From NCBI GenBank assembly GCA_963666975.2, contig CAXVYR010000004.1, forward strand, positions 1,696,001 to 1,760,000: DNA of 64,000 nucleotides, in the 5' to 3' direction. Positions within the stretch are counted from its first letter, which is position 1, and the number at the start of each line of letters is the position of its first letter. The DNA is from Terriglobia bacterium. GTDB taxonomy: Bacteria; Acidobacteriota; Terriglobia; 2-12-FULL-54-10. Position numbers and translations under genes: made by a program. The notes under the pieces are model-generated. The model had not been told where the DNA came from. It did no database searches and saw only the letters and a program-made list of their open reading frames with translations. Positions 1 through 64,000 of this stretch are shown in pieces.

Positions 1-1818
1 GTCATTATCATCCTGGTCTTCTTGCCGCTATTTTTCCTCTCCGGAGTGGAGGGGCGGATGTTTGCCCCGCTGGGGGTGGCCTTCATCGTCTGTCTGCTGG
101 CCTCGCTGCTGGTGGCGCTGACGCTGACTCCCGTGTTGTGCTCCTATTTGCTGCCAAAGGCCCGTTTCATGGAGCGCGAAGAAGACGCCTTTTTGGTGCG
201 CTGGCTCAAAAAACAGCAGACGCGCTTGCTGCGCGTCACGCTGCCTCACGCCTGGGAAGTCCTGATTGCCGCTGTTTTCCTGGTCTTGCTCTCGATCGCT
301 TTTATCCCGCTCATGGGGCGCGAGTTTCTGCCGGACTTCAACGAAGGCACCCTGACGGTCAACGTCTTGTCGGAGCCGGGAATCAGCCTGGCGGAATCCG
401 ACGAAATGGGAAGACTGGCGGAGAGGCTGATGGGATCCGTGCCCGAGGTCATCTCCACCGGCCGCCGCACCGGGCGGGCCGAGCTCGACGAGCACGCCGA
501 GGGGGTGCACTCCACGGAAATCGAGGTGGACCTGCGCCGCTCGGGCCGCAGCAAGGAAGAGATCCTCGCCGATATTCGCAACCGGCTCTCGATTCTGCCG
601 GGAGCGGCCATCAACATTGGCCAGCCGATCTCCCACCGCCTGGACCACATGCAGAGCGGCGTGCGCGCCCAGATCGCCGTGAAAGTGTTCGGTCCCGACC
701 TGCCGCTGCTGCGGGAAAAAGCCGGCGAGATCGAATCCGTAATGAAGACGGTCCCGGGCATGGTGGACGTCTTGGTGGAAAAGCAATCCCTGGTCCCCGA
801 ATTGTTGCTGGAGGTGGACCGGCAGCGCGCCGCACAGTACGGCCTGCAAGTGGCCGAGGTCAACTCGGTGCTGGAGCTCGCCTTGCAAGGGCGCGTAGTC
901 TCACAGGTTCTCGAAGAGCAGAGGACCTTCGACGTGGTGGTGCGGCTCGATGAGCCCTACCGCAACGACATGCAATCCATTGGGAACATCCTGATCGATA
1001 CTCCCGTCGGCGGGAAGGTCCTGATTCGGGACGTCGCCGACATTTCCCTGAGCAGCGGCCCCAACCAAGTCTGGCGCGAGAATGCGCAGCGACGGATCGC
1101 CGTGCAGGCGAATCTGGCCGGACGCGATCTGCAAGGGGCGGTGACCGAATTGTCCGAGCGGGTGGAGCAGCAGGTGGAATTGCCTCCCGGCTTCTTTGTC
1201 GTCTACGGAGGACAGTTTGAGTTTCAACGCAACGCAACCCGGTTGATTTTGGTGTTATCCGTCTTTGCTGTCCTGGCCATTTTTGTGCTGCTTTATGGAC
1301 ACTTCCGGTTTGCGCGGGTGGCCTTGCTGGTCATGTCCAACCTGCCCCTTGCCCTGGTGGGAGGGGTGATCGTCATCTTCCTCACCGGAGGGGTGCTTTC
1401 GGTGGCTTCCATGATCGGCTTTATCACCGTGATGGGCATTGCCGCCCGCAACAGCATCATGATGATCTCCCATTACATCCACCTGGTCCGCTACGAGGGA
1501 GAGCAGTTTGATGAGAAGATGATCATCCGCGGCACGCTGGAACGGCTGCGCCCCGTTTTGATGACCGCGCTCACCTCCATCCTGGGGTTGCTGCCTCTGG
1601 TATTGGCGGCGGGAGAGGCTGGGAAGGAGCTTTTGCAACCGATCGCCATGGTTGTGACCGGCGGGTTGATTAGTTCCACTTTCCTCGACCGCGTGGTGAC
1701 TCCGGCCCTGTTTCACAAGTTTGGCCGGCCGGTCTGCGAGTACTATTTGAACTCCAAGGAACATGGCGGGGAGTTCCTGGCAGGACAATCCACTCCAACG
1801 CTGAGCCAAAGTTCTTAG
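1..1818 (+). CDS. CusA/CzcA family heavy-metal efflux RND permease (5' part outside window)
   Basis: RND motifs GREFLPDFNEG, SMIGFITVMGIAARNSIMMI and ERLRPVLMTA; reading frame open from the window start. Confidence 0.92.
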   Translation, partial: VIIILVFLPLFFLSGVEGRMFAPLGVAFIVCLLASLLVALTLTPVLCSYLLPKARFMEREEDAFLVRWLKKQQTRLLRVTLPHAWEVLIAAVFLVLLSIAFIPLMGREFLPDFNEGTLTVNVLSEPGISLAESDEMGRLAERLMGSVPEVISTGRRTGRAELDEHAEGVHSTEIEVDLRRSGRSKEEILADIRNRLSILPGAAINIGQPISHRLDHMQSGVRAQIAVKVFGPDLPLLREKAGEIESVMKTVPGMVDVLVEKQSLVPELLLEVDRQRAAQYGLQVAEVNSVLELALQGRVVSQVLEEQRTFDVVVRLDEPYRNDMQSIGNILIDTPVGGKVLIRDVADISLSSGPNQVWRENAQRRIAVQANLAGRDLQGAVTELSERVEQQVELPPGFFVVYGGQFEFQRNATRLILVLSVFAVLAIFVLLYGHFRFARVALLVMSNLPLALVGGVIVIFLTGGVLSVASMIGFITVMGIAARNSIMMISHYIHLVRYEGEQFDEKMIIRGTLERLRPVLMTALTSILGLLPLVLAAGEAGKELLQPIAMVVTGGLISSTFLDRVVTPALFHKFGRPVCEYYLNSKEHGGEFLAGQSTPTLSQSS

Positions 1819-2088
1819 AGCAAATTCATAGTTGCTGTATAGCTTCCCAGAACGCTCGTGAAGCCCCAGAGGGGCGCAAGAGTTTAGCCCACGGCGCCAG
1901 CCGTGGGTGGGAAAGGCCACGCCGGATCAGCCCCGGAAGCGGCGAAAGACGAGGGCCGGAACGTCTTTCGCCCCTCTGTGGCTTGAGGTAATATCAGTCC
2001 CCGTTGTCCCAGGGCTTACGCCCTGGGCTAGATTCTGCCGCCCTTGCAGGGCTGCGAAGCACTCTACACCAACTCTGAAATTGGTCTA
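1816..2088. mobile_element. MITE-like element with ~25-bp imperfect TIRs, TA ends and REP-type hairpin cargo
   Basis: Left TAGAGCAAATTCATAGTTGCTGTA versus reverse complement of right TAGACCAATTTCAGAGTTGGTGTA; internal palindromes cccacggcgccagccgtggg and cccagggcttacgccctggg. Confidence 0.7.
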
Positions 2089-2199
2089 GGCTCCAGAACG
2101 CCTTCTCTCCATTTCGGTTGCGCCTTCCGAGCGGAGGCACAGCTATCCCGCAATCAGAGGAAAGCAGCAGGGCAGGATTTCAGGGATTTCCCGGATGGA

Positions 2200-2475
2200 T
2201 CACTGCTTGGCGGCGGCGAGCGCGTTCATCCGCACCGTCAGGCGGGATTTCAGCCGCCCGGCAGTGTTTTTGTGGAGAATGCCCTTCTGGACGGCTTTGT
2301 CGATTCGGGAGAGGGTCTGGGGAATTTGTTGCTGGGCCTTCCCCGTGTCTTTTGCGGCCAGCGTCTGCCGGAGACCGCGCAGGCTGGAACGGAGAACTCC
2401 CTTACTCCGGCGGTTGACGGCGGTGCGCTTTTGGGTTTGGCTCACACGTTTGAGCGCTGAGTAATGATTTGCCAT
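2200..2475 (-). CDS. rpsT: 30S ribosomal protein S20
   Basis: MANHYSALKR...IDKAVQKGILHKNTAGRLKSRL signature. Confidence 0.97.
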   Translation of the reverse strand: MANHYSALKRVSQTQKRTAVNRRSKGVLRSSLRGLRQTLAAKDTGKAQQQIPQTLSRIDKAVQKGILHKNTAGRLKSRLTVRMNALAAAKQ

Positions 2476-2598
2476 GTTTCTTTCGCCTTTGGATGGTATC
2501 GACTGGAACCTATATTGTAAAGGACCCGCCCCGTCCGGTCAACTCTGGAGGTTCTAGGAGCCGTGTCCTAGTTGTGTGTTGCTCTGCTGGTGGGAGTT

Positions 2599-2991
2599 CT
2601 ACTGGATGCTCAGCGGTATTACGATAGTGCTGATTCTCGGAAGTAAAACCCTCACTTCAGTGAGTTGTTCACCTTTTTGCGGAAGACCAAAAACATAAGA
2701 ATGGGCCCTGTTTGTCGGTTCCGGCGTGTGTTCAACTCTTAAATCGTCGATCTTCCGAATCTCAACAACAGGCATGCTTATGACCGCATTATGATCCGGG
2801 TTTTTTCTAGCCTGTTGTTTGGTCTCTTCTGCGGAGGCATACCTGTCCCAGTTGACCGACATCCCCTTACCATGGGGCTTAAATACTCCAGGCTGGAGTT
2901 CTCCGTCCCGAAAATAATCCTGATGTGCACGCATGAAGACCGAATCAGCATCGGGTATTTCCTCGATCGGCCACCCTAGTTCATCAGCCAC
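2599..2991 (-). CDS. hypothetical protein, possible ADP-ribosyltransferase-like fold (R-S-H pattern)
   Basis: VFMRAH / GMSVNW / NRAHSYV spacing resembles ART-fold toxins; overlaps the upstream gene by 16 nt. Confidence 0.6.
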   Translation of the reverse strand: MADELGWPIEEIPDADSVFMRAHQDYFRDGELQPGVFKPHGKGMSVNWDRYASAEETKQQARKNPDHNAVISMPVVEIRKIDDLRVEHTPEPTNRAHSYVFGLPQKGEQLTEVRVLLPRISTIVIPLSIQ

Positions 2992-3494
2992 GTTGCGATT
3001 CCCAAATTGAAGTTTTTTGGGTCCAGGCTACCCCTAAACTTTTGGGCCGCGTAATTATCTCCGTAGAACGTCGCCATTTCATTGGCATCTGCCGGTATAT
3101 TCACCAGCAACTCCCAAGACGGCTGTTTCCAGTGAAGGTCAATGCTTCCGTCAGGTCCAGGGCCAATCCTTGGGATAGGCAAAGGAATACTGTATGTATC
3201 CCAAAGCCGCTCTACATGTGTGGTCAGGAACGTGATAGCACGGTTAAACGTGTCCTCTGAATAGCCCAAGCTACCCTCGCCGTCCCAATCATCTTCTAAT
3301 TCAAGAATCCGCTTTGCCTGCTCAATTTCCGCTTTCAACCCTTTATAGATATCTAATCCTCCAACAATGCGGAAATTGCTGGGACCTTCGGTGCGATGCT
3401 CTCTCCAACTGGCAGGTCGGTTTTTCGTCTCAGGCCATGCTTTTAATTCGACAGGCTCTATTTCCCATTTGTGAGCCGTCTGTGCTGGTGGCAT
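2976..3494 (-). CDS. conserved hypothetical protein (WDGEG...PxIGPGPDGSIDLHW type)
   Basis: 172-aa ORF in the middle of a tightly packed three-gene operon. Confidence 0.65.
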   Translation of the reverse strand: MPPAQTAHKWEIEPVELKAWPETKNRPASWREHRTEGPSNFRIVGGLDIYKGLKAEIEQAKRILELEDDWDGEGSLGYSEDTFNRAITFLTTHVERLWDTYSIPLPIPRIGPGPDGSIDLHWKQPSWELLVNIPADANEMATFYGDNYAAQKFRGSLDPKNFNLGIATWLMN

Positions 3495-3508
3495 AATTCT
3501 CTTTGCTC

Positions 3509-4216
3509 CTAAAAGATTTCCCTGGGAGGCAAGACGCTAACGCCGGGAGGCAAGACGGTAACGCCTGAATCCTTCATGAGGCCCTTCAACGTCTCTTCTT
3601 TCTTCAATGCGCGATCAACGAGTGCCTTCATGGACCTAATATCATTGCTATCGAGCGCAAAATATTGATCTGCTTGATTCCCGAAGTGGTCGCGCTGAGT
3701 TATTCGCAACATATGAATAATCACTGCTGAATCGGGTTTCTCGGAAACATTCAGATGAAAAATCGGACGAACATCAGTCAAGATTCGTGCGCCGACAAAA
3801 ACTCGCTCATGCTGCGTCATAACGTAGCCAGCCTTAGCAGCCGTCCCGACTGTACTCTCAAGCGACAAAGCAGCTATGAGGAACTTCCGGAGTTTTGCCC
3901 ATTGAGCATCGCCTTCCTTTTCCGAAAAGGCCTCCGCTTTTTTCAGCGCGACAGAGACTTCCTGGTCCACGAATTTTTCTATCGGAGTGCTTTGCGCGTC
4001 CCTTGTGAGATAAAGACTGGCCAATACCAGAACGATCCCCTCAGTTAGATCATTTGGTAGTCCCAGGCGATCTGATACTTCTTCAGAAAGGTCAAAGAAG
4101 TTGAACTGCGGCCCAGCTTTCGCAAGGGCGTCAAGGAATCCGTCAATCTTATCCTCTGGCAGTTCCAGGAACTTCTTGATGTGGTCAATCTGCTTCTCTG
4201 GAACTCTGAGGGCCAT
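3509..4216 (-). CDS. hypothetical protein, helical N-terminus plus COMM-domain-like C-terminus
   Basis: 235 aa; ARILTDVRPIF-x-AVIIHMLRIT-x-QYFALDSNDIRSMKALVDRALKK is a beta-beta-beta-helix pattern like COMM domains (inference). Confidence 0.6.
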   Translation of the reverse strand: MALRVPEKQIDHIKKFLELPEDKIDGFLDALAKAGPQFNFFDLSEEVSDRLGLPNDLTEGIVLVLASLYLTRDAQSTPIEKFVDQEVSVALKKAEAFSEKEGDAQWAKLRKFLIAALSLESTVGTAAKAGYVMTQHERVFVGARILTDVRPIFHLNVSEKPDSAVIIHMLRITQRDHFGNQADQYFALDSNDIRSMKALVDRALKKEETLKGLMKDSGVTVLPPGVSVLPPREIF

Positions 4217-4254
4217 TACAAGACAATCCTAGCGGCTAGGCGGACATTGCGAAA

Positions 4255-5073
4255 TTAACGAGCCGTTTCCGGTTCAATTCTGAGAGTGGACAGTTTGTCC
4301 TCTGCCAGGCGGGCTTCGGGAGTATTGGGAAACCGCTGGAGCAGGCTGCTCAATTCCCGTGCGCCCTGCGTGCGGAGATTCAGGTTAATCAGCGCGTACC
4401 CTTTTTTGAGTTGAGCGGCAGCCGATTTGTTGCCGTTGGGATACTGCTCAATGGCTTTGTCGTATTCCTGAATGGCTTTCTCGAATTGCCCCTGTTGATA
4501 GTAAATGTCCCCAGCGTAGAACTGGGAGTTCGAGGCCAGAGGCGTGTCGGCATAGTAGCGCAGGTAGTCGGTGAACTCCTGCAGGGCCAGGGGATAATTT
4601 CCGCTGGTGTAGTCGCGCAGCGCGGTGTTGTAGAGCACGTCGGGCGGCGGGGGAGCCGCCTCTCCGGAGCCGAAAAAGATCGTTTGAGACGCTGACTCCA
4701 TCTTGGTGATTTGCTGCGAGACCCGGTCCAGCCGGGCGCGCAGTTCGTCGAGCGAGACCTGGAGTCCCTGCATCTGTCCGGTCAAGTTATCCACCTTCTG
4801 GCCGGTGTTTCCCACCGAGTCCCGCAGGGAGTTCTGCAATTCGTTCAGGCTCGAATCCAACTGGCCCATTTGATCCGACGACTGTTCCACCAGCGTGCGT
4901 ATCACCGCCATTTTTTCATCGAGGTTGCGCTGCATCTCCCGTACCATTCCTTGCAGGAGCGCGACGCTCTGTTGCAGTTGGATCACTTCCTTGTCCACCG
5001 CGAAACCAGGCAGAGCAAATCCGGCTATCCAGAAGGCCAGCAATAAAACACTTCGTTTCATAAAACTTCCCAT
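4255..5073 (-). CDS. cpoB: Tol-Pal system coordinator CpoB/YbgF (coiled coil plus TPR)
   Basis: Signal peptide, coiled coil, TPR repeats (YPNGNKSAAAQLKKG); downstream of pal. Confidence 0.88.
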   Translation of the reverse strand: MGSFMKRSVLLLAFWIAGFALPGFAVDKEVIQLQQSVALLQGMVREMQRNLDEKMAVIRTLVEQSSDQMGQLDSSLNELQNSLRDSVGNTGQKVDNLTGQMQGLQVSLDELRARLDRVSQQITKMESASQTIFFGSGEAAPPPPDVLYNTALRDYTSGNYPLALQEFTDYLRYYADTPLASNSQFYAGDIYYQQGQFEKAIQEYDKAIEQYPNGNKSAAAQLKKGYALINLNLRTQGARELSSLLQRFPNTPEARLAEDKLSTLRIEPETAR

Positions 5074-5082
5074 TTGGAACGG

Positions 5083-5143
5083 ACTATAACCGCTGCCGCG
5101 GAGGGGGCGGTTCGAACCGCCCCTCCGAAACAGCGGTTGCAGT
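5083..5143. repeat. REP-like palindrome
   Basis: cggagggggcggttcgaaccgcccctccg flanked by a further stem aaccgctg/cagcggtt. Confidence 0.55.
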
Positions 5144-5246
5144 TCCCGCTTGCGATCCCTGCCGGTTCGGAGGACATCGAGACTTTCAGGACCTCAGTTC
5201 CGGCAGGGCCGTGGTTAGTGGCCGGTCAGGCATAGCTGCGGCGCTT

Positions 5247-6008
5247 CTAGCGGTCGCAGTTGGTGCACACCAGATGGGCCCGGCGGTTCTGCTGCCAGCA
5301 AGTTTCGTTATGCTCGCTGCAGAAAGGCCGTTCCTTGCCGTAACTGATGCTCGTGATACGGCCTGCTGACACACCCAGTTGCACCAGGAAGTCCCGGGCC
5401 GAATTCGCCCGGCGGTCTCCCAAGCCCAGGTTGTAGGCGACGCTGCCGCGCTCGTCGCAGTGCCCCTCGATACTGAAGGTGACACTGGGGTTGTCGCGGA
5501 AGAAGCGCGCACCCCGGGTGAGAGCCTCCCTGGAGTCGGAACGGATATCCGAATTGTCATAATCGAAATACGCGTCCTGGACCGCCTGGTCGAACTTCTG
5601 CCGCATGCTGATCTCCGGAGGAGGAGGAGGAGGCGGCGGCGGCGGCGGCGGCGGCGCGGTCACCGTGATTCGTGCCGTGCTGCTCGTGCTTCCCCCCGGC
5701 CCTCTGGCCGTAATGGTATAGGTTGTAGAACTGGTTGGCGAAACCGAACGCGAACCGTCCGCTTGCACTTCGCCGATACCAGGCTGCAGGTTGAGTTCCG
5801 TCGTATTTTGGGAACTCCACCGCAAGGTCGCGCTCTCTCCTCGCTCAATACTGCTCGGCTGGACCGTCAAGCTTACCGACGGAGCCGGCGGCGGCGGCGG
5901 CGGGGGCGGCGGTGGGGGTGGTGGCACTTGCCTTCTGCAGGCGCTTGCAAAAATCAGCAGTAGGATTACAAGTCCCAGCCCGAATTTCCGGAATTCCTGC
6001 TTCTTCAT
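5247..6008 (-). CDS. pal: peptidoglycan-associated lipoprotein Pal with polyproline-flanked Ig-like insert
   Basis: Lipobox FASAC; OmpA_C motifs YFDYD, IEGHCDERGS, YNLGLGDRRA, SYGKERP, NRRAH. Confidence 0.92.
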   Translation of the reverse strand: MKKQEFRKFGLGLVILLLIFASACRRQVPPPPPPPPPPPPPAPSVSLTVQPSSIERGESATLRWSSQNTTELNLQPGIGEVQADGSRSVSPTSSTTYTITARGPGGSTSSTARITVTAPPPPPPPPPPPPPEISMRQKFDQAVQDAYFDYDNSDIRSDSREALTRGARFFRDNPSVTFSIEGHCDERGSVAYNLGLGDRRANSARDFLVQLGVSAGRITSISYGKERPFCSEHNETCWQQNRRAHLVCTNCDR

Positions 6009-6054
6009 CTTACCCTCCTTTGTCTCGTGAACTGTCCCGAATCGAGTTGGAAAA

Positions 6055-7392
6055 TTACTTGCTTGACCATACAGGTTCTGTACTCTCACCTTGAAATGTC
6101 AGTTGGCGGTGTTTCGTGCCATCTGCCAGCATGGACCATACCTGTGTGACCCCAGCCCTGTTGGACTGAAAAACAATGTGTCTGTTATCGGGCGACCAAG
6201 TGGGGTGCTCGTTGCGCCGGCTGTTGTGGGTCAGCTGCACCACCTGCCTTGTCGCCACATCCATGAGGTGGATATCGTACTCTCCCCCCCGGTCCCAGGT
6301 AAAGGCCAACAGCCTGCCATTCGGCGACCATGCGGGGTCCAGGGCCTGACTGCCCCCGCTGACAACCTGGGTTACGTTCGCCCCCTCGGAGTCCATTATG
6401 TAGATCTGCGGCTTGCCGCTGCGGTCGGAGACAAACGCAATCTGTGCTGACGTTCTCGGGTTCCAGGCGGGCGAGATATCCACTCCGCGCGCAACCGTCA
6501 GCCTTTTTAATCCCCCTCCCCGGACATCTCCCACGTAAATTTCCGGGTCGCCCGTGAAGGAGGAGGTAAAGGCGAGCTTTGTTCCGTCTGGAGACCAAGT
6601 CGGTGTTGTATTCAAGCCCTGCCGATTAAAGAACGACAGGGGGGCCTTGGTCAACAGGGAGAAAATCATGATATCAGGATTGTTCTTCCCATAGGTCGTA
6701 AAAGCGATCTGATCGCCGTCCAGGGAGATTGCCGGTGTCAGAGACAGCGTGTTCAGATGCGTGACCTGCTTCTGGTTTTTCCCGTCATAGTCCATCATCC
6801 AAATTTCTTTTACGTCGGCGCTGATCCGCCGGACGAAGGCGATCTTGGTTTCGGCGATGCCGGGAATGCCCCCGCCCAGGCGGTAGATGATTTCATTGGC
6901 AAATTTATGCGCCGTTCTCCGGACCGCTTCCCGGGTGGGTTCCTCCGCATACCGTTTTCCCAGCACGACTGGCTGCGCGCCTTCATTCTGGGGGTCCACC
7001 CGCGGGTCCACCAGCCAGCCTTCTATCATCAATCGCTCGCCCAGCCGGTAGGCGTTGCCGAGCACCAGCATGTGGGCGCTTACGGGAGGCCCGCTCCACT
7101 CCTCCAGCTTCACATCTCCCGGACGGGCAGGGACCGAGAGGGGAAAAAAGCTCCGACTAACGAGGTCTAAGATACCTGAATATTCCAGGTCATTCCAGAG
7201 GGTTTCGTCAAAAGTTCGCAGCAGGGCCGCGCTGTCGGCGGCTGCCCGGAAATTGGAGACTGCCAGCCGCGTTCGTTCCACTCCAATTCCGGTTCCGCTC
7301 CGGATGAAGTCTTCCTGAGCGCGCGCCGCGCAGGCTGCCCAAAGGATCAGGGCCGGCAGAAGAACCCGCCAATGGATTTTTCCGGTGGGCAA
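6055..7392 (-). CDS. tolB: Tol-Pal beta-propeller protein TolB
   Basis: TolB_N domain plus PD40 repeats (PTWSPDG, PAWSPNG); operon position. Confidence 0.93.
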   Translation of the reverse strand: MPTGKIHWRVLLPALILWAACAARAQEDFIRSGTGIGVERTRLAVSNFRAAADSAALLRTFDETLWNDLEYSGILDLVSRSFFPLSVPARPGDVKLEEWSGPPVSAHMLVLGNAYRLGERLMIEGWLVDPRVDPQNEGAQPVVLGKRYAEEPTREAVRRTAHKFANEIIYRLGGGIPGIAETKIAFVRRISADVKEIWMMDYDGKNQKQVTHLNTLSLTPAISLDGDQIAFTTYGKNNPDIMIFSLLTKAPLSFFNRQGLNTTPTWSPDGTKLAFTSSFTGDPEIYVGDVRGGGLKRLTVARGVDISPAWNPRTSAQIAFVSDRSGKPQIYIMDSEGANVTQVVSGGSQALDPAWSPNGRLLAFTWDRGGEYDIHLMDVATRQVVQLTHNSRRNEHPTWSPDNRHIVFQSNRAGVTQVWSMLADGTKHRQLTFQGESTEPVWSSK

Positions 7393-7441
7393 GCTTTTCC
7401 TTTCTCCTCAAAACGGCGACGGTCCGGGATGGATCTCAGAC

Positions 7442-8356
7442 TTACCGCCGAAAATCAAACCAAAAGTCTACCGCGACACTCGGGGCGAGATAGTCGTCGG
7501 GCAGCGGCGGCATGGGACTGGAATCGTAAATGGCGCGCAGCGCCGACCGGTCCAGCGAGGCCAGCCCGCTGGAGGCGGTCAGTTGCGTGTTTACGATCCG
7601 GCCATCCCGCAATATCTGGAACGTGACATAGACGCGAGGGGCTACCCGGATGTTGGGGTTCACGGTTCCCTTCAACCAGTTGCTGCTGATCCGGTTGCGA
7701 ATTGCCGTGACGTACCATCCGTAGCGTTCGGCGAAATTCCCGGCGCTTTCGGTGAAACCGAAGCCGCCGGAGCCCGCGTCGGTTTGAAAGATGCCGTAGG
7801 GTCCCTGAGCAGGCCCGCTCTCTCCCAAGGGAATCTCATTGCCAGGCGGAGTTTCCGGCGGCGGTTTGCGCAGCCGGGCTACCTGGCGCCGGCGCGGCGG
7901 CTGACGCTCCGGCTCCTTCTGGGCCGCTGCTTGTTCGGAAGCCTCCGGCTTTGCAATTTTCGGCTCTGCTTTTTTAGGAACCACCTTGGCGTTGCGAGCC
8001 GGCAGATCAACGGCTTCTTCGGCTTTTTCCGGCGTGTCAGGCTTTTTAGTTGCCGCCGGCTGGGGGGGTTCCGGGGAGTGCAAGGCCGGGTCTTCGGTTG
8101 CGACATTGTTTTTGGTCGCAATCCGGGGCGCGGGCAAAGGAACGCTGGCGGCGCTGACCAGTTGCACCGTGGCTGCCCCTCCGGTAGAACTCACCCCCCA
8201 CACCAACCCATTATGTGCAGTGAGGACTCCGATTAAGCTGGCAGCCACCAGGAAGACATGACCCGCTACCGAGATCAACAGCGGCCTGCGCAGCAGCCCT
8301 CTGCCGCTAGCCGTTTCCCGCCGTTCCGCTGGATTGCTTCCCCGCACTTTCGACAC
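7442..8356 (-). CDS. TolA/TonB family energy transducer
   Basis: Single TM helix, Pro/Lys/Glu-rich linker, TonB_C-like domain (SSGLASLDRSALRAI). Confidence 0.85.
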   Translation of the reverse strand: MSKVRGSNPAERRETASGRGLLRRPLLISVAGHVFLVAASLIGVLTAHNGLVWGVSSTGGAATVQLVSAASVPLPAPRIATKNNVATEDPALHSPEPPQPAATKKPDTPEKAEEAVDLPARNAKVVPKKAEPKIAKPEASEQAAAQKEPERQPPRRRQVARLRKPPPETPPGNEIPLGESGPAQGPYGIFQTDAGSGGFGFTESAGNFAERYGWYVTAIRNRISSNWLKGTVNPNIRVAPRVYVTFQILRDGRIVNTQLTASSGLASLDRSALRAIYDSSPMPPLPDDYLAPSVAVDFWFDFRR

Positions 8357-8407
8357 TCGATAGCCCCTTTGCTCTTGCCGCTTTCTTCAACCGTTATCCG
8401 CAATACA

Positions 8408-8827
8408 CTATCTGCGCCGCCCCTGCGGTTCTGTCACCATGCTGATTTGCTCGATCCCGGCCAGACGCAGCTCGTCCACCACCATGGCGACCGTGCCGAA
8501 GGGCACGTCCTTGTCGGCCCGCAGAAACACCGACTGCCGTTTGTCCGAGCCCGCTTTTTCGCGCAGCAGGGGACCCAGCCGGTTAATGTTTACCGGGTCG
8601 CTGCCCAAGAACAACCGCTGCCCCCGGTCGATGCTGACCACCAATCTCTCTTGGGAAATTTCCCGGACGGTTCGCGTCTGCGGCACATCCAGTTCAATGC
8701 CGGATTGCAGGATGGGCGCCGTCAGCATGAAGATCACCAGCAGCACCAGCAGCACGTCCACGAAGGGCGTCACGTTGATGTCGGAAAGCGATGTTTGCGT
8801 TCTTCCTTGAGGGTTGGTAAATGCCAT
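8408..8827 (-). CDS. tolR: TolR/ExbD
   Basis: INVTPFVDVLLVLLVIFMLTAP motif. Confidence 0.9.
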   Translation of the reverse strand: MAFTNPQGRTQTSLSDINVTPFVDVLLVLLVIFMLTAPILQSGIELDVPQTRTVREISQERLVVSIDRGQRLFLGSDPVNINRLGPLLREKAGSDKRQSVFLRADKDVPFGTVAMVVDELRLAGIEQISMVTEPQGRRR

Positions 8828-9023
8828 GATAAACGCCTCGTCCTAATATGGTTCCGATGCCAAGGCCAACCGCAGGGTTGCCGGAAGTTGTTCCCTATGT
8901 CAAACTTGGTTCAACCCGGATTCAATCTTGGTTCACCTTGTCATTATCTTGCAGCGGGTCTTGCATCCGTCTTGCCGTGAGCCTGGCATTTTGCCTGGCT
9001 TTGAGTTCCAGTTCTTGGTTGCT

Positions 9024-9713
9024 TCAGGTTTGGTTTCGTTCAGCCGCGTTCTGAAATTCCAGGGAAAAATTATCCATCCGTGTTCCCGCTTCCTTGATCT
9101 GGCTCAGGAAGTGGTTATAGCCGATCACGGCCGGGACCGCCACGAATAGCCCCGCCGCAGTAGCCACCAGCGCCTCCGCAATCCCCGGCCCGACGGCGCG
9201 CAGGCTGGCTGCTCCGGCGGCTCCCAGGCCGAGAAAAGCGTCCATAATGCCCCAAACAGTTCCGAATAATCCAATGAACGGCGTCACGGCGCCGGCCGTG
9301 GCCAGCCAGTTCAGGTTTTCTTCCAGTTCGCTCAGTTGCTGGCTGGAGGCGATTTGCAGGGTCCGCCCCAGGGCGGCCGGGTTCGTGACGGGCCCGCCGG
9401 GATTGCCCACCTGATGGACTACCTCCTTGTATCCTGCCTCAAAAATGACTTTCAGCGGCTGGGAAGGAAAGTTGTCCGCGAGCACATGCATGTCGGAAAG
9501 TTTGAGGGTCCGGCGAAAGGCTTTCGCAAACTGGTCGCTTTGCACCTGCAAAATCTTAAATTGCTTCCATTTGGAATAGATGATCGCCCAGGAAAAGATG
9601 GAAAAACAAAGCAATACCACCAGGACAATTCTCGCGACAACGCCCGTCTGAGCAATCAGGCTGGGAATGTCGGTCTGTATTAAAGAAAGGAGTAAAACGG
9701 CAAATACGTTCAA
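9024..9713 (-). CDS. tolQ: TolQ/ExbB proton channel
   Basis: TPFIGLFGTVWGIM and GIAEALVATAAGLFVAVPA motifs. Confidence 0.92.
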   Translation of the reverse strand: MNVFAVLLLSLIQTDIPSLIAQTGVVARIVLVVLLCFSIFSWAIIYSKWKQFKILQVQSDQFAKAFRRTLKLSDMHVLADNFPSQPLKVIFEAGYKEVVHQVGNPGGPVTNPAALGRTLQIASSQQLSELEENLNWLATAGAVTPFIGLFGTVWGIMDAFLGLGAAGAASLRAVGPGIAEALVATAAGLFVAVPAVIGYNHFLSQIKEAGTRMDNFSLEFQNAAERNQT

Positions 9714-9992
9714 TCGACAGCGCCTCGGCTTACATTCCTTAGTGGTCGCACCAATACGGGTCCAATCACGGTTCCAGCAATGGTTTCCTGAGTCTCAAAT
9801 TATCACAGGGCCAGGCAGCCGTCAATTTGTATCGTGTTGCGGCGCTGTAGGTTGCGTGCCGAAAGAGGCAATGGGGAAGGAAGGGGCCGACGCCATTATT
9901 CCATCACGCCCAATTGGATATTCCAATTTGCCGTGGGTTTGTCAATTTAAAAAAAAGCCCCCTCTGGCAGGAGTTCCGAACGAAAAAATGTT

Positions 9993-10592
9993 CTAGATCT
10001 CCCGGCGACCTTCCATTGCCTTGGAGATCGTCACCTGGTCCGCATACTCCAGGTCTCCTCCCACCGGCATGCCCAGCGCGATCCGCGTAACGCTCACGCC
10101 CAGCGGCTTGAGGAGCTTGGAAAGATAAACGGCCGTCGCCTCCCCCTCCACATTGGGGTTGGTGGCAACGATCACCTCTTCTACCGCGCCGCTTTTTAGC
10201 CGCTCCACCAGGTTTGCCGTCCGTAGCTGTTCCGGCCCGATGCCGTGAAGCGGCGATAAAGCGCCGTGCAATACGTGGTAGTAGCCCCTGTAGTTTCCGG
10301 TTCTTTCAATCGGGAGAATGTCCTCCGGCCCTTCGATGACGCAAAGAAGCTTCGCGTTGCGGGAAGGGTCCGAGCAGTATGCGCAGGGATTCACCTCGGT
10401 CACATTGTTGCAGAGGTCGCACAGCCGGATGTTTTCCTTCACGTCTCGAAGAGCGGCGGCCAGACGTTCCACATCGTGCGTTCCCGCCTTCAGAACGTGG
10501 AATGCGATCCGCTGGGCCGATTTCGAACCGATGCCAGGCAGGCGCTCCAGATCCTCAATCAGCCGTGCCATTGGTTTTGCGTATTCGGGCAT
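9993..10592 (-). CDS. recR: recombination mediator RecR
   Basis: [11 protein letters not shown] HhH motif, C4 zinc finger, [18 protein letters not shown]. Confidence 0.97.
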
Positions 10593-10618
10593 TGGGTCAC
10601 TACTGCAATCGGGCGGAA

Positions 10619-10921
10619 CTAGAAAATTCCGGGCAGATTCATGCCGCCCGCCAGGCCTCCCAGCTTCTCCGCCAGGGCCTCGTCCGCTTTGCGCACCGCC
10701 TCATTCACGGCCGCCTGCAACAGGTCTTCGAGCATCTCCACATCGCCGCCCTTCACCGCCTCCGGGTCGATCTTCACAGACAGCAGATGCTTCGTGCCGT
10801 TCATGCTTACCGTCACGATCCCGCCTCCGGAGGAAGCCTCCACGCGCAGGGTTTCCATCTGCTCCTTCATCTCCTGCTGCATCTTCTTTACCTGGCTCAT
10901 CATTTGCTGCATGTTGCGCAT
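10619..10921 (-). CDS. ybaB: YbaB/EbfC nucleoid-associated protein
   Basis: SSGGGIVTV and [16 protein letters not shown] motifs; lies between dnaX and recR. Confidence 0.95.
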
Positions 10922-10925
10922 GGAA

Positions 10926-12779
10926 CTATCCCTTCCGTCCGCGAATCCGCGTGACCTGTTTGCCAAAAATCTTCTCAAACTCCACCACGCCGGGGTCCCG
11001 TCTGGCGCGCTCCTCGACCGCGCCGGCGGGGTTTGTCTCCGCTTGTTCGGCGGCGCGCGTCTCACCCTGGAGTAACTTCACCCGGACCTTGCGTCCCAAA
11101 ACCGCCGTCGCGAGTTGGTTGAGCAATAGACGGTCCTGCTCCGTAAAGAGTTGAACCAGGCCATTGTCGGTTAACTCGATCCTTACTTCCTCTCCTCCCC
11201 ATTTCCACCCGCTGGCACGAGACAGCAGAGAGGCCAGCGCAGGTTTCGATTGCTCCTCCAGCCGCCGCAGGACTTCCCCCGTCCATGCCTCTTCCTGCGC
11301 TGAAAGGGCTGCATTGGCTTCCGGGATGGGAGCCAGCTTCGCAGCGGTGGCGGTGGCGACAGCAATGCCACCGGCGGCTTCACGAACGGGATGCTCCCCT
11401 CCTGAAGATGCAGACACGGAGGGTCCTTTCTCCGAAATCCCGCCCGGCGAAAGTTCCGCATGGGCCGAGGGTTCGGGTGTTTGCTTCTTGCGGCGGAGAT
11501 CCCGCTCGAACGGGCTCAGGCGCTCGGAACGGGCAGCTTGATCGGATGTGGGATCAGGCGGTCTCTGCGCTGCTCCGTGGCTGGGAACCTCGCGGGAAAC
11601 AGCGGCAGTCTTCGGGCGTGCAGCAGCGTCTGTGTCCACATTGGTTCCCGGCTTATTTTCCATTTGGGCCAGCAGGTCTTCGATGGCAACAAGCCGCTCG
11701 GCGTCCACCAGCTTCAGCAGGCCCAGCTCCAGATGAAAACGGGGTTGCGTGCTGTGCCGCAACTGTTGGTTGAGAGCGAGCAGTATCTCCAAAAAGCGGG
11801 TGAGATTCTCTTCGGTGAAATTTTGCGCCATCGCCGCCAGCCGCTCGCTCTCCTCCGCTGTCGATTCCAGCAAGCGCGGCTGCGCGCCCGCCACCCGCAC
11901 GACCAGCAGGTTCCGCGCGGCGAGGACCAGTTGAGAGCAAAAGTGGGCCAGTTGATAACCTTCCTCCACCAGCTTCTCCACCACATCGAGCAACCGCTCC
12001 CGTTTTTGCGCGAGCACGGCGTTAAACACTTCCTCCAGCAACTCGGAGGGCACCGCTCCCAGCAAGCGCGCCACCGCCGGACCTTCCAAACTCGTACCAA
12101 AGGCGGCAATCACTTGCTCCAGCCTGGATAAGGAATCCCGCACGCTTCCCTCGCCGGACCGCGCCAGCGCCACCAAAGCTTCCGGCTGCGCTTGAATCTT
12201 CTCCCCGGCACAGACCGCTTCCAGATGGGCGAGAATCTCGGCAAACGCAACCGCATGGAAGTTAAAGTGCTGGCACCGGGAAAGAATGGTATCCGGGAAT
12301 TGATGAACCTCGGTGGTGGCCAGGATAAAAACAACGTGCGGGGGCGGCTCTTCCAGCGTCTTCAGCAGCGCGTTGAAACCTTCCGGGGTGATCTGGTGAG
12401 CTTCATCGATGATGAATACCTTGTAGCGGTCGCGCGCCGGGGCGTAGCGCGCGTTTTCGCGCAACTCCCGCACGGCGTCAATGCCGCGATTGGAGGCGGC
12501 GTCAACTTCAATGACGTCCACGGCGCGGCCGGCGGCGATCTCCTGGCACGAGTCACACTCTCCGCAAGACTCCGGGGCGGGACCTTTCCGGCAGTTCAGC
12601 GATTTGGCCAGCAGGCGGGCGACGGTGGTTTTGCCGACTCCGCGCTGGCCCGAAAAAATGTAGCCGTGGCCGATGCGGCCGAGGCGGATGGCGTTCTCCA
12701 GCGTCTGGGTCACATGCTTCTGCCCTATTACTTCGGAAAATCGCCGGGGCCGCCATGTGCGTGCGAGGACTTGATACAA
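10926..12779 (-). CDS. dnaX: DNA polymerase III subunit gamma/tau
   Basis: YQVLARTWRP, Walker A GQRGVGKTT, IIDEAH, NALLKTLEEPP, SRC. Confidence 0.97.
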   Translation of the reverse strand: MYQVLARTWRPRRFSEVIGQKHVTQTLENAIRLGRIGHGYIFSGQRGVGKTTVARLLAKSLNCRKGPAPESCGECDSCQEIAAGRAVDVIEVDAASNRGIDAVRELRENARYAPARDRYKVFIIDEAHQITPEGFNALLKTLEEPPPHVVFILATTEVHQFPDTILSRCQHFNFHAVAFAEILAHLEAVCAGEKIQAQPEALVALARSGEGSVRDSLSRLEQVIAAFGTSLEGPAVARLLGAVPSELLEEVFNAVLAQKRERLLDVVEKLVEEGYQLAHFCSQLVLAARNLLVVRVAGAQPRLLESTAEESERLAAMAQNFTEENLTRFLEILLALNQQLRHSTQPRFHLELGLLKLVDAERLVAIEDLLAQMENKPGTNVDTDAAARPKTAAVSREVPSHGAAQRPPDPTSDQAARSERLSPFERDLRRKKQTPEPSAHAELSPGGISEKGPSVSASSGGEHPVREAAGGIAVATATAAKLAPIPEANAALSAQEEAWTGEVLRRLEEQSKPALASLLSRASGWKWGGEEVRIELTDNGLVQLFTEQDRLLLNQLATAVLGRKVRVKLLQGETRAAEQAETNPAGAVEERARRDPGVVEFEKIFGKQVTRIRGRKG

Positions 12780-12884
12780 GGTAATTCTGGAAAACGGGTT
12801 CGTCGTGTTCTCTGCTGGCGGGAGGCAAAACTGCTCGGCTGCCGCCCATCAAGCCCGTAAATTGAGAGCACGGAAATTATTGGC

Positions 12885-12988
12885 CAGACTTCGGGTGGTT
12901 CTGTGGCACATAGAAGCTCCCTCTACCGTTGCTTCCTTCCGGACCTGGCGGGGTTTGAAGGTTTCTATTGCACAGAGCCCGAAGCCTG
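12885..12988 (-). ncRNA. ffs: signal recognition particle small RNA (4.5S)
   Basis: Helix-8 core CCAGGTCCGGAAGGAAGCAACGG in a long hairpin; usual position upstream of dnaX. Confidence 0.92.
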
Positions 12989-13119
12989 ATAAATGGGACT
13001 CGTCTTTCTCCCGGCCTTCTTTCTTGCTCCCGGTTATGGTAGCACCTCCCCTGCCGGCTGGCAATGAAGGCTCAAGAATGGGTAGTGTCTTAAAAGTGCG
13101 TTGGTGGGCTGATGGAGGT

Positions 13120-14189
13120 TTAGTCAATTGTGTGCACGTATTTGCGAATATTCGGCTTTTGTCGATCAAGCTGTGATTGATTAACCTGAATGCGCCTTCC
13201 GGCTAAGTTTTTGGTGCCAGCGGCAAGACTCGAAATTGGAATACCAAGCGCACCAGATACAACCGAAGCAGTATTGGCATCATTGATTTCCACTTGGAAC
13301 ATCTCCCGAAATTCTCTCTGATTTCTCGGTGCAGACCGTCCGGCGGGATGAATCGCAAATTGGTTTGGATTTGCTTGCCATACGGACCATATTTCCTTGC
13401 CGATTTCATTGACCACGGTTTTAAATGCGCTCGCTGCGCCCAGGTTCATTTGCGTCAGGCGATTGCCGACATAGTTATAGATTTTTGGCGCAGACATTCT
13501 GAATTGTTGAGAGTTCAAGTAAAATTCGGATTGCTCCGCACCCTTTACCCTGGTGGCACCATATAGCAATGCCAAAACTGCACGAACGGCACGTTTAGAT
13601 GATCCGTCCGCCGAGAAAGGGATGATTAAACGATCCGATGCAGACATGGCCAGTTCCGTGTAAACGGAAAAGCTTGGGTTGCAGTCAATAAAAACGGTCG
13701 ATTCATTAACATTCCATGAGTGCCGAATATCAGCAATTAGATCGCTGATCCACGTATGAACTATGCGCCAAGCGTCCGTGGGGCCAGGATTTGTAGCGTT
13801 TGAAACCCGCGAAGTTTGAACTTCCAGACTCTCATCGCCAGTTCTCCTTCTACGACCAAAAATAGATTCTTCGGCAATTGATCGTTGTATGTATGAGCGT
13901 TCACAACAAATTTCCCGCCGACCTTCGGGCTTACGTAAGGGCTGCGAATCCGCTCATCAATATAGCCAGCAATCGTTCGCCTCCTAGTGCTGCTTGCGAT
14001 TTCGACCAGATGTTCCTCTCCACGTATAATGCCGCCTAACAACATACTCGAAGCATTGGCTTGCGGGCAGAGATCAATGACAAGAATTTTTTGATCGGGA
14101 TGGGTCTTCGCATATTCGGAAGCGATCTGGAAGGTGAGATAGCTCTTGCCTACCCCTCCCTTGTTATTCCATGTAGCGTATATGGCCAT
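13120..14189 (-). pseudogene. ParA family ATPase, frameshifted near 13840-13852
   Basis: NNKGGVGKS and IDLCPQAN in the first ORF; the alternate frame continues TGDESLE...FIDCNPSFS into ORF 13120-13647. Confidence 0.8.
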
Positions 14190-14323
14190 GCAATCCTCAC
14201 TGTTTAAAGTTGTCAGACAGTCGGAATATTGAATGAATCGAAAGGTTTAGTGGTAATGTTTTTTCAAATTATTGTGGAGTTTAAGCAAACCCATTGAGGT
14301 GTTTAGTTTACAAGCTAACAAGA

Positions 14324-14787
14324 TTACACCAGAAGGTCACCGATTGTCCATATCCGATCCTCAATCCCTGCCTCCATTGCCGGTGTCATCCGAATTGTCC
14401 GATGAACCCGGCAGAAGTTGTACCAGGCAAAATATACCGCAAGTGCAGCTTTCAGGTTTGCCCACTTCTTTGAGAAGGCATTCGTCAGCCGGGTCAGCCG
14501 TCTCATCTGCATTCTCATGGTGAGGTTTTGCCTTTCCACATGAGACGTGCAGATGCGGTCACGGTCAGGATTTCCCATGACTGGGGTCATCCGAATTGTC
14601 CGATGAACCCGGCAGAAGTTGTACCAGGCAAAATATACCGCAAGTGCAGCTTTCAGGTTTGCCCACTTCTTTGAGAAGGCATTCGTCAGCCGGGTCAGCC
14701 GTCTCATCTGCATTCTCATGGTGAGGTTTTGCCTTTCCACATGAGACGTGCAGATGCGGTCACGGTCAGGATTTCCCATGACTGGGG
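14324..14787 (-). mobile_element. IS1-family transposase 3' fragment with an exact 201-bp tandem duplication
   Basis: TSHVERQNLTMRMQMRRLTRLTNAFSKK...YNFCRVH...TPAMEAG; units 14385-14585 and 14586-14786. Confidence 0.8.
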
Positions 14788-14887
14788 TTGGGACCTTCGC
14801 AGGGAGAAAAGCAGACTTTCACCCGTTGGACACAATCCACACGGTCGATCAGAGCCGTGTCAATCGCGTCCGGGCAGGCCGCCGCTA

Positions 14888-15163
14888 CTAGCCCACTCTG
14901 CGCGCCTTCTGAGCCAAGTGGAGCCGGTCCAGGGCTTGGCGAACAAACGTCTTGATGACCGCCTGGCGGCTTACGTTCAGTTCCGATGCAGCTTGATCCA
15001 GTTCCTGCAACATGGACGCGGTGAAATCCACGTTCACCCTCTGGATGGGCTGCATCATCTTGCCGCGATTCGTGAAAAAGCGCGACACATCTTTGCCCCG
15101 GTCCGCCATCCGTGCGATGGACTCGGCCGAGGGAACCTTCTTCGTTTCACGCGTTCGCTTCAT
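14888..15163 (-). CDS. CopG/RHH antitoxin (BrnA-like)
   Basis: C-terminal RHH (RVNVDF...VSRQAVIK); overlaps the upstream toxin gene. Confidence 0.75.
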   Translation of the reverse strand: MKRTRETKKVPSAESIARMADRGKDVSRFFTNRGKMMQPIQRVNVDFTASMLQELDQAASELNVSRQAVIKTFVRQALDRLHLAQKARRVG

Positions 15164-15425
15164 ACAACTGCTTCTCCTCCTGCGTGGATCGCCAGAGCGT
15201 CACCAAATGACAATACTCGCCGATGCGATCCTCCCTGATTTCGAAGATCACGGTAAACAGGCGGTCTTTCACCCATCCGATGGCGCGATACTGCTCCGGA
15301 TCGTCCGAGCGCTGGTCTTGATAGTAGGGATGCTCGAATATCTCCTGGGCCTCTTCGAAGCCAATCCCTCGCCTCGGGTTCCTCCGCAAGGACTCGCTCT
15401 TCAATTTGCTGAACCGGAAGCGCAT
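15147..15425 (-). CDS. BrnT family toxin
   Basis: RGIGFEEAQEIF...EQYRAIG...FTVIFEIR pattern. Confidence 0.75.
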   Translation of the reverse strand: MRFRFSKLKSESLRRNPRRGIGFEEAQEIFEHPYYQDQRSDDPEQYRAIGWVKDRLFTVIFEIREDRIGEYCHLVTLWRSTQEEKQLYEANA

Positions 15426-15672
15426 CGCTGTTCTAGTATAACTGTTATACCATAAAAGCGGTCTCCGAGGCCATGCGCGCCTGCCTTTTCTGAATCCTTT
15501 CCTCGGCAGTTGAATCTTACAAAGCAGGACCTTGGAAGTCGGCGGCCAAGAGAGTCGGCAACAGACGGTCCTGCAACGGGCAGCCAGCAGAAAGGCCCGT
15601 TGCGTCTCGACCGGTCCGGTTCTTGCCGGGCATGTCCTGGGCGCAGGTGTTCATCGCAGCTGTTCATCTGTG

Positions 15673-16380
15673 ATGCGGAATCGGATTGATATCGTTCAGG
15701 AGGAACCAATCAGCGTCGAAAAAAGCGCCGAAGCAGAAGGCGATGCAGAACTGGTCCGCCGGGCCCAGCAAGGAGAAAAAGAAGCCTTTGCCACGCTGGT
15801 GAGCCGTCATGAGAAAAGAGTCTACTGGATTGTCCAGGGGATTCTGCAAAACCAGGCGGACGCGGAAGAAGTCCTCCAGGAGAGCTTTTTGAAAGCAATG
15901 CAACACATCGGGGGATTTCGCGGCGAGGCCCGGTTCAGCACATGGCTCATACAAATCACCATCAATGAAGCCCGGATGAGGCAGCGGAAATACCGGGCGG
16001 GACTGTATGACTCCCTCGACGAACCACGCGACGACCCATCGGATTTCCGGCCACGGGAACTGGTCGATTGGCGCGCCAATCCGAAAGAGACGATGGCAAA
16101 CGAAGAGATGGGGTTGCTGTTGCAACGAGCCGTTCGCTCCCTGCCCCCAATATATCGCGAGGTATTTCTGCTGCGCGACGCAGAGCAGTTCTCGAACGAG
16201 GAAACGGCCGGGGCGCTGGGGATCAGCACTTCCGCAACCAAAACCCGCCTTTTGCAGGCGCGCCTGATGATGAGGGAATTCCTGGCGCCTCATTTCAAGC
16301 TGAACTGGCGCGAACGGCTGCTGGCCCGAGTGAAACGGCGCGGGAGGTCGCGCGCGGGAGGTCACCATGATCCGCTGTGA
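15673..16380 (+). CDS. ECF sigma-70 factor
   Basis: DAEEVLQESF, FRGEARFSTWL, region 4 (FLLRDAEQFSNEETA); start codon uncertain. Confidence 0.9.
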   Translation: MRNRIDIVQEEPISVEKSAEAEGDAELVRRAQQGEKEAFATLVSRHEKRVYWIVQGILQNQADAEEVLQESFLKAMQHIGGFRGEARFSTWLIQITINEARMRQRKYRAGLYDSLDEPRDDPSDFRPRELVDWRANPKETMANEEMGLLLQRAVRSLPPIYREVFLLRDAEQFSNEETAGALGISTSATKTRLLQARLMMREFLAPHFKLNWRERLLARVKRRGRSRAGGHHDPL

Positions 16381-16642
16381 AGAGATCTTGCGAGAGATTT
16401 CCAACTACATCGACGACGACGTCACGCCCGAATTGCGCCGCCAGGTGGAACAGCACCTCGGCGACTGCCGCCGTTGCACGGTGCTGGTGAACACCACACG
16501 CCAGACGCTGACCTTAGTTGGGGACCATTGCATCTTGGAACTGCCGAAAGAGGTCGCCGAACGGCTCATGAACCGGCTGAACGCCTGCTGGGGTACACTA
16601 TCTACCCCCCCACCCGAAAACGGTTTGGAGCGGGAACGTTAA
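16367..16642 (+). CDS. zinc-finger (zf-HC2) anti-sigma factor
   Basis: C...HLGDCRRC motif; overlaps the sigma gene. Confidence 0.88.
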   Translation: MIRCEEILREISNYIDDDVTPELRRQVEQHLGDCRRCTVLVNTTRQTLTLVGDHCILELPKEVAERLMNRLNACWGTLSTPPPENGLERER

Positions 16643-16698
16643 GGCTGATCTCAATTAGCTGGAACTGCCGGCGAAAGGGACATCTGAAAGGAACATTC

Positions 16699-17166
16699 AT
16701 GGGAGAACTGGTTCACACTTCACGCGTGAAGATTTACAAAGACAAGGGGCCGACACGGCGCGCCTACATTGAAAATTTTCCCGAGCCGATTCGCTTCGGC
16801 GTACACGGCGGCATCAAGAAATTCTACGGGCTGGAGCCCCAGGAGGAACTGCCGGCCACGCTCGATCATATTGTGGCCGCGGTGGGCGGCTGAATGACCG
16901 GCACGCTGGCCGGGGCGCTGGCGGCACGCAAGATTCCTACGCAGCCCGACAAGCTGCAGGCGGAGGTCGAAGGCACCATTGAAAACGTGGACGGCAAGCC
17001 TTTGATCACATGCATCCGGGTGAAGTACTCCGTGAAAGTTCCCAAAGGAAAGCGGGAAGAGGCGGAGCGCGCCATGGAAGTGCATGAAAAAGGCTGTCCC
17101 GCTGCGGAAAGCGTAAAGCGGGGCATCCAGGTCGAGTGGTCGGGGACGGTGGAGGAAGAAGGCTGA
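16699..17166 (+). CDS. OsmC-like selenoprotein (UGA 16891-16893 read as Sec)
   Basis: In-frame AAVGG-UGA-MTGTL at the position of the OsmC catalytic Cys; second Cys in GCPAAES; hairpin downstream of the UGA. Confidence 0.78.
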
Positions 17167-17288
17167 TCCTCAAACGACGGCAACTATGCCGGGGCGGGCA
17201 GGCCAGGCGCGGGCCTGGCTCCGGCGGGATTCAGTCTCCGGGTGAAAGAAAAAGAAAGGGACACAGACCGGTGCGGGGGGCGGCAGCC

Positions 17289-18272
17289 ATGCAAATAATG
17301 GATCATAAAAGAACAGTCCTTGCTCTTTGTTTGTGCGCCATCGTTGGCGTCGGGCTGATCTGGCCTGCTGATCAAAACGCGCAGGCCACCGCCGAGATCA
17401 TCACGGAGCCGAAGCAGCGGCTGATCCGCACGGCTCCCGGCGACACGCCTTTTGATGTGACCCGCCACACAATCGCTTTGAAAGGAATCCGCGGGGGAGG
17501 CCCCCCTAAGGACGGTATCCCAGCTTTGCTGGAGCCCTCCTTTATCTCTCCCGCGGAGGCCACTTCCTTGCGGCCTAAAGACATGGTCCTGGGCGTCAGC
17601 ATAGGAGGCGCTTCCAAAGCATACCCGATCCGCATCCTCAACTGGCACGAGTTGGTGAATGACCGGATCGGCTCGCGCCCCATTTTGGTGAGTTGGTGAC
17701 CGCTTTGCGGCTCGGGCGTAGTTTACGACCCGGTGATGGACGGCACGCGGTATCTGTTCGGAGTTTCGGGGCTGCTCTACCGCCGCAACGTCCTGATGTA
17801 CGACCGCCAGACGGAGAGCCTGTGGTCCCAGATGGCAGCGAAGGCCGTCACCGGCCCGATGGCGGGCGCCTCGCTCGAAATCCTCCCGGCGGAACACGCC
17901 AGTTGGCAGGACTGGAAAACACGCCATCCGGATACGCAGGTTCTCTCCTTCAATACAGGATACTCCCGCAACTATAGACGGGACCCCTACCGCGATATGC
18001 CGCTCGACCGCAGGGAAGCGGCTGCCGTCTTCTCTCGAGATCAGGTCAAACTGTACCCGCTGCGGGAGCTGGAAAAGGCGGAAAAGGACGGACAAGAAGT
18101 GGTCGAGGAGCTGGCCGGAGTAAAGTTAACAATCCGCTACGACCGCAAGCAGCACCGCCTCTCCATCACCGCAGAGAATGGTGAGCCGGTGAGGCAATTC
18201 GGTGCCTTTCTGGCCGACCTGCGCGCCTTCTATCCCGACGCGGAAATCTTCCGGTACAAGCGAAACCGCTAG
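17289..18272 (+). CDS. DUF3179-like selenoprotein (UGA 17697-17699, UPLC motif)
   Basis: GGPPKDGIPAL and AYPIRILNWHELVND before the UGA; W-U-PLCGSG, then FGVSGLLY and MYDRQTESLWSQ in the same frame. Confidence 0.85.
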
Positions 18273-18451
18273 AACCTCACCCGGAAACAGACCCACAGAG
18301 CAGGCCCAGCCTCCCAAGTGTGCCCCGCCTGAATTTCAGCATAGGAAGTCCCTTTTTCGTTGGAACTTTTGGAAGCCCCCCGAATCTTAGTCTCTGGGCA
18401 TGTTTCCCAATAGCGGAATCTAAGTGAAACAATCTAAAAGGAGAAATCGCA

Positions 18452-18826
18452 ATGGCAAATTGTATGACAAAACGGAATTACCTGGCGGGGCTGCTGGTAG
18501 CGAGCGCCTTGCTGGCGGGTGGGATGCTGTTTGACGGCACCGCCATGGCCCAGGGCATGGACAAGGGCACAACGCTCACAGGCACAGTCACCGACCTCGC
18601 GTGTGGAATAAAGCACAAGATGCCAGGTGATGCCGCGCAGTGCACCAACGAATGTGTCAAGATGGGGTCGAATTACGCCCTTGTCGTCGGCAGCAAGGTC
18701 TATACGCTGCGGGTGAAGGGAACAGCGGCAGGCCAGAGCCTAGCGGAGCTAGCCGGTGGACAGGCGAAGGTCACAGGAAAGGTGGACGGAAACACGATCT
18801 TTGTGAACTCCGTTGCTCACATCTAA
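18452..18826 (+). CDS. secreted small Cys/His protein (DxxCGxKH...CxxxC)
   Basis: RBS aaggag, signal peptide, paralog at 19515. Confidence 0.8.
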   Translation: MANCMTKRNYLAGLLVASALLAGGMLFDGTAMAQGMDKGTTLTGTVTDLACGIKHKMPGDAAQCTNECVKMGSNYALVVGSKVYTLRVKGTAAGQSLAELAGGQAKVTGKVDGNTIFVNSVAHI

Positions 18827-19008
18827 TGTTCCAGTTCTGGGAAGCAACCGGCGTTGGAGGGAACTACAAGCCTCTGAGTGCTGTTTCTTTTGCTGACGAG
18901 AGGCTGTAGGCTGACACTTCCAGCGCGGATTCGTTTCCGAATGGCCCAGCATCGATTTGGCGAACAAGCACAGAAGCTAAGATGCTGTGCTCTTTTTTTG
19001 CCTGCTAG

Positions 19009-19269
19009 GCCGATTTAATCGCTTATGGCAGAACGCTTTACCGCCAGGAGGGATGCTTCATGTGTCACCAACTGGATGGCGAGGGCGGAACGCTTGGTCC
19101 GGACCTTACCTTTCAGGGCAGCCGCGGGCGCACCGACGATTGGCTGACCGGCCATTTCAAGGACCCGCCGGCATACACGGAGGGTTCCCTCATGTCCGCA
19201 TTCGAGAACTTGACCGAAGAGCAGTTGCGAGCCCTGGTGGCATTCCTGCAAAATCAGAAAGGGAGTTAA
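19009..19269 (+). pseudogene. c-type cytochrome domain, 5'-truncated
   Basis: GRTLYRQEGCFMCH...GPDL...GSLM; in-frame TAG at 19006 and no start codon before the CxxCH motif. Confidence 0.7.
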
Positions 19270-19514
19270 CAGCGCTAAGACCTATAATACCCAGGGCGCT
19301 CACAGCAAAGAACAGCTTGCCCTCACTCCTCTGTTCTGATATCTTTTCGGCAGTTCGATTTGGCGGAACCAGCTACTTTCAGGCATCTAGGATTTAAGGA
19401 AGCGGGAAGACCATCAGGGCACTGCGAAGCCGCGAAATGTTCCCAAAGCTGGTTCTGGGGTACCCGAATACGGCTACATCAACCCCGCAAGGGGAACCGT
19501 TAAAGGAGACGTTA

Positions 19515-19862
19515 ATGGCAAACTGTAAATTATGGAGAAATTTTCTGCTGTCCGGACTGTTGGGCGCTTTCCTGCTGGCAGGGGCGACATTAGTTCACGC
19601 CGATGATCAGACCCTGGTTGGAGTGGTCAGCAACACGCATTGCGGTTTAAAGCATAGCACTGCCGATGCCAGCGGGGCCACTTGCGTCAATGGCTGCGTC
19701 AACGCCGGACGCGGCACCTACGCTCTGGTAGTAGACGGCAAGATTTACAAATTGGAAGGCGGCACGGCCGAGCTAACGAAGCTGGCTGGCCTAGAGGCGA
19801 AGGTCACAGGAAACGTCGATGGAATGACGATGCATGTGGCCTCCGTGGTTGCAGGCAGTTAA
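19515..19862 (+). CDS. secreted small Cys/His protein, paralog of 18452-18826
   Basis: RBS aaggag; both proteins start MANC; CGLKH...CVNGC...YALVV. Confidence 0.8.
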   Translation: MANCKLWRNFLLSGLLGAFLLAGATLVHADDQTLVGVVSNTHCGLKHSTADASGATCVNGCVNAGRGTYALVVDGKIYKLEGGTAELTKLAGLEAKVTGNVDGMTMHVASVVAGS

Positions 19863-20063
19863 GAGCAGACGCCGGAAGCTCCATCGAAGAAGATTGGTTT
19901 ATCGGGCGGTTTTACCTCCCTGTGAGGATGCAGGGGTGTGATGCCGCCCTTTCTTTTTGCTGCAAGTTCACCCCTCCCACAGCAACCCCACTGCCGTCGG
20001 AACCATCTTCAGGGACCGCAAATGCAATATCGAAGTCGCAATACGAAGCTGTAGAATCTTCAC

Positions 20064-21062
20064 ATGCCGGCACGTCTGCCAAACCGTCTGCCAAATATCG
20101 TCGAGTGCGTCCCCAACTTCAGCGAGGGACAGGACCGCCAGAAGGTCGACGAAATCGCTGCGGCAATCAGCAGCGTGGAGGACGTCTATGTGCTGGATAT
20201 CCACAGGGACGCCGACCATCACCGCTCCGTCATCACCTTTGTGGGAAGCAAGGAGAAGGTGGGCGAAGCGGCCGTGCGGGCAGCGGGCCGTGCAGCGGCT
20301 TTGATCGACATGAACCAGCATCACGGCGAGCACCCCAGGATCGGCGCTGCCGACGTGATTCCCTTCATTCCGGTCGCGGGGGTTACGCTCGAAGACTGCG
20401 CCGCCCTGGCGCGCGACACAGGCACGGAAATCCACCGCCGCTTCCAGATTCCCGTTTACTTCTATGAGGCCGCAGCGTCCCGGCCGGAGCGCGTCCATCT
20501 GGAAAACTTGCGGCGAGGCGGATTGGAAAGGTTGAAGGAACAGGGCATGGACGATCCTTCGAACCGCCCCGACGTTGGGGACCCTCGACCCCATCCCACC
20601 GCAGGAGTGTCGGCGGTGGGAGCGCGGAAGTTTCTGGTCGCCTTCAATGTAAATCTCAACTCGGCAGATATAGAGGTCGCCCGGCAGATCGCCCGAACCA
20701 TCCGCACTACCAGCCGCTTCCCTGGTGGCGGCTTGCCGGGCGTCAAGGCGATGGGTGTTCTCCTGAAATTGTGGACCGGGAACGGGCCAGCAGGACAGGC
20801 ACAGGTGTCACAGGTATCACAAGTTTCTATGAACCTGACGGACCTGGAACAGACATCCCTCCTCCAAGCCTTCCATGCAGTACAGCAGGAAGCCTCGCGC
20901 CTGGGAGTCACCATCCGTAGCAGTGAGGTTGTGGGATTGATCCCCGAAATGGCGCTCGCCGGAATGAGCCTGGAGTCTTTCCAGGAGTCGCTCCAGATAG
21001 AAGATTTTCATCCGCAGAAGATTTTGGAAAACAGGCTGGCGGCGGTGTTGTCCCGTGGATGA
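20064..21062 (+). CDS. ftcD: glutamate formimidoyltransferase
   Basis: ECVPNFSEG, DADHHRSV, HPRIGAADVIPFIP, SEVVGLIP. Confidence 0.93.
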   Translation: MPARLPNRLPNIVECVPNFSEGQDRQKVDEIAAAISSVEDVYVLDIHRDADHHRSVITFVGSKEKVGEAAVRAAGRAAALIDMNQHHGEHPRIGAADVIPFIPVAGVTLEDCAALARDTGTEIHRRFQIPVYFYEAAASRPERVHLENLRRGGLERLKEQGMDDPSNRPDVGDPRPHPTAGVSAVGARKFLVAFNVNLNSADIEVARQIARTIRTTSRFPGGGLPGVKAMGVLLKLWTGNGPAGQAQVSQVSQVSMNLTDLEQTSLLQAFHAVQQEASRLGVTIRSSEVVGLIPEMALAGMSLESFQESLQIEDFHPQKILENRLAAVLSRG

Positions 21063-21100
21063 CAAGTGGCTGACAAACTGTAACAAGCGGGAAGGGTGTA

Positions 21101-21457
21101 TTACCGGGGAGGGTCGTTCTCCAGGGAAGACCGATCCGGCTGCTCCTCCGGCGGGAGGGTGACGACCACCTCGCCGGGGCGCCCCATGCGAAGCTGTTCG
21201 CGGGCCAGTTCCTCAATGGTCTGCGGGTCGCTGCGCAATTCCTGGATTTTTTGTGCCAGCCGCAGGTTGTCCTCTTGCAGCCGCTGGACTTCCTCATCCA
21301 GCGCTTGCATCTGGAGGCGGCGCTGGCGGCGAACGAGATACCCGTTTTCTCCGGCAATCTCATGGACGGCAAGCGACAGAAGCGCCAAGCTGCACGCGGC
21401 TATCCACAGGTAGCGCTTTGCCCGCCGTCTTTTTTCTGCTGGGATGGAAAACTGCAT
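21101..21457 (-). CDS. ftsB: septum formation initiator FtsB/DivIC
   Basis: TM helix, coiled coil, IEELAREQLRMGRPGE. Confidence 0.85.
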   Translation of the reverse strand: MQFSIPAEKRRRAKRYLWIAACSLALLSLAVHEIAGENGYLVRRQRRLQMQALDEEVQRLQEDNLRLAQKIQELRSDPQTIEELAREQLRMGRPGEVVVTLPPEEQPDRSSLENDPPR

Positions 21458-22890
21458 CAGTCGAACAGAAATCGCCTCGCCGCTCCGGCCAACTCTTCCA
21501 GGCTCTTCTCGGTCGAAGCCTCGCAATAAAGCCGGCAAACGGGTTCCGTGCCCGAAAGCCGGAACAGAACCCACGAACCGTCGTCCAGGAGCAGCTTGAG
21601 TCCATCCATGCGGACCGTCTTCACCACTCGCCGCCCCTGGAAATTACTGTACTCTTGTTTACTCCGCTCCACAAAGCGGTTTTTGACGGTTTCCGTCAAT
21701 GGCACACTCCAGCGGCCGGGATAGTAGCTGCCCACCTTGCCGAACAGTTCCTGGATTTGCCGGGCGAGCGGCATCCCGCGGCTGGCCACCATCTCGGCGG
21801 TCAACAAGCAGGCCAGGATGCCGTCTTTTTCAGGAACATGATGCCGGATCGTCAGCCCGGCGCTCTCCTCGCCGCCCAGAACAAGCTTGTCCTGCTGGAT
21901 CATCTCCCCGATATATTTGAACCCCACCGGCGTCTCATAGACGGGGATGCGGTGGAACTTCGCCACCGCGTCAATCATGTGCGTGGTGGCAACGCTTTTG
22001 GCCACACCGCCCGTCCAGCCCTCTTCAGCCGTCCACGGGCGCGACTCGATCAGGTAGTCGAGCAACAGGGCCAGGATGTGGTTCGGCGAAATGAACGCCC
22101 CGCCTTCATCCACAATGCCGAAACGGTCGGCGTCGCCGTCTGTTGCCAGCCCCAAATGAGCGTGGCTCTGCTGCATGGCCTGCCGCAATTCCGCTAGATG
22201 TTCTCCGTCCGGCTCCGGAGGATGGCCACCGAACAGCACGTCGCGCCAGTTGTGAACCGACACCGCTTCTATCCCCGCATGCGCCAGCAGGCCGTCGATA
22301 TATCCTATTCCCGCGCCATAAAGCGGATCATAGGCCAGTCGCAACCCCGCCGAGCGGATCAACTCCAGATTCACCTTTTGTGCAATCTCCTCCATGTAGG
22401 CAGGCTGCAAATCAGTGCTTTCTACAGCGGCGGGCTTCTCCGGCAATGGGACCGGAAAATCGTTATTGAGCCATGCCTCCACCTTTTGGGTTACGCCCGT
22501 CATGGCCGGGGCGCCGTCAGAAGTGGAAAACTTGACGCCATTGTAGTGGGCCGGATTGTGCGAGGCGGTAAAGTTGATGGCGCCGTCGGTCTTCAGTCGG
22601 CGGATGGCGTACGCAATGGCCGGGGTGGGCACGGCTTGTTGGGACAAATAGCAGTGAATGCCGTGGCTCGCCAGAAGCTCGGCCGACATTGCCGCGAATT
22701 TTTCCGAGAGGAACCGTGTATCATAACCGACGATCAATGAGGGTCCGCCGCTCAGAGGCGAGCGTACCGGATTCGTGGAAGTGACGTAGCGGGCGACGGC
22801 CTCCACAGCCTTCTTCGCGTTCGCCATGGTGAAATCCTCGGCGATGATGGCTCGCCAGCCGGAGGTGCCGAACTTTATGGGAGAACTCAT
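21457..22890 (-). CDS. phosphoglucomutase/phosphomannomutase
   Basis: FGTSGWRA, TASHNP, DGDADR, GGEESAG, RLSGTEP. Confidence 0.95.
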   Translation of the reverse strand: MSSPIKFGTSGWRAIIAEDFTMANAKKAVEAVARYVTSTNPVRSPLSGGPSLIVGYDTRFLSEKFAAMSAELLASHGIHCYLSQQAVPTPAIAYAIRRLKTDGAINFTASHNPAHYNGVKFSTSDGAPAMTGVTQKVEAWLNNDFPVPLPEKPAAVESTDLQPAYMEEIAQKVNLELIRSAGLRLAYDPLYGAGIGYIDGLLAHAGIEAVSVHNWRDVLFGGHPPEPDGEHLAELRQAMQQSHAHLGLATDGDADRFGIVDEGGAFISPNHILALLLDYLIESRPWTAEEGWTGGVAKSVATTHMIDAVAKFHRIPVYETPVGFKYIGEMIQQDKLVLGGEESAGLTIRHHVPEKDGILACLLTAEMVASRGMPLARQIQELFGKVGSYYPGRWSVPLTETVKNRFVERSKQEYSNFQGRRVVKTVRMDGLKLLLDDGSWVLFRLSGTEPVCRLYCEASTEKSLEELAGAARRFLFD

Positions 22891-22998
22891 TTCGTCCATT
22901 GTACATTGCAGGAAATCCTTGGGGCCAACTCCACATTTGCTCCGTCTTTCAGGAGTTTGATAATTGGCTCCGTGCTTGCGATGAGGAGATGTAAACCA

Positions 22999-23367
22999 AT
23001 GACCGACAAGATTGTTGTAATGGTCACCGGCGGCAGCGCCGCCGAATGCAAGCGGATTGCCCGCAGGTTGCTGGAAAAGCGGCTGGTGGCCTGCGTGAAC
23101 CTGCTGCCGAGGATGCGCTCGCTCTACCGCTGGGAGGGCAAGATCGCCGACGAGCCGGAATATCTGATGATCCTCAAGTCCAGCCGCGAGCTTTTCCCGG
23201 AGTTGCGCAAGGAGGTGGAGAAGCAGCACAGTTACTCCGTCCCGGAGGTGATTGCGCTGCCGATCATCGACGGCGCCCCGAACTACCTCAACTGGGTCAC
23301 CGAGTGCGTCGCAACTTCGGCGACATTGGCAGACAGCCACAGAGACACAGAGATAGGGAGAAAATAA
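22999..23367 (+). CDS. cutA: divalent-cation tolerance protein CutA
   Basis: RLVACVN, SLYRWEG, HSYSVPEVIA. Confidence 0.93.
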   Translation: MTDKIVVMVTGGSAAECKRIARRLLEKRLVACVNLLPRMRSLYRWEGKIADEPEYLMILKSSRELFPELRKEVEKQHSYSVPEVIALPIIDGAPNYLNWVTECVATSATLADSHRDTEIGRK

Positions 23368-23460
23368 GGACATGAGCAAAAAGGGAGAGGCCACAAGGAC
23401 TAAGCCCTTCTCCACTTTCTGATTCTGGCTGCTTCTCCGTGCCTCAGTGCCTCTGTGGCT
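23337..23460. repeat. REP-like inverted repeat between convergent genes
   Basis: gccacagagacacagaga ... tctccgtgcctcagtgcctctgtggc. Confidence 0.55.
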
Positions 23461-23998
23461 ACACTTTCGGAAGCTCCAGCATTTCGCGGTGCCCAAAGCC
23501 GCGGCTGTTGTCGAGATACCAAACGGCCCTGGGAGCAATGCGATAGAGCCGGATTCCGGCCAGCTTCCGCTGCACCGTCTCCCGCAGCGGACCGGAGCGG
23601 AAGAACTTCGCCACAAAGGGAAATTTTTTTGTGTACACCTTCCAGAACCGCGCCTTCATTTTCAGGCCTCGCAGCCGCTCGGCCCGGCCCTCCAATTGAA
23701 TTCCTCGAATTTCACGCCAGTTGCTGTAATCCTCGTGGATCGCCGCGCTGACGGTGGCGTTGGCAGCCATGTTGACGCCGTGGCGGGAACGCGGATTGGA
23801 GAAAAAGTAGAGGTCCAGCCCGTCGCTCGCATAGAAGACGGCCGCCGCCCAGGGGACATCCTTTGCACAGGAGGCTATGGTCATGACGTTGTGCGTCTCC
23901 AGATATTCGAGGATGTCGCGGCGGAGCACGTCGCAATTCTGGCCGGGAGGGTTTTTCGATTTTTCTTTTTGTCGAGCCATCTTAGCGTGGGTTGGCAT
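23459..23998 (-). CDS. pyridoxamine 5'-phosphate oxidase-like FMN-binding protein
   Basis: MTIAS...PWAAAVFYA...SRH...IRGIQLEG...DNSRGFGHR. Confidence 0.85.
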   Translation of the reverse strand: MPTHAKMARQKEKSKNPPGQNCDVLRRDILEYLETHNVMTIASCAKDVPWAAAVFYASDGLDLYFFSNPRSRHGVNMAANATVSAAIHEDYSNWREIRGIQLEGRAERLRGLKMKARFWKVYTKKFPFVAKFFRSGPLRETVQRKLAGIRLYRIAPRAVWYLDNSRGFGHREMLELPKV

Positions 23999-24027
23999 TC
24001 CTTCGTGAACGGAAGACAGTAGCGGAA

Positions 24028-25167
24028 TTAGATCGCCGTGAGCGCCTGGTCCAGGTCCCCGATCAGGTCTTCCACATCCTCAATGCCTACCGAGAGCCGG
24101 ATCAGCCCCTGCGTGATGCCGATCCGCTGGCGGTCCTCTTCCGAAAAATAGGCGTGGGTCATGGTCGCCGGATGCGAGATCAGCGTCTCCACCCCTCCCA
24201 GGCTTTCGCCCAGCAAGCACAGGCGGACACGGTTCAGCACCGCGCGCGCGTTCTCAAACGATCCAGTCTCAAACGACATCATCCCGCCAAACCCGGACAT
24301 CTGTTTTTTGGCCAGCGCGTACTGGGGATGGGCCGGCAAACCCGGATAGTAAACCTTTCTCACTTTGGGATGGCGGCTCAGGTACTCGGCCACGGCCATG
24401 GCGTTGGCGCTGTGCTGCCGCATCCGCACGGCGAGGGTCTTGACCCCCCGGAGCACCAGCCATGCATCCATCGGCCCCATGACGGCCCCGGCGGCATTCT
24501 GAATAAACTGCAGCCGTGCGGCGTCCTCCTCCCGCGCCAGCACCGCCACGCCGCCCACGCCGTCGCTGTGGCCGTTCAGATATTTCGTGGTGGAGTGCAC
24601 CACAATGTCGGCTCCCATCTCCAGGGGTCTCTGGAAATAGGGGGAAAGGAAAGTGTTGTCCACCACCAATTGAATCTTGCGCTGCCGGGTGATGGCGGCT
24701 ATCGCAGAGAGGTCCGAGACCGCCATCAGGGGATTGGTGGGGGTCTCGACAAGCGCCATGCGGGTGTTGGGCCGCAGCGCCTCCCGCACGCGGTCGGCTG
24801 AGCTGGTGTCCACATAAGTACAATCCAACCCGAAGTTTTTCATGACGGCATCCAGCAGACGCGGCACCCCTCCATAGGCCCCATCCGTGCAGACGATATG
24901 GTCCCCGCTCTTCAGCATGGTGAGGACGGCGTGGATAGCGGCCATTCCGGAGGCGAAAGCCAGCCCGCTGTGGCCCCCTTCGAGCACGGCCATGTTCTTC
25001 TCCAAGGCGGCTCGGGTGGGATTGCCGGTGCGGGAATATTCATACCCCTTGTGCTTCCCCAACTCTTCCTGCGCGTATGTGGATGTCTGATAGATGGGAA
25101 CGACGACGGCCCCGGTGGAGGGGTCCGGTTCCTGCCCGGCGTGAATTGCGTCTGTTGAAAAACCCAT
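24028..25167 (-). CDS. cystathionine gamma-synthase/gamma-lyase (PLP-dependent)
   Basis: YEYSRTGNPTR, ETPTNP, VDNTF, HSTTKYLNGHSD, GESLGGVE, RLSVGIE. Confidence 0.95.
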   Translation of the reverse strand: MGFSTDAIHAGQEPDPSTGAVVVPIYQTSTYAQEELGKHKGYEYSRTGNPTRAALEKNMAVLEGGHSGLAFASGMAAIHAVLTMLKSGDHIVCTDGAYGGVPRLLDAVMKNFGLDCTYVDTSSADRVREALRPNTRMALVETPTNPLMAVSDLSAIAAITRQRKIQLVVDNTFLSPYFQRPLEMGADIVVHSTTKYLNGHSDGVGGVAVLAREEDAARLQFIQNAAGAVMGPMDAWLVLRGVKTLAVRMRQHSANAMAVAEYLSRHPKVRKVYYPGLPAHPQYALAKKQMSGFGGMMSFETGSFENARAVLNRVRLCLLGESLGGVETLISHPATMTHAYFSEEDRQRIGITQGLIRLSVGIEDVEDLIGDLDQALTAI

Positions 25168-25336
25168 GGTGGATTCCCTAATTTTTTAGTATCGGTCGAT
25201 TGCAAGCCCTTGCATTTTCTCTCCGGTCGGAACAACTGGTTGGAAGCAGCGGGCCGGAAAACCGGAGATCGCTTGAGGACTATACCTTTTTCTGCCGACT
25301 GTAGTAAAATATGCTCAGTTCAGTTGGAGGAAGCCC

Positions 25337-25714
25337 ATGCGAAACATAGCCTTCGGGGGAGTGCTGCTGGCGGTTATGGCAGCCAGCCTGTTCGCGGCAG
25401 ATTCAGACACGGTGACAACCTCGCGTCTGAATCTTCAGGTCGTCGCCGGCGAAAACAAGAAGCCCGTGCCAAACGCCCATGTGATCGTTCGTTTTGTGCA
25501 GGAAAAATTCCTCAAGGACAAACGCACCAGTTGGGAGACGAAAACCAACCGGAAGGGTTTCGTCGTGCTGGACAACGTCCCTCACGGCACCGTCCAGATC
25601 CAAATCATTGCTCGGGGCTATCAAACCTACGGGAACGAGCACGAACTCAGCAAACCGAAGGAAGAATTGACCATCCTGCTGAATCCGCCGCAGAGCCAGC
25701 ATTCCTCTTACTGA
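25337..25714 (+). CDS. secreted carboxypeptidase-regulatory-like domain protein
   Basis: RBS ggagg, signal peptide, KPVPNAHV...KTNRKG...ARGYQTY. Confidence 0.75.
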   Translation: MRNIAFGGVLLAVMAASLFAADSDTVTTSRLNLQVVAGENKKPVPNAHVIVRFVQEKFLKDKRTSWETKTNRKGFVVLDNVPHGTVQIQIIARGYQTYGNEHELSKPKEELTILLNPPQSQHSSY

Positions 25715-25872
25715 AATCGCCGGATTTTCCCAATACGTCTCGCTTTCATGCAGCTTTTCACCGCCGGGGCCCGGTCACTGTAGCTGGGAAAAAGCTCCCG
25801 CACTCTTTGGAAGACACTTTTCGGAAAAGGTTGAAAAGGCTCGCCTACAAGTACCGTGCTTTCTTTATCTGG

Positions 25873-27321
25873 GAAGGTGTCCCAAACTCAGTTGCAGGTT
25901 GGGACGGCGGGTTGAGTTCATATTACGCCACTTCCTCCTTGTGAGAGGAAGCAGCGTTTGGACTTCGGCCGAGAATCGATGCCAAAGCCCAGAGATCGTG
26001 ATAACCCATGATCTTCCGGAAATTCTTCTCGGTCAGCAGAAACGCTCCTGCCACCCAGCGCAACGTCATCTCGCCGTCGCGCCAGCGGCAAACATTGCCA
26101 GTCTTTTTCCGCACGCCCGACTGCGGGCTCTCGATGAGGTTCGTGGTTGCCAGGCAGCGGTGGAGGCTGGGAGGAACGTCGGCTCGATTGATCGTAAAGG
26201 TCTCCTCCAACCCTTCGCGCAAGCTGGCGGCTGCTGCCGGATGATCGCACTCGATCATCCCAGCGAGCTTTTTTATGCGCACGATGCCTTCCTCGGCTTG
26301 GGGCAATCGCCAGGCGGCGCGCATCAGCGACCGCACCTGATTCGCCAGCATTTTGTCGCCCTTTGGTAACCGCTCAGCCACGTTGCGCAGCTTATGAGTA
26401 CGGCAACGCTGCACCAGCTGATTGCTGCCGAATACTTCCTCGATCCCCGCGCGGAGCGCTTTGGCGCCGTCGATCACAAACAGATAGCGCTGATCCGTGC
26501 GCAAACCTTGCTGGCGCAGGCGGGTGAGAAGGTCTTTCACCGCAGCGGCGTTTTCGGTCGCGCCCAGTTGAATCCCCAGCACATGCTTGCGGCCCTCGAT
26601 GTCCACGCCCACGGCGCTGATGACGTGGTGGGAGCCGAACCGCATTCCGTCCAGGTAAATCACCAGAATCTCGACCTCCTCCCAGCGCCGCGCCAACAGT
26701 TCTTCCAGCCGCCGCGCTCCTTGCTCGGCCGCTTCCCGGCTCACCTGAGACTTCGACACCCCAGCGCTGTTGGCCATCTCCGGGATCACCTCGCGGTAGT
26801 TCCGCGTCGAAACCCCTTTCAACAGTGCCACGAACATCTCCTCGCCCGTCTTCTCGCTTTTCCGCAGTGCTTCGTAGGCCGGCACCGCTTCTTCCCCTCC
26901 GCCCTTCCGGCGCAGCCGGGGCCGCTCCACCCGCAGCTGGCGATCGGCCAGTTTCACCCTCCCCAATTGCCGGCCATGCCAGCGCACCTCTCCGCTCGCC
27001 TTCCCGGGACTCTTTGGCCCCGCGATTTGCTCTGCGCTCATGCTCAGAATCGTTTCAATCAAACCTCGCCCGGCCCGATCAATCACCTCATCCACCGCCA
27101 GACGCGCCTCCGTGATCAGATCCACCACCGGCAACAGCATCTGTCCGTTGGTTTGGCAAAACTTCTGGATGGTTTCTTCGGCTCCCTTGGAACCCAGTTC
27201 CAAAACGTGATATTTTCCCTTCATTCGGCGGTTCTCCTTCTATAGGATTTAGGCTTGGCCCGATTCTATTCGATTCGGGCCGAACCGCCGTTCAACCTTC
27301 AACTATGTATGGGACACCCTC
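25873..27321 (-). mobile_element. IS256-family element, copy 1 (transposase 25923-27224)
   Basis: ~29-bp imperfect TIRs; 8-bp TSD TTATCTGG; YLDG, IDG, QRCRTH, TTNLIES. Confidence 0.95.
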
Positions 27322-27364
27322 TTATCTGGTTGAGGCAAGGGACGTCTGGGCGTAATCTTGCGGC

Positions 27365-28180
27365 ATGGCTAAGATCACATGGGAGCAGGTTTGGAAATGG
27401 ATCGAGCGTGTCCAGACCTTCAAGTGGCTTGTTGGGCTTGTTGTGGCTGGCGGTATGATGACCTTTATTACCACAGTCCTGCAAGTCCTGGGATATGTCT
27501 CGGGGCCTTGGTTAATTGTGCTCGCTTGCGGAATATTCGCTCTGGTTTTGAGCGGACCAGTTTTCGCAGTAGAAAGAGGCTGGATTGCCCCAAAGCGGCA
27601 GAACAAAACGACTATGGCTACCCAGAAAGAATCAACGGCCACATTCTTGATAACCGATGTCCGCATAGCGAAGAGACATCTCTATCGCTTAAATCGAGAG
27701 CAACAGAGTAAATACACGAACCATGTTCCACAACGTCATCAAATAGAGGATGAGATGCTCGGTCTTGTCGCAATATTTACAAACACTCCACCAGAGAGAA
27801 CGGCTGGCGAATACATCTCGGATGTACATGCGCAGTTATCCTTTCAAAAAGAAGGCGAGATAGAGCCAATACGGATTGACTATGGATGCTGGGTAGATGC
27901 GGATATTAACGAAGTGTCTTTCGCTCGTGGGGGCGCAAATGCCTTGATTCTAGCTGTTCAATTACGAGGGGGGGAACTTAGTTGGTGTGCAGTTGAGGAT
28001 GGAAGGGATCAATATAAAAAATGGCACGCCCCTGCATATTGGGAACTCTCAACACCGGCAGAGCTCTCCGTAACGGTCCGGTTGATCTCAAGCAATGGCA
28101 AATTAAATTCGGAGTATCTCTTTTCGGTTGATACTACGGACGAAGGCTCGATTGAGTATAAGGGAGAGAGCGGTGCCTAG
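27365..28180 (+). CDS. hypothetical membrane-anchored protein (transposon passenger)
   Basis: 271-aa AT-richer ORF with two N-terminal TM helices, inside the TIRs. Confidence 0.7.
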   Translation: MAKITWEQVWKWIERVQTFKWLVGLVVAGGMMTFITTVLQVLGYVSGPWLIVLACGIFALVLSGPVFAVERGWIAPKRQNKTTMATQKESTATFLITDVRIAKRHLYRLNREQQSKYTNHVPQRHQIEDEMLGLVAIFTNTPPERTAGEYISDVHAQLSFQKEGEIEPIRIDYGCWVDADINEVSFARGGANALILAVQLRGGELSWCAVEDGRDQYKKWHAPAYWELSTPAELSVTVRLISSNGKLNSEYLFSVDTTDEGSIEYKGESGA

Positions 28181-28226
28181 CTCGACTAGCTGCCAAGGAG
28201 ATTGTTCAATCAAGAGGTTGTTACCT

Positions 28227-29483
28227 CTACGCTGCAACCGCCTCGCCCCTTTGGTGCGGTTGCAACTTTTGGGGCGGTCTTCCCCCATAGTTGGCCTTCC
28301 TCACGAGCAAGTCGGTCTTGACCATGTTCCAGATTGCCCTCTTGGTCCGGTTGCGATAGTGGATTTTGGCCCGCTTCCGATAGTAACGGTTCGCCCGCTC
28401 GACATGGTTGGAGGTCCGGGGGCAGTCGATGTAGTCCAGGAAGGTGATGGCCTTGGCAAACTGCTCGGTTCGGAGCGTTCGGACCACTCTCTTGAGCGGG
28501 TCGCTGAACGAGTACAACTCATTCTCGATGATCTCCCGACGTTTGCCCCAGGCCTCCAGGTGGGTTTGGTTTCGCGTGAAGAGGCCGAACACCTTCAGGA
28601 CAAGGTCTCGGATCAGGCGGAGGCGGGCGTAGCGGGCGCTCAGTTCAGCAATGGCCGCCCGCTGGGTCTCACTCAGCTTCTCCTCTCGGCTCAAAAGGAC
28701 GTAACGGAGGCCCCACAGCTTGCGGGAATCCTCTTTAGTGCCCACCTTTCGAGCAAGGACGCCCCGAAGGTCGTTGATGGCGGTCAGGACGTTCTTGGTA
28801 ATGGCGCGGGTGTAGTGGAAGATGCAGAGTTGCTGTCTGATCCCCGGCCAAACTTCTTTTGGGACGTTTTGGTAGATAGGTGCACCGTCGGTCACAATGA
28901 CACTTGGATGAATCCCCAAGTCTTTAAGGTGTGTCAGGAATTGGCGAAGCTCTTCTTCATTGGCAGTCCGGCACAATCGAACCGAGAGGGTCTTGTCGTT
29001 CAGAGGGTCCGTGGCAACCAGCACTGCGTAATGATCGTAAAGCTCGTCCACCACCAATACGCCGGAGAAGCCTTCCGCCGCCCACCGCTCATAATCTCGC
29101 TCCATGTCTATCGCATCGGCGGAATCATGGAACCAGCCATACGCTGTCGAGAGTGCGGGGCGGACATGGAAGTCGCGCTCAAGCCGCTTCCGCAAGCCAG
29201 CAAACGTGGTCTTATCCTCCGCCACCGCACTGCGGGCCTTCTCAATGGCCCTTTGGCTGTAGTGTTTCCCCTTTTGGGCCATTGGCGGTTGGAAGCGGAA
29301 AAACTTTTTGCAGGCTTGACAGCGATACACCCCTACCTTAACATTCAATATGGTAGCGCACTCAAGATCAAGGTCTTTGATACGCCTTTCCCGGACCGAG
29401 TGCCTCTTGCACAGCGCCTTACAATTTGGGCACTCGGAACACGGGGGCGCAAACGAATTCGCTGTGGGGTTTCCTTCTGCCAA
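28227..29483 (-). CDS. DDE transposase with N-terminal zinc finger (Mutator/IS256/ISL3-like)
   Basis: CPNC...CQAC; VVDE, VTDG, QLCIFH, TSNHVERANR. Confidence 0.88.
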   Translation of the reverse strand: MAEGNPTANSFAPPCSECPNCKALCKRHSVRERRIKDLDLECATILNVKVGVYRCQACKKFFRFQPPMAQKGKHYSQRAIEKARSAVAEDKTTFAGLRKRLERDFHVRPALSTAYGWFHDSADAIDMERDYERWAAEGFSGVLVVDELYDHYAVLVATDPLNDKTLSVRLCRTANEEELRQFLTHLKDLGIHPSVIVTDGAPIYQNVPKEVWPGIRQQLCIFHYTRAITKNVLTAINDLRGVLARKVGTKEDSRKLWGLRYVLLSREEKLSETQRAAIAELSARYARLRLIRDLVLKVFGLFTRNQTHLEAWGKRREIIENELYSFSDPLKRVVRTLRTEQFAKAITFLDYIDCPRTSNHVERANRYYRKRAKIHYRNRTKRAIWNMVKTDLLVRKANYGGRPPQKLQPHQRGEAVAA

Positions 29484-29551
29484 GGGGGTTTCTCCGTGTC
29501 GATGCCCTGGAGCCTGTTAGTCGCAGACTCCAGGGGTTACTTGCTAGAAGC

Positions 29552-29660
29552 TGGCGGGCCGGGAGGGGGTCGAACCCTCGACCTTCCGCTTAGCAGGCGG
29601 ACGCTCTTGATCCTGGTTTCCCTAGAAGGTCCCGGATCGTTTCCGCTGAGCTACCGGCCC
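29552..29660 (-). tRNA. atypical tRNA-like gene, anticodon GCU, 109 nt with extra D-loop hairpin (copy 1)
   Basis: Acceptor GGGCCGG/CCGGCCC, D stem GCTC/GAGC, anticodon arm TCCGC-CTGCTAA-GCGGA, variable AGGTC, T arm GAGGG-TTCGACC-CCCTC, ends GCCA. Confidence 0.8.
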
Positions 29661-29768
29661 GTTATCTATCAATCTTTCAATCCATACCTCCTAAACCAAG
29701 CGCACATCCGATTAGCGCCTTCAGTCCCTGCTTGTTCCTCTGTGCCGTTGAGCTACGGGGCCACAAAT

Positions 29769-30296
29769 TCATCTACTGTTCCTCTTTGGCGGTTTAGAAG
29801 TCTCAATAAAATTTTCTGCGTCTGGCGTCCAAGAAAAATCATCCTCATCCACTTCCTTTACTATTTCCTTGTAGAAGACGTTGAGGCCTTCCCTCCTTAT
29901 CTCTATCTCATCGTTATCTTTCATGCGATTCAAAATCGTATAAATGGAAGACATTGGATTTTCGTAGGGCGACAAGTCCAACCCCCTCTTGGCAAGCTCG
30001 TCCCTAACGTCCTTGGGAGACAGCCATGCCGAGGCGAGCCCCAAAGCTCCGTGTTCCCCCGAAGTCAAAAACACGTGGCGTATCGCATCAGTAAAGCCGA
30101 GAGTGCTCAAATCATCTATGGAAGCGGCCAATCCGCAAAGGGGGAGCATTTTATTGATAACGGCTTTAATGTTTGCAATTTGTTTTTCAATTTCAACTCT
30201 CTTGGCGTCAAGCTCATCGCGCTCATTGTCCAGGCCGCAAAGGCGCACCCTGAGAGTTTCCAACATTTTTGCGGGATTGTACTCTTGATCTGCCAT
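29769..30296 (-). CDS. coiled-coil plus winged-helix-like hypothetical protein
   Basis: N-terminal heptads; GFTDAIRHV...SPKDVRDEL...SIYTILNRM; identical in copy 2. Confidence 0.7.
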   Translation of the reverse strand: MADQEYNPAKMLETLRVRLCGLDNERDELDAKRVEIEKQIANIKAVINKMLPLCGLAASIDDLSTLGFTDAIRHVFLTSGEHGALGLASAWLSPKDVRDELAKRGLDLSPYENPMSSIYTILNRMKDNDEIEIRREGLNVFYKEIVKEVDEDDFSWTPDAENFIETSKPPKRNSR

Positions 30297-30310
30297 GAGG
30301 TGAACATAAC

Positions 30311-30508
30311 ATGTCTGTAGACAAAGTCAAGGGGGAAATAAATGCGGACCTAGACACGGATGTGGGTCCATGGGATTCATTGATTGCACAGGCCAAAGAG
30401 CAGCGACGCCAAGCTAAGGCAAGCATATTAAAATTATCAAAATCCATTGTCTTTTTTGAAAGAAAGAAAAGGGCGGGTGAGCCGTGGCCTGGGTCAACGC
30501 ACAATTAG
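30311..30508 (+). CDS. small basic helical hypothetical protein
   Basis: 65-aa ORF starting divergently 14 bp from the 175-aa ORF; identical in copy 2. Confidence 0.5.
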   Translation: MSVDKVKGEINADLDTDVGPWDSLIAQAKEQRRQAKASILKLSKSIVFFERKKRAGEPWPGSTHN

Positions 30509-30742
30509 CGGACTACCAGAGAGGACAGAAGTTCTATGCTTGTTTATCATCAACCTTTTCCGAAAAGTCTCAATTTTGGACCTCCTTTCACAGCGAAACA
30601 CACAACCGTGACCTTCGTGGCCCCCCCCCACTTTTGCACGGACGATTTTTCTTACAGCATGGTCATTGCTGCTTCCTGCCTGCCGACGCCGGTATAGACG
30701 CTTTCAGGTTTTTTCGTCAAGCGGGCGTTCTGTGATTTGCTT

Positions 30743-31249
30743 TTATCCCGAAAGAAGCTTCGCCAGTTGGGATGATATCTCCGAGCGCTGGGGCATGTGT
30801 TTTCGCTCCCGCCAGCGTTGCTGCCCGTCACCGTCCAGGATCAGAAAGGCCGGTATGTGCTCGATCTGGAACTGGCGGCCCATCTCGCGGCCCAACGCGC
30901 TGCGGAACTCCAAATGGATGATCTGGACCTGCTGTTCCCATTCTTTCTCCAGCCCATCGACGATGGGCCGCGCCGCCAGGCACGCCATTCAGAAATCGGA
31001 GTAAAAATGCAGCAGGGTGATCCGGCCGGACCGCAGCAGCCGCCCGACCTCTTCGGTTGTTTGAGCCGCCGAGGGCTTGCGGCGCAGCCAGAAGGGAAGG
31101 CCCCACACGAGGGCCATCGCCGCGCCGAGCGCGATCCACATATAGATCGCGGCGCCTGTCCCCATCAATCCCACGGCCACCGCCAGGAAGCCAATGCCGG
31201 GGATAATGAAAAGCGAATGCCGCGCCACAAAACGAAAACCCGGGTGCAT
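30743..31249 (-). CDS. membrane-anchored thioredoxin-like selenoprotein (UGA 30989-30991, UMAC motif)
   Basis: TLLHFYSDF-U-MACLAARP is a UxxC active site; IEHIPAFLILD cis-Pro loop; hairpin gcccatc-GTC-gatgggc downstream. Confidence 0.8.
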
Positions 31250-31707
31250 ACTTTTCTTTGCCTCTTGAAAGTTGGATTCGCGAAGTTCTTCAAAGTTACA
31301 ACGCTGCCGGTCCTATGTAAAGGAATACCGGCAAGGGAATATGGGTCAGTTTCCTGGCGAGGGGGTAAACGGGCACTGGCCGAGGTTCGGTAAATGCTAG
31401 GCGACTACTCGGGTGTAATCCGGGACTTGCTTCCCAGACCACACTCGGTGCTCGGCTGCAGGTTCAGGAAACCCTGGAATAAATTGACCGGCAGGAAAAA
31501 CTGCAGAAGTTGGGTTTCAGAAACTACGGGCACATTTATGCCGAAATTGCAAAATCGCTATCTCCTGGGAATATCGAGTCAGGACTGGTAGAGGTGCAAA
31601 AGCGGTATCCGATGCTCTGGGATGAGTAATGCGAAGATCGGGCGGGGTAGAGGGTTTCCTCGTGTAGCCTTCGCACGGGGGCCGGGTGGTGCTTCTCCGC
31701 AGGGTTG

Positions 31708-33858
31708 CTAGGTCTTTCGGGCCAGTTTCTTTCTCCCAAACCCCGCTAGTCCTGCCAGCCCGGTGCCGAGGAGGAGCAGGGTGGCGGGTTCGGGGATGGG
31801 GTCGGGGGCAGGGGTGTAATTGTATTGAAGAATTGCAGCTCCCGAGACTGAAAAATTCGCAAATCCGCTGGTGATGCTGTGCGCCAAAAGCATTGGGTTT
31901 AGTGGGGACGCTGGTTCCACGAAATCCGATACAAGAGCGCTAATACTGGTGGGCGGCACGTTGGCGCCACTAAAGCCAGGGACGACAAAGCCAAACAGGT
32001 CGGTGGTTTCGTTGAAAGTGAATGTGTAAATGATTGGCCGCGCAAAGCTAACAGGAATTATTGACCCAAAAGCGCCTAACCCGGCACCGGGGAAAATGAA
32101 TAGGGCGGGAGAGTCGAAATCAAAGATATTGACCACCAAGCCCTGTGAATGACTGTGTAATGATAAGAGTACCGGGAATAAGAGACACACCTGACATGAC
32201 TCCGTTGATGGTCACATTCACTGATAGGAGCGTTCCGAGGTCGGGATCAAAGGGCTGTATGCCGAAGGGAACCGCGCCAACAGTCCCGCTGAATGAACTG
32301 CGAGGGTGTCCCATACATAGTTGAAGGTTGAACGGCGGTTCGGCCCGAATCGAATAGAATCGGGCCAAGCCTAAATCCTATAGAAGGAGAACCGCCGAAT
32401 GAAGGGAAAATATCACGTTTTGGAACTGGGTTCCAAGGGAGCCGAAGAAACCATCCAGAAGTTTTGCCAAACCAACGGACAGATGCTGTTGCCGGTGGTG
32501 GATCTGATCACGGAGGCGCGTCTGGCGGTGGATGAGGTGATTGATCGGGCCGGGCGAGGTTTGATTGAAACGATTCTGAGCATGAGCGCAGAGCAAATCG
32601 CGGGGCCAAAGAGTCCCGGGAAGGCGAGCGGAGAGGTGCGCTGGCATGGCCGGCAATTGGGGAGGGTGAAACTGGCCGATCGCCAGCTGCGGGTGGAGCG
32701 GCCCCGGCTGCGCCGGAAGGGCGGAGGGGAAGAAGCGGTGCCGGCCTACGAAGCACTGCGGAAAAGCGAGAAGACGGGCGAGGAGATGTTCGAGGCACTG
32801 TTGAAAGGGGTTTCGACGCGGAACTACCGCGAGGTGATCCCGGAGATGGCCAACAGCGCTGGGGTGTCGAAGTCTCAGGTGAGCCGGGAAGCGGCCGAGC
32901 AAGGAGCGCGGCGGCTGGAAGAACTGTTGGCGCGGCGCTGGGAGGAGGTCGAGATTCTGGTGATTTACCTGGACGGAATGCGGTTCGGCTCCCACCACGT
33001 CATCAGCGCCGTGGGCGTGGACATCGAGGGCCGCAAGCATGTGCTGGGGATTCAACTGGGCGCGACCGAAAACGCCGCTGCGGTGAAAGACCTTCTCACC
33101 CGCCTGCGCCAGCAAGGTTTGCGCACGGATCAGCGCTATCTGTTTGTGATCGACGGCGCCAAAGCGCTCCGCGCGGGGATCGAGGAAGTATTCGGCAGCA
33201 ATCAGCTGGTGCAGCGTTGCCGTACTCATAAGCTGCGCAACGTGGCTGAGCGGTTACCAAAGGGCGACAAAATGCTGGCGAATCAGGTGCGGTCGCTGAT
33301 GCGCGCCGCCTGGCGATTGCCCCAAGCCGAGGAAGGCATCGTGCGCATAAAAAAGCTCGCTGGGATGATCGAGTGCGATCATCCGGCAGCAGCCGCCAGC
33401 TTGCGCGAAGGGTTGGAGGAGACCTTTACGATCAATCGAGCCGACGTTCCTCCCAGCCTCCACCGCTGCCTGGCAACCACGAACCTCATCGAGAGCCCGC
33501 AGTCGGGCGTGCGGAAAAAGACTGGCAATGTTTGCCGCTGGCGCGACGGCGAGATGACGTTGCGCTGGGTGGCAGGAGCGTTTCTGCTGACCGAGAAGAA
33601 TTTCCGGAAGATCATGGGTTATCACGATCTCTGGGCTTTGGCATCGATTCTCGGCCGAAGTCCAAACGCTGCTTCCTCTCACAAGGAGAAAGTGGCGTAA
33701 TATGAACTCAACCCGCCGTCCCAACCTGCAACTGAGTTTGGGACACCTTCTGAACTGCTGACGATCTGCGTCAGTATGGGGTCGGCCCGTAGTTCACGCG
33801 CTCCGACCAGGACAAATAGTGCCATCAAAAGAGCCAAGCCACTCCGCTTCAGTTGCAT
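31708..33858 (-). pseudogene. PEP-CTERM surface protein split by IS256 and frameshifted
   Basis: Signal peptide from ATG 33858 joins in frame to SSFSGTVG...FDPDLGTLLSV once the IS is removed; frameshift near 32123; C-terminal IPEPATLLLLGTGLAGLAGFGRKK. Confidence 0.82.
32302..33750 (+). mobile_element. IS256-family element, copy 2 (transposase 32399-33700)
   Basis: Same 1449-bp element; 8-bp TSD TGAACTGC; two amino-acid differences from copy 1. Confidence 0.95.
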
Positions 33859-34465
33859 TCTTTACCTCACGAAGCCCACCGCAAGTAGAGTTGCTAATTC
33901 ACATGCAATTCACAGGCCTGGTCGATTTAGATAAATGCGTTGAAAAGAAAGATAATTTTCATAAATTCACGCTTTGAACCCAACTATTCTCTCTTTTGAA
34001 TAAATAAATTCCCTTTTGCGCGCTTTTGCATCAAGGACAGAACGAAAGTTCGCAATCTTTTTGACATGTTCACGCTTCCTTAGTGAAAGATGTTTGGGAC
34101 AGCTCCCTGCACTCAAATCCGTAGCAAATGTATGGCCAAAACAACCGCGGTATTAAGACATTGAAAACACAGCAAGTCCTATAGGGAAGCGAAAAGGCAG
34201 GACGGGGATTCGCGGAAAAGTATTTCCGTTTTGTGATAACTTTGAGGAGTGGCCATGCGCTGTCACTTGGCAGGCGGGAATCAAGTTGCGGGGCAAGCGA
34301 AGGGCTGGGGTCATGCGATAGAGATGGAGAAATGTCCCCCTCGGTTGCATCGATAAACCGACCCACCAAAACTTTCCGTATATTGGCATATCCGAATTGG
34401 AATCCCACTGCTGGCGGGCTGTGGCGCATACGAAAGCTCGGCCCCCACGGTGCAGCCAAGCTGGG

Positions 34466-34538
34466 AGAGGCACCGACACAAATCAACGTAGTGCTGAACT
34501 GGTTTGAAGAGCTGAAGCAGCGGGTGCCCGCGCAGTAA
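34466..34538 (+). pseudogene. C-terminal remnant of a PD40-repeat or Ser/Thr kinase type protein
   Basis: APTQINVVLNWFEELKQRVP is a characteristic C-terminus of such proteins. Confidence 0.5.
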
Positions 34539-34859
34539 TCTGAACCGCGACCGTCACGGAACACACGGGCCACTAATTTGACGCCTTTCTCATAGAAGTG
34601 CCCTTGGCCTTCGTAAGATTGCTGTAAGAAACCGTCGCTTCCACGATCACCCGCGAGTAACGGCGCAGTGTAGAACGAAGTCGCTCACTCAGCGGGTGCC
34701 CGCGCAGTAATCTGAACCGCGACCGTCACGGAACACACGGGCCACTAATTTGACGCCTTTCTCATAGAAGTGCCCTTGGCCTTCGTAAGATTGCTGTAAG
34801 AAACCGTCGCTTCCACGATCACCCGCGAGTAACGGCGCAGTGTAGAACGAAGTCGCTCA
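34518..34859. repeat. exact 170-bp tandem duplication
   Basis: 34518-34687 is repeated at 34690-34859. Confidence 0.9.
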
Positions 34860-34903
34860 ACTCCAGAATCGTCGCCCATCCGAAAAATATCCCCAAACGG
34901 CGT

Positions 34904-35039
34904 TAGCAGCTTGTTGAAAAAAGGATTTTGAACGACGCTACGAGCACGTAAATCGTTGTAACCCATTGATTCTTCGTTCGACGGCATTCCAGAAAAGTGG
35001 TTTTCGGGCAGGCGAAAATGATTTTTTAACAAGCTGCTA
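34904..35039. mobile_element. MITE with ~18-bp TIRs
   Basis: TAGCAGCTTGTTGAAAAA ... TTTTTTAACAAGCTGCTA; TTAG/CTAG at the borders. Confidence 0.7.
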
Positions 35040-35241
35040 GGCGGTCTACCAGAATAAGCGTGCCGAACAGGGCCCCGGCAGGGCCAATGAGGCGGACGTG
35101 CCGCAAAAATGAGGTTGAGGCTGGGCAGTGGAAGGGCGGCCTGACCGGTTCCCCAGCAGAACGGCGCGTACCTGCCTCCCCTTCCCTATTTGCAACGCTT
35201 CCTTTCTACCAACAATATCTCCTTGCCGCCGGCGTTACGGA

Positions 35242-36654
35242 TTACCTGCCGGCGGCTACCCCCGGCTTATAGGGGAACTCCCGGCCGGAAGCGGCGATCA
35301 ACACGTACTCGGTCTCCTGCCCGCTGGTCTGGATGCGGACGCTTTCAATCGGCTCGCCCTCATACATCTTCGGGAACATCCGCGCCAGAGCGCCAGCGGC
35401 ATCGATGGATATCACCGTGAAGGCGCTCATGGAACTGAAGCCCAGCGGAAGAGTGACGTCCGTGATCCGGGCTGTGCAGTTTCCCGCTCCCGGCGCCGGG
35501 CAAGTGATCGTCGCCGTGGAGTTTGCAGCCCCCCCCTGCGCCGGATCGAGCGGCGTCACCACCAGCGTGACGGTTTTTAGGGCAGGAAACGGGTTGGAGA
35601 CCGTGTTGGGACCGGCGATCAGATCCACGGTGACGCTGGAGGCTGGCCCCGACTGGTTGGGCATGGTCACATCAGCGGCATTGAGGACCTGGGTCTGGCC
35701 GACTATGCCTCCCGAGGCGTTGAGGATACCCGTCCGGCCGGGCGTGTCCTGCGACCCAGTGACCGTCACCGTATTGTCAATATCGCTGGTATCGGTGAGT
35801 GTGGCAAATTGGATGAACGCGGTCGGCGCGGAGGGCAATACAATGGGTCCCGGCTCGGAGAAGGCGGTTACATTTGCATTGCCTAGCAAAGTGCCGGTGA
35901 ACGAGAGCGTGAAAGCCTCTGACCTTATTATTCCCTCTTCCGAGGTAGCGCTACAACTGATGCAGCCGTTGTCGGCATTGAGGGTGCCAGTGCCGGCGAT
36001 CGTGCTCGCTACCAAGCGAATTATGCCTCCGGTGCCTCCCGAGCCTCGAGACCCAAAACAGCAACCATTGGCGCCGCCTTTCGCGGTCACAGTGCCATTT
36101 ACCGTGATGGTGCCGTCGGCGGCGATTAGGATGGCCCCGCCGCCCCCGCCGCCGCCGGAGCCGCCCCGCAACAGCGTCACAACGTCATTGCCAGCCGGGA
36201 TGACGGTGCCGCCCACGGTGGTTCCCGTGGTAAAGAACTTCGCTCCTGCTGGGGGATTAGATCCTCCAACGCCGCCCCCGGGGCCGCCCCCAGGACCAGC
36301 GCCAGGCGAGCCCGCCGCAGGCGACAAAATTCCTCCAGTGCCGCCGTCGCCGCCCCGATAGCCTCCCGGACCGCCTGCGCCCCCTGCGCCCCGCACGAAG
36401 GAGGTCGCCATCGCACCGGCCGTCCCGGCCACGCTAAGAGCGGTGATGCCGTCGATGGTCACATTGCCGGTGGACCGAATGATCACCGGGGTGTTGTCAG
36501 GGTTGGGCACAAAGTCCAGAGTGACACCAAAGTTTTGGGCGCCCCCTAGAGCAGACCGCCGCAGGGTGAAGTTGCCGACATCGAGCAGACCATCCGGAAA
36601 CGACGTGGGCAAGGTCTGAGGGGGGTTCGGGAAGACCTGCGATGTGATATCCAC
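35242..36654 (-). pseudogene. glycine-rich exported protein, 5'-truncated by IS3
   Basis: 470-codon ORF with GGxGG repeats whose start abuts the IS3 left end. Confidence 0.7.
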
Positions 36655-38167
36655 TGTGCCCCGTCAGGGCTTGTTGGACAGGTAGAGGGTAATAGTTAAG
36701 GTGATGTTTTTGGCTCATCGTAGAGACTGAAAGGAACGAAGATGAGACAAAAACAAGACGACAGGGGGGCGGTCGAGAAGGCCGTCCGGGAGATCAAACG
36801 CAGGACGCGGCGCAGGTTCAGCCCGGAAGACAAAATCCGCATTGTATTGCAGGGACTTCGCGGCGAGGACAGCATCGCGGAGCTGTGCCGCCGCGAGGGG
36901 CTGCACCAGAACCAGTATTACCGCTGGAGCAAGGAGTTTCTGGAGGCTGGCCGCAAGCGGCTGGCGGGCGACATAGACCGTGAGGCAACCAGTGGCGAAG
37001 TCAAGACTCTGCGGGAGCAGGCCGTACAGCTGAAAGAGGCCCTGGCCGAGGCTATGCTGGAAAATCGCCTGCTAAAAAAAAGCGTGATCGGGGATGGGGA
37101 GGAACATACATGAGATACCCTGCCTCGGAGAAGCTGGAGATCATCTGCACGGTGGAGCAATCTGCCCTGGGGGTGCGCCGGACGCTGCAGCAGGTTGGCA
37201 TTCCCAGATCGACGTTTTACAACTGGTACGACCGCTATGTGTCGGAAGGCTTTGATGGGCTGGAAGACAAAAAACCCGATCCTGGCCCTGTCTGGAACAA
37301 GGTGCCGGAGGAGATAACTCAGCAGTTGGTGACGTTAGCCCTGGCCGAGCCCGATCTGTCGTCACGCGAGCTGGCGGTGCGTTTTACCGAGGAAAGGCGG
37401 TATTACCTTTCTGAATCGACGGTTTACCGCGTCCTGAAAAGCCATGACCTGATTACCGCGCCAGCCTTTATTGTCCTGAAAGCGGCGGAACGGTTCGCCA
37501 ACCCGACCACGGCGGTCAACCAGCTCTGGCAGACCGACTTCACCTACCTGAAAGTCATCGGTTGGGGCTGGTTCTACCTGTCCACGGTGCTGGACGACTT
37601 CTCGCGCTATATCATCGCCTGGCGGCTGTGCAAAACCATGAGCGCAAGTGACGTCTCGGCCACGTTGCGGGATGCTTTGCAAGCCACCGGCCTCGACCGC
37701 GTGGGCGCCCGGCACAGACCTCGCCTCCTGAGCGACAACGGGCCGTGCTACGTCTCTTCCGAACTGCAATCATGGCTGGCAGAAAACAGCGTGCCGCATA
37801 CTCGCGGCAAGCCCTATCACCCCATGACGCAGGGCAAGATCGAACGCTGGCACCGAACTCTGAAAGACCGCATCCTGCTCAACAACTATTACCTGCCAGA
37901 AGAGCTGGAGCGGCAGATCGATGCCTTCGTCAACCACTACAACACCAACCGATACCATAGAAAGCCTGAACAACCTGACACCGTATGACGTTTTTACAGG
38001 CCAAGGCAGTGCCATCCTGCAAAAACGGGATCGCATCAAAGAGAAAACTATGATCTTAAGAAAACGGTTGCACTTCAAAAGAAGGGCAGCCTAACATCAA
38101 CCCAGAGGAGCCTGAACGCCACCTTATCTTTTTATGCTCTGTGTCCAACATTATCTGACGACGTACA
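36655..38167 (+). mobile_element. IS3-family element (orfA 36742-37113; orfB from 37110, extra frameshift near 37958)
   Basis: TG...CA imperfect TIRs; A8G slippery site at 37074-37082; WQTDFTY, SDNG, GKIERWH; no TSD. Confidence 0.92.
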
Positions 38168-40366
38168 GTCCGGGGGCAGTCGATGTAGTCCAGGAAGGTG
38201 ATGGCCTTGGCAAACCACTCTCTTGAGCGGGTCGCTGAACGATGGCCTTGGCAAACTGCTCGGTTCGGAGCGTTCGGACCACTCTCTTGAGCGGGTCGCT
38301 GAACGAGTACAACTCATTCTCGATGATCTCCCGACGTTTGCCCCAGGCCTCCAGGTGGGTTTGGTTTCGCGTGAAGAGGCCGAACACCTTCAGGACAAGG
38401 TCTCGGATCAGGCGGAGGCGGGCGTAGCGGGCGCTCAGTTCAGCAATGGCCGCCCGCTGGGTCTCACTCAGCTTCTCCTCTCGGCTCAAAAGGACGTAAC
38501 GGAGGCCCCACAGCTTGCGGGAATCCTCTTTAGTGCCCACCTTTCGAGCAAGGACGCCCCGAAGGTCGTTGATGGCGGTCAGGACGTTCTTGGTAATGGC
38601 GCGGGTGTAGTGGAAGATGCAGAGTTGCTGTCTGATCCCCGGCCAAACTTCTTTTGGGACGTTTTGGTAGATAGGTGCACCGTCGGTCACAATGACACTT
38701 GGATGAATCCCCAAGTCTTTAAGGTGTGTCAGGAATTGGCGAAGCTCTTCTTCATTGGCAGTCCGGCACAATCGAACCGAGAGGGTCTTGTCGTTCAGAG
38801 GGTCCGTGGCAACCAGCACTGCGTAATGATCGTAAAGCTCGTCCACCACCAATACGCCGGAGAAGCCTTCCGCCGCCCACCGCTCATAATCTCGCTCCAT
38901 GTCTATCGCATCGGCGGAATCATGGAACCAGCCATACGCTGTCGAGAGTGCGGGGCGGACATGGAAGTCGCGCTCAAGCCGCTTCCGCAAGCCAGCAAAC
39001 GTGGTCTTATCCTCCACCACCGCACTGCGGGCCTTCTCAATGGCCCTTTGGCTGTAGTGTTTCCCCTTTTGGGCCATTGGCGGTTGGAAGCGGAAAAACT
39101 TTTTGCAGGCTTGACAGCGATACACCCCTACCTTAACATTCAATATGGTAGCGCACTCAAGATCAAGGTCTTTGATACGCCTTTCCCGGACCGAGTGCCT
39201 CTTGCACAGCGCCTTACAATTTGGGCACTCGGAACACGGGGGCGCAAACGAATTCGCTGTGGGGTTTCCTTCTGCCAAGGGGGTTTCTCCGTGTCGATGC
39301 CCTGGAGCCTGTTAGTCGCAGACTCCAGGGGTTACTTGCTAGAAGCTGGCGGGCCGGGAGGGGGTCGAACCCTCGACCTTCCGCTTAGCAGGCGGACGCT
39401 CTTGATCCTGGTTTCCCTAGAAGGTCCCGGATCGTTTCCGCTGAGCTACCGGCCCGTTATCTATCAATCTTTCAATCCATACCTCCTAAACCAAGCGCAC
39501 ATCCGATTAGCGCCTTCAGTCCCTGCTTGTTCCTCTGTGCCGTTGAGCTACGGGGCCACAAATTCATCTACTGTTCCTCTTTGGCGGTTTAGAAGTCTCA
39601 ATAAAATTTTCTGCGTCTGGCGTCCAAGAAAAATCATCCTCATCCACTTCCTTTACTATTTCCTTGTAGAAGACGTTGAGGCCTTCCCTCCTTATCTCTA
39701 TCTCATCGTTATCTTTCATGCGATTCAAAATCGTATAAATGGAAGACATTGGATTTTCGTAGGGCGACAAGTCCAACCCCCTCTTGGCAAGCTCGTCCCT
39801 AACGTCCTTGGGAGACAGCCATGCCGAGGCGAGCCCCAAAGCTCCGTGTTCCCCCGAAGTCAAAAACACGTGGCGTATCGCATCAGTAAAGCCGAGAGTG
39901 CTCAAATCATCTATGGAAGCGGCCAATCCGCAAAGGGGGAGCATTTTATTGATAACGGCTTTAATGTTTGCAATTTGTTTTTCAATTTCAACTCTCTTGG
40001 CGTCAAGCTCATCGCGCTCATTGTCCAGGCCGCAAAGGCGCACCCTGAGAGTTTCCAACATTTTTGCGGGATTGTACTCTTGATCTGCCATGAGGTGAAC
40101 ATAACATGTCTGTAGACAAAGTCAAGGGGGAAATAAATGCGGACCTAGACACGGATGTGGGTCCATGGGATTCATTGATTGCACAGGCCAAAGAGCAGCG
40201 ACGCCAAGCTAAGGCAAGCATATTAAAATTATCAAAATCCATTGTCTTTTTTGAAAGAAAGAAAAGGGCGGGTGAGCCGTGGCCTGGGTCAACGCACAAT
40301 TAGCGGACTACCAGAGAGGACAGAAGTTCTATGCTTGTTTATCATCAACCTTTTCCGAAAAGTCTC
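38168..40366. mobile_element. tRNA-carrying transposon, copy 2 (left part lost at the IS3 junction)
   Basis: Near-identical to 28414-30571; transposase 3' end scrambled at ~38215-38240 and truncated; also carries the 175-aa (39564-40091) and 65-aa (40106-40303) ORFs. Confidence 0.88.
39347..39455 (-). tRNA. atypical tRNA-like gene, anticodon GCU (copy 2)
   Basis: Identical to 29552-29660. Confidence 0.8.
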
Positions 40367-40502
40367 CAAAGGAGCGCCTCCTGGGGGCTCTTTCCCCGCC
40401 TGTATACACTCTGTTGAAAGCACTTCCTGGAGTAGTGAACCGCCGGGTTATCCAGGTTATCATGACAAGGGGACGAATACGAAGGCAGATCGGGGGTAAT
40501 GG

Positions 40503-41717
40503 GTGACGAATCAGACACAGGGTTTCGATTCCTCGATGCACAAATGGATGAATCTCAAACCATGGCTCCGCGAGGCAGCCGGACAACTGGGTTTTGACCT
40601 GTGCAGCATCGCTCCGGCTTCACTGCCGGAATTGGACCGGGCCCGGTATCTTTCGTGGCTCGAACGCGGATTCCAGGGCGAGATGAAGTATATGGAGCGA
40701 GAGCAGCGGCGGGACCTGCGGCGGCTGCTGCCCAGCGTCCGGTCCGTCATCTGCGCAGGAATGGTTTACAACACCCCGCATCCGAAATCCGTTGAATGCC
40801 CCGACCCCGCTCGCGGATGGATCTCCCGCTACGGCTGGGGAGAGGATTACCACCTTGTGCTTCGCGAGCGCCTGGAAAAGCTGCTCGAAGGATTGCGCCG
40901 GGAGGCCGGGTCTCCCTTTGAGGCGAAGATTTGCGTGGACACCGCGCCGCTGCTCGAACGCGCCGTTGCGCAGGCAGCAGGGATAGGGTGGATCGGGAAA
41001 AACACCTGTCTGATCCGCGAGAAAGCCGGTTCCTGGTTTTTGCTCGGCGAGATACTAACCAGCTTGGAGCTCGAGCCCGACCAGCCCGCGCCGGACCGCT
41101 GCGGCACCTGTACACGCTGCATTGACGCTTGCCCCACAGCAGCCATCGTGGAACCCTACGTTCTGGATGCCACGCGCTGCATCTCCTACTTTACGATTGA
41201 ACTCAGGGGTTCCATTCCTGAAGCGTTTCGTCCCGCCGTCGGGCGTCATCTTTTCGGCTGCGACATCTGCCAGGATGTGTGCCCGTGGAATAGCAAAGCG
41301 CCCGTGACGACGCTGCCGGAATTTCAGCCGCGACCCATCCCAGCCGCGGACGGGGAATCGCAACCCGAAGGCCAGCCGGTTGTTCCCAGCACCTCTGTTC
41401 CCAGTACCCCTGTTCCCAGCACCTTCAACCCGCCTCTGGAATGGATGGCCTCGCTGAGCGAGGAAGAGTTTCGCCGGACATTTCGCCGCAGCCCCATCCA
41501 GCGCGCACGCTACCGGGGCATGCTCCGGAACGCGGCAGTCGCCATGGGCAATTCCCGTCAGGAGCGGTTCCGTCCGCTACTCGATAAGCTGGCTGAGCAC
41601 CCCGACCCTATGGTCCAGGAGCATGCGCGCTGGGCTCTGGAGCAGTTAGAAGAGAACCCACCCCAGCCCCCGTTGCAACCGAAAAACTTCGGGACTCCGG
41701 CCTCTGGATTGGATTGA
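40503..41717 (+). CDS. queG: epoxyqueuosine reductase
   Basis: ISRYGWGEDYH, VDTAPLLER, GWIGKN, CGTCTRCIDACPT, FGCDICQDVCPWN; start codon uncertain. Confidence 0.95.
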   Translation: MTNQTQGFDSSMHKWMNLKPWLREAAGQLGFDLCSIAPASLPELDRARYLSWLERGFQGEMKYMEREQRRDLRRLLPSVRSVICAGMVYNTPHPKSVECPDPARGWISRYGWGEDYHLVLRERLEKLLEGLRREAGSPFEAKICVDTAPLLERAVAQAAGIGWIGKNTCLIREKAGSWFLLGEILTSLELEPDQPAPDRCGTCTRCIDACPTAAIVEPYVLDATRCISYFTIELRGSIPEAFRPAVGRHLFGCDICQDVCPWNSKAPVTTLPEFQPRPIPAADGESQPEGQPVVPSTSVPSTPVPSTFNPPLEWMASLSEEEFRRTFRRSPIQRARYRGMLRNAAVAMGNSRQERFRPLLDKLAEHPDPMVQEHARWALEQLEENPPQPPLQPKNFGTPASGLD

Positions 41718-41724
41718 AACGGAG

Positions 41725-43233
41725 TTAACGTGCTTCGACTGAGAGCGACTCCTGCTCGGGGGCGCAGATGGCCCGGGTCAAGGTCTGGAAGTGATACCCC
41801 ATGATGGCCAGCATGATGGCTGTGCCGAAGGAGTGGCGATAGCGCGTGGCGGCTTCCAAAAAGAACTTCCAATAACTGATGCGGGAATCGCCCAGGATGC
41901 CTTGCTTCAGGATGGACCGTGCCAGGGCGAGGTAATCGGATCGGGAGCGAGCGACCTTGTGCGTGGGGCGGTGTTGGGCCAGGAATTTCCGCACGCGCTC
42001 ATAATAGGCGTCCGGGTGGTAGATGCGCTGGAGGATGTCCCTGTAGCCTTCCACCAGCCGCTGCGGATTCATCTTGGGAATAAAGTTCAGACTTAAATTC
42101 ATGTTGTTGCCGTGGCCCTCATCCACGATACGGCCTTCCTTCATGAGTCTGCGGTAGAGCTGCGTGCCGGGCAGGGCCAGCAGCAGCCCCACCATCGCCA
42201 GCGGGATGGCGCTCTCCTGGATGAACTCCACCTGCCTATCGAAGATGTCTTCCGGGTCGTTGTCAAAGCCCACGATGAAGCCCGCCATCACCTCCATGCC
42301 ATAGCCCTGGATGCGCTGCACGCTCTCCATCAGATCGCGGCGGGTGTTTTGCAGCTTCTGGGCCTCTTTCAGGGAGGCTTCCACCGGAGTCTCGATGCCC
42401 AGGAAAACGCGGATGAAGCGTGCATCCTGCATCATCTGCAGCAACTCCAGGTCGTCGGCCAGGTTCAGCGAGGCTTCCGTAAAAAAGGTAAACGGCTGCT
42501 TGCGCCGGCTATTCCACTCCGCCAGCACGGGGAGCAGCTTTTTGACCTCCCGTTTGTTGCCGATAAAGTTGTCGTCCACAATGAAAACCGACCCTCGCCA
42601 GTTGTGCTCGTAGAGCTGCTCCAACTCGGCCACCACCTGGGCCGGAGACTTTGTCCGGGGCGTGCGCCCGTAAATCTCAATGATGTCGCAGAACTCACAG
42701 TTGAACGGGCACCCTCGCGAGTACTGGATGGCCATGGAACTGTAGTGCTTGGGGTTGATGAGGCTCAGATCGGGCAACGGCGTCTTGCTGAGGCCGGGAC
42801 GCTCCGCGGCGGTGTAGAGGGGTTTGGCCGTTCCCCGCTCCAGATCGGCTGCGAGCCCGGCAACCAACTCCTCGGCCTCGCCGATCACCACATGGTCGGC
42901 GTGCTGGGGAAGCTCCTCCACGCTGCTGGTTACAGGCCCTCCGATCACCGTCGGCAGCCCGCGCGAACGGCAGCGCGCCAGAAGCTCCAGCAATTCCTGC
43001 TTATGCACCAGCATCCCGCTCAGCAGAGCCACGTCGGCCCACTTCAGGTCGGCTTCGGTCAGCCGCCGGATGTTGGTATCGACCAGACGCTTGTTCCAGT
43101 GTCCGGGCAGCAGCGAGGCAATCGTCAGCAGGCCCAGCGGCGGATAGACAGAGCGTTTACCCTCAAACGACAATACGTGCTTAAAACTCCAGTAGGTGTC
43201 GGGCCACTCCGGATAAATAAGAAGAGCATTCAT
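41725..43233 (-). CDS. B12-binding radical SAM protein (DUF4070-type C-terminus)
   Basis: PPLGLLT, GGP, SRGCPFNCEFC, DDNFIG, GFIVGFDND. Confidence 0.92.
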   Translation of the reverse strand: MNALLIYPEWPDTYWSFKHVLSFEGKRSVYPPLGLLTIASLLPGHWNKRLVDTNIRRLTEADLKWADVALLSGMLVHKQELLELLARCRSRGLPTVIGGPVTSSVEELPQHADHVVIGEAEELVAGLAADLERGTAKPLYTAAERPGLSKTPLPDLSLINPKHYSSMAIQYSRGCPFNCEFCDIIEIYGRTPRTKSPAQVVAELEQLYEHNWRGSVFIVDDNFIGNKREVKKLLPVLAEWNSRRKQPFTFFTEASLNLADDLELLQMMQDARFIRVFLGIETPVEASLKEAQKLQNTRRDLMESVQRIQGYGMEVMAGFIVGFDNDPEDIFDRQVEFIQESAIPLAMVGLLLALPGTQLYRRLMKEGRIVDEGHGNNMNLSLNFIPKMNPQRLVEGYRDILQRIYHPDAYYERVRKFLAQHRPTHKVARSRSDYLALARSILKQGILGDSRISYWKFFLEAATRYRHSFGTAIMLAIMGYHFQTLTRAICAPEQESLSVEAR

Positions 43234-43423
43234 ATCGTTAGTCAGTTCCCCAGTCAGTTCCCCGGTTTCTCTCGAATGAAAAATGGAAGCCATTCATGGT
43301 ATAGCCCAAGCCGCCAGCACACAACCTCTAATTAGCCGGAAGGCGGCAAGTTCAGCCTGGACGGTGAATCCTGCGGGTGAATGGCAGTTCGCGGAAGCGC
43401 GAGGGTGCTGACTGCGCCCACCC

Positions 43424-44035
43424 TCAATTTTGCCAGCCGATTTCCCGCGCGCGCAGCTCCTCTTCCAGTTGGGACAGGGAATGGAACTGAACTGAGTCAA
43501 TGCCCTGGCGGCGGGCTGCCTCCACGTTGGAGGCGATGTCATCGGTGAAAAAACATTCTTCCGGGCGGCAACCGGCGCAGCGAATCGCCTCCTGGTAAAT
43601 TTCCGGAGAGGGCTTCAACGCGCCGACCTCGTAGGAGAGAACATAGCCGTCAAAGTGTCCGAGGAGGGGATACTTTTCCCGGGCCATGGCAAAGTGAATG
43701 GTGTTGGTGTTGGACAAAAGAAGCAAACGATGACGGCTGCGGATACCCAGCAACAAGCTCTCCGGGATCAGCGTCTCCGGCAGAAAGATGGTGCTCCAAA
43801 GCTCCCAGAACTCGGAATAGCTGACATCGAGATCAAGGATGCGGCTAACCTGCTCGACAAAACTTTCGGGAGAGACCTGGCCCGTCTCAAAAAGTTGCAC
43901 CAGCCCGGTCGAGCGGATGCGCGCGGGGATTTCCTGCGCCGGGTAGGGACACAACTTCTCCAAAGCCGAGTGGCATTGGCTGAAATCAATCGGCACAATC
44001 ACGTTGCCCAGATCGAGCATCACGGTTTTGGTCAT
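43424..44035 (-). CDS. HAD family phosphatase
   Basis: DLGNV, LSNTN, KPSPEIY, DD motifs. Confidence 0.92.
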   Translation of the reverse strand: MTKTVMLDLGNVIVPIDFSQCHSALEKLCPYPAQEIPARIRSTGLVQLFETGQVSPESFVEQVSRILDLDVSYSEFWELWSTIFLPETLIPESLLLGIRSRHRLLLLSNTNTIHFAMAREKYPLLGHFDGYVLSYEVGALKPSPEIYQEAIRCAGCRPEECFFTDDIASNVEAARRQGIDSVQFHSLSQLEEELRAREIGWQN

Positions 44036-44061
44036 TCGAAGTGGTGGCCGGTCCCTTTACA

Positions 44062-44102
44062 ATAAAAGAAGCCCCACAACCGACAAAATCGGCGGAGGCT
44101 TC
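44062..44102 (-). terminator. intrinsic terminator-like hairpin
   Basis: GAAGCCTC...GGGGCTTC followed by TTTTATT on the minus strand. Confidence 0.6.
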
Positions 44103-44146
44103 AAGGTTTACCCCGGTTAAGGGGCTATCCTGCGAAACCTTGTTAT

Positions 44147-44182
44147 ATTATAGCTGACCGATGCCTGCCCGCAATCCACAAC
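44147..44182. repeat. type II-C CRISPR-like repeat, copy 1
   Basis: ATTATAGCTGACCGATGCCTGCCCGCAATCCACAAC. Confidence 0.75.
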
Positions 44183-44637
44183 AATTTTTTGCTGCTAAAC
44201 TGTTTTAGATAATTCGCAAAGTCGGCATAATCCTTTTCAATCTTCGCCGTGTTTTCTGCGGTGTAAAAATCCGGATTTAGATAATTCTTAGTGTTGCAGT
44301 CGCCGAAAGAGGTCCAATCATAAGCGGTAATAAGCACGGTTGAAGACTGCGGGTCGCTTAAAAATTGTCTGAAGTCTGATCTTGCGGCAAGATTAGCTAA
44401 ACGAGAGTTCTGGATACAAGTACCATCTTTATAATCTATATCTGCCTTCGGCCCAATATAAATTCTTATCGCTCCCGCGCCTAAATCATTCGCAAGGTCC
44501 AAGCTTTTAGACATCAAGGCGTCGCCGCTATATCCAGAAACACTGCCGCCCCCAAAATACGGCCCGAACGCTGTTTGCGCCGAAACAACGGCCGGGACAA
44601 AAAAAACGGCGAAAAGCGCCAGCCCAAAAATCATCAA
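44183..44637 (-). pseudogene. AT-rich secreted protein, possibly glycoside-hydrolase-like, cut at the repeat
   Basis: Signal peptide, LGAGAIRIYIG; the ORF runs into repeat 1 and stops at its far edge. Confidence 0.55.
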
Positions 44638-44703
44638 TTTTTAATTTCTAAACATATTTGCAGCAAAACTATTCATTAATAATCGTAATAGCAAATTTAA
44701 TGT

Positions 44704-44734
44704 AAAAAAACACCCGGCCAAATTGGTCGGGTGG
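44704..44734 (-). terminator. intrinsic terminator
   Basis: CACCCGACCA-ATT-TGGCCGGGTG followed by T7. Confidence 0.7.
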
Positions 44735-44787
44735 TGCCCAAAGAACTATTCCGTTGTTCCCAAGCTGATCGGAAGAGTTGAGGGTTA

Positions 44788-45801
44788 TTATTTTGGCGCC
44801 GCGCCATCAATAGATGATACGGTGAACCCCTCGTGGTTCAGATTCACGTGTAAAGCCACAAATCCTAGTTGAAGGCCGTTCACAGACTCCACTGTCATAA
44901 GCCCCGCAGAATCAAGAGGAAGGGCGATGCCGAAATCATCTAACATTCCCGTTTTCATGCTCCGCGGCGGAATAGATATGCTAAAAGAACCCGGCGGCAA
45001 AGACACGTTGACTTCATTCCACTGGTCTGTGGGGTTTGTAAATGCCAGGCCTATACCGGTCCGCTTCAACGGCGAACTCGTCAGATTGTCGTAATAGACA
45101 GAATATTTTCTCGGCAAGTCCTCGGCATCCCAAGAGCGGACAAAAGTCTCGCTAAGGACAACGCCATCTCTAACATAGCGGTACCTCAGAGACACGCCAA
45201 CATCCAAAACGCCGCCTGGAGGGATTCCATTGCCACCAGTGTTGGGATATATCAGCCTTAACCCAGCCGCCGAGTCCTTCCCTTGATGGGAAAGTCAGCG
45301 TTGTGGCAGTCCAGTGTTGGGATAAATATCAGCCTTAACCCAGCCGCCGAGTCCTTCCCTTGATGGGAAAGTCAGCGTTGTGGCAGCGGCTGTTTTTTGC
45401 AAAAGCGGGAGCGTAACACTGCCGATGATCGGCAAACCAGCATAGGTTCCAAACGAACCAAAACTATGGATTGGTTCAATCAGCCTGCTTCCGTCATCTC
45501 TCCAGAAAATAAACAGAAAACTGATGGTGAAATTAGATTTGTTCTCGAAAACCAAGTCAGTTTCCCAGCCGTTGCGCAAAACATACCTCTCGCCGCTGAC
45601 AAGATCATCTTTCCCCACGACAGCGCCGTCGCTTATTCTGATATACTCATCGCCGCCACCCAGAGCAAGATGCGGCATAACATACCTTGCGACCGGCGCT
45701 GAATTTCTATTTTGCTCATCCAACCTGGTAACCTGGGCAAAAGACCGGTTGCCCAGAAAAGAAAAAATCAATCCTACATAAATCAATCAGCGCCTTCTCA
45801 T
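44788..45801 (-). pseudogene. secreted hypothetical protein broken by an early TGA and a ~75-bp tandem duplication
   Basis: RBS GGAGG, ATG 45801, TGA 45787-45789; MPHLALGGG...WETDL; duplication 45236-45309 / 45311-45386 shifts the frame. Confidence 0.6.
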
Positions 45802-45829
45802 GCCACACCTCCATTCCCATTTTCAGAAT

Positions 45830-45865
45830 ATTATAGCTGATCGATGCCTGCCCGCAATCCACAAC
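45830..45865. repeat. type II-C CRISPR-like repeat, copy 2
   Basis: One mismatch to copy 1. Confidence 0.75.
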
Positions 45866-45879
45866 TCACGGCGGTCGCT

Positions 45880-46005
45880 TCACGAAAGATCAAACAGCAG
45901 AATCTCCGCCTCGCCGTTCCCGTCGTTTTCTTTGCCGACGCTCAGTTCCAGCAACTCTTCATTGCCGGCCTCTGCGCTGACTGCGGCCCCGTCGCCCGCC
46001 TGGAG
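45880..46005 (-). pseudogene. diverged duplicate of the pirin 3' end
   Basis: LQAGDGAAVSAEAGNEELLELSVGKENDGNGEAEILLFDLS* versus the intact pirin LQAGDGAAVSAKRNEDEMLELSAGNEAEQNGEAEILLFDLS*. Confidence 0.85.
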
Positions 46006-46024
46006 CCCCACAGAAGCGCGGGGT

Positions 46025-46321
46025 TTAGGCCGTCGGTTGAGGCTCGTAGCGCTCGACCTGGATTTGATCCTGGTGCTTGCGCGCTTGGGCCAACTCGTAG
46101 GCTGTTTGCAAGCGGAGCCAATGATCGGCGTTGGACCATCCGGCCTTCTCCAGGCGGATTGCCATGTCCGGAGAGATTCCGGACTGGCCGTTGATCACGC
46201 GCGAAAGCGTATGGCGGGTAACGCGCAAGACCTTCGCGCCTTCGGTCACGCTGAGTTCGAGCGGCTCCAAGCAGGCATCCTTGATCGAACGGCCCGGATG
46301 TGGCGGGTTTTTCATGGGCAT
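46025..46321 (-). CDS. higA: HigA family antitoxin
   Basis: [29 protein letters not shown]. Confidence 0.92.
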
Positions 46322-46339
46322 AGCGGTTGCTCCTTTTTG

Positions 46340-46618
46340 TTAGTGATAGTCGACGAGGTCGACCTCATAAGCATCCCCGTCCTCAAAGCGAAAAGTGATG
46401 CGCCAATTCCGGGAGATCGTCACGCTCCAGTGGCCCTTCCGGTCGCCCTTGAGCGGGTGGAGACGATAACCCGGTAAATCGAGATCTCCAGGGTCTTGTG
46501 CTTTGTCCAGATGGAACAGCACGTCGCGGATGCGGTCGAGATGGTCGGCGCGGATTTTGCTGCCGTCACTTTGCTCATAAAGCCGCTTCAGGCCCCGGTG
46601 TCGAAAACTCTCGATCAT
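46340..46618 (-). CDS. higB: HigB/RelE family toxin
   Basis: MIESFRHRGL, RLHPLKGDRKGHWS, NWRITFRF, DYH. Confidence 0.92.
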   Translation of the reverse strand: MIESFRHRGLKRLYEQSDGSKIRADHLDRIRDVLFHLDKAQDPGDLDLPGYRLHPLKGDRKGHWSVTISRNWRITFRFEDGDAYEVDLVDYH

Positions 46619-46741
46619 AGAAAATGTAACATGCAATGTTGCACGTCGCAACCGGAACGTATTCCTAGCCGGGGCCGCACGGTATTTGGCATCAGGAATT
46701 GCGCTTCATGAGATGAAGGAAACGTAACCGCGTAGCTCCAT

Positions 46742-46777
46742 ATTATAGCTGACCGATGCCTGCCCGGAATCCACAAC
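46742..46777. repeat. type II-C CRISPR-like repeat, copy 3
   Basis: One mismatch to copy 1; 15 bp downstream of the pirin stop codon. Confidence 0.75.
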
Positions 46778-46792
46778 GCGGTAGCAACGAAA

Positions 46793-47539
46793 TCACGAAA
46801 GATCAAACAGCAGGATTTCCGCCTCGCCGTTCTGCTCGGCTTCATTCCCGGCGCTCAACTCCAGCATCTCGTCTTCATTCCTCTTGGCGCTGACTGCGGC
46901 CCCATCGCCCGCCTGAAGTGAATATCCGTTCAGGACAACCGCGCCCCTCGCCGTCTGCACCCAGGCGTGGCGGCCGGGCCGCAGACGATGCGTCACGCGC
47001 TGTCCGGCACTCAGGCGGGCCACGTATAAATCCGCATCCTGATGGAGGGTGACCACACCATCTCGCCCTGCTTTATTCCCATCCTCATCCCCCGCCGCCA
47101 GAAGAAGCAAAGCTCCCCGTGCTTGCTCCATCGGGAAGGCGCGCTGCTCGTAGCTGGGCTGGATGCCTTGCGTTCGCGGCAAAATCCATACTTGGAAAAG
47201 GTGTACCTGCTCGGATGGGGAGTGGTTGTGCTCGCTGTGGGTCACGCCGGTGCCGGCGCTCATGCGCTGCACCTCTCCCGGACGAATCACCGATCCGTTG
47301 CCCATGCTGTCCTTGTGATCGAGCGAGCCTTCCAGGACGTAGGTAACGATCTCCATGTCCCGGTGCGGATGGGCGCCGAAGCCCTGCCCCGGCGCAATGA
47401 AGTCTTCATTCAGCACCCGCAGATGGCGAAAGCCCATGAAATTCGGATCATAGTAGTGATCGAAGGAAAAACTGTGGCGGCTGTCGAGCCGGCCTAGCCG
47501 CGTATGCCCGCGCTCACTGCCCGGTCGCAACCGAATCAT
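46793..47539 (-). CDS. pirin family protein
   Basis: GFGAHPHRDMEI, HKDSMGN, MSAGTGVTHSE. Confidence 0.95.
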   Translation of the reverse strand: MIRLRPGSERGHTRLGRLDSRHSFSFDHYYDPNFMGFRHLRVLNEDFIAPGQGFGAHPHRDMEIVTYVLEGSLDHKDSMGNGSVIRPGEVQRMSAGTGVTHSEHNHSPSEQVHLFQVWILPRTQGIQPSYEQRAFPMEQARGALLLLAAGDEDGNKAGRDGVVTLHQDADLYVARLSAGQRVTHRLRPGRHAWVQTARGAVVLNGYSLQAGDGAAVSAKRNEDEMLELSAGNEAEQNGEAEILLFDLS

Positions 47540-47711
47540 TGCTGCCCCCTCCCTTGCTTTTTAAGGTTAACACAGAGGAATGGTTCAGACGGGACAAGGC
47601 CTGGCACCGTTGCCGCAACAAGAACGCTTGTCCCCGGAAACAGCGGAGGCTTATAATTCTTCTTTGTTGCGACATTGGAATCTCACGTTGTCCTTCCCCG
47701 AAACAATCCGA

Positions 47712-48734
47712 ATGAGCCGGACCGCACGCCTCAGCGCAGGCAGTTTGCTGATGATCCTTTCCTTGTCGTTGTCCTTGCTCTACGGTCTCGCCCGTGCGCA
47801 GGCGCCGGCGGACACCCTCTCAGGCCGCGTGCTCAACGGCACCACGAACCAGCCCGTCCCGAATCAGCCGGTGGCTTATGTCAGGATGCAACAAGGGCTG
47901 GAGCCGGTGGCGACGGCGGTGACCGGCGCGGACGGACGATTTGTTCTGGAAGGCGTTGGCACTCCCGGCGGAGCCCCCGCGCTGCTGCGGGCCGAATACC
48001 AGGGCGTGACCTATTCCCATCCCGTGCTGGGGCAACAACCCGGCGGCGTCCAGATCCAGGTGTTTGAAGCCGCCAGCCAGCCGGAGATGGTTTCGGCGAA
48101 AGAACACCTCATCTTCCTCCACCCTGCAGGAGACACTATTTTCGTAACCGAGCAAGTGGTGCTGGAGAACGCCACCGCCCCGCCCAAAACATATTTCAAT
48201 CCGGAAGGGACCTATCGGTTTGCCGTGCCGGAGACGCCGCGCGCGGAAGTTCGTCTTTCGGTGACCGGCCCGGGAGGCATGCCCATCCAGCAGACGCCGG
48301 AGCCCGGAGAGCTGGAAAACCATTTTGCCATTGCCTATCCGATCCGTCCCGGCGAGACGCAGGTGCGGATTGACTATTCTTTCGGCTACCAGTCGCCCTT
48401 CGATTTCACCAAACTGCTGCTGCTGCCGTCCGACCAAACATATGTGATATCGCCCGGGACAGACGTACAATTGTCCGGGGAAGGAGTGGCCGAGTTGGGC
48501 GCCGATCCCTCAACGGGATTTATCGGGTATCAAGTGACTCCCCGGGAAAATCTCATTCGCGTCCAGGTCTCCGGCCAGGCTCCCGCGACGCTCGCGGGAG
48601 CGGGAGGGGCTCAGGACGAGGGATCAGGGCTGCTTACGCCGATCCCGGCTCCGTTGAACAATCGCCGCTGGCTGATCCTGGGTTTGGCGGGATTGGTCAT
48701 GCTTCTCGGTTTTTTTTATCACTACACCCATTAG
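47712..48734 (+). CDS. exported membrane-anchored protein upstream of ccmA
   Basis: Signal peptide, carboxypeptidase-regulatory-like N-terminal domain, C-terminal TM helix. Confidence 0.7.
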   Translation: MSRTARLSAGSLLMILSLSLSLLYGLARAQAPADTLSGRVLNGTTNQPVPNQPVAYVRMQQGLEPVATAVTGADGRFVLEGVGTPGGAPALLRAEYQGVTYSHPVLGQQPGGVQIQVFEAASQPEMVSAKEHLIFLHPAGDTIFVTEQVVLENATAPPKTYFNPEGTYRFAVPETPRAEVRLSVTGPGGMPIQQTPEPGELENHFAIAYPIRPGETQVRIDYSFGYQSPFDFTKLLLLPSDQTYVISPGTDVQLSGEGVAELGADPSTGFIGYQVTPRENLIRVQVSGQAPATLAGAGGAQDEGSGLLTPIPAPLNNRRWLILGLAGLVMLLGFFYHYTH

Positions 48735-48959
48735 AGCATTTTTCAAATTGGTGTATAGAGGGAAACTGAGATCTGCGTCAGGGCACGGTTTTAACCGTGC
48801 CGAAAAAAGCAGGGGGGGCAGAGCGGCTTTAGCCGCTGAGGTTCATATGTTTCTATCGGGTCCCGTCAGGGGTTAAACCCCCTAATGGCTGGCCTCGTTG
48901 CGGCACGACTGAAGTCGTGCCCTGACGAACCCCTATACATCAATCCGTAAAATGCTGTA
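48732..48959. mobile_element. MITE-like element of the same TIR family as 1816-2088, different REP cargo
   Basis: TAGAGCATTTTTCAAATTGGTGTATAG versus reverse complement TACAGCATTTTACGGATTGATGTATAG; internal cgtcagggcacg...cgtgccctgacg. Confidence 0.7.
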
Positions 48960-49004
48960 GCGGGAACGAGCGAAGGGTTGCCTACGAAAGGCCCTGCAAA
49001 GAAG

Positions 49005-49802
49005 ATGGAGACTGTCCCAACCAAGAAAGCATCAGACGCGAACCCGCCAGGAAACTCTGCGACCGGACAGCATTCGCCGGCCAGCCCAGGCAGTAATGCC
49101 CGGTGGGATATCCAAGCCGAAGGCCTCACGAAACTCTACGGCGACTTCCCGGCCTTGCAACATGTGGACCTTGAGGTTTCTCAAGGAGAGTTTCTGGCTC
49201 TTATGGGCCGCAACGGAGCCGGAAAAACCACGCTGCTGAAACTGCTGGCATTGCTCACCCGGCCCACCTCCGGGAAGCTGACCATCCGGGGCATCACCCA
49301 CGAAGGCGATCTGACCGAGTTGCGCCGCGGAATGGGCCTGCTGGGACACAACTCCTTTCTCTACGACGAGCTGACGGCGGAAGAAAATCTTCTTTTCTAC
49401 GCCAAGCTGTATGGAATTGGCGAGCCTCGCCGCGCCATTCAGCAGATGTTGGAAGCAACCGGCCTCAGCTCGTTCGGCAAAGAATTGGTGCGCAACTTTT
49501 CCCGAGGTATGAAGCAAAGGCTGGCCATTGGCCGTGTGTTTCTGCACGACCCGGAGCTGATCCTGCTGGATGAGCCCTTCACCGGCCTGGATGATCGCGC
49601 CGTGGCGCTGCTGGAGAACTCGCTGCTCGACGCCCACCGGAAGGGGAAGACCATCTTGCTGTGCACGCATCAACTGGAGCTTTCCTTGAAGCTGGCCAGC
49701 AGGTTGCTCATCCTGGACCGGGGCAAGGTGGCCTACCAGGGTCCCAATCAGCCCGGCCGTGTGGAACAGATGCGAGAGCTTTACTTGCAGTTCGCCGGTT
49801 GA
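49005..49802 (+). CDS. ccmA: heme exporter ATP-binding protein CcmA
   Basis: GRNGAGKTT, FSRGMKQR, LLDEPFTGLD; adjacent to ccmC. Confidence 0.88.
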   Translation: METVPTKKASDANPPGNSATGQHSPASPGSNARWDIQAEGLTKLYGDFPALQHVDLEVSQGEFLALMGRNGAGKTTLLKLLALLTRPTSGKLTIRGITHEGDLTELRRGMGLLGHNSFLYDELTAEENLLFYAKLYGIGEPRRAIQQMLEATGLSSFGKELVRNFSRGMKQRLAIGRVFLHDPELILLDEPFTGLDDRAVALLENSLLDAHRKGKTILLCTHQLELSLKLASRLLILDRGKVAYQGPNQPGRVEQMRELYLQFAG

Positions 49803-49846
49803 GTTTGGGGCATCCACGCCGGTCCATAATTTTCAGGAGGCTAATA

Positions 49847-50536
49847 GTGCGATCTTACGGGACCTTCAATATCGCAATGGCGCTGGCGACGGCGGGAGCC
49901 TTAGTGGCTGCCCTGTACGGGGCCTTTCTCGGCGCTCCCACCGAGATGACCATGGGGGACATTCAGCGCATCTTTTACATCCACGTCCCTTCGGCCTGGA
50001 CCGCCTTTGCCGCCTTCATTACGGTCGCCGTGGCTGGCATCGCCTATCTGGCGACCGATAACCTGAAGTGGGACCGCATCGCGATGGCCTGCGCCGAGAT
50101 CGGGACCGTTTTCTGCACAGCCGTGTTGATTACCGGGCCGATCTGGGCGAAACCGGTGTGGGGTATCTGGTGGACGTGGGACTCGCGGCTGACCTCCACG
50201 CTGCTTCTGTGGCTGATTTATTTGAGCTACCTGTTGCTGCGCGGGTTTCTGGAGGAACCGGCGCGGAGGGCTACGCTCTCCGCCGTCTTTGGGATTTTCG
50301 GCGCTTTAACCGTGCCGTTTGTGTTTATGACGATCCGTTTGTGGCGGACACAGCATCCCCAGCCCGTCCTGATGGGAGGCGATGATTCGGGCCTGGACCC
50401 GGTGATGTTTCAGGCCTTGATGGTCGCCTGGGTGGCGTTCCTGATCTTGTTCGTGTTTCTGGCGACGCTCCGAGTGCGCCTGGAGAAGAGCCGCGACGAA
50501 GTGCGGCAGTTGCGGCGAGAGTTGATGGTGCAGTAA
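49847..50536 (+). CDS. ccmC: heme exporter / cytochrome c biogenesis protein CcmC
   Basis: IFYIHVPSAW, WAKPVWGIWWTWDSRLT, TQHP; RBS AGGAGG before GTG. Confidence 0.93.
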   Translation: MRSYGTFNIAMALATAGALVAALYGAFLGAPTEMTMGDIQRIFYIHVPSAWTAFAAFITVAVAGIAYLATDNLKWDRIAMACAEIGTVFCTAVLITGPIWAKPVWGIWWTWDSRLTSTLLLWLIYLSYLLLRGFLEEPARRATLSAVFGIFGALTVPFVFMTIRLWRTQHPQPVLMGGDDSGLDPVMFQALMVAWVAFLILFVFLATLRVRLEKSRDEVRQLRRELMVQ

Positions 50537-50545
50537 GACGGTGCG

Positions 50546-50634
50546 ATCAGAGCCGCGCGCGCAAGCAAGCGGGCAAACGCGCTGGATTGAGCCCCTGCCC
50601 GAATGGTCCGCTCCCTTGCGGTCGCGGCTCTGAT
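50546..50634. repeat. REP-like inverted pair
   Basis: atcagagccgcgcgcgcaagcaagcgg ... ccgctcccttgcggtcgcggctctgat. Confidence 0.6.
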
Positions 50635-50714
50635 TGGTTTTCACACAGACTCTTGAGCCGCTGAGGGCTATCGATAATTTCACGCAATGCGCCGAGATGA
50701 ATTGAGGAGGATTG

Positions 50715-50867
50715 ATGGAAAATCTTTTTTGGGCCTATGCGATAGTTTGGATCTTGCACGTGGGATACCTGCTGAGCTTGGCCGTGCGGCAGAACAGCCT
50801 GCGGCAGGAAATCTCCACCCTGAAAGCCTTGGTCGAACAGAAAGGGCAAACCACGGGCGGACGCTGA
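50715..50867 (+). CDS. ccmD: CcmD family protein (50 aa, not in ORF track)
   Basis: RBS GAGGAGG; MENLFWAYAIVWILHVGYLLSLAVRQNSLRQEISTLK; follows ccmC. Confidence 0.8.
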   Translation: MENLFWAYAIVWILHVGYLLSLAVRQNSLRQEISTLKALVEQKGQTTGGR

Positions 50868-50958
50868 AAAAGCCCTTACTGTGGCTTTCCCGGCTGATGT
50901 CCTGGAGAATGCTTGGAAACAAGAATCGAGGCGGACAGGAAGCCGTAATATACGAAGT

Positions 50959-51500
50959 TCACCATATTGCAGCGACCCTCGTCTTCTTGCCGCCTCGCTC
51001 AATATAAACAAAAGCATGCTTCCGGCCAAATTCAAATAATTTACGCGTAAGCAGCACGTCGCACTTGCAATACCGTTCCAACGCCTTGATCTTTCGCTCC
51101 CGGTACAAGCGAATAGCCTGCAATCCATCCGCTCCTTTCTTTTCTTCCAGGGTTGTGGTTACCAGGTCATCCAGCTTCGGTCGAAAACCAAGGTCTCTTT
51201 CGCACCTTTTCATTATGTCCACTGTTTTATACCGTTTTCACAAATGGTGTAGACTCGCACGGGCCGAAATCCGAGCCGCGACTGTAAAGGAGCGACCACG
51301 AAACGTTGGTTGGCCGATCATCGCTGGATGGCCGCTCCATAACTGTCGCGGCTCTGACGGTCTACACCATTTGTGAAATTGCTCTAGGCCCAACAGGTCC
51401 TACCGCGCCATAGCGGTCCAGCACCAAGTAGTCGAATCCCAAGAGGTTGAAACACACAATCTGATCCGCTTTGTGAATCTCTTCCAGCAGCAAAGCCGCG
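50959..51500 (-). pseudogene. RNase H-like (YprB-type) exonuclease, split by a MITE and 5'-truncated
   Basis: FNLLGFDYLVL...GPKTVDIM...KLDDL...YCKCDV; frame is restored when the MITE is removed. Confidence 0.75.
51228..51386. mobile_element. MITE of the same TIR family, with TA duplication
   Basis: Perfect inverted core TTTCACAAATGGTGTAGAC; internal REP pair gagccgcgactgtaaaggagcg / cgctccataactgtcgcggctc. Confidence 0.8.
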
Positions 51501-51664
51501 TCCCGCGTTTGATCTCCCGGACGGCCTTCTCGACCGCCCCCCTGTCGTCTTGTTTTTGTCTCATCTTCGTTCCTTTCAGTCTCTACAATGAGCCAAAAAC
51601 TTCACCTTAACAATTACCCTCTTCCTGTACCCTCTTCCTGTCCAACAAGTCCTGACGGGGAACA
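51496..51664 (-). mobile_element. IS3 left-end remnant related to the element at 36655
   Basis: Reverse complement matches 36655-36811, including MRQKQDDRGAVEKAVREIKR. Confidence 0.85.
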
Positions 51665-51985
51665 GCGCCCGCGTATTTGGGGATGATCCGGGCTGCACAC
51701 CTGCCAGCATAAAAACGTCAGCGTCCCGGCGCGGTCCGCGTCGAATTCCATCTCCACGGTGTGCCCGGCAGGCACGTCCACCGGTCCGAGACGCAACAGT
51801 GGAATGGCGAAAGTATGAAGGACGTCGGCACTGCGCAGGTGCAACGCGACATGGTCCCCCTGTTCGAGTGAGATCTCCTCCGTCCGTTTGCGCTGTCCTC
51901 TCCAGTAGTTGTGGCCAACAACTTCCTCCTCGGTCCAGTAGCCGCCGTCAGCCACGGCGGTGAGCGTGATGAGCTTGCTGCCCGG
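51665..51985 (-). pseudogene. cupredoxin / cytochrome c oxidase subunit II-like fragment
   Basis: SADVLHTF...CWQVCSPDH CuA-like motif; cut by the IS3 end. Confidence 0.65.
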
Positions 51986-51999
51986 CGGGTAGTGACTGG

Positions 52000-52212
52000 C
52001 CGCGCTCGCCCGACAGCCCCAGGCAGGCGGAGCACTCCGCAGACGGCGATCGGCTGCTGGACGTGGAAGAGGCGGCGCGAAAACTGGGGGAATCGAAGGA
52101 CTACCTCTATCGTCACTCTGGCGATTATCCCTTCACGGTCCGCGATGGACGCAGCTTGCGATTTAGTGAGCAAGGGATCGAGAAATTCATCCGGCAGAGG
52201 GTGGGACGGTGA
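52000..52212 (+). pseudogene. excisionase-like HTH protein (start not evident)
   Basis: DRLLDVEEAARKLGESKDYLYRH...RSLRFSEQGIEKFI* just upstream of the integrase. Confidence 0.65.
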
Positions 52213-52301
52213 CCATTTTGCTTGAACAGGCAAGCCAAGACCGTTTAGGGTGCTTCCCCCTGGCTACGCTCCAGGGTAGCCGAACAAAGGAGGTATAACC
52301 G

Positions 52302-53423
52302 ATGCGGGGAATGGGCAGAATCTTTCAAATGCGTGGCAGCAAGAACTGGTGGATCGCCTACAACCACCGCGGGAAGGAAAACCGCGAGTCATGCGGATCG
52401 CCGGATCGTACAGAGGCCGAGAAACTGCTGAAGCATCGGCTGCGAGAAATCGGCGCGGACATGCTCGGTCTGAAGGCCTTTGTAGGACCCCAACAGGATC
52501 GCTTACTGGTCAAAGACCTGTTAGACGAACTGGAAGCGGATTTCAAACCTCGCCAAATCAAAGGTCTTCGACCAGCGGTCAGCCATCTGGATATCGTGCG
52601 CCGGGCACTCGGCGATCTGCGGGCCGCTAAACTGACAACTGCCACGGTGAACGACTATATAAACCAAAGACTGGAGGAGAAAAAAAAGCCAGCGACGATC
52701 AATCGCGAAACCGCGATGCTTAGCGCAGCGCTCCGGCTGGCATTCCGCCGCCGGCATATCAGCTCGGTGCTGGAGATTTCAAAACTGCGGGAGGACAACG
52801 CTCGGCAGGGTTTCTTCGAACAAGCGGAATTCGAGGCCGTGGACGAGCATATGACGGAATACCTAAAGGGCTTTGCTCATTTCGGCTACTTGAGCGGTTG
52901 GCGCAAGTCGGAGATCTCTTCTCTGCTATGGGTGGACGTGGACAGGCTCGGAAGGGTAATCCGCCTGCGCTCGCAGAATTCCAAAAACGGCGTAGGCCGC
53001 GTGCTGGCTTTGGAAGGCGAGTTGTGGGACATCATCGAGCGCCAGTGGCACGCACGGCAATATGAGCAAGAAAATGGAACCGTTGCCTTTTCACAGCATG
53101 TTTTCCATCGGGATGGCGCCCCCATCGGGGATATTCGGAAGGCCTGGGCTTCGTCCTGCAAGAAGGCTGAAGTTGAGGGGCGGCTCTTTCATGACCTGCG
53201 TCGGACAGCGGTTCGGAATATGATTCGGGCCGGGGTTCCTGAACGAGTGGCGATGTCCATCGGCGGCCACAAGACGCGCGCCATCTTCGATCGGTACAAC
53301 ATCGTCTCCGAGGACGACCTGCGCCAGGCGGTCCAGAAAACGCAATCCTACCTGAAGGGCGCTACCTCCAAAGCCAAGGTTGTCGTGTCGATCAGAAAGA
53401 AGAAAGCAGGAGGTTCCCGATGA
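52302..53423 (+). CDS. tyrosine integrase
   Basis: SGWRKSEI, KN, FHDLRRT, GHKT, RY catalytic residues; RBS GGAGG. Confidence 0.93.
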   Translation: MRGMGRIFQMRGSKNWWIAYNHRGKENRESCGSPDRTEAEKLLKHRLREIGADMLGLKAFVGPQQDRLLVKDLLDELEADFKPRQIKGLRPAVSHLDIVRRALGDLRAAKLTTATVNDYINQRLEEKKKPATINRETAMLSAALRLAFRRRHISSVLEISKLREDNARQGFFEQAEFEAVDEHMTEYLKGFAHFGYLSGWRKSEISSLLWVDVDRLGRVIRLRSQNSKNGVGRVLALEGELWDIIERQWHARQYEQENGTVAFSQHVFHRDGAPIGDIRKAWASSCKKAEVEGRLFHDLRRTAVRNMIRAGVPERVAMSIGGHKTRAIFDRYNIVSEDDLRQAVQKTQSYLKGATSKAKVVVSIRKKKAGGSR

Positions 53424-53542
53424 ACGTCGCTAGCAGAAGTCGGAGAGTTCTCGGAGAGTATGCCCAATTTTGATGCAATTTTGCCGCTTGGTTGATGGGG
53501 TTGATTTCCACTATCTGCGCAGTTATCATAGGCTTACCAAAA

Positions 53543-53584
53543 CACGCGCCTGTAGCTCAGCTGGATAGAGCGTTGGTCTCCGGA
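53543..53584 (+). other. att site: 42-bp direct repeat of the tRNA-Arg(CCG) 5' half
   Basis: Identical to 55920-55961; ends in the anticodon loop. Confidence 0.9.
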
Positions 53585-53887
53585 TTTAATCAAAACAACC
53601 CTCGCCCCTGTAACCCTATTCGGAATCAGTATGGCCCATTCGGATGAAGGTAGTCGTATTCGGGTAGTTTCGCGCCATTCGGCAGTGTTTTATGCAGTGG
53701 TTTATGCAGTGGCGAACCCCTGTGCTGACCAACAATCAAAACCAACGCTCAGGCTAAGTCGAAGTAGCGAAAGGCAGAATCGGCAGCGTGAGCGTTGGTT
53801 TCCCAATCCAACAATCACCTGCAAGACACTGATAATCAGCGCGTTATTTGACCTACTGCATAGAAGCTGCATTTTGTCGGGGGTTGC

Positions 53888-54337
53888 ATGACCCCCCGCA
53901 GAACCACCAAAAGGCCCTCCAGGGCGTACTCAAAGAGCGGGATTAACACGCTGAAAGGCGCTGTGAAGGTCCTGGGAGCCCGTGCGATAGACAAGCGAAC
54001 CAGCACAGGGAAAGCCCTTGCTCTGTGGAGGTTTGAGCTTGTGCAGGACCTTGGCGGAGCGGAAGCAATAAGCACCCAGCAACGGGCCGTTGTGGATTTA
54101 GCCGTGAAAAGCAAATTGATTTTGGACTCAATAGACAACTGGCTCTTGCAGCAGCCATCGTTAATCAATCTGAGAAGGCGGGCGTTACTGCCCGTGGTAA
54201 TTCAGCGACAACAATTGGCTGATGGCCTGTTGCGGGCGCTCGAAAAGCTTGGCCTGGAGCGGCGGGCGAAGCCGGTTCCGGCCCTGCGTGAATACCTGGA
54301 GGCGAAGTATCAGGCCGGGCCGGAGAAATCCGTTTGA
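53888..54337 (+). CDS. phage/satellite helical protein, possibly terminase small subunit-like
   Basis: IDKRT...DLGG...LEKLGLERRAK pattern; lies between the att repeats. Confidence 0.55.
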   Translation: MTPRRTTKRPSRAYSKSGINTLKGAVKVLGARAIDKRTSTGKALALWRFELVQDLGGAEAISTQQRAVVDLAVKSKLILDSIDNWLLQQPSLINLRRRALLPVVIQRQQLADGLLRALEKLGLERRAKPVPALREYLEAKYQAGPEKSV

Positions 54338-54400
54338 GGGCGTTCGCAGGGGGGGGTTGGGATTGGGGGGTACTTAGGTATGGCAACGGGCGCTGCGATG

Positions 54401-55516
54401 GGCGTTGGTGCATGAATCGGCCTCGGCTCCCCCGCTAGCATTGGCTCGGTGTCCCGATCCATCATGGAGATCAAGGGGGGCAACGTCATGGCCGCAGGGA
54501 AGTCGAGCCGAGTCAACCGCAAGTACAAGACGAAGTACAGAATCCGGAACTGGAGGGAATACGAGCGTGGCCTCAGGAGCCGCGGCGACGTCACGATCTG
54601 GCTGAACGAGGAGGTGATCGCCGCGTGGACACCGGCGAAGAACGGTCTCCGCGGAGGCCAGCGGCGGTACTCGAACCTCGCGATCTTGACCGCGTTGACG
54701 CTGCGGGTCGTCTTCCGCCTGCCGCTTCGCCAGACCGAGGGTTTCCTGGACTCGCTGCTCAGCTTGATGGACCTCGACCTCAAGGCCCCGGACCACACCA
54801 CACTCTCGCGCCGGAACCAAATCGTTGAGGTGCCGCCCCTAACCCGAGCCCACGACGGCCCGATCCACCTGATCGTCGATTCCACGGGGCTCAAGATCCT
54901 GGGTTGCGGCGAGTGGAACGCGCACAAGTACAAGGCATCCAAGAAACGCCGGGACTGGCGAAAGCTGCACATCGGAGTGGATGACGAGGGGTTCATTGTG
55001 GCGGCCGAACTCACGACGAGCAGCGGGGACGACGCCTCCGCCCTGCCGGATCTGCTCGACCAGATCGAGGTTCCCATCCGGCGTTTCACGGCGGACGGGG
55101 CCTACGACCACAGGTCGATCTACGATCAGGTCGGCGCGGCCGGTACAGAGGACGTCGTGATCGTGATCCCCCCTCGTCGCTGTGCGGTGGACGCTGGGCC
55201 CACGGACGGCCCGTGGGCGCAACGAGAAGCGGCTCTTCAGAGGATTCGTAAGATCGGACGACGAGAGTGGCAGAAGGAGTCGGGCTACCGACAGCAGGCG
55301 CGCGTTGAGAACGGGTTCTTCCGATACAAGTCAGTGCTCGGAGGAAGCCTGAAGGCGAGGAACAGCAACGCGCAAAGGAGAGAGGCCACGATCGGGTGTC
55401 ACATCCTCAACCGGATGGCCGAGCTCGGCAGGCCGAAGTCCTACGCCGTGCTGTCATGAACGAGGCGTTGGAAAAGCGGCCTGACTCGCGCCAAGGTTGA
55501 ATCGTGCAACAGCGCC
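54401..55516 (+). mobile_element. IS5-family (IS903-like) element, transposase 54488-55459
   Basis: TIRs GGCGTTGGTGCATGAATC / GAATCGTGCAACAGCGCC; NWREYE, PDHTTLSRR, DSTGLK, WRKLH, DGAYD; no TSD. Confidence 0.92.
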
Positions 55517-55911
55517 AAGCCCCGGTTTCAGTGATTGCCCCACTAGCAAGGATTCTAGAAGAGTATCTGAACGGTCGGGCAGAAGGTCTGATATTCAGAT
55601 CAAGAAGAGGAACGCCTCTGCATCTGGATAATTTAGCCAAGCGTAAAATCAGACCTGTTCTTGAAAAAATGGAGATTGGTTGGTACGGCTTCCACGCTTT
55701 CCGGCGCGGACTCGCAACAAACCTGGATCAATTGGGGGTCGCCCCTAAGGATATTCAGGCGATCTTGCGACACTCCGACTTTGAGACCACGATGAACCAC
55801 TACGTCAAGGCGGTCCCGGAATCGGCAAGGAAGGCAATGGAGAGCTTGGAACAGTTAATATGCAGTCAGTATGCAGTAAACGATGATGACAGGAAGGCTC
55901 AAGTTGTTTAA
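55517..55911 (+). pseudogene. tyrosine integrase C-terminal remnant
   Basis: FHAFRRGLAT, LRHSD, HY; N-terminus replaced by IS5. Confidence 0.85.
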
Positions 55912-55922
55912 AATGAAGTCAC

Positions 55923-55999
55923 GCGCCTGTAGCTCAGCTGGATAGAGCGTTGGTCTCCGGAACCAAAGGTCGGAGGTTCGAATCCTCTCAGGCGTACCA
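55923..55999 (+). tRNA. tRNA-Arg(CCG)
   Basis: Canonical cloverleaf, anticodon loop CT-CCG-GA, GGTTCGAATCC, CCA end. Confidence 0.97.
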
Positions 56000-56149
56000 T
56001 TCTTTCAAGGGGTTAGGGCTGAACGCTCTAACCCCTTAGTTGTTTCATCTAACAGCCATCTAACGATTCGGCGGGCATCGATTTAAAACGGGTGTATACT
56101 CGCAACCGCCGGAGGGCCCCAAAACTAATTCCGGCTAGGAGCATTCCTC

Positions 56150-57142
56150 GTGCAGGTGCGGCAGCTGGGAAGGAATGGACTCACCGTATCCTCCATAGGG
56201 CTGGGGTGTATGGGCATGTCAGCCTTATACGGGCCACGGGATGATCAGGAGTCCGTTGCGACTATCCACCGTGCCCTCGACCGGGGATTGCACTTTTTTG
56301 ACACGGCCGATGTTTACGGGCGTGGCCACAATGAAGAGCTAGTCGGTAAGGCGATCCGCAAGCGCCGGGGTGAAATCGTCCTGGCGACCAAGTTCGGCTT
56401 TATCCTGGGAAACGACGGCGGCTTGTCCGGTGTCAACGGGAGGCCGGAGTATGTTCGATCCGCTTGCGAGGCCAGCCTGCGCCGTCTGGGCGTGGACGTT
56501 ATCGACCTCTATTACCTCCACCGGGTTGACCCGAGCACGCCCATCGAAGAGACTGTGGGCGCGATGGCGGAACTCGTGCGGGAGGGCAAGGTTCGCTATC
56601 TGGGTTTATCGGAAGCGGCGCCCCGGACGGTCCGCCGGGCGCATGCCGTTCATCAGATAGCGGCTTTGCAAAATGAGTATTCCCTGTTCACGCGGGACCA
56701 CGAGGAGGAGGTTCTCCCCACCTGCCGGGAACTCGGGATTGGTTTCGTCGCCTACTGCCCGCTGGGCAGGGGCTTTCTCACGGGCCGGATCCAGAGCCTG
56801 AAGGATCTGGCAGCCGATGACATGCGCCGTTTCATGCCGCGTTTCGAGGAGGAAAACTTCCAGCGGAATCTCGAAGTGCTGAGGCGCATTGAGGCGATCG
56901 CGGCGGAGAAAGGATGTAAACCATCGCAGCTTGCTCTGCGATGGCTGCTGGCACAGGAGGAATCAATCGTACCCATCCCGGGCACGAAGCGGCGAACCTA
57001 TCTGGAAGAGAACCTCGCCTCGCTCGATATGGAACTCACCGCAGAGGAACTGACGCGCCTCAATGAGGCGGCGCCGCGTGGGGTTGCTTCCGGTCCGCGC
57101 TATGCGGCCCCCCTCATGCGGTTCATCCAGTCGAGCGGCTGA
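56150..57142 (+). CDS. aldo/keto reductase
   Basis: [33 protein letters not shown]. Confidence 0.95.
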
Positions 57143-57640
57143 GACGCCTGCCGGAGGCCATTCAAGGTCTGTCAATGAATTTCGAGGCAGACTTAGTCCT
57201 TTGATTTAACTCAGAGTTGGAGCGGGCCACGCAGCATGTATTCGAAATGCGTCGCTCCGCACTTGCCGTGTAAAACCCTTCCTGGAAACTTGGGTTTTCG
57301 GGTGCAGAAACCATGTGGTTTTGAAACAGGTAGAACTGCTGGATTCGGGTATGAGGGATCAGCAACATAAGCGTCGCTTTTCATGCCCCCTTTTGGCACA
57401 CCTGTGCCAAAAACCTCTTCCACGATCACCCTTGATCTAGTTGAAAAAACTAACCCCTATGAGGGCAATTTATCTGTTCCAAAACCACATGGTTTCCACC
57501 CGCTAGTAAAGCTCAGTTTCCGAGTGCGCCGTCACACGGCCACTGAGCGGTTCTCAGGCCGTAAAACCGCTTCTTTGAAGCGGGGGCGATTATCTGGGAT
57601 ATGTCTTCACGAAGCTCTTACATCAACAAATTTCTTCCCA

Positions 57641-57853
57641 GAGTACCGCGACCAAAGGAAGTACGCAGAGGCCGAGCCGCTTTTCCGACGTGCGCTGTTG
57701 ATCGCGGAGAAGACCCTGGGGCCAGAGCATCCAAATGTGGCCCAAGTCCTAGAGAACTACGCGGACCTTCTACGCAAAATGGGGCGCGCAGAAGAGGCGA
57801 CAGAAATGGAAGCCCGCGCTCAGGCGATTCGGGCCAAGATTGCCCACCAGTAG
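57641..57853 (+). pseudogene. kinesin-light-chain-type TPR protein C-terminal fragment
   Basis: YAEAEPLFRRALLIAEKTLGPEHPNVAQVLENYA. Confidence 0.7.
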
Positions 57854-58070
57854 AACTTACCTCACAATAGAAATCTCGGCTGACACGACAGGGCAGGAGG
57901 CATAGGTTTTTGGGTGAGAGCAAGCTCAAAATGGATATTCAGGGTAATAGGCCTTTGGTACCATTGACTACGGCACTGCCGACCTCGCACACTCACACTG
58001 CCCCCCTCAATATCTGGTAAGGAAAGCTAAGGAAGATGGAAATTCCGGAAAAAATACCAAATAAGGAGAC

Positions 58071-59228
58071 TTGCAGATGAGTCGCTCTATTCGCACACTT
58101 CCACTTGTGCGCTCGGCCTTGCTAGGCGCGGCTGTGGTGTCACTCTTTACCCTGGCGGTCGCGGGTCAGCCGGGTGTCGGAACCTGGACCAATACGGACA
58201 GCTTGAAAACCGCCCGAGCGAGCCACACGGCAACGCTGCTGCACAACGGCATAGTCCTAGTGGCTGGGGGCTTCGCGAGTGATTTTTCGTCAGCTGAGCT
58301 CTATGACCGTCGGACCGGAATCTGGACCAATACCGGCAACCTGATCACCGGTCGGATACAAGGTCACACGGCAACGCTGCTGCAGGACGGCAGCGTGTTG
58401 GTTGCTGGGGGCCTCGGTTGCACCGGCTCTTGTGTGCCCGTGGACTCAGCTGAGCTTTATGACCCCGGGACCGAGACCTGGACCAATACCGGCAACCTGA
58501 ACACTGCCCGGGTCGAGCACACGGCAACACTGCTGCACAACGGTTTGGTGCTCGTAGCTGGCGGAATTCTTGTAGGAGGAGGCGGCGTCTCCTCCTCCGC
58601 CGAGCTCTATGACCCTCGGAACGGAACCTGGACTGATACCGACAACATGAACGCCACCCGGGAGGGCCACACGGCAACGCTGCTGCGGGACGGCATGGTA
58701 CTGGTGGTGGGCGGGCGTGGTGGGTCGTCGGCTGAGCTGTATGACCCGCGGACCGAAACCTGGACCAATACGGACAGCTTGAGTACAGTCTCGGTCTTCG
58801 AGGTCTTATCCCGGCACACGGCAACGCTGCTGTACAACGGTATGGTTATGGTGGCTGGGGGCCGCGTTTGCATCGGCTCTTGTGTGACCGTGACCTCAGC
58901 TGAGCTCTATGACCCTCGGACCGGGACCTGGACGGATACGGGCAGCTTGAACACCGCCCGAGTGGCTCACACGGCAACCCTTCTACGTAACGGCATGGTG
59001 CTGGTGGCTGGGGGCAGCGACACGGCACTTGGCTCTGGCAATATCGGCTTGGACTCAGCTGAGCTTTATGACCCCAGGACCGAGACCTGGACCAATACCG
59101 GCAGGCTGGACACCGCCCGAACGGTTCACACGGCGACGCTGCTGCGCAACGGTACGGTACTGGCGGCGGGCGGCTTTGCCATCACCTTTGTGCCAGTGCC
59201 AGCGGTCGAGCTGTTCCGCCCGCGCTGA
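58071..59228 (+). CDS. secreted Kelch-repeat beta-propeller protein
   Basis: Signal peptide; seven HTATLL-x-G-VLVAGG...SAELYDP-type repeats. Confidence 0.9.
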
Positions 59229-59239
59229 ATTGGACAGAT

Positions 59240-59340
59240 GCCGACTTCATCGAGTTCTATAATCACCGCCGCTACCACGAAGGCATCGGCAACGTGACGC
59301 CAGCTGACGTGTACTTCGGCCGGTGGGAAGACACGAGGCG
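59240..59340 (+). mobile_element. IS3-type transposase C-terminal remnant
   Basis: [26 protein letters not shown]. Confidence 0.65.
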
Positions 59341-59911
59341 ACAGAACGGGAAGCCCGCGCTCAGGCCATCCACGCCAAGCACGCCCAAGAGAACCCGCAA
59401 GAATAAAGTGAAGGTGGTCAGATTGACCGGCTCCGGAATCTTGTACCAATTCAGGGTGAGTTTCCGGCTGTTCTGGGGCTTATCAGATCGCGGAGAGACC
59501 TCATTCCATTACCGGCCACTTGACGCCCGACTCCTAGAAATGCCCTTGGCCGGGCGCAAAATCGCAGTGCAAAAACGTCGCCTCCACGATTACTCCTGAG
59601 TAGTCGCCGACTCGGAAACTGAGCCGAAAAGATTCCCTTTCGGCACAAATAGCTCCGTCACCTGTTTGTGATTGTAATTCAACAAGTTGGCGGGATCAAA
59701 ATGCTTTCGGAGCCTTTTCGGACGGAATCAACCTATTGAAAGCTCGCTCCAACTGGGAAGATCTGCCATAAATTGGCCAATCGGAAAAGTTCTGAAATCG
59801 TCCACTAGGGCGTACCATAAAAATCATTAAGTTACGGTCAATTCATGCAAACCCATTTGGGTTTGATAGGGTTCGATAAGATCGTTGGTCATTGCAGAGA
59901 ACCCCAAAAGG

Positions 59912-60522
59912 GGCACTGTCAAGTTAACGGAGCCAAGCCGAGATTCTTCCCCAACGACAGGAGTCCTGCAATTCCTCAACAGACGCACGTCACCTCTTTC
60001 CAATCGGAAAAAGCCCGGGCTCGGAGGAGTCGATGAAGAGCGGCCTTAAGATGATGACGACCGACTCGGAACAGATTCTGAATGGGTCCGCGAACGGAGA
60101 GAAAACGTTGGGCCTGTACTATTGATTTAAACCGTTTCATCTGGCGTTCTTGCTGACGCGTTGGCTGATGCGAGACTTCAGCCCGGTTGTTCTCGTATTG
60201 ACCGGTGCGATGAACAACGGCAGGAAAGATCTCCCGATGTGCAGCCGGATAACTTCGAAGCTTGTCGGTGATCCGTTGCCAGGGTGCTTGTCCCTGATGT
60301 TTCAACATCTTACGAAAGAAGCGCTTAGCGGCTCGACGATCTCTACGCTTGGTGACTATCATATCGACCACGTCTCCATCCTGATCGACGGCTCGAAAGC
60401 TCAGCGTGAACCGATGGTACAGCCAGACAGCGTAGTTGATGATTTCAGGGGGAAAGCGATGCCCTCGATACATTGATTCCATCCGTCAATTGTGCCTGAC
60501 TCTGTCTTAACTTGACAAAGTT
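59912..60522 (-). mobile_element. internally deleted IS6-family element (ORF 59976-60482)
   Basis: TIR GGCACTGTCAAGTTAA / TTAACTTGACA; YRGHRFPPEII fused directly to RAVDQDG; TDKLRSY, NNRAEVSH. Confidence 0.85.
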
Positions 60523-60591
60523 ACCAAGAGGTTAGAAGATTCGGAATTGACGGAAACGAGAAGTCGTGGCGAATGAAAAGATGAATACGAG

Positions 60592-63438
60592 ATGCACCTA
60601 AGAAAACGTGTAGAGGGATCACTCTGGATACTCGGGGTGTGGTTCTGCCTGGGTATTCCGGCCTTGGGACAGAGCACCACAGCCCCGCCCAGCCCAACGC
60701 AGGGCAGTGACCAGGCTCGCCCGGCGGCTGCTACCTCTGTGATTGATGAGTCGCAGCTTGTCGGGCTGCCTATGAACGGCCGCAGCTACACGCAACTGGC
60801 AACACTGGAGGCAGGAGTCTCCGGTGATTCCGGTGGCGGTCGGCAGACGGGAGGAAACATCCGGGGCCTCAAAGTGGCGGGGGGGCGGACAGAGTGGAAT
60901 AGCTTCTTGCTGGACGGCACCGACATCAATGACACCCGAAATCAAGTTCCCCGGAGCGCTGCCGGCGGGCAACTGGGCTCCGACACGCTCTTTCAGGTCC
61001 AGGTGCTCTCCAACAATTATGGCGCCCAGTACGGGCGTGCCGGGGGCGGTGTGCTGAACGCCATCTCGCTTTCCGGCAGCAACGAGATTCATGGGACCCT
61101 GTTCGAATATTTCCGCAACAGCAAGATGGACGCGCGCAATTTTTTCGACGGGTCTGAGAAACCGCCATTCAAACGCAATCAGTTCGGCGCGACGCTGCTA
61201 GGTCCACTGAGTCGTGACCGCGCCTATTTCATGGTGGGCTTCGAGGCCCTGCGGAACCGGCTGGCCGAAACGGTGCTCAGTTTTGTCCCCGATGCAGAAA
61301 CACGCCGAAGGGCTGTTCCTGCGGTGGCGCCTTACGTGGCGCTCTACCCCGGGCCCCAAGTTCCCGTCGGGGCGGGTATCGCGCAAAGCCGCACCGCGGC
61401 ATCGCAACCTAGCAATGAAACTTTCCTCACCTTTCGATTGGACCAGCGGCACAGCGAGCAGGATGTATGGTTTGCGCGGTACACGTTTAGCGATGCAAAC
61501 ACCACCGCCCTCGCCGCCTCGCCTGAGTTTCCCACGCTGACCGAAAGCCGCCAGCAGTACCTAACCCTGGCGGAAACTCATTTCTTCTCTGCGTCTGCCA
61601 TCAACACCCTGCGGCTCAGCTACACCCGTCCCGTTTCGCGGTCTCTGTCTGTCTTTGACCGTCAGGTTGATCCGCGATTGAACTTTGTCCCTGGATCCTC
61701 TCAGTTCGGAGTGATCGAAGTTCCCGGGCTGGTTTCTCTGGGGCCTGCTTCGAGTCTGCCTGCGGCAAAAATCATGAACACTTACCAAGTGGCGGACGAC
61801 TTCATCTTTACTCGCGGAAGGCATACCTGGAAATGGGGTGGTGTGCTGGAGCGGTTCCAATGGAACCTAGTCGATAGCGCGAACCAGGGAGGGCAATGGA
61901 CCTTCAACAGCCTGGAGAATTTCTTGGAGGCAGGTCCTCAGGGCACAGAGCTGCGCGTCGCCTTGCCCGGCTCAGACTCCTACCGGGCATACCGGCAGAC
62001 GTTGATCGGCGTCTATCTTCAGGATGAGATTCGGGTGCGGCCAAACCTGAACCTAAACCTCGGCTTGCGGTATGAGTTCGCGACCATGATCCATGACGCG
62101 CAGGGCCGCGATACGTTTCTCAAGGACGAGTTGCGGGACACGCAACCCCAGGTGGGGCGGTTCATGAGCCGTAATCCTTCGCTCAAGAGTTTCGCCCCGC
62201 GCTTCGGCTTGAGTTGGTCTCCTTGGGAGGATTCGAGCAAACTCGTGGTCCGCGCCGGATTCGGGATTTATTACGACCACATCATTGGTTATTCGGCGGA
62301 TCTGAAGCGAGTGACCGCTCCGTTCTACCAGCTTGCGGTCCGAAACAATTTCGATGCGAGCAGTATTTTCCCCAATGCCCTGAGCGGCGCCGGTAGCGTC
62401 CGAGAACAGGTCCGCATTTACGAGTACAATAGGCCCAAGACTCCTACGATTTACCGCTATCATTTGGCTCTGGAGAGAGAAATCCTTCCTGGACTTACCG
62501 CCGAAGCAACCTATGTAGGGGCACGCGGGAACAATTTGCTCCGCAGTTTCGAGGCCAACGAATTTCCTTTCCCGGTGCAGCAGGCAGATGGTTCGCTTTT
62601 CTTTCCCCCCAATACTCCTCGGAGAAACCCGAACTTCACCAGCATCGAGCGCACCACCATGGATTCGCAATCCTTTTACAATGCCCTGTTGGTTTCCTTG
62701 AACCGCAGGCGGTGGCATGGGCTTTCTGCAAGTCTGAACTACACCTTTGCCAAGAGCGTTAATGAGTCGAACGGCGCGTTTGCGGTGGAACGGCACTATG
62801 CAATAAACCGGCTGCAGAGCAGAGGCCTCGATTCCAGCGAGGTGCGCCATCGGCTTTCGGTGAGTTACTTCTATAACCTCCCCGCTTGGCAAAGCTCGGG
62901 GTTCGGTTCGAGCCTTCTTAGCGGGTGGCGGCTGGGAGGAATCCTGGGCGTGCGCACAGGCCTGCCGGAAGAGCCGTTCTTTCGCATTCGCTATCCGGGT
63001 TTCTTGTTTGTCTCGCAGCGCACCAGCGTCGGCCCGGGAAGAAGTACCAACCCCACCAAAGGAGTTAGCTCCGGCTGCGAGGGAGTTCCGGCGGGTTCAA
63101 AACTGGCCGGTCCGGATTTGTATTTTGATCCGTGTGCATTTGTTGCTCCTCTTCCAGGTACCATCGGCAACGCAGGACGGAACATCATTATTGGGCCGCG
63201 CGTGGTCAACATGGACGTTTCTCTCCAAAAGAGCATTTCGCTCGGAGGAGAGCGCGTCTTGCAACTCCGCGCCGAATTCTTCAACCTCTTGAATCATTCT
63301 AATTTCAATCCACCGGAAAGAGGCAAAGGAGCTACCATTTTCCAGAGTGCGTCAATCCGCAATCCCACTGCGGGCAGCCTAACTTCGACAGCGACCACAG
63401 CGAGGCAGATTCAATTTGCCTTGAGGCTTTCCTTCTAG
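60592..63438 (+). CDS. TonB-dependent receptor (Acidobacteria/Oar type)
   Basis: LPMNGRSY, YFRNSKMDARNFF, APRFG, LRAEFFNLLNH, RQIQFALRLSF. Confidence 0.92.
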   Translation: MHLRKRVEGSLWILGVWFCLGIPALGQSTTAPPSPTQGSDQARPAAATSVIDESQLVGLPMNGRSYTQLATLEAGVSGDSGGGRQTGGNIRGLKVAGGRTEWNSFLLDGTDINDTRNQVPRSAAGGQLGSDTLFQVQVLSNNYGAQYGRAGGGVLNAISLSGSNEIHGTLFEYFRNSKMDARNFFDGSEKPPFKRNQFGATLLGPLSRDRAYFMVGFEALRNRLAETVLSFVPDAETRRRAVPAVAPYVALYPGPQVPVGAGIAQSRTAASQPSNETFLTFRLDQRHSEQDVWFARYTFSDANTTALAASPEFPTLTESRQQYLTLAETHFFSASAINTLRLSYTRPVSRSLSVFDRQVDPRLNFVPGSSQFGVIEVPGLVSLGPASSLPAAKIMNTYQVADDFIFTRGRHTWKWGGVLERFQWNLVDSANQGGQWTFNSLENFLEAGPQGTELRVALPGSDSYRAYRQTLIGVYLQDEIRVRPNLNLNLGLRYEFATMIHDAQGRDTFLKDELRDTQPQVGRFMSRNPSLKSFAPRFGLSWSPWEDSSKLVVRAGFGIYYDHIIGYSADLKRVTAPFYQLAVRNNFDASSIFPNALSGAGSVREQVRIYEYNRPKTPTIYRYHLALEREILPGLTAEATYVGARGNNLLRSFEANEFPFPVQQADGSLFFPPNTPRRNPNFTSIERTTMDSQSFYNALLVSLNRRRWHGLSASLNYTFAKSVNESNGAFAVERHYAINRLQSRGLDSSEVRHRLSVSYFYNLPAWQSSGFGSSLLSGWRLGGILGVRTGLPEEPFFRIRYPGFLFVSQRTSVGPGRSTNPTKGVSSGCEGVPAGSKLAGPDLYFDPCAFVAPLPGTIGNAGRNIIIGPRVVNMDVSLQKSISLGGERVLQLRAEFFNLLNHSNFNPPERGKGATIFQSASIRNPTAGSLTSTATTARQIQFALRLSF

Positions 63439-63582
63439 GGCAGGACCTCAGCTTGGAGGTCCTGATAACATCATGGAGCCTCCTCAGTTTTGGCGGGATA
63501 CGTTGCTTGGGCGCGTCCAAAACTCCGCCCCCTAACATGCCGCGCTGGTCGGGCAGCATGGAGGGCAACGCCTTACCTATTC

Positions 63583-64000
63583 CTACAGCCGCAATCGCAG
63601 CATGAACTGAACGATCCGGCCTCGATTCACCGTGTTGGTAATTTTCCCAAAGATCTCGTTCGCTACATGGGGAGCAAAGAAGTCAAATTGCGGATGATTC
63701 AGGAGGTTATAAAACTCGGCCCGGAATTGCACTGCAGGCGTCTGTTCCCCACCGCGAAAAAGGAAATCTTTAACCACGGCAAGGTTCCAGTTGTTCATGG
63801 CGTCACTGCGGATGTTATTAAAGCCGAGGTTGCCGCGCCCTCCGAAAGGAATGTTAGTGTCGAAAAACTCTGGCCGCAAGACGGACCGGAAGGTATCGGG
63901 GTGGTCTACACTTTTACCCAGGATACTTGGGTTCAGCAGGTTCGGCCTGTCCCCGCCCACTCCGTCCACGTTTCCAAAACCGGGAGCATCCGAGCCGGTG
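63583..64000 (-). CDS. TonB-dependent receptor, C-terminal part (continues beyond window)
   Basis: DRPNL, QFRAEFYNLLNHPQF, RIVQFMLRLRL. Confidence 0.85.
   Translation of the reverse strand, partial: TGSDAPGFGNVDGVGGDRPNLLNPSILGKSVDHPDTFRSVLRPEFFDTNIPFGGRGNLGFNNIRSDAMNNWNLAVVKDFLFRGGEQTPAVQFRAEFYNLLNHPQFDFFAPHVANEIFGKITNTVNRGRIVQFMLRLRL

Follow-up and report, generated by a model that had tools for sequence, protein, structure and literature searches.

Remnants of a type II-C CRISPR-Cas9 locus with gene-bearing DNA between its repeats in an acidobacterial genome

The window, a stretch of 64,000 nucleotides from a Terriglobia genome, carries three copies of a CRISPR repeat between the genes of a HAD-family hydrolase and a pirin. 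A type II-C CRISPR-Cas9 locus has decayed at this site, and the DNA between the repeats probably arrived by recombination with other lineages and would not constitute working cassettes. A congeneric genome, B32T1B5, has a complete locus at the same HAD-pirin site. The features of the window that bear on this interpretation are the following:

43424-44035, minus strand: HAD-family hydrolase gene (Pfam Hydrolase/HAD_2), conserved on the left side of the site once occupied by CRISPR-Cas
44060-44146, minus strand: tracrRNA remnant, recognized from alignments with three tracrRNAs and from RNA folds
44143-44637, minus strand: cargo A gene 2, a signal-peptide protein with no Pfam match, its C-terminus cut at R1
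44147-44182, minus strand: repeat R1, crRNA sense on the minus strand, joined directly to the tracrRNA tail
44788-45801, minus strand: cargo A gene 1, a secreted protein, with an in-frame TGA at codon 5 in this assembly
45830-45865, minus strand: repeat R2, with T at position 12, taken as the terminal repeat of the resident array
45866-46011, minus strand: 14-nt trailer and Δpirin (45880-46011), an orphan pirin 3' end of the resident allele
46012-46024, no strand: junction of 13 nt between Δpirin and the higA stop codon, a putative illegitimate joint
46025-46651, minus strand: higBA toxin-antitoxin module (higA 46025-46321, higB 46340-46618 or to 46651) with its own palindromic operator region
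46652-46741, no strand: about 90 nt between higBA and R3, outside the higBA homologues and with no match in B32T1B5
46742-46777, minus strand: repeat R3, with G at position 26, the terminal repeat assigned to an imported patch; bridged by contigs of four runs
46778-47539, minus strand: 15-nt trailer and intact pirin gene (46793-47539; Pfam Pirin and Pirin_C_2)

The queried 36-mer matches the plus strand of R1 without mismatch and those of R2 and R3 with one mismatch each (C12>T and C26>G, respectively). When up to three mismatches are allowed, these are its only sites in the whole genome of 4,234,367 bases, and no match arose in 100 dinucleotide-preserving shuffles. Because AT precedes every copy on its 5' side, the shared identity reaches 38 nt per copy, ending sharply after ...CACAAC. 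The distances between the 36-nt repeats are 1,647 nt (R1-R2) and 876 nt (R2-R3). Read on the minus strand, the repeats have the sequence GTTGTGG...GCTATAAT and point at minus-strand genes. Thus the positions, the single-base differences, the preceding AT, the sharp AAC boundary and the intervals of about 1.65 and 0.88 kb that a sequence-only reading had reported are all confirmed.

The 36-mer is a bona fide type II-C CRISPR repeat, as had been proposed. Three other genomes contain regular arrays of almost the same repeat, with 39, 18 and 4 copies, and these arrays adjoin either cas9-cas1-cas2 or cas2. The 39-repeat array lies next to Cas2, and the Elusimicrobia array next to Cas9 (644.6 bits), cas1_NMENI (271.6 bits) and Cas2. 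All 58 spacers in the three arrays are 29-31 nt long. The family therefore shows the 36+30 spacing of type II-C, which the window itself, with its 1,647 and 876 nt, does not. The exact 23-nt repeat core is present in four genomes of the species collection. The Neisseria type II-C repeat sequence served for comparison: like the N. meningitidis system, the window repeat is 36 nt long, has GTTGT...ATAAT termini and carries a -10 box at its 3' end, and members of its family are separated by 30-nt spacers. No Rfam family matched the repeat or the tracr region beyond sub-threshold chance hits. The 58 true spacers have only chance matches of 13-23 nt to the window genome and the congener locus, and none to cargo A. 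A metagenome scan found three contigs from other organisms with solitary copies of a one-mismatch variant of the repeat, each adjoining IS3-family transposase genes; these look like arrays disrupted by insertion sequences and are uninformative on the cargo of the window.

The locus in B32T1B5 has the order QueG, rSAM, HAD, tracrRNA, cas9, cas1, cas2, repeat, 779 nt, repeat, 14 nt, pirin. Its cas9 (715 bits, 1025 amino acids), cas1 (273 bits) and cas2 look intact, and tracrRNA and crRNA both lie on the strand that does not encode the cas genes, an arrangement (tracrRNA-cas9-cas1-cas2-array, RNAs opposite to the cas strand) shared with the type II-C system of N. meningitidis, in which promoters embedded in the 36-nt repeats drive transcription towards cas2. 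The flanks of the locus are 90.4% and 86.5-90.2% identical in the two genomes, the former value being that of window positions 40668-44136, which include the HAD gene, aligned with positions 1-3447 of the B32T1B5 sequence L004. The 779 nt between the congener's repeats are unrelated to the cargo of the window. In another congener, G001, which is 84% identical to the window over 40382-44036, the site is empty. The cargo variation among relatives that the sequence-only reading had proposed to look for is thus found.

No Cas9 was detected anywhere in the window genome (best match 22 bits, against a cut-off of 100) and no Cas2 was found genome-wide. The cas9, cas1 and cas2 of the congener gave neither a tblastn nor a blastn match to this genome, and one unrelated, lone Cas1 is situated about 370 kb from the locus. 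The reported absence of cas genes near the repeats is therefore correct locally, and for Cas9 and Cas2 it extends to the genome. Lacking both proteins, the repeats are unable to serve immunity or to acquire spacers. Genuine repeats whose cognate cas genes are absent from the genome define an orphan or decayed CRISPR array, and this is what the window contains; the cas9-cas1-cas2 operon that stands beside a type II-C array, with no fourth adaptation gene separating cas2 from the repeats, is present in B32T1B5 at the same site and missing from the window. As in other orphan arrays, true repeats have persisted without Cas9 and Cas2, and here a close relative shows the intact state. Orphan arrays normally retain regular spacing, whereas kilobase-sized stretches with genes separate the window repeats, one of which is joined to the tail of a tracrRNA.

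In this remnant, the final anti-repeat bases (ATAAC) are kept along with two hairpins, that of the tail (CCCC/GGGG) and that of the terminator (44068-44102), and a T-run. The remnant aligns with the full-length tracrRNAs found in B32T1B5, in a Nitrospinota MAG and in an Elusimicrobia MAG. The anti-repeat proper is missing from the window, and the sense repeat occupies its place, so that only the tail and terminator of a type II-C tracrRNA are left. The RNA fold z-score is -2.65 for the remnant and -4.87 for the B32T1B5 tracrRNA. The start codon of the HAD gene lies about 25 nt downstream of the terminator. The intact locus of the congener, the tracrRNA tail and the loss of the cas genes, together with the true arrays elsewhere, support the earlier suggestion of a former Cas9 locus.

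The R2-R3 interval contains a duplicate of the pirin 3' end and higBA, as had been read, and Pfam matches agree (HigB-like toxin, 65.7 bits; HTH_3, 28.6 bits). Δpirin is 95.5% identical to the pirin 3' end of B32T1B5 (126/132) and 78.1% identical to the window's own pirin 3' end (107/137). Together with R2, this stump is 92.4% identical to positions 724-906 of the B32T1B5 sequence L007. The live pirin is 93.7% identical to that of B32T1B5 in its 5' part (373/398) and 81.3% identical at its own 3' end. When identity to B32T1B5 is calculated by bin, it is 0.81, 0.88 and 0.67 within 46741-47141 and 0.94-0.96 within 47142-47441, showing that the 3' third of the live gene, to about 47141, is a diverged allele and that the 5' part is native-like. 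Since the stump is closer to the congener than the live 3' end is, it is the live 3' end that would belong to an imported patch, along with higBA and a second terminal repeat. The homology to B32T1B5 stops at 46011, and homology to the higBA module of the genome G031 starts at 46026. The module has 84% nucleotide identity to a genome from a different family of the class and about 66% identity to paralogues in its own genus; its depth in four runs reaches up to roughly 20-fold that of the flanks. From the sequence, we infer that the R2-R3 interval duplicates the array/pirin boundary and is not a spacer.

The R1-R2 interval, cargo A, is low-GC foreign DNA (47.1%, compared with 57.7% for the genome) that is unique in the genome and holds two signal-peptide genes, one of them truncated at R1. 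The description of AT-rich secreted-protein genes, one cut at the repeat, was accurate. The last 11 codons of gene 2 come from R1, and its homologue P0004 from a Bacteroidia MAG (41% identity) runs more than 60 residues beyond the cut. The homology reaches to about 6 nt of R1, which is flush within the resolution of an alignment at 41% identity. Gene 1 contains a 75-nt tandem duplication (45236-45310) that introduces a second TGA; the duplication is absent from the homologues P0006 (91%) and P0007 (59%) and is skipped by one contig in each of four runs. A TGA-recoded donor for gene 1 was considered and rejected as unnecessary: one TGA sits in the out-of-frame duplicated segment that homologues and four-run contigs lack, and an alternative start codon, TTG, lies downstream of the other and aligns with an internal Met in P0007. 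Cargo A DNA had no match in phage and plasmid collections, its proteins were not found in the three true-array genomes (a search without a positive control), and among 101 relatives it did not occur as DNA repeats. No donor of cargo A was identified.

A type II-C locus once stood between the HAD and pirin genes in this acidobacterial genus. In the window a single deletion took the tracrRNA anti-repeat, cas9, cas1, cas2 and the leader, joining the tracrRNA tail directly to R1. Recombination between the anti-repeat and a repeat was rejected as the cause, because elements in inverted orientation would invert the intervening DNA and not delete it. A random deletion has to end by coincidence exactly at, or at most 2 nt from, the start of R1, which counts against it. 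R2, the 14-nt trailer and the pirin stump would be the resident array/pirin boundary. Subsequently, a third and more distant lineage within the clade would have contributed, by recombination, a patch with a pirin 3' end, a trailer, R3, the 90 nt or so and higBA. The right crossover of this patch would have been homologous, inside pirin near 47141, and its left joint, at 46012-46024, illegitimate, as in homology-facilitated illegitimate recombination. This would have left the boundary in two copies and a mobile higBA module caught between two repeats; no donor of the imported patch was identified. In the least certain step, cargo A (1.65 kb) would have replaced whatever spacers stood between two surviving repeats. 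Its likeliest route would be repeat-anchored recombination with incoming DNA or an illegitimate joint close to the repeats; integration by Cas1-Cas2 is less likely as its source.

A precedent is available in N. meningitidis. There, a fragment with one repeat and a marker gene recombines with resident repeats, placing the gene beside a repeat, and the array collapsed in 180 of 220 transformants (PMC12477760). By analogy, such repeat-anchored recombination is a plausible route to gene-sized DNA flanked by repeats. Unlike the situation in the window, that donor was engineered and the species is naturally competent; the higBA patch also needs an illegitimate joint. Besides the coincidence at R1 and the missing donors, three observations count against the recombination model. 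Both genomes of the genus that have kept repeats show kilobase intervals only, with no normal spacer, which the model does not specifically predict. The flush junction of gene 2 with R1 is what an integrase-type insertion would give. The flanking AT is common to all three window copies, although among the 58 true spacers a terminal AT occurs only once.

The sequence-only reading had also considered giant mis-acquired spacers. In a fuller version, the type II-C integrase of the genus, at a time when cas1-cas2 were still present, would have put kilobase DNA (cargo A and the congener's 779 nt) into a collapsed one-repeat array, duplicating the repeat each time. On that account crRNA could still arise from the last 20-30 nt beside the downstream repeat. 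Complete 36-nt repeats on both sides of compositionally foreign DNA, and a gene cut within about 6 nt of R1, are in keeping with it. So are a second, unrelated kilobase segment in a congener whose cas genes look intact, the absence of any normal spacer from either genome, and the hyper-acquisition by collapsed II-C arrays that is described for Neisseria in PMC12477760. It is nevertheless an unlikely explanation. Spacers of the same repeat family elsewhere are all of normal length, as are the roughly 30-nt spacers at every one of the 11 other type II loci that 401 genomes from the phylum yielded; kilobase intervals occur at none of those 11 loci and in none of the three true arrays, being confined to two genomes of the window's genus. 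A flush boundary can be demonstrated at one junction only, repeat duplication by gap-filling would not be expected to give 38 shared nt (AT plus repeat), and no publication on kilobase CRISPR spacers appeared among the papers listed in a literature search. Moreover, integration is excluded as the origin of R2-R3, since that interval contains the array's own outside flank, the trailer and pirin 3' end. Giant spacers are thus an unlikely source of R1-R2 and the 779 nt and fail for R2-R3. We likewise give little credence to the broader claim that the Cas1-Cas2(-Cas9) of this genus wrote kilobase gene-bearing DNA, with B32T1B5 as the living example and the window as the state after cas loss. Under that claim, the deletion ending exactly at R1 might even be a product of the integrase's transesterification where leader and repeat meet.

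A working cassette system, in which the repeats serve as recombination sites and portable promoters in an integron-like array that outlived its cas genes, is very improbable, although the same site holds different cargo in different species, all cargo genes in the window run the way the repeat's TATAAT faces, and higBA modules are commonly found in chromosomal cassette arrays. As in clusters of attC sites, direct repeats separate gene-sized cargo that includes a toxin-antitoxin pair, with no recombinase nearby: the ORFs between HAD and pirin have no recombinase domain. Unlike integron cassettes, the repeat is a CRISPR repeat with no attC-like hairpin (the DNA folds of the 38-mer have -0.7 and -0.8 kcal/mol, and of 200 shuffles 148 and 188 have folds that are as good or better), one interval is explained as a duplicated boundary left by the imported patch, and the cargo is unshuffled in four populations. 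Of the cargo genes, one is truncated and a second, in this assembly, is interrupted. The repeat's -10 is a perfect TATAAT that faces a minus-strand gene or RNA at each copy (higBA, cargo gene 1 and the tracr tail), the earlier reading having placed it towards the downstream cargo genes; the start codon of cargo gene 1 lies 28 nt downstream, behind GGAGG. However, the -35 (TTGCGG) matches at only three of six positions at 16 nt, there is no TG extension before the -10, unlike in N. meningitidis, a consensus promoter scan does not call the repeat, and the cargo gene of B32T1B5 is antisense to the repeat's -10. The repeats are at most candidate promoters, and an active cassette array is not supported. 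Repeat-embedded promoters of Neisseria start transcription at about the sixth spacer nucleotide (PMC12477760). The window repeats are relics today, each of which, given its perfect TATAAT facing a gene or RNA, may contribute some transcription. Equally improbable is that the segments are eroded remains of mobile elements integrated site-specifically into CRISPR repeats. Prophage integration of this kind is documented for PhiAP1.1 in type II-A arrays of S. pyogenes (bioRxiv 10.1101/2020.10.09.333658), where kilobases of foreign DNA likewise lie within an array of type II; in the window, cargo A is foreign and higBA is of a kind typically carried by mobile elements. PhiAP1.1 integrates at an 8-bp core and splits the repeat, whereas the window segments are flanked by whole repeats; its core, split repeat, integrase and whole prophage are not seen in the window, and no integrase, phage or plasmid DNA match, or viral contig with the repeat core was found. 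Finally, repeats are classic points of mis-joining, and the 75-nt duplication of the assembly is missing from the four-run contigs, so contigs of different strains might have been joined at the shared repeat. This is scarcely credible: in each of four runs from four studies one contig spans 43400-46147 and another 46591-47600, together bridging R1, R2 and R3 with 0-3 differences, and P0002, encoded on a separate 2.7-Mb contig of another assembly, ends in the same repeat-encoded C-terminus as gene 2. The independent contigs show that the structure is not a chimera, the refutation that had been anticipated. No repeat-to-repeat joint lacking a cargo segment is present among the contigs listed from the four studies, although contigs can drop rare variants.

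Unlike the N. meningitidis system, the window has neither cas genes nor an anti-repeat at the site, and its three repeats are widely spaced. The locus is a clean, well-documented snapshot of the death of a Cas9 system, three congeners showing intact, gutted (a tracr tail and three repeats) and fully erased states at one chromosomal site. It indicates that CRISPR repeats can come to bracket whole genes through ordinary recombination between lineages, and it cautions against reading kilobase "spacers" as a new integrase activity. If it were true that a type II Cas1-Cas2 wrote kilobase DNA, this would bear on natural insertion of large DNA fragments, and B32T1B5 would be the relevant system.

The 36-mer detected by the sequence-only reading was confirmed at three positions, with one mismatch in each of the last two copies.

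R1, 44147-44182: reference copy, ATTATAGCTGACCGATGCCTGCCCGCAATCCACAAC
R2, 45830-45865: one mismatch relative to R1
R3, 46742-46777: one mismatch relative to R1

The identity extends over 38 nt, as AT precedes every copy, and ends sharply after CACAAC. No match to the 36-mer was found in 100 shuffled sequences, and R1-R3 are its only copies in the whole genome (4.23 Mb, 4 contigs). Every gene between 43424 and 47539 is on the minus strand, and the order, with domains assigned by Pfam, is HAD hydrolase, R1, two signal-peptide genes, R2, a 132-nt stump of the pirin 3' end, higA, higB, R3 and an intact pirin gene. Metagenome contigs from four runs show the same arrangement with 0-3 differences, which upholds the assembly. 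Elsewhere in the window (50546-51378), inverted and direct repeats of 19-44 nt with the core CCGCTCC...GTCGCGGCTCTGA form a cluster downstream of the ccm genes; this family, which includes a perfect inverted pair of 19 nt set 105 nt apart, may be a small repeat element.

Beyond its own genome, the repeat is found in true CRISPR arrays. A 23-nt core of the repeat, scanned against a single genome for each species, picked out regular arrays in three other organisms.

Regular arrays of the same repeat in other organisms
39 repeats: chromosome of an unclassified bacterial MAG; Cas2 precedes the array
18 repeats: Elusimicrobia MAG; preceded by Cas9, type II Cas1 and Cas2
4 repeats: Nitrospinota MAG; at a contig end

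All 58 spacers in these arrays are 29-31 nt long. The Elusimicrobia locus scores 644.6 bits for Cas9 (TIGR01865) and 271.6 bits for type II Cas1, with Cas2 also present. In the Nitrospinota contig, open reading frames with sizes matching cas9, cas1 and cas2 precede a repeat. No Rfam family covers the repeat. The 36-mer of the window is a genuine CRISPR repeat of type II-C. Solitary one-mismatch variants of it adjoin IS3-family transposase genes in three metagenome contigs (L032, L033 and L034), representing two or more further genomic contexts; presumably, insertion sequences broke up arrays there.

The same scan matched B32T1B5, an 83% complete Acidobacteria MAG of the same genus as the window. 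Its contig carries, in order, QueG, B12-radical-SAM, HAD, a 190-nt intergenic region, cas9, cas1, cas2, 48 nt, a repeat, 779 nt, a second repeat, 14 nt, pirin and a CarboxypepD_reg protein. The flanking genes are those of the window, with 90.4% identity over window positions 40668-44136 and 86.5-90.2% on the pirin side. Cas9 (1025 aa, 715 bits) covers the whole model and has RuvC and HNH motifs visible in the alignment; Cas1 scores 273 bits and shares 45% identity, and Cas2 66%, with the corresponding proteins of a genome with a normal array. Judged by sequence, the Cas proteins of B32T1B5 are apparently intact. A tracrRNA is encoded on the minus strand between HAD and cas9. Its anti-repeat pairs with the entire repeat except for a few wobbles and one bulge, and is followed by a CCCC/GGGG hairpin and a strong terminator (fold z -4.87). 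The same tracrRNA lies upstream of cas9 in the Nitrospinota and Elusimicrobia loci. The orientation of the anti-repeat sets the crRNA sense as GTTGTGG...GCTATAAT, on the strand opposite the cas genes, which is the arrangement of Neisseria.

The array of this apparently intact system consists of just two repeats, 779 nt apart. The segment between them (contig 23946-24724) has 52% GC and two small plus-strand open reading frames, and is unrelated to the DNA between R1 and R2; a counterpart of its 127-aa frame was found in only one other of 41 relatives, at 30% identity. If the segment is transcribed from the repeat, no more than the last 20-30 nt could serve as a guide.

The window retains the tail and terminator of the tracrRNA on the minus strand at 44060-44146, as shown by two alignments (A1 and A4) and RNA folding. 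The tail is joined straight onto R1, with CTTGTTAT abutting ATTATAGC, and the anti-repeat, cas9, cas1, cas2 and leader are missing from the locus. Neither Cas9 nor Cas2 was found in the window's genome, nor was any trace of the congener's cas genes. A lone Cas1 (369 aa, 86.8 bits with the generic cas1 model, no subtype model above cut-off) is encoded about 370 kb away, outside the window (G000:C4:2110249-2110881, L013), adjoining IS3/IS481-type transposase genes. In a third congener, G001 (95% complete), about 49 nt separate the HAD start from pirin, with no repeat or tracr sequence at the site. The genus therefore shows one locus in an intact, a gutted and an erased state. The proposal of a former Cas9 locus is thus confirmed, by the retained tracr tail and by the tracrRNA-cas9-cas1-cas2 set at the same site in the congener.

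When the window and B32T1B5 sequences of the tracrRNA terminator are compared (44068-44102 and 3376-3410 of locus L004), the stems differ in sequence and are fully paired in both. In both genomes the terminator T-run is followed after only about 25 nt by the HAD start codon (window 44036-44067; L004 3343-3375), so HAD transcription must run through, or start within, the tracrRNA gene. The pirin gene of G001 is a pseudogene from which about 512 bp have been deleted internally, its fragments carrying stop codons (L031, G001:C7, 6165-6300).

After R2 come a 14-nt trailer and the final 132 nt of a pirin gene; R3 has the corresponding layout, with a 15-nt trailer and then the live pirin gene. The stump matches the B32T1B5 pirin at 126 of 132 positions (95.5%) and the 3' end of the window's own pirin at only 78.1%. 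The live gene is 81.3% identical to that of B32T1B5 at its 3' end and 93.7% (373/398) in its 5' part, the identity profile running 0.81, 0.88 and 0.67 up to 47141 and 0.94-0.96 thereafter. As the stump is closer to B32T1B5 than is the live 3' end, the stump and R2 would be the resident, vertically inherited boundary, and the R2-R3 interval a boundary duplication, not a spacer. An imported patch would extend from about 46012 to about 47141, carrying higA, higB, about 90 nt, R3, the trailer and the 3' third of pirin. Its right crossover would be homologous and its left joint, within the 13 nt 46012-46024, illegitimate. The donor, which was not found, would belong to the same clade but be more distantly related. 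The coding module of higBA (46026-46651) shares 84% identity with a module in a genome of another family, as against about 66% for paralogues in its own genus. In the four metagenome runs, coverage of 46025-46650 rises to as much as about 20 times the level of its flanks and shows many variant letters; higBA is therefore a widely shared mobile module, with near-identical modules in other, more abundant community members.

The 1,647-nt R1-R2 interval, cargo A, occurs once in the genome and has a GC content of 47.1%, against 57.7% for the genome. Its genes are as follows.

45801 to 44788, minus strand: gene 1
44637 to 44143, minus strand: gene 2

A Bacteroidia homologue of gene 2 aligns to ...KK and then runs more than 60 residues further, whereas the window frame takes its last 11 codons from R1. 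Gene 2 is therefore truncated at R1, as had been proposed, although "exactly at the repeat" must be read as within about 6 nt. Gene 1 contains, in this assembly, a 75-nt tandem duplication (45236-45310); the 25 duplicated residues are missing from homologues with 91% and 59% identity, and one contig in each of four public metagenome runs skips the 75 nt. The difference reflects either polymorphism of the strain or an error in one of the assemblies, and gene 1 may therefore be intact in most populations. A Pfam search of both proteins found no family. Their Atlas neighbours are uncharacterised; as leads only, those of gene 1 occur most often in Acidobacteriota, and those of the gene 2 homologue in Bacteroidota.

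A relic array reshaped by recombination is the probable account of the locus as a whole; for cargo A, its least certain part, recombination is the favoured route to a place between two repeats. In Neisseria, resident repeats recombined experimentally with a DNA fragment bearing a marker and a single repeat, which shortened the array in 180 of 220 transformants (PMC12477760). Insertion of kilobase DNA by Cas1-Cas2, as giant spacers, is unlikely. Complete repeats do flank cargo A on both sides, one junction is near-flush, a second kilobase segment sits beside the intact-looking Cas proteins of B32T1B5, and collapsed II-C arrays hyper-acquire in Neisseria (PMC12477760). However, spacers are about 30 nt long in this repeat family and in each of the 11 other type II loci that a survey of 401 genomes of the phylum revealed, and one of the three kilobase intervals, R2-R3, appears recombinational. 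Only one of the junctions has been resolved, and the same picture would result from a joint at any point within the final 6 nt of a former spacer. All three window copies are flanked by AT, which repeat duplication does not predict; among 58 true spacers, just 1 has it. No paper on kilobase CRISPR spacers was among those listed by literature searches. Integration of the PhiAP1.1 type, which uses an 8-bp core and splits the repeat (bioRxiv 10.1101/2020.10.09.333658), does not fit the window, where whole repeats stand on both sides. The evidence against giant spacers, the repeat-anchored precedent in Neisseria and this mismatch together favour recombination.

The cassette array, portable promoters and giant spacers proposed earlier were not established, and are contradicted for the R2-R3 interval by its boundary duplication. 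The four populations, from four studies, share one arrangement (0-3 differences), and no repeat-to-repeat joints are among those listed for contigs of the four runs. The repeat folds into no hairpin, and Pfam found no recombinase gene in the locus. The repeat has a perfect -10 element but a weak -35 and no TG extension; a promoter consensus scan does not call it, and the B32T1B5 cargo gene is antisense to its -10. Promoter activity of the window repeats is therefore no more than possible. At R2, TATAAT is followed by GGAGG and by an ATG 28 nt downstream of the repeat. By analogy with Neisseria, where repeat-driven transcripts start at the sixth spacer nucleotide (PMC12477760), this geometry fits a repeat-driven mRNA.

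The window locus belongs to an already known kind, the decayed CRISPR-Cas loci, of which it is an unusually instructive case.
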